Shown one piece after another: positions 1-64,000 of a stretch of DNA of 64,000 nucleotides. This DNA comes from Macrostomum lignano (Eukaryota). The DNA lies in contig NIVC01000054.1 in the NCBI GenBank assembly GCA_002269645.1, positions 5,142-69,141 on the forward strand, given 5' to 3'. The notes beneath the pieces are model-generated. The model made no database searches. It saw nothing but the letters and a program-made list of their open reading frames with translations, and was not told the origin of the DNA. Made by a program: the position numbers and the translations under genes. The first letter of the stretch is position 1, and each line of letters starts with the position of its first letter.

Positions 1-693
1 AGAACAAATATGACTAGAGTGGATTGAAATTTGGAAAGCTAATTTACAACATATGTATGGTAAGACTGCATTTTTTACACAATAGTATTTAAATCAAAAT
101 TTGCAGTTGCTTCAATGATTGGCATGGAAACTGGCTTATTTGTGAGCTTTATAAAATGTGTCAAGTCTTTACAAATGAACTGATCCTACTATGCCAACTC
201 CCTGGCCTAAAGTATATAAATATGAAATCACAAATACATTAAATTTAATGGAAATGCATTAATTTTTAGGCAAAATGTTACAATTAAGCTGTTTCAAACA
301 TTGCATAGTAAGTGAGGTTTCCACCATTAACAGTAGGATTTTTCTGCCTATCAAACTACCAATAGGGGGGGGGGATTCCCCCCTTTTTGACAATTTTTTG
401 CTGCACCAGAATGGAGCAACGCAGGCACACAAAATTCAAGAACATAGGCTAAATTTTTGTTGCACACCTTCTCAAACAAGAATCAAGTCGCCAGCCCTCC
501 AGACTGTTGAGATATTCAACTATTCTGCCAGAAGGTTGGATTATCCCATAAGCACCAGTGTATTCAGTACACCCCTGTGTGCCAAAGTGCAGCTTTTTTA
601 AGTCTCCAAATTTTATCAGCACATTGACCACATGTGTCTGCATCAGCTCTGACTTTGTTGGTCACTGGCCTTCACCGAGACAAAGCTTCTAGA

Positions 694-1020
694 CCTTCAA
701 CAGGTGGCACCAGGTGACTATGAACATCCTGATACTAATTTCTCTAGTTTTGCTGATCAAACCTTGACAGTGGGTAAGCCTCAACTACTAGGTATCCTCA
801 GCTGGTCTCTCAAGTAGTTAGTCTTCACCTGGATGCCGTTGGCACCTTCAACAGATGACACTAGGTGACTATGAACACCCTGATGCAAATTTCTAGAGTT
901 TCACCAATCAAGACTTGACAGTGGGCAAGCCTTAATTTCTGGACACTTTCAGCTAGTCTCACGAGCATTTAGCCATCACTTGGACCCCATTGGCGCCTTC
1001 AATAGGTGACTATGGACATC
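694..1020. repeat. Degenerate ~151-bp tandem repeat (2+ copies)
   Basis: ccttcaa..ggtgactatg(a/g)acat motif recurs at ~694, ~845 and ~996. Confidence 0.6.
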
Positions 1021-1560
1021 CTTTTGCAACTATGTCAGGTTTTTCTTATCAAGCTTCAATAATGATAAGATTGAGAAGGTGTGCGACAAAAAGTTAGCCC
1101 ATGTTCTTGAATTTTGTGTGCCTATATTGCTCTGTTCCAGTGTAGCAAAAAATTGACAGGTGGGGGGGGGAATTTTCTTCCTAGTTTTACTGTTAAGATA
1201 TTTAATTCATCTAAAGGCAGGTGGCAGCTAAGCTGCCTAGCCAAAACTGGACTTGTATTGCCACTTGCCTATCACATTAAGTCAGCTATGGCAAGGAGGC
1301 ACATTTTCTATTTTAAGCTGCATTTTCTAGGAACTTAATAAGCACCCCTCATAAAACAACAAAAGTAAACTATTTGCATTTTTGTTTTAAAAAATCACAA
1401 CTTTTAATTCATAAAAACAGATTTTTTATGGTATATCATTTTTTTCAAAAAAATGATTATATCTCTTAATATAGGTAGCACTAAAATGAGTTGAATTTTT
1501 GGCACCAATTTTTAATCAGTTTGAATTCAATATATTTATATTGATGTCTAGATATCTATG

Positions 1561-1965
1561 CAGTAGTGAGCCAGGGGGGATATAAGAATATATCACCCCA
1601 TCTTGATGAGTTATAAGAAACAAAAATGAGGTTTTTTGATAAAAAAATGCAAAATACAGTGGCTTAGACTTAGCAAAATTCCCAAAAATTGGCCCATTTC
1701 ACTTGTAAATTACTAATAAAATGTTTTAAATGATATTTCAGCAAATCCCTACCCTAGTTTTTAAAGGCTAAAATACCTTAGTCAAGACAGATATCTGCTG
1801 GCTTTATTTTGATTTCAACAAAGTAAAGTTTTTTAGCCTAAAAACATGGTTTTTGTACCTTCTTAAATGTATATTTTAAGCATAAATTGCAAAAAAACTA
1901 TTGAATCAGTCTAAAACTTTGTCCCTTAAAGTAACCCCCTTTTCAAAATCCTAGCTTTGCCACTA
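1561..1965. mobile_element. Degenerate hAT-like non-autonomous element (MITE remnant)
   Basis: Imperfect inverted ends (cagtagtgagccaggggg ... cccccttttcaaaatcctagctttgccacta). Flanks tatctatg/tatctgtt look like a decayed 8-bp TSD (6/8). Confidence 0.45.
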
Positions 1966-2258
1966 TATCTGTTATATTTAGAATATTGGTATCCAACCTA
2001 GGGCACTTTATTATATACTAAGAGTAAGATGCTAGCTAAATAGTGACCAACTCATTGAATAGTACCAGCGAGCTTATTTGACCAGCGTAAGCACTGCCAC
2101 ATTAAAATATTGCTATCTAATAAATGTAAAATGTCTTGTTATCAGCAATTAGGCATACTTGCTAATTGCTGTTTTAGAATTTAGTTAAATTTTAAAACAA
2201 AAAAATTGCAGAATTGGTACTAGAAAATTCTGCAGTAAATATTAAATATTTAGAGTAC

Positions 2259-2399
2259 CTGAGTGCGCAGATTCTTTTCGTTTTCTAGCTCAGCACCTTT
2301 GGTAGAAAGTTCATCCTGAACAGAATCCAGATCATTTTTCAGTGCCTGCAATCTCTGCTTCAGTGAAGCTAGAACAGATTCCTTATTGTTTGTCGTCAT
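2259..2399 (-). CDS. Tropomyosin alternative first exon (exon 1b type, short/cytoskeletal isoform)
   Basis: ATG at 2399; 47 codons MTTNNKESVLASLKQRLQALKNDLDSVQDELSTKGAELENEKNLRTQ, then phase-0 donor CAG|gtactc. Heptad pattern resembles tropomyosin exon 1b. Missed by the ORF track because it is <60 aa. Confidence 0.75.
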
Positions 2400-4319
2400 T
2401 GTAACTGATATAGCTAAAATAAGCACAAAGCTATATAACTATATAAAGAAAGTTTTAGAAGGATAATTATTTAGGAAAGAACGTTCTTTACTACTTTTTT
2501 ATTGCTGATTCTTGTTCCGCAGTTTCTAGGAATATTTTAATGCTTGAAAATTTTTTAGTGCCTTTAAAACAAAAAAACAACCTTTAGTGGCTTTTAAAGC
2601 CATTAAGTAGCAGTTAGAATGACATGAATCGACCAAGTTATATTATTCGTTTTAAGAATTTTTGAAAGATTTTTTTAATGTGCATACAAGCACCTTTATA
2701 AATATTGGTTTGTTAATTCAAATTTCAAAGCGTAAAACTAAATGGATGGAACTTGCACCCAATATCGCTCATCTGAACTCCGTAGCAGATTTTTATATTT
2801 CCGTCCTATTACTTCCCCGTAAAAAAATTGGACTTCCACCGACGTACCCGACGTCGATGGATGTCTATTAGCAATGGGTACTTCTTTAATACGCCTTACG
2901 CGAGATGCCAGGGTACAGTTACTAGCAATTTCATTATTTTGCATTTTGTTCACTTTTTGCCGTCTTGAATGCATATGTACACCTCAGTAATTTCTGATAT
3001 AATATTGATGAACGTCTGGTAAACTACTTAACTCATTTAGAATTGTCGAACTCTGATTCTTGTATTACATTTTCATTCTGGGCCATCCCCCCATAAGCCC
3101 TAAAGACACAAATTTTAACGTAGGGAAACAATATTTCTTGATGACTAAATTATATGTCCCGATTCGAACGTCTGGTTAAGCCTATAAAAATCCGGATCAT
3201 TTTGCATGTACATGCATCAAGGACCTCTGAAGTCACTTCGTTACACAGGACGTAACTCTCCGGAATAGTGGATAATTTTTGATGGGTAAATTCACGATGC
3301 TATGCTTAGCGATTTTTTTCATATGATAGCAACTCCACATGTATATAAGTGAATAATAGAGGATGAATTTGACAGGAAAACATTATTTTTTACTATATAA
3401 ATGACTTTTCTGGTGTTTTATAACGTCTATTTATTGCGTTGAATTGAGTTTCTTGAGTGCAAACTGAGTATTACTATACGTTTAGTGTTACGAGGAGTTC
3501 CACTCGTTGAGACTAAAATTTAAGGTGGGATGGGATTATGGTGGCCCAGTCCCAGTTGTGACAGAATCCCTGAATAGGTAAATATATTCTTCAAAGCAGT
3601 CTGTTCTTTAAGTTTTGTAATCTGCCTAATCAGTGTACGTACGATACTGCATTTTATGCTTCTGTGTATTCATTTTCGTTCGAATTCGTTGTGTTTTGAT
3701 GTTTTTTTCAAGCAATATTATTTTTACTGATCTATGAAATGCAATTGTTTCCGGTTATGTTTACAATGAGTTTATGTTCTTTGTTTTTACATTTTTCAAC
3801 ATTCATTTGTTTCCAATTGCCTTCCATAAATATACTACTTTTTGTTCCCTTCTTTGTCACAAAAACTGACCTTAAAATCATCTTGTTTCTTACACTGACT
3901 CGAAGTCAGAGGTCAAAAGGTTAGCTAATTGAACTGACTATGAGCATTACTTTTTTACTGGTTAATAAACGTGGTGTGTGTTGCTTTCCACTGCCAAAAA
4001 GAAGTCAAGATTTTGCATTGAAAGGCATGCAATCTACGGGGTTACTGTACTAAAAAGTCAATTCTTTCGTATTCTGGGGGGGGAATAAATAAAAGGCCAT
4101 GCAGCAATCGAAAGAGCACAGAAATCTGCCCGATTCATCAATCCGTTTAGACGTGCCACAATTGCAAAATTTGGCCTTCAAAAAATTTTCCACGATTTTG
4201 GAGTGTTCAGTCCTTCTACTTAAGTAGTCCTTGACATGCATGAGCTAAATTAGTTTTGGTTTTGCCACTGGTAAAAGGCTTTAACATCACAAAAATGATT
4301 ATATATATAATGGACTTAC

Positions 4320-4650
4320 ATCGCTGGCTCGCTTCTCTGTTCCCTCCAAATTGGTGTTAGTGGTGGTGAGAGACTCCTGGGCGGTGTCGAGATCCTGCTG
4401 CAGCTGCTGGAACTTCTTCTGCATCTCGCCCATCTCCTCTTCCTTCTTGGCCATCTCAGCCTCCTTCTCCTTCAGCTTGGTCTCCAGCTGGTCGGCCCTG
4501 AAATGATTTTGTAAATAAAATACAGTTGTTCATCATTGCGTCTTGGTGGAACGATTCAAAAGCAAAAAATAATATGCAAACCACGTACGCGTCAACGGCA
4601 TTCTCCTTCTCTAGCTTCATCACCAGCATCTTCTTCTTGATGGCGTCCAT
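4320..4650 (-). CDS. Tpm: Tropomyosin (long/muscle isoform), coding exons 4650-4589 and 4497-4320; rest of gene lies left of the window
   Basis: MDAIKKKMLVMKLEKENAVDA|ADQLETKLKEKEAEMAKKEEEMGEMQKKFQQLQQDLDTAQESLTTTNTNLEGTEKRASD. GT-AG intron 4588-4498; 80 codons then phase-0 donor gtaagt, the usual tropomyosin exon boundary at residue 80. Confidence 0.93.
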
Positions 4651-5555
4651 CTCTTGTTAAACTTTTTCAATTAGTCGAATAAATTAAAACTAAAACGAGT
4701 TGATTCTCGAAGACCCGAACCGAAAATGCTGAAATGCGATCCGAAGGCTGAGATGAACAGACGGGGGCTTCAGGAGCGACTGCAGGAGACTGAGAGGTAG
4801 AGAGGGCCAACTGCCGTTCCTGTGGATGCAGCATTTTATAACGGCCGATCCTCCGCAATGGGAAGCGGAGGGGGGCTGAAAGGAAGGTCGGGAGTACCAA
4901 AGGAGGGGGTTGGGCGCGTTCACCAAAATGTTGGACCTGAAGCAGGCTTTAGCGAATGCCATCCATTCAAGCAGTCCCAGAATTCCGCTTTGACCCCCGG
5001 GAGGCCTGCAGCCTCTCTCTGCCTTGCACCACCGGCAAGGAGCAAAACTTTCGCTTAGGAACGTTCGAAACTCTCCCTCTGCAGCCCACGCACCTCCTGA
5101 AAGCCAGCAATCGATAGTCGCTGATAGCGCTTCTGCCCCCTCTTTCTCTCTGACTGGATCTGATCTGCTTCATGGCATTTAAGCCACAGATTCAGGCAGC
5201 GAATAGATTGGGACGCAGCTTGCATTGCGCCAATGAACATTCAGTCGTACAGGGACCTCCTAGCCAGACTGAAGACTCCAGCATCTGCGCAGCTACCGCA
5301 TTTTGGGTTGCAGCACTCTTGTCAGGCCTTCCCCGCTGCATGGGTCCGTTGTAGCTGCACACTGTCGTCCTGTCCTGCATGTCCTTTGCCTCGACTGCTG
5401 GGGAAGGAAACTGCAGTGGAAACGGCGCCGGTTGCAGTCAAAATCGAAGCTCTTTTTGCTTAAGCATTCAGCGGAATCTTATAGCAACAACTGTTTTATA
5501 ATGTCTTTACTTTAGACGGCGGTGCCTGGCTGGCATGAAAAAATATTGTTTAAGA

Positions 5556-6290
5556 ACAGGACGAGCTCGAACAGTGTCACAAAATGGTTGAAGGACGAGC
5601 TCAAAGAGTGTCAGAGAACGGTTGTAGGACGAGCTCAAAGAGTGTCAGAGAATGGTTGTAGGACGAGCTCAAAGAGTATTAGAGAATGGTTGTAGGACGA
5701 GCTCAAAGAGTGTCAGAGAACGGTTGTAGGACGAGCTCGAAGAGTGTCACAAAATGGTTGAAGGACGAGCTCAAAGAGTGTCAGAGAATGGTTGTAGGAC
5801 GAGCTCAAAGAGTATTAGAGAATGGTTGTAGGACGAGCTCAAAGAGTGTCAGAGAACGGTTGTAGGACGAGCTCGAAGAGTGTCACAAAATGGTTGAAGG
5901 ACGAGCTCAAAGAGTGTCAGAGAATGGTTGTAGGACGAGCTCAAAGAGTATTAGAGAATGGTTGTAGGACGAGCTCAAAGAGTATTAGAGAATGGTTGTA
6001 GGACGAGCTCAAAGAGCGTCACAAAATGGTTGACGGACGAGCTCAGAGTGTCAGAGAATGGTTTTAGGACGAGCTTAAAGAGTATTAGAGAATGGTTGTA
6101 GGACGACCTCAGAGTGTCAGAGAATGGTTGTAGGACGAGCTCGAAGAGTGTCACAAAATGGTTGAAGGACGAGCTCGAAGAGTGTCAGAGAACGGTTGTA
6201 GGACGAGCTCGAAGAGTGTCAGAGAATGGTTGTAGGACGAGCTCGAAGAGTGTCAGAGAACGGTTGTAGGACGAGCTCAAAGTGTCAGAG
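5556..6290. repeat. 34-bp minisatellite
   Basis: Unit ggttgtaggacgagctcaaagagtgtcagagaat, ~21 copies with recurring variants. Confidence 0.95.
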
Positions 6291-6639
6291 AACTGTCAAG
6301 TTAAGCCTTACAGGCCACTTCATCGATAGAGATTTTGCTGTAGCAATGTTATGTAGCAGAAAACGAGTTCTGATGAGGTGCAAAGAATTAATTGACCCTA
6401 GGACTCAATTACTCAAAGTCGCCGAATTTGTAATTATATTATAACAAACAATTAACCGATCAATCAATAGTTGACTTGCAATACAGACTCCTTTCTATTT
6501 ATTTAAATTAAAATTTATTCAGATAAAACACAGATTTACGAATATGCGGCGTGGGGGACAGCAAGCGAATGAACTGACAAAACAGGTCTGGTGAGCGCAG
6601 CGGGTGCTGAGTTTGCTGCTGGCAATAAGATAGCTGCTT

Positions 6640-6975
6640 TCTTGGAGGTGGACACAGATGGGAAGAGGCGAACAGAAATGGTGAGAGGTGGACAGAGATG
6701 CTGAGAGGTGGGCAGAGATGCTGAGAGGTGGACAGAGATGCTGAGAGGTGGGCAGAGATGCTGAGAGGTGGGCAGAGATGCTGAGAGGTGGACAGAGATG
6801 CTGAGAGGTGGGCAGAGATGGGGGGAGGTGGACAGAGATACTGAGAGGTGGGCAGAGATGCTGAGAGGTGGACAGAGATGCTGAGAGGTGGACAGAGATG
6901 CTGAGAGGTGGGCAGAGATGGGGGGAGGTGGACAGAGATACTGAGAGGTGGGCAGAGATGGGGAGAGGTGGACAG
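6640..6975. repeat. 20-bp minisatellite
   Basis: Unit gctgagaggtggacagagat. Confidence 0.95.
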
Positions 6976-7651
6976 GAGTGCAATCAAAATCCCAAAACCA
7001 TAAGGTTAGCTGAAATTAGAAGCTGCAATCAAACGAGACGAGATTAGCGATAAAATATTCGTCTAACGCAAAAGTGCAATTGAAACGAACAAATTAAAAG
7101 ACAAAAGTACAAATAAAAAATAAAATAAAAACCTCTTTCACGCATAAATAATATGTGATAAATATTAACTATCACTGTTTCTACAATAATAAAAAAAGAA
7201 TCCAAATTTGAAACAAAGAGATACTATAAATAATCAAGTATTGAATAGCGGTGGTTTAACAGAATGAGTGCTATAGAACTTTGAGTACACACACACAGAG
7301 AGAGTCCGCAAGCTGTTGTCAGCCAGGGACAGCTTGAGACGCGGATTGAACAGGTGTTTTATCGCGTACATGCAGTCCGCAAAAGCCCACGGCCCAGGAA
7401 GCACAGGGAGAGACCAGAGATGGGTCAAAATGAAACCCTAATAGAGCCCCGATTTTGCACACGGACAGGAGTGTCGCACAGGATAGCAGGTAGGGTAATA
7501 ATGATAATAGTATATTTATATAAACTATAATTAAACAATAGTATTAAAGACCTAGCCTAGCACGAGACTTCGAATCTGTGAGAGTTACTAAGGGGGGGGG
7601 GTTAACCAGCTGCTGGAGGATTTATGAGCAGCTCCGCGGGTTGTCCGTCCG

Positions 7652-40661
<33,010 letters not shown>

Positions 40662-41483
40662 CTTTATATGGGTCTGCTGTCTCTCTCTCTCTCTCTCTCT
40701 TTCAGCAAACTGGACTGATGGGGCAGCGTTTGGAAGCTGGAAGGCTACTGCTCTCTCTCTCTCTCTCTCTCTGTGTGCTGTGCTGTGCGTGCACGCCTGT
40801 GTGTCAGCCTTGCCGGTTGCCAATCAATGGGGCAGGAGCCCCTGGGGGGGGGGGCGCACAAATGGAGTTGAAGAGAAAAGTAAAAAAAAGGGCAGCAAAA
40901 TTTAGCGCCTAAAAAAACTGCCCGGGCTGGGGGATGCGCCGTCTGGTCCTCGAATGGCGGCGCTTACTTATTATTGCGAGCGATCTCTCTCAGAGAGTGC
41001 ACTGTGTGCGCTCGAATAGCCTCCAGTGAGGGACTGGGGTTGGAAAACAGTCTATATTAACTACTGGTGAAGAAATTGTCTCCTAAAAGCTGCAGATGGA
41101 GCTGCTGATCGAGTCTTGACAAAAAAGCGATGCCTGACGTGAATTCAATTCAGCGGCTGGGCTGGGTGTCTTCTCCGTCTTGAGATCTGTTAATTTTCCT
41201 CCGCTAGACTTTTTTATACACCCAGCTAGCTGACAGGGCCGAAGCTCAGGCCACATGGCACTCCCCCGGTTCCCCCTTCATGTGCAAGTGAGCGAGAGAG
41301 CCAGAGGGAGGGCCTGGCCAAGGTGGAATTGGTCAGAATCCGCTGCGCCGAATCAAATCTAACTTAGAAGAAGTTTCTCTTCAGTTTAGCTCTTCATCGC
41401 ACCCCAGAGCCCGGGCACGGCAGATGCGGGCTAACAGTCTCAGAAAGAATCATTTTTAATCAAATTTACACAAAGCAAATCAG

Positions 41484-41495
41484 TGACGTCACGTG
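41484..41495. promoter_or_regulatory. Overlapping CRE (TGACGTCA) and E-box (CACGTG) upstream of PDE2
   Basis: gtgacgtcacgtga at the edge of the GC-rich region, ~0.8 kb upstream of the ATG; motif match only. Confidence 0.35.
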
Positions 41496-43609
41496 ATTTT
41501 TTCAAGAATCAACAAGAGATAGCGCCCGTACTTTTTGAATGTGCGAAATCGGGTCGCAATTTAACACAGACTACTACTGCCAAAAGTGTTAGTAGGGTGA
41601 AGCGCATCTACTCAGAAAAAATATAAATAGAATCTCAATTGAAACAATTCACTAATTTCTAATACTAGCATAATTATCTTTTATCAAAGGTGGTAGATGT
41701 GGCGGACAGTTGTTACATGAATATCACAGGTTTCGGTTCAATAAATTAATGCTACAACAAGTAGGGAGCGATAAATGGCATAATAAAATTAATTGTATTA
41801 ACATAATTTGGCATTTAAAGATTTGAAATTTAATATAGGTGGAATATATAATCGTTGATCTATGCAGAATTTGTAGAAACTATAAAACCACAGCTGCTAC
41901 ATAGTAAAAATTGAAGGCTTTGCCCTGAAAATTATTAAAGAAAGTATAATACTACTGCCTCGAAAAGATGACACTGGCACGACAAATGGTTGGAGTAAAG
42001 TGTGGGAAACTCAACACAGCTAGGCAATTAAGGATAAGTTGAGTACCAAGGAACTGATTATGTGCTGGTGAGAACTTTTATATTAATTGTAAAAAGACAT
42101 GTTGACTAAGTAATTGTAGAGACTAGACTTCATAATAGCTACCAAAATACTAACATATAAGTAAGCCAATACTCAAAGCTGCAGACAAGCCATGGCTCTA
42201 TGCAAAAATTTACATTTGCTGACAAGCTGAAATGTCTTACTTTTGGCCTGCAATTTTAATAGTAGAGAAGAAGGGATGATAGAAAGATTGAATAAGCCAG
42301 CTCAATTGTAACTCAGTACAAAACTAATGTGTACTTGATTAGTTGGCTGATATTCGTCCATGTTAATAATTTGCAGTTGGTGCATTTCCACACAAATTAG
42401 AATAAAATGAAGGCTAAAATACAATGAATTTCTTACCAATAGAGCTGTCCAGTTTGATGGCATTTTAATGACTTTGCTCTTGTAGTTTATCTAATAGCAT
42501 CAGACAATAGGGGAGTCAGACAGCCCTGAAATTTTTGTTGACAAAATTATGAACCACACATAATATTTAAAGGGTATTTTAAAGCAGGAAAAATTTTAAC
42601 AATAATGTTCTATTATATTGTTACAAGCATACTAGCTATAGATGCTTTATTAATATTATATATATAAGCATTCAAATTCATGTTTTAGTTCAGTGATATT
42701 AAATCTTAAATATTTATTTTTATAAACAACAACAACTTTTCAGTTTTAACATTTATACACAAAGGCCATAAATAAAATTCACCACAACCGTAATAAAGTC
42801 AATGAATTATGGATATTATAAAAAATTCTACCATCTTATGTACATAGAACTATCTATCTTTTACTAATAATCAGTTCAGTGTCATGGAAGCAAGAATCAG
42901 ACGAGGCATATATTTAATCCAAGTTTTAAAAAATAGTTCTAGGTATTCATTTTGAATAAAAAATTAAATTCAACGCAATTAGCAATTTTATATGTTAATT
43001 AAAAGGCCAACATGCCAGCTACAATTGACCCAACATTTTCTTACAGTTAATAACAGGTAAAGAGGTAAACTTTAAATTCTACAGATACAATTACCGTTCC
43101 TTTGTAAATACCATCCTGCTTATTTATAATTCTTGGATTCATGGATTGTTATCCTTTGTATAAAGTTCTCGTTCAGACCTGTATTCGACTATTTCTTCGA
43201 TGTTTCTATGATACACGAAATTTCATAAATATTATGAATTGGAAAATAAAGCAGCTTAAATTCAGGCCAGAAACAAAATTTGAACCTAAAATACAATTAA
43301 AAACATAAAAATATAATAGAGAAAACAAAACTGCGTGTTAGCTACTTTTGAACTGAACTATTTGTTTTAAAGTTGTTTTATCTTTTAATTTAGTAAAAAC
43401 TTGTTGATAAGTTGCAATGGACACATTCGCCACATGTCGTTCCGCGTCCTACTCGTAATAGAAAGTATCCACTGCAATAAAAACTTTTTGCCCTTCTTCC
43501 TTTACTGGAAAGAGCATGCATAAAAAAATTGCATAATATAACTCATGGCCATAGCATAAGCTTATCGAGGACCATTAGGCATTAAACAGAATTGCGTTAC
43601 AAAAGTATC

Positions 43610-43683
43610 TGGCCGGGGAGGGGCTCGAACCCTCGACCTTCGCGTTATCAGCACGACGCTCTAACCAACTGAGCTACTCGGCC
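43610..43683 (-). tRNA. tRNA-Ile, anticodon GAU (eukaryotic-type body)
   Basis: GGCCGAG TA GCTC AGTTGGTTA GAGC G TCGTG CTGATAA CGCGA AGGTC GAGGG TTCGAGC CCCTC CCCGGCC A. Full cloverleaf with one A6:C67 mismatch; A and B boxes intact; TTTT 5 nt downstream. Confidence 0.93.
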
Positions 43684-44282
43684 TTGCAAATGCCGACCTT
43701 TTTGTATCCGATATATACAATATACGATCATTTCAAATGATTTTAATAATTATTTTAGTTAGTTTGTCTGACAGGTCGAGCTGTCGAGCAGTTGTTAGTA
43801 GCTAGTTACAGCAAACAGCAGCTGAATTGCCTGAATCGACTGCTAGCGTTGCACCACCCTCAGCCTCAGGGAACGAGTGGCATTCTCTGAGCTGCGTAAA
43901 CAAATAAAAATAAATGGTGGAAGTCTCGGCTCTGTACAAGCCATAAACAGCCCTCCGCTTCTCGAATAAGCTGTTAGCTGCATACCTGGCCACTTTTGCA
44001 GAGTGTTCAAGCTAGTTCAGACTTTTTCAAACCTTTAAGGTTGTATCTTGAATCCTTAAAGTGGCGCTCAACATGCCACCAGTGAGTGCCACGTCTAGCG
44101 GAATGGGCGCCCGCGCCTTCCCGCTGTGTCCCCTCCGGGACAGCCCTGCAGCTAAGTAAAGAGTGCCACGTCAACCTGCTGTTCGAGCCAGCTGTCAGCT
44201 TCCAAGCCAGCTTAAAGCAGGACGGTCTGGACCATTGCCTGAGAAAATACCGGCCTCTGGCAGTCTGGTAAGCTTGAAAGAC

Positions 44283-44460
44283 AACAACAACAACAAACAA
44301 CAACAACAAACAAACAAAAACAACAACAAAAACAAATAAAGACAACAACAGCAACATCAACAGTACCAACAACAACAAAAACAACAAAAACGGCAGCAGT
44401 AAGCAATTAGCAACAAGAATAACAGCATCACAGCAACAACAACCACACAACAAAAACAAC
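44283..44460. repeat. (CAA)n-rich low-complexity tract
   Basis: caa/caac repeats. Confidence 0.85.
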
Positions 44461-44493
44461 AAGACAGAATTTTACTGGAGCGCCACTTCATTT

Positions 44494-44886
44494 GAGCACC
44501 AGAGGCGCCAGCACCAGAGGCGCCAGCACCAGAGGCGCCAGCACCAGAGGCGCCAGCACCAGAGGCGCCAGCACCAGAGGCGCCAGCACCAGAGGCGCCA
44601 GCACCAGAGGCGCCAGCACCAGAGGCGCCAGCACCAGAGGCGCCAGCACCAGAGGCGCCAGCACCAGAGGCGCCAGCACCAGAGGCGCCAGCACCAGAGG
44701 CGCCAGCACCAGAGGCGCCAGCACCAGAGGCGCCAGCACCAGAGGCGCCAGCACCAGAGGCGCCAGCACCAGAGGCGCCAGCACCAGAGGCGCCAGCACC
44801 AGAGGCGCCAGCACCAGAGGCGCCAGCACCAGAGGCGCCAGCACCAGAGGCGCCAGCACCAGAGGCGCCAGGACCAGAGGCGCCAG
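44494..44886. repeat. Near-perfect 15-bp minisatellite (~26 copies)
   Basis: Unit gcaccagaggcgcca. Confidence 0.98.
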
Positions 44887-45674
44887 CCGAGAGACTACTG
44901 CATGGAACTCCATGGGAATGAAAAGTTCGCATTCTTGAACATTGCCTATACCTGCAGTCTTACAAACAAACCTGTCACGGTCAAGGGGCCTGGAATTTCC
45001 ACCTCCTCTGTAGTCATGCAGCCAGTCGTACTTTGGCTGAAAGTGACAGCCTTTTTCAGCCACAGAGCTTCCGGCACAGTTATCTGCACAGTGCTTGACT
45101 GTGGTTGTCAATTCTATATGGCTGCAGTTGCTCCGATAAGATGGCAGCGAAAAAGATTAGTTATTCTGTTTAGAGAAGTCTCCCTCACTTCGGAGTTACC
45201 AAGGATGCTTGGAACTGACTTTTTTCTGGGTATGGAAGCTTTTTACGTTGGAATATACCAATATTGATGGGCTGCAGAGGGCAGAAATGAGCTATAATGC
45301 CGAGGCGTGTTAGTTCGTTTCGGCCCGATGCGGCCCATCCATATTAGTGTTATAGTTAGCGGGCAAAAAACCGCGTTTCACGGCCCGCTGAGACTGTCTA
45401 TGGCAAAATCAGAAGACAGCGGGGTCAAGGGCACAGTCACGAGTGCGGGAATGTATAATTCTTGAACGCTTACGAGTGCGTCAATGGCAAAAGCACGAGT
45501 GCGCGAAGTGCGCGAAACGACTGCCACCCCTTTGCAGGCGATCTCTGCCTTGTCCTTGTCCTTTGGATGTTCACGTGCTTTGATCACAAGCCAATGGCAC
45601 TCTTTCGACAGCCTAGCATATAGTCCACAATGCTGGGGCTGATCTTGCTCCTCTGCAGCAGTTGCAAATGCAGC

Positions 45675-46062
45675 TGGACCAAATTGATGCTTGTTGGACC
45701 AAATTGATGCTTGTTGGACCAAATTGATGCTTGTTGGACCAAATTGATGCTTGTTGGACCAAATTGATCCTTGTTGGACCAAATTGATGCTTGTTGGACC
45801 AAATTGATGCTTGTTGGACCAAATTGATGCTTGTTGGACCAAATTGATGCTTGTTGGACCAAATTGATGCTTGTTGGACCAAATTGATGCTTGTTGGACC
45901 AAATTGATGCTTGTTGGACCAAATTGATCCTTGTTGGACCAAATTGATGCTTGTTGGACCAAATTAATGCTTGTTGGACCAAATTGATGCTTGTTGGACC
46001 AAATTGATGCTTGTTGGACCAAATTGATGCTTGTTGGACCAAATTGATGCTTGTTGGACTAA
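45675..46062. repeat. 20-bp minisatellite
   Basis: Unit ttggaccaaattgatgcttg. Confidence 0.97.
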
Positions 46063-46789
46063 ATTAAATGCCGCTGTGCCAGCCTTGCTACCATAGACAA
46101 AAGCTCCATTGCATTGGCAAACGTATCTCGGATTAAATTCAATGCGCGTAAGCCCAAGAGGGCTGCAAAAAGCTATACGAACTGACATACTTTCATAGCT
46201 CTGGTAATTTCTGCACTTTTCGATTAGCAAAGCTGTTCATCGTTTGGATATTAAAAACTCTCGGTGGTCTTCTCCATAATTCACAAAATTAATTTGAAGC
46301 AAAATAGAGCTGGGCACACTGTAGCCCATTGTTAATGCGAATACGCCCAGCCTTATAATATATCAATAATTCAATCAGCACATCGCCGTGGAGGTGGCCC
46401 AATATTATAACTGTAAAAATCTGCTATGGATATAATAACTAATCGCTCTGAACCTGCCAATCTTAGTTCTGTCTGCCAGGCAGTAGTTAATTCAGTTCTG
46501 AAGTCTGAAGCTTTTAAATAGATTGCTAAAACTCTGTTCGCAGTCCTGGCTTCATCAGACAGTCTCACCCACAGAATATATTCTGTGGCCTCACCTGAAC
46601 ATTAATTATTCCTCTTCGATGGCATTATTCGAGCCAACTTGGACGGGATAAAAAACTCTGGCTTCAGCTTAAAAAGCTCGTGTGAAAGATCATTAGTATA
46701 GCATTGCTTTGATATTCGCCTGAGCGAAATATTTCTCACGGTAGTTGATCTTTGTTGAAGGTAACTCATCTGCTACCCCAGCTTCCAGC

Positions 46790-48045
46790 TTTCACCCAGT
46801 TGGTTCCACACTTACCCCAGTTGGTTCCACACTTACCCCAGTTGGTTCCACACTTACCCCAGTTGGTTCCACACTTACCCCAGTTGGTTCCACACTTACC
46901 CCAGTTGGTTCCACACTTACCCCAGTTGGTTCCACACTTACCCCAGTTGGTTCCACACTTACCCCAGTTGGTTCCACACTTACCCCAGTTAGTTCCACAC
47001 TTACCCCAGTTGGTTCCACACTTACCCCAGTTGGTTCCACACTTACCCCAGTTAGTTCCACACTTACCCCAGTTGGTTCTACACTTACCCCAGTTGGTTC
47101 CACACTTACCCCAGTTGGTTCTACACTTACCCGAGTTGGTTCCACACTTACCCCAGTTTGTTCCACACTTACCCCAGTTGGTTCCACACTTACCCCAGTT
47201 GGTTCCACACTTACCCCAGTTGGTTCCACACTTACCCGAGTTGGTTCCACACTTACCCCAGTTGGTTCCACACTTACCCCAGTTGGTTCCACACTTACCC
47301 CAGTTAGTTCCACACTTACCCCAGTTGGTTCTACACTTACCCCAGTTGGTTCCACACTTACCCCACTTGGTTCTACACTTACCCCAGTTGGTTCCACACT
47401 TACCCCAGTTGGTTCCACACTTACCCCAGTTGGTTCCACACTTACCCCAGTTGGTTCCACACTTACCCCAGTTGGTTCCACACTTACCCCAGTTGGTTCT
47501 ACACTTACCCCAGTTGGTTCCACACTTACCCCAGTTGGTTCCACACTTACCCCAGTTGGTTCCACACTTACCCCACTTGGTTCTACACTTACCCCAGTTG
47601 GTTCCACACTTACCCGAGTTGGTTCCACACTTACCCCAGTTAGTTCCACACTTACCCCAGTTGGTTCCACACTTACCCGAGTTGGTTCCACACTTACCCG
47701 AGTTGGTTCCACACTTACCCCAGTTGGTTCCACACTTACCCCAGTTGGTTTCACACTTACCCCAGTTGGTTCCACACTTACCCCAGTTGGTTCCACACTT
47801 ACCCCAGTTGGTTTCACACTTACCCCAGTTAGTTCCACACTTACCCCAGTTGGTTCCACACTTACCCCAGTTGGTTCCACACTTACCCCAGTTGGTTCTA
47901 CACTTACCCCAGTTGGTTCCACACTTACCCCAGTTGGTTCCACACTTACCCTAGTTAGTTCCACACTTACCCCAGTTAGTTCCACACTTACCCCAGTTGG
48001 TTCCACACTTCCCCCAGTTGGTTCCACACTTACCCCAGTTGGGTC
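46790..48045. repeat. 21-bp minisatellite (~60 copies)
   Basis: Unit cccagttggttccacacttac. Confidence 0.98.
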
Positions 48046-49054
48046 CACCGCCCAGAGGAGTTAGCCAGTGCAGCCAGCTATGCATAATTAATGATGCAGC
48101 GCGAAGGAGTCGAATGTCGCCGTTACAGCTTGGCCCGACAAGTGAGGGCCAATTTGTCACAAAATTACAATAAAACCGACGTGAATGTCGTAAAGCAGTG
48201 CTTTTTTCACCGCATCCGATGACGTGCGCAATAACCAGGCTCCCCGCTGCGCCTCGGGTTCATTATACTGCTGCATGCGCGCGCCGATACACTTTCCCAA
48301 GTCTAGATAGCGGCCTTGCTTTCCCTGAATCATTTTCTCTCTTTCCATTTCTCGGCAATCTCCTCCCTCGCTATACTGCAGCTGCATTCCAGCCTGTGTG
48401 AAAGTTTTTCTTGTCCAAGCACCAGCTTACTAGTATAGCTTAGCAACAGATTCACCTTCGCCCTCGGTGAAGGAAGTCAGTTGGCCAGCGGGGTTGGGGG
48501 GCAGTCAGTTTATTATCAGCATCAAGTCGGTGGGTCCAGCAGCCTTCCGTATCCCCTCAGCACTGATTGGTCCCAGCACTGAGAGAGGAGGGAGCGCAGA
48601 GAATAGAGACTTTTTCAAGACGAAAATAATTGCATCGCGTGGAGCCCATGCCTCCCATCCGGTAGCGCACTTCATTCTCGGGTGCTGACAACTGTGTTTG
48701 GGAGCATTCCGGAGGCAATAGAAGCTGTGTTATAATTTATCTCAATTGATATTTCTTCTAATCTCTCTATTGGCCAGTTACTATAATATTAGAGCAGCAG
48801 GTGCCTGCTATTCTCTGCATTTGACAGCTTTGCATTGTAAGTGCAAGTGGGTCGGTTGGATCCGTTTATGATTTATTACTGTTATTACTACAGCCGTTAT
48901 TTATCTTGGGAATATTGGGAGCTATTTTCTAGGGAATTGTTTCTCGTGCAATTGTGCATCTACTTTATTATGAGTTAAAAGCGTACATTTTAAGGGGGCG
49001 CAAGTGTTTGTAAGGCGTTTGGTTTCTGAATTGCTGTTAGTAGTGACTACTAAC

Positions 49055-49878
49055 ATCCTGACACTCCAGTATAGGGCTTCTGACAATCCAGTATAGAGCT
49101 CCTGACAATCCAGTATAGAGCTCCTGACACTCCAGTAAAGAGCTCCTGATACTCCAGTATCGAGCTCCTGACACTCCAGTATAGAGCTCCTGACAATCCA
49201 GTATAGAGCTCCTGACACTCCAGTATAGAGCTCCTGACACTCCAGTATAGAGCTCCTGACACTCCAGTATAGAGCTCCTGACACTCCAGTACAGAGCTCC
49301 TGACACTCCAGTATAGAGCTCCTGACACTCCAGTATAGAGCTCCTGACACTCCAGTATAGAGCTCCTGACACTCCAGTGTAGAGCTCCTGACACTCCAGT
49401 ATAGAGCTCCTGACACTCCAGTATAGAGCTCCTGACACTCCAGTATAGAGCTCCTGACACTCCAGTATAGAGCTCCTGACACTCCAGTATAGAGCTCCTG
49501 ATACTCCAGTATAGAGCTCCTGACACTCCAGTATAGAGCTCCTGACACTCCAGTACAGAGCTCCTGACACTCCAGTATAGAGCTCCTGACACTCCAGTAT
49601 AGAGCTCCTGACACTCCAGTATAGAGCTCCTGACACTCCAGTACAGAGCTCCTGACACTCCAGTACAGAGCTCCTGACACTCCAGTACAGAGCTCCTGAC
49701 ACTCCAGTATAGAGCTCCTGACACTCCAGTATAGAGCTCCTGACACTCCAGTATAGAGCTCCTGACACTCCAGTATAGAGCTCCTGACACTCCAGTATAG
49801 AGCTCCTGACACTCCAGTATAGAGCTCCTGACACTCCAGTATAGAGCTCCTGACACTCCAGTATAGAGCTCCTGACAC
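49055..49878. repeat. 22-bp minisatellite
   Basis: Unit ctcctgacactccagtatagag. Confidence 0.97.
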
Positions 49879-50406
49879 CCCTCGAAGGTTCCATCGCCAA
49901 GTGCAGTTGGTGCACTCCTTTCGCCCGTAGGAGTTGCGCAAACGGTGCGCGGTCCCCAGCGCAGGTACCAACGAGCGCAGCAGTAGCAGAATGTGTCGCC
50001 TGAATCCCCTCAGCATACAAAATCACTGCAGCAAATGACAGGTTAAACGCCAAAGGCGTGCTTCCATTCTAGCAACGGCATTTTCCATCTCGCGAACCGA
50101 GCAAAATATTTTTTGCCTTAGCTCGTTTGTCAATGTCATGGATTTAGCCAGTGTTTGCCCAATTGCCCAAGCTCCATCAAGAATGGATCAGCGACCTCCT
50201 GCGATCGCTGGGACGCGACGCCCAAAAAAAGTTGCAGAAGACAGAATTTAAAAGCAATTCATCCAGCAGCTTTTATCGATTACTTTTTTGAACGTCAAGT
50301 TGAAAACGGATTAGCGAGTTTTAAGTTGAGAAATTTATTGATTGATCTCAGGGTCTCAATAAGAAACTCGAGCGTAAACAGTAAGATGGCCTGAACTTGT
50401 AGATAA

Positions 50407-61594
<11,188 letters not shown>

Positions 61595-62330
61595 AAGTTT
61601 CCACCTTTCTTTGCCTCCCCAGTCTCTACTGTCATCGATATAGCCATATAGTGCTTGTGAAACACTCGCTAATTGCATAGGTTTCTCTCATTTGTACTCT
61701 CTACTAGCTTAAAATATTTTTTTGCCGTTCACTGTTTTACTTACCAATGAAAGAGCGCCACGTCATCCAATCGCGGGGACACCCACCCCAACTCCACTAT
61801 TTTCAGTTCCCTTACCCTTATTGACTGGCCTCAGCCAATCAGAGTCCAGACAGTGTCCCAAGTATTGCCGAAGTCGTTTCAAAGCAACCAGAATCACATT
61901 ATTGTTCTCGGATATTTTTAAGCTTTACTGCCTGCTTGCCAGCGACGTATTATGCATGCTCACTCGATCCTGACCTCGCACTCCCTAGCTGAGTAAGTAC
62001 CTTACCTCGGCTGCATTCTTAATCAGTGGTGAAGCTATTACTGAGGGAACGAGCTCTTGGCTCGATTGCCTCTGGAAATGTTGTGGGAAAATTGACAGTG
62101 TTTAAAAAATGTTTAAATTCTTGAAAATAAACTTTTTCGCTTCTTAACTTCGTTGATTATCATTAGTTCAGACGGTTAAAAAATTGCTTTTTGTCTACCT
62201 ATCTAACATAGCACACCTAGCACTGCTCGTCAAAGTTCAGAGTTCACAGTACTCCCAGAGCAAGACAGCGGGTTCATCAGGTGACCGCATCGCTAATAAC
62301 GCAGGGATCTCACGGAGGAGCTCACGGAGC

Positions 62331-63202
62331 TCACGGAGATCCCTGCAAATTTTCCAGAGATAACTTGTCCCAGTCGGGCCAGAAGCGCTCCTTCATGCGG
62401 TCCACGTACTCGCACAGGTTGGGGGTGCTCTCCCGCATGAACTTCTTGTGCGGATAATTGATGGGGATGTAGAGAATCTGGGCCAGGTGGCCGAACGCGT
62501 AGCAATCAGCCGTTGTGGGCTCGTCTCCGAACAGGAACTGCTTGTTGCCGAGGGCTCTCGACAGGGCCATGATGTCCTGGAAGCCCATGTCGTACATCTC
62601 GGCCACCGAGTTGCGCCCGATGCCGTGGTAGAACACCTTCTTTCCGTAGCCCCTTGGGAAAGTGAAATACAGAAACTGGCGCAGCAGGTAGCCGCAGAAC
62701 TCCCAGGTGTTGATGAAGTTGACCACGTCCTCAACGTAGCGGTAATAGAAGTAGGAATAGACCGTCTGATTCTCGAGCATCATCTCCAGACCTCTGGCCA
62801 GGCCTTCCTGCTCATCCGTGAGGTTATCCTTCACGCCAAAGTGCTCAGTGAGCTTGGCGATGATGAGATTGGACTCGTTGTACTCCTGACCGTTGAGCTC
62901 CACGAACGGGATTTGGCCTTTCTGGCTCCACACCATTATCTTGCGCGTCACCGTGTGCGGGATCTTGTGCAGCCGGAGCCACGTCTCCAGTTTGAGGCCG
63001 AACGGGGACACGCTGACGATTGTGCGACAGCTGGGAAAGTTGAACATGTACACCTTGTCCTTCTCATAGTTGGCCACCGAGGACCCGTCCGCCTGCGGCG
63101 AACAACTCGAGCAGTGGCCCAGAGACAGACGGCGACAGCGCCAGAGGCCACAAAGGTGACGGTCTTCGGGCTCTTCGCCCACCAGTTGAGCAGCGAATCC
63201 AT
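62331..63202 (-). CDS. fax: Failed axon connections homolog (FAXC / metaxin-like GST fold), apparently intronless, with a 1-nt frameshift near 63072
   Basis: SPFGLKLETWLRLHKIP, SQKGQIPFVELNG, GNKQFLFGDEPTTADCYAFGHLAQ, NLCEYVDRMKERFWPDW. The N-terminal anchor MDSLLNWW..VAVCLWATARVVRRRR lies in the adjacent frame. Confidence 0.88.
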
Positions 63203-63596
63203 GCTTAAACGGCCTGCTATGCCAGCAGAGTTTCTGAGAACGAACGGGGCTTCTTTCAAAAGTAGTTTTTAACTGCTTGGCTTCACAGGTGATTCTGCCA
63301 CAATTTAAAGGCCGAGAGACCCCACATAAAAAGTCTGAGTTCGCCTTCAAACCACCGATTCTTATCTAATCAATTGAGCTTTTCTGAGCTCGCAGATTTT
63401 GGGCAGCGAGCCGAACAGAAAGCGATAGCATGAACCCCTGGTATCCAAGGCAGAAGTTGTGCATACTTAGCTTATAAACTTTTACTTTTATTTCTGCGCA
63501 ATGAAAACGGCAAAAGAATTCGATCTCTGATCTTTGCACTCTCGATCAGACAAATCGGACGTCTAATCAAATTCAGCATCAATGTCCAGCTGATAT

Positions 63597-64000
63597 TCAG
63601 TCATTAAGCAGGAGTGCTCCGCATCTGCACAACGACAACTGCTCCTCCATCTTGCGCAGCCGCTTACTCAGGCGTTCTGGCAGCACAGACTCAAGCAGTT
63701 GCCACCTGGACTCCATAATGAAGCTCTTGTGCAGCAGGTTGAGCTGTCGCATGGTTTCCCGATAATCGTAGGTGTCCGACACCAGCTTGGACATGACGCC
63801 GATCAGAAAGTTGAGCATCACAATCGCCGTGGTGCTGTAGAGCAAGGTGCTCAGCAGGCGGAAGGACACCCTGACGGATTCGAGCTCACGATGGCTGTCA
63901 GGTGCCGTAGAGTTTTTGGCGGCCTGAGCCTCAACGGTGAACGATCTCACTCCCATGAGGAATTCGTACGCGTCGAAGATTCTGAGATCCCGGATGCCGC
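63597..64000 (-). CDS. TRP-like cation channel, 3' end (pore helix, S6, TRP-box region); 5' part beyond the window
   Basis: YEFLMG...STLLYSTTAIVMLNFLIGVMSKLVSDT...LLHKSFIMES, similar to the TRPV/TRPA S6 motif (MLNLLIAMM). Confidence 0.7.
   Translation of the reverse strand, partial: GIRDLRIFDAYEFLMGVRSFTVEAQAAKNSTAPDSHRELESVRVSFRLLSTLLYSTTAIVMLNFLIGVMSKLVSDTYDYRETMRQLNLLHKSFIMESRWQLLESVLPERLSKRLRKMEEQLSLCRCGALLLND

What the first reader, a model, noticed from the sequence alone, without database searches (positions are those of the whole stretch)
43601..43717. Apparently functional nuclear tRNA-Ile with a GAU anticodon
Seen: complete cloverleaf with loop CT-GAT-AA, intact A/B boxes, a TTTT terminator 5 nt downstream and TATATA at about -29 to -34; the only defect is A6:C67. 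The body is the eukaryotic cytosolic Ile type (GGCCG..., TCGTG/CGCGA), not bacterial or mitochondrial. Known: eukaryotes normally decode AUU/AUC with A34 edited to inosine by ADAT2/3 and avoid G34 tRNA-Ile; GAU is the bacterial/archaeal/organellar solution. By eye, ATC is the dominant Ile codon in the exons here. Inference: this lineage may decode Ile with G34 tRNA, alongside or instead of I34, a departure from the eukaryotic rule. I cannot verify whether this is already reported for flatworms.
Basis: partly seen in the sequence, partly recalled or inferred. Interest (0 to 1): 0.7.

Follow-up and report, generated by a model that had tools for sequence, protein, structure and literature searches.

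The report
Flatworm nuclear tRNA-Ile gene with GAU anticodon
The window really holds an intact-looking nuclear isoleucine tRNA gene of the flatworm Macrostomum lignano whose anticodon starts with G rather than the usual eukaryotic A; it is one base change from the normal flatworm gene, such exceptions are already recorded (one in another flatworm), and nothing here shows that the lineage has given up inosine decoding.

Summary
A 74-nt tRNA-Ile(GAT) gene lies on the minus strand at 43610-43683 (ARAGORN; Rfam tRNA 67 bits). A6·C67 is its only non-standard pair. A and B boxes are intact, TTTT starts 6 nt downstream and TATATA lies at -34 to -29.

The window is Macrostomum lignano nuclear DNA. The tRNA body is the flatworm cytosolic Ile(AAU) type: 67 of 74 positions match Schmidtea ILE-AAT, including the whole 5' half and the anticodon stem. 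The same arm with G34 occurs in none of 185,579 prokaryotic species genomes.

If transcribed, the tRNA should be charged by IleRS and read AUC/AUU without ADAT2/3.

The broader inference, a lineage departure from I34 decoding, is not supported and could not be tested. No genome-wide tRNA census or homeologous copy was reachable. Exceptions to G34-sparing are already documented: a tRNA-Ile-GAT prediction in Schistosoma mansoni, and large tRNAomes in general.

A metagenome scan found an unidentified intron-bearing eukaryote with 11 identical, complete Ile-GAT gene copies, each with its own T-run.

Verdict: a real gene and a new member of a known kind. It is most likely a minor G34 variant alongside A34 genes; an early pseudogene is the main rival. 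Interest is modest.

The parts
43610..43683 (-). tRNA-Ile(GAU) gene, 74 nt, no intron, no encoded CCA
   Evidence: ARAGORN. Rfam RF00005 at 67.0 bits, full length. 67/74 identical to Schmidtea ILE-AAT_tRNA_1.
43647..43649 (-). Anticodon GAT (G34 at 43649) within the loop CTGATAA (C32, U33, A37, A38)
   Evidence: It differs from the Schmidtea Ile-AAT loop CTAATAA only at position 34.
43665..43676 (-). Internal Pol III A box, TAGCTCAGTTGG (tRNA positions 8-19)
   Evidence: Read directly from the sequence. Identical to the Schmidtea Ile-AAT gene and to the environmental Ile-GAT genes.
43621..43631 (-). Internal Pol III B box, GGTTCGAGCCC (T arm)
   Evidence: Read directly from the sequence.
43616..43616 (-). 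C67, which with A6 (43678) forms the only non-standard stem pair. Schmidtea Ile-AAT and the environmental Ile-GAT genes have U67 (A6:U67).
   Evidence: Rfam marks 6:67 as non-canonical. Pair table. The cloverleaf with 6:67 open is -24.8 kcal/mol, against -29.6 for a hypothetical U67 version and -25.2 for the Schmidtea gene.
43601..43604 (-). TTTT run starting 6 nt after A73: candidate Pol III terminator
   Evidence: Chance level is 12.5 % in the local sequence. All 14 complete environmental Ile-GAT copies have a T4-6 run at +4 to +12.
43712..43717 (-). TATATA at -34 to -29: possible upstream promoter element, function unknown
   Evidence: Chance level is 1.9 %. None of the 16 environmental Ile-GAT genes has TATA near -30, and no other M. 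lignano tRNA gene was available for comparison.

Best explanation
This is a genuine nuclear, Pol III-type tRNA gene of Macrostomum lignano. It belongs to the flatworm cytosolic tRNA-Ile(AAU) family but carries G instead of A at wobble position 34.

The mechanism below is inferred except where marked as shown.
- Transcription: TFIIIC would bind the intact A and B boxes (shown in the sequence), and Pol III would terminate at the TTTT six bases downstream.
- Processing: after end trimming and CCA addition, the tRNA would fold into a normal cloverleaf, slightly weakened by the A6·C67 mismatch.
- Charging: eukaryotic IleRS should charge it. The enzyme reads the 6-carbonyl that G34 and I34 share, and yeast IleRS charges tRNA-Ile(GAU) about as well as its own IAU tRNA (literature).
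- Decoding: the tRNA would read AUC by G:C pairing and AUU by G·U wobble, but not AUA. It would do this without needing ADAT2/3.

The most likely status is a minor, low-copy G34 variant that coexists with ordinary Ile-AAT genes. That is the kind of exception to G34-sparing already seen in other large, repeat-rich animal genomes. It is not a replacement of inosine decoding in this lineage.
For: - The gene and its structure are confirmed.
- Nuclear M. lignano context: the FAX-like ORF is 99 % identical to BOX15_Mlig003243g4. Mlig_3_7 contigs are about 98 % identical over roughly 10.7 kb of the window. Neighbours are spliced PDE2-like and Kv-channel genes.
- Body: 67/74 identical to Schmidtea ILE-AAT_tRNA_1. 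The seven differences are position 34, position 45, a compensated 50:64 swap (U:A to A:U), two G·U to G:C changes (49:65 and 5:68), and U67 to C. Stem pairing has therefore been maintained during divergence.
- The Rfam score of 67.0 bits is at least as high as that of an environmental Ile-GAT gene present in 11 identical copies (63.7).
- A T-run lies downstream, as in all 14 complete environmental copies.
- No SINE or target-site-duplication signature, and no second copy in the window.
- IleRS accepts G34 (PMC11685878).
- Precedents: a tRNA-Ile-GAT prediction in S. mansoni (PMC2770079); low-copy G34 genes in other ADAT boxes in Schmidtea; large tRNAomes disregard G34-sparing (PMC5372738); two unrelated environmental eukaryotes carry Ile-GAT genes.
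Against: - There is no evidence of transcription, processing, charging or selection for this particular gene.
- Relative to the Schmidtea and environmental genes it carries two derived transitions, A34 to G and U67 to C. One of them breaks an acceptor-stem pair, which would also fit early decay of an Ile-AAT copy.
- It is a solitary gene in an AT-rich spacer between minisatellites.
- The T4 run alone is expected by chance 12.5 % of the time.
- The loop has C32/A38, which cannot pair. Pernod et al. link that combination with G34 to miscoding in 4-codon boxes (PMC7293025), although Ile was not tested there.
- I could not show that Ile-AAT genes exist in M. lignano, so 'coexists with AAT genes' is an inference from Schmidtea and from the general eukaryotic pattern.
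Confidence: 0.55

Rival explanations
1. It is an early-stage pseudogene: an Ile-AAT gene copy that has picked up neutral transitions (A34 to G, U67 to C). It is either not transcribed or its product is unstable, so it contributes nothing to decoding.
For: - Two derived transitions relative to the Schmidtea Ile-AAT and environmental Ile genes, one creating the A6·C67 acceptor-stem mismatch.
- The cloverleaf is about 5 kcal/mol weaker than a U67 version would be.
- It is solitary, sits in repeat-rich non-coding DNA, and has no tRNA neighbours.
- The flank signals are only modestly above chance.
- The reviews note that such 'prohibited' predictions may be pseudogenes (PMC5372738).
- From general knowledge: acceptor-stem destabilisation exposes tRNAs to rapid tRNA decay in yeast.
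Against: - All conserved tertiary and promoter nucleotides are intact.
- Its Rfam score is higher than that of a demonstrably multi-copy environmental Ile-GAT gene (67.0 against 63.7), whereas a truly degenerate copy of that family scores 42.3.
- The 50:64, 49:65 and 5:68 changes relative to Schmidtea preserve or strengthen pairing.
- A single A·C mismatch is common in functional tRNAs.
Confidence: 0.3
2. One reading: Macrostomum, or flatworms more widely, decode AUC/AUU mainly or only with G34 tRNA-Ile, having reduced or lost the I34 route for isoleucine.
For: - ATC makes up 77 % of Ile codons in the verified exons.
- S. mansoni also has an Ile-GAT prediction.
- At least one unidentified intron-bearing eukaryote has Ile-GAT as a multi-copy family: 11 identical complete copies in at least 10 flanking contexts, each with its own terminator. 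A eukaryote can therefore use G34 tRNA-Ile on a large scale.
- IleRS does not need inosine when G34 is present.
Against: - One gene in one window.
- The only flatworm with a detailed tRNA table, Schmidtea, has several Ile-AAT genes and no Ile-GAT.
- The gene's body is the A34-type body with a single base changed.
- I34 reads AUC perfectly well, so codon bias is uninformative.
- No census of the M. lignano genome was possible, and ADAT2/3 status was not examined.
Confidence: 0.08
3. It is an assembly or sequencing error: the true base at 43649 is A, and the gene is an ordinary Ile-AAT.
For: The window carries at least one suspicious single-base indel. The FAX-like CDS is identical to two Mlig_3_7 copies over 873 nt except for one missing G near 63079, which breaks the frame.
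Against: - That anomaly is an indel, not a substitution.
- Differences from the Mlig_3_7 contigs behave like real divergence: about 1 % substitutions in non-coding DNA and none in the 873-nt CDS.
- A specific A to G miscall at the one functionally notable base of the tRNA would be a coincidence.
Confidence: 0.04
4. It is foreign or organellar DNA: a bacterial, archaeal or mitochondrial tRNA-Ile(GAU), a mitochondrial insert in the nucleus, a contaminant, or a giant-virus insert.
For: GAU is the normal Ile anticodon in bacteria, archaea and animal mitochondria (PMC8007984). Many IMG/VR viral contigs carry a tRNA-Ile with a very similar D-arm and anticodon arm.
Against: - The G34 pattern gave 0 hits in 185,579 prokaryotic species genomes.
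- The viral genes are Ile-TAT (119), with 1 A34 and 0 G34, and their acceptor stems differ.
- The body is 67/74 identical to the Schmidtea nuclear Ile-AAT and has a full canonical D arm and T arm.
- The flanks are M. lignano nuclear DNA.
Confidence: 0.02

Closest known systems
Flatworm cytosolic tRNA-Ile(AAU), e.g. Schmidtea mediterranea ILE-AAT_tRNA_1 (PMC7962491, Table S1)
   Same: 67/74 identical. Positions 1-33, both strands of the anticodon stem, the D arm, most of the T loop and A73 are the same, and so are the A and B boxes.
   Different: G34 instead of A34, so it cannot be an ADAT2/3 substrate. C67 gives A6·C67 instead of A6:U67. There are compensated or strengthening changes at 50:64, 49:65 and 5:68, plus G45.
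tRNA-Ile-GAT prediction in Schistosoma mansoni (Copeland et al. 2009, PMC2770079)
   Same: A nuclear tRNAscan-SE prediction of Ile-GAT in a flatworm genome, noted as absent from Schmidtea.
   Different: It was reported only as a list item. No sequence, copy number or expression data were available to me, so orthology with the Macrostomum gene is unknown.
Exceptions to G34/A34 anticodon-sparing in large eukaryotic tRNAomes (Maraia & Arimbasseri 2017, PMC5372738). From my own memory, unverified here: the few tRNA-Ile-GAT genes that GtRNAdb lists for human.
   Same: Low-copy G34 genes, with scores overlapping those of their A34 isoacceptors, in big repeat-rich animal genomes. Their function is unknown. 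Schmidtea likewise has low-copy ALA-GGC, PRO-GGG and THR-GGT predictions.
   Different: Whether M. lignano has a majority of Ile-AAT genes beside this one was not testable here.
Multi-copy eukaryote-type tRNA-Ile-GAT in environmental DNA (metagenome GCA_013332715.1 / SAMN14350201; JGI contig Ga0099809_10022934)
   Same: The same D arm, anticodon stem and CTGATAA loop, 65/74 identical overall. It has G34, a T-run terminator, and intron-bearing AT-rich eukaryotic contigs.
   Different: There it is a gene family: 11 identical complete copies in at least 10 flanking contexts, with a fully paired acceptor stem (A6:U67). Here there is a single gene with a mismatch. The host organism is unidentified.
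Bacterial, archaeal and organellar tRNA-Ile(GAU)
   Same: The same anticodon and decoding logic: G34 reads AUC and AUU, and another tRNA reads AUA.
   Different: The body is different. The D-arm and anticodon-arm pattern of this gene with G34 was found in none of 185,579 prokaryotic species genomes. It is not a member of that family.

Membership tests
Eukaryotic nuclear Pol III (type 2) tRNA gene | Canonical cloverleaf with the conserved tertiary nucleotides (U8, A14, G18G19, U33, G53-T54-T55-C56, A58) | tested here: met
   ARAGORN and Rfam full-length match at 67 bits; pair table.
Eukaryotic nuclear Pol III (type 2) tRNA gene | Internal A box and B box | tested here: met
   TAGCTCAGTTGG and GGTTCGAGCCC read directly from the sequence.
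Eukaryotic nuclear Pol III (type 2) tRNA gene | Oligo-T terminator shortly downstream | tested here: met
   TTTT at +6 to +9. Chance level is 12.5 %, so this is weak on its own.
Eukaryotic nuclear Pol III (type 2) tRNA gene | Located in nuclear chromosomal DNA of the organism | tested here: met
   The window is about 98 % identical to M. lignano Mlig_3_7 contigs and carries spliced animal genes.
Eukaryotic nuclear Pol III (type 2) tRNA gene | Transcribed and processed to a mature CCA-tailed tRNA | not testable with these tools
   No expression data were accessible.
Cytosolic tRNA-Ile (IleRS substrate) | Anticodon N-A-U with A35 and U36, A37/A38, and discriminator A73 | tested here: met
   Loop CTGATAA and A73.
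Cytosolic tRNA-Ile (IleRS substrate) | Body homologous to an established cytosolic tRNA-Ile of related species | tested here: met
   67/74 identical to Schmidtea ILE-AAT_tRNA_1.
Cytosolic tRNA-Ile (IleRS substrate) | Aminoacylated with isoleucine | not testable with these tools
   Literature only: yeast IleRS charges tRNA-Ile(GAU) about as well as IAU (PMC11685878).
ADAT2/3-dependent I34 tRNA | Genomically encoded A34 | tested here: not met
   G at 43649. It is not a member of this family.
Bacterial/archaeal/organellar tRNA-Ile(GAU) | Sequence body shared with prokaryotic or organellar Ile-GAU genes | tested here: not met
   0 matches to the D-arm and anticodon-arm pattern in 185,579 prokaryotic species genomes. 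It has a canonical GC-rich cloverleaf. From general knowledge, flatworm mitochondrial tRNAs are reduced and AT-rich; no mitochondrial sequence was compared here.
tRNA-derived SINE or retro-pseudogene | tRNA-related head followed by a body and tail, target-site duplications, and many dispersed copies | tested here: not met
   The T-run lies directly after the tRNA. No flanking direct repeats. A single copy in the window. Genome-wide copy number was not testable.
Low-copy exception to G34-sparing (a G34 gene beside a majority of A34 genes) | A34 isoacceptor genes present, and in the majority, in the same genome | not testable with these tools
   Only about 120 kb of M. lignano DNA could be read (the window, L001, L002 and L138), and it holds no other tRNA.
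Lineage-wide G34 decoding of Ile | Ile-GAT as the multi-copy, conserved isoacceptor, with Ile-AAT absent or rare | not testable with these tools
   No census was possible. Schmidtea shows the opposite pattern. An environmental eukaryote shows that multi-copy Ile-GAT exists.

The most novel reading that the evidence does not exclude
Macrostomum, possibly together with Schistosoma, may keep a functional, selected G34 tRNA-Ile as an ADAT-independent decoder of its dominant AUC codon. If so, it would belong to a wider and so far unrecognised set of animals or other eukaryotes that break the 'no G34 in ADAT boxes' rule for isoleucine. That set would include the unidentified host in metagenome SAMN14350201, which has 11 identical complete Ile-GAT gene copies.
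Probability: 0.2. Interest if true: 0.55.

Novelty: new member of a known kind. Interest (0 to 1): 0.3.

Why it matters
The replacement of G34 by I34 tRNAs is treated as a defining feature of eukaryotic decoding. It is also the reason ADAT2/3 is essential.

A functional G34 tRNA-Ile would make AUC and AUU decoding partly independent of ADAT. It would also bear on claims that G34 tRNAs are counter-selected in eukaryotes.

A single gene one transition away from the normal AAT gene does not establish this. It does mark M. lignano, an experimentally tractable flatworm, as a place where the question can be tested cheaply with a genome census and tRNA-seq.

The by-product may be the more useful lead: eukaryotic contigs carrying a multi-copy Ile-GAT family.

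Tried and rejected
1. **Homeologous copy of the tRNA.**
   - The Mlig_3_7 contig NIVC01004234.1 should carry it near position 1.8 kb. The nearest annotated gene, the Kv channel, is 12.4 kb away and the flank cap is 10 kb.
   - The ORF next to the tRNA is not on record.
   - The PDE anchor returned only a UniRef fragment with no contig.
   - A 897-aa concatenation of the unique ORFs around the tRNA found no protein in 5.8 billion.
   - With only about 1 % substitution divergence between copies, this test would have had little power anyway: about 0.7 changes are expected in 74 nt.
2. **Older paralogous region (P0002, L138).** It is not syntenic and holds no tRNA.
3. **Genome-wide census of Ile-AAT against Ile-GAT, and ADAT2/3 integrity.** Neither was possible with the collections available.
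4. **N34 scan.** I therefore have no A34:G34 ratio for metagenomes.
5. **Host of metagenome GCA_013332715.1.** The exact-match clusters carry no names and a literature search for the accession found nothing. Only sample identifiers were recovered.
6. **Literature hits for 'tRNA-Ile-GAT' or 'Ile-GAT-1'.** These turned out to be a mitochondrial tRNA in one paper and, in the other, a set that includes fMet and Ile2-CAT tRNAs and so looks bacterial (my inference). They were rejected as irrelevant.
7. **SINE or transposon origin.** Rejected: no flanking repeats.
8. **TATATA as a conserved promoter element.** It could not be evaluated. No other M. lignano tRNA gene was available, and the environmental Ile-GAT genes lack it.
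Full report
**Observation.** The described feature is real.
- ARAGORN reports a single tRNA in the 64 kb window: tRNA-Ile with anticodon gat at 43610-43683 on the minus strand.
- Rfam's tRNA model matches the same 74 nt end to end at 67.0 bits (gathering score 29). It flags only pair 6:67 as non-standard.
- On the minus strand the gene is GGCCGAGTAGCTCAGTTGGTTAGAGCGTCGTGCTGATAACGCGAAGGTCGAGGGTTCGAGCCCCTCCCCGGCCA. It has the loop CU-GAU-AA, discriminator A73, A box TAGCTCAGTTGG and B box GGTTCGAGCCC.
- GATAC-TTTT follows the gene (T-run at 43601-43604), and TATATA lies at -34 to -29 (43712-43717).

**Strength of the signals.** The tRNA cannot be a chance match. The flank signals are softer. In the surrounding 39 % GC block, a T4 within 16 nt arises by chance 12.5 % of the time, a TATATA in the -18 to -40 window 1.9 %, and both together 0.3 %.

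**Where it sits.** The window is nuclear DNA of Macrostomum lignano or a very close relative.
- A FAX/GST-like ORF is 99 % identical to BOX15_Mlig003243g4.
- Two contigs of assembly GCA_002269645.1 are about 98 % identical to window 53.3-64 kb.
- The differences are about 1 % substitutions plus short indels in non-coding DNA, with none in the 873-nt CDS. That is real haplotype or homeolog divergence.
- The window is packed with minisatellites. It carries a spliced PDE2-like gene on the minus strand, a Kv channel on the plus strand and the FAX-like gene.
- The tRNA lies alone in a unique AT-rich block of about 4 kb between the PDE and Kv genes.
- There is no second copy in the window and no repeat, target-site duplication or SINE architecture around it.

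**What kind of tRNA body.** The planarian tRNA annotation (PMC7962491, Table S1) gives the Schmidtea mediterranea ILE-AAT_tRNA_1 sequence. The Macrostomum gene matches it at 67 of 74 positions, including all of positions 1-33 and both strands of the anticodon stem. The differences are:
- position 34 (A to G);
- position 45;
- 50:64, U:A to A:U, a compensated swap;
- 49:65 and 5:68, G·U to G:C;
- position 67 (U to C), which turns A6:U67 into the A6·C67 mismatch.

The D-arm and anticodon-arm pattern with G34 occurs in none of 185,579 bacterial and archaeal species genomes, which excludes a prokaryote-type gene. With 6:67 left open, the cloverleaf has a computed energy of -24.8 kcal/mol. That is similar to the Schmidtea gene (-25.2) and about 5 kcal/mol weaker than a U67 version would be.

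**How it would work.** These steps are inferred; the sequence elements are shown.
- The intact A and B boxes and the T-run make it a plausible Pol III unit.
- A G34 tRNA cannot be an ADAT2/3 substrate and does not need to be one.
- Yeast IleRS is reported to charge tRNA-Ile(GAU) as efficiently as its native IAU species. The crystal structure shows Arg999 reading the 6-carbonyl common to G34 and I34, while A34 is poorly recognised (PMC11685878).
- G34 would read AUC and, by wobble, AUU, leaving AUA to a UAU tRNA.
- In the exons I could verify, Ile codons are ATC 43, ATT 9 and ATA 4. Its preferred codon is therefore the common one. This does not discriminate between G34 and I34 decoding, because I34 also reads AUC.
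- One caution: G34 tRNAs placed in A34-type bodies whose 32-38 bases cannot pair were toxic miscoders in human cells for 4-codon boxes (PMC7293025). This gene has C32/A38. Ile was not tested in that study.

**What is already known.**
- Reviews state that GAU is among the eight G34 anticodons 'missing' in Eukarya, and that I34 tRNAs are essential because G34 isoacceptors are absent (PMC8007984, PMC8266599, PMC8072771).
- Exceptions are on record. Copeland et al. 2009 list tRNA-Ile-GAT among the tRNAs present in Schistosoma mansoni and missing in Schmidtea (PMC2770079).
- Schmidtea's own tables hold no Ile-GAT but do hold low-copy ALA-GGC, PRO-GGG and THR-GGT predictions.
- Maraia and Arimbasseri devote a section to large tRNAomes that disregard G34-sparing, with function unknown (PMC5372738).
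- From memory only: GtRNAdb also lists a few human Ile-GAT genes.

**New comparative evidence.** A scan of metagenome contigs for the same arm with G34 returned 15 contigs.
- Thirteen come from one assembly, JAAUYG01 = GCA_013332715.1 (BioSample SAMN14350201, SRR11343832).
- Eleven of those carry one identical, complete 74-nt Ile-GAT gene, which is 65/74 identical to the Macrostomum gene and has a fully paired acceptor stem. One copy is cut off by a contig end and one is degenerate (42 bits).
- The upstream flanks are unrelated except for one pair (L124/L135, the degenerate copy and its relative). The complete copies L128 and L129 share a shifted stretch of upstream sequence (my reading), hence 'at least 10' flanking contexts. 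Every complete copy has its own T4-6 run at +4 to +12.
- The contigs are 37-44 % GC. They carry split XendoU exons and what looks, by eye, like a LINE-type reverse-transcriptase fragment (not scanned against Pfam).
- A JGI contig, Ga0099809_10022934, has two more copies of the same gene flanking a tRNA-Ala.
- A 75 % GC contig has a different Ile-GAT gene 1 kb from a eukaryotic SRP RNA.
- IMG/VR viral contigs with this arm are almost all Ile-TAT: 119 T34, 1 A34 and 0 G34.

So at least one eukaryote uses Ile-GAT as a multi-copy family. I could not identify the host, nor test whether it also has Ile-AAT genes.

**What could not be done.**
- The decisive test is the ratio of Ile-GAT to Ile-AAT genes in M. 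lignano. It was out of reach, because only about 120 kb of this genome could be read and it holds no other tRNA.
- The homeologous copy of the tRNA should lie near 1.8 kb on NIVC01004234.1. It is 12.4 kb from the nearest annotated gene and could not be fetched.
- With 1 % divergence between copies, that comparison would have had little power.

**Verdict.** 'Nuclear, cytosolic-type, structurally intact tRNA-Ile(GAU)' is supported. 'Functional' is plausible but unshown. A lineage-level departure from I34 decoding is unsupported.

The most likely reading (about 0.55) is a minor G34 variant of the Ile-AAT family, one transition away, able to work without ADAT and coexisting with ordinary AAT genes. 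The main rival (about 0.3) is an early pseudogene, given the derived A6·C67 mismatch.

It is a new member of a known kind of exception and of modest interest. The environmental multi-copy Ile-GAT family is a side lead worth following.

Noticed in passing
L123-L132, L134, L135, L137 (metagenome GCA_013332715.1 / JAAUYG01, BioSample SAMN14350201, SRR11343832); L133 (Ga0099809_10022934): An unidentified intron-bearing, AT-rich eukaryote carries 11 identical complete copies of a eukaryote-type tRNA-Ile-GAT gene in at least 10 flanking contexts. Each copy has its own T4-6 terminator. There are also one degenerate copy and one truncated copy, and the same gene occurs twice on a JGI contig flanking a tRNA-Ala-CGC. 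This multi-copy G34 tRNA-Ile family runs against the stated eukaryotic rule.
   Followed up: partly
L136 (Ga0255780_10010412), tRNA at 6371-6444(-), SRP RNA at 5080-5355(+): A 75 % GC contig holds a different tRNA-Ile-GAT (66.5 bits, TTTT at +4) about 1 kb from a eukaryotic SRP RNA (Metazoa_SRP, 94.7 bits). It is a second, unrelated eukaryote with a G34 tRNA-Ile next to another Pol III gene.
   Followed up: no
L003-L122 (IMG/VR viral contigs, several GVMAG giant-virus bins): At least 120 viral contigs carry a tRNA-Ile(TAT) whose D arm and anticodon arm are identical to the metazoan cytosolic Ile type (119 T34, 1 A34, 0 G34). Viruses appear to supply the rare AUA decoder in a eukaryote-like body.
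   Followed up: partly
window 62331-63203 (-), deletion near 63079: The FAX/GST-like CDS is identical to both Mlig_3_7 copies over 873 nt except for one missing G, which shifts the frame after residue 42. It is either an assembly indel or a real null allele in this haplotype or homeolog.
   Followed up: partly
window, whole length (e.g. 14400-16460, 17740-18960, 33340-35020, 44495-44887, 46795-48048, 52590-55620): By eye, a large share of the window is tandem minisatellites with 5-28 nt periods, filling introns and intergenic DNA and producing long spurious ORFs in all frames. Array lengths between the window and L001 were nearly equal where they could be compared.
   Followed up: no
window 5000-17500 (-): A PDE2-like (cGMP-dependent) phosphodiesterase gene with catalytic exons at 7655-10770 and a GAF-like exon (my reading by eye) near 16861-17000. 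No M. lignano PDE protein linked to a Mlig_3_7 (NCBI) contig turned up in the search, only a UniRef fragment.
   Followed up: partly
Schmidtea mediterranea tRNA tables (PMC7962491 supplements): The planarian tables list low-copy G34 predictions in other ADAT boxes (ALA-GGC, PRO-GGG, THR-GGT). PRO-GGG_tRNA_1 looks clean and has thousands of small-RNA reads assigned. G34-sparing may therefore be leaky in flatworms generally.
   Followed up: partly
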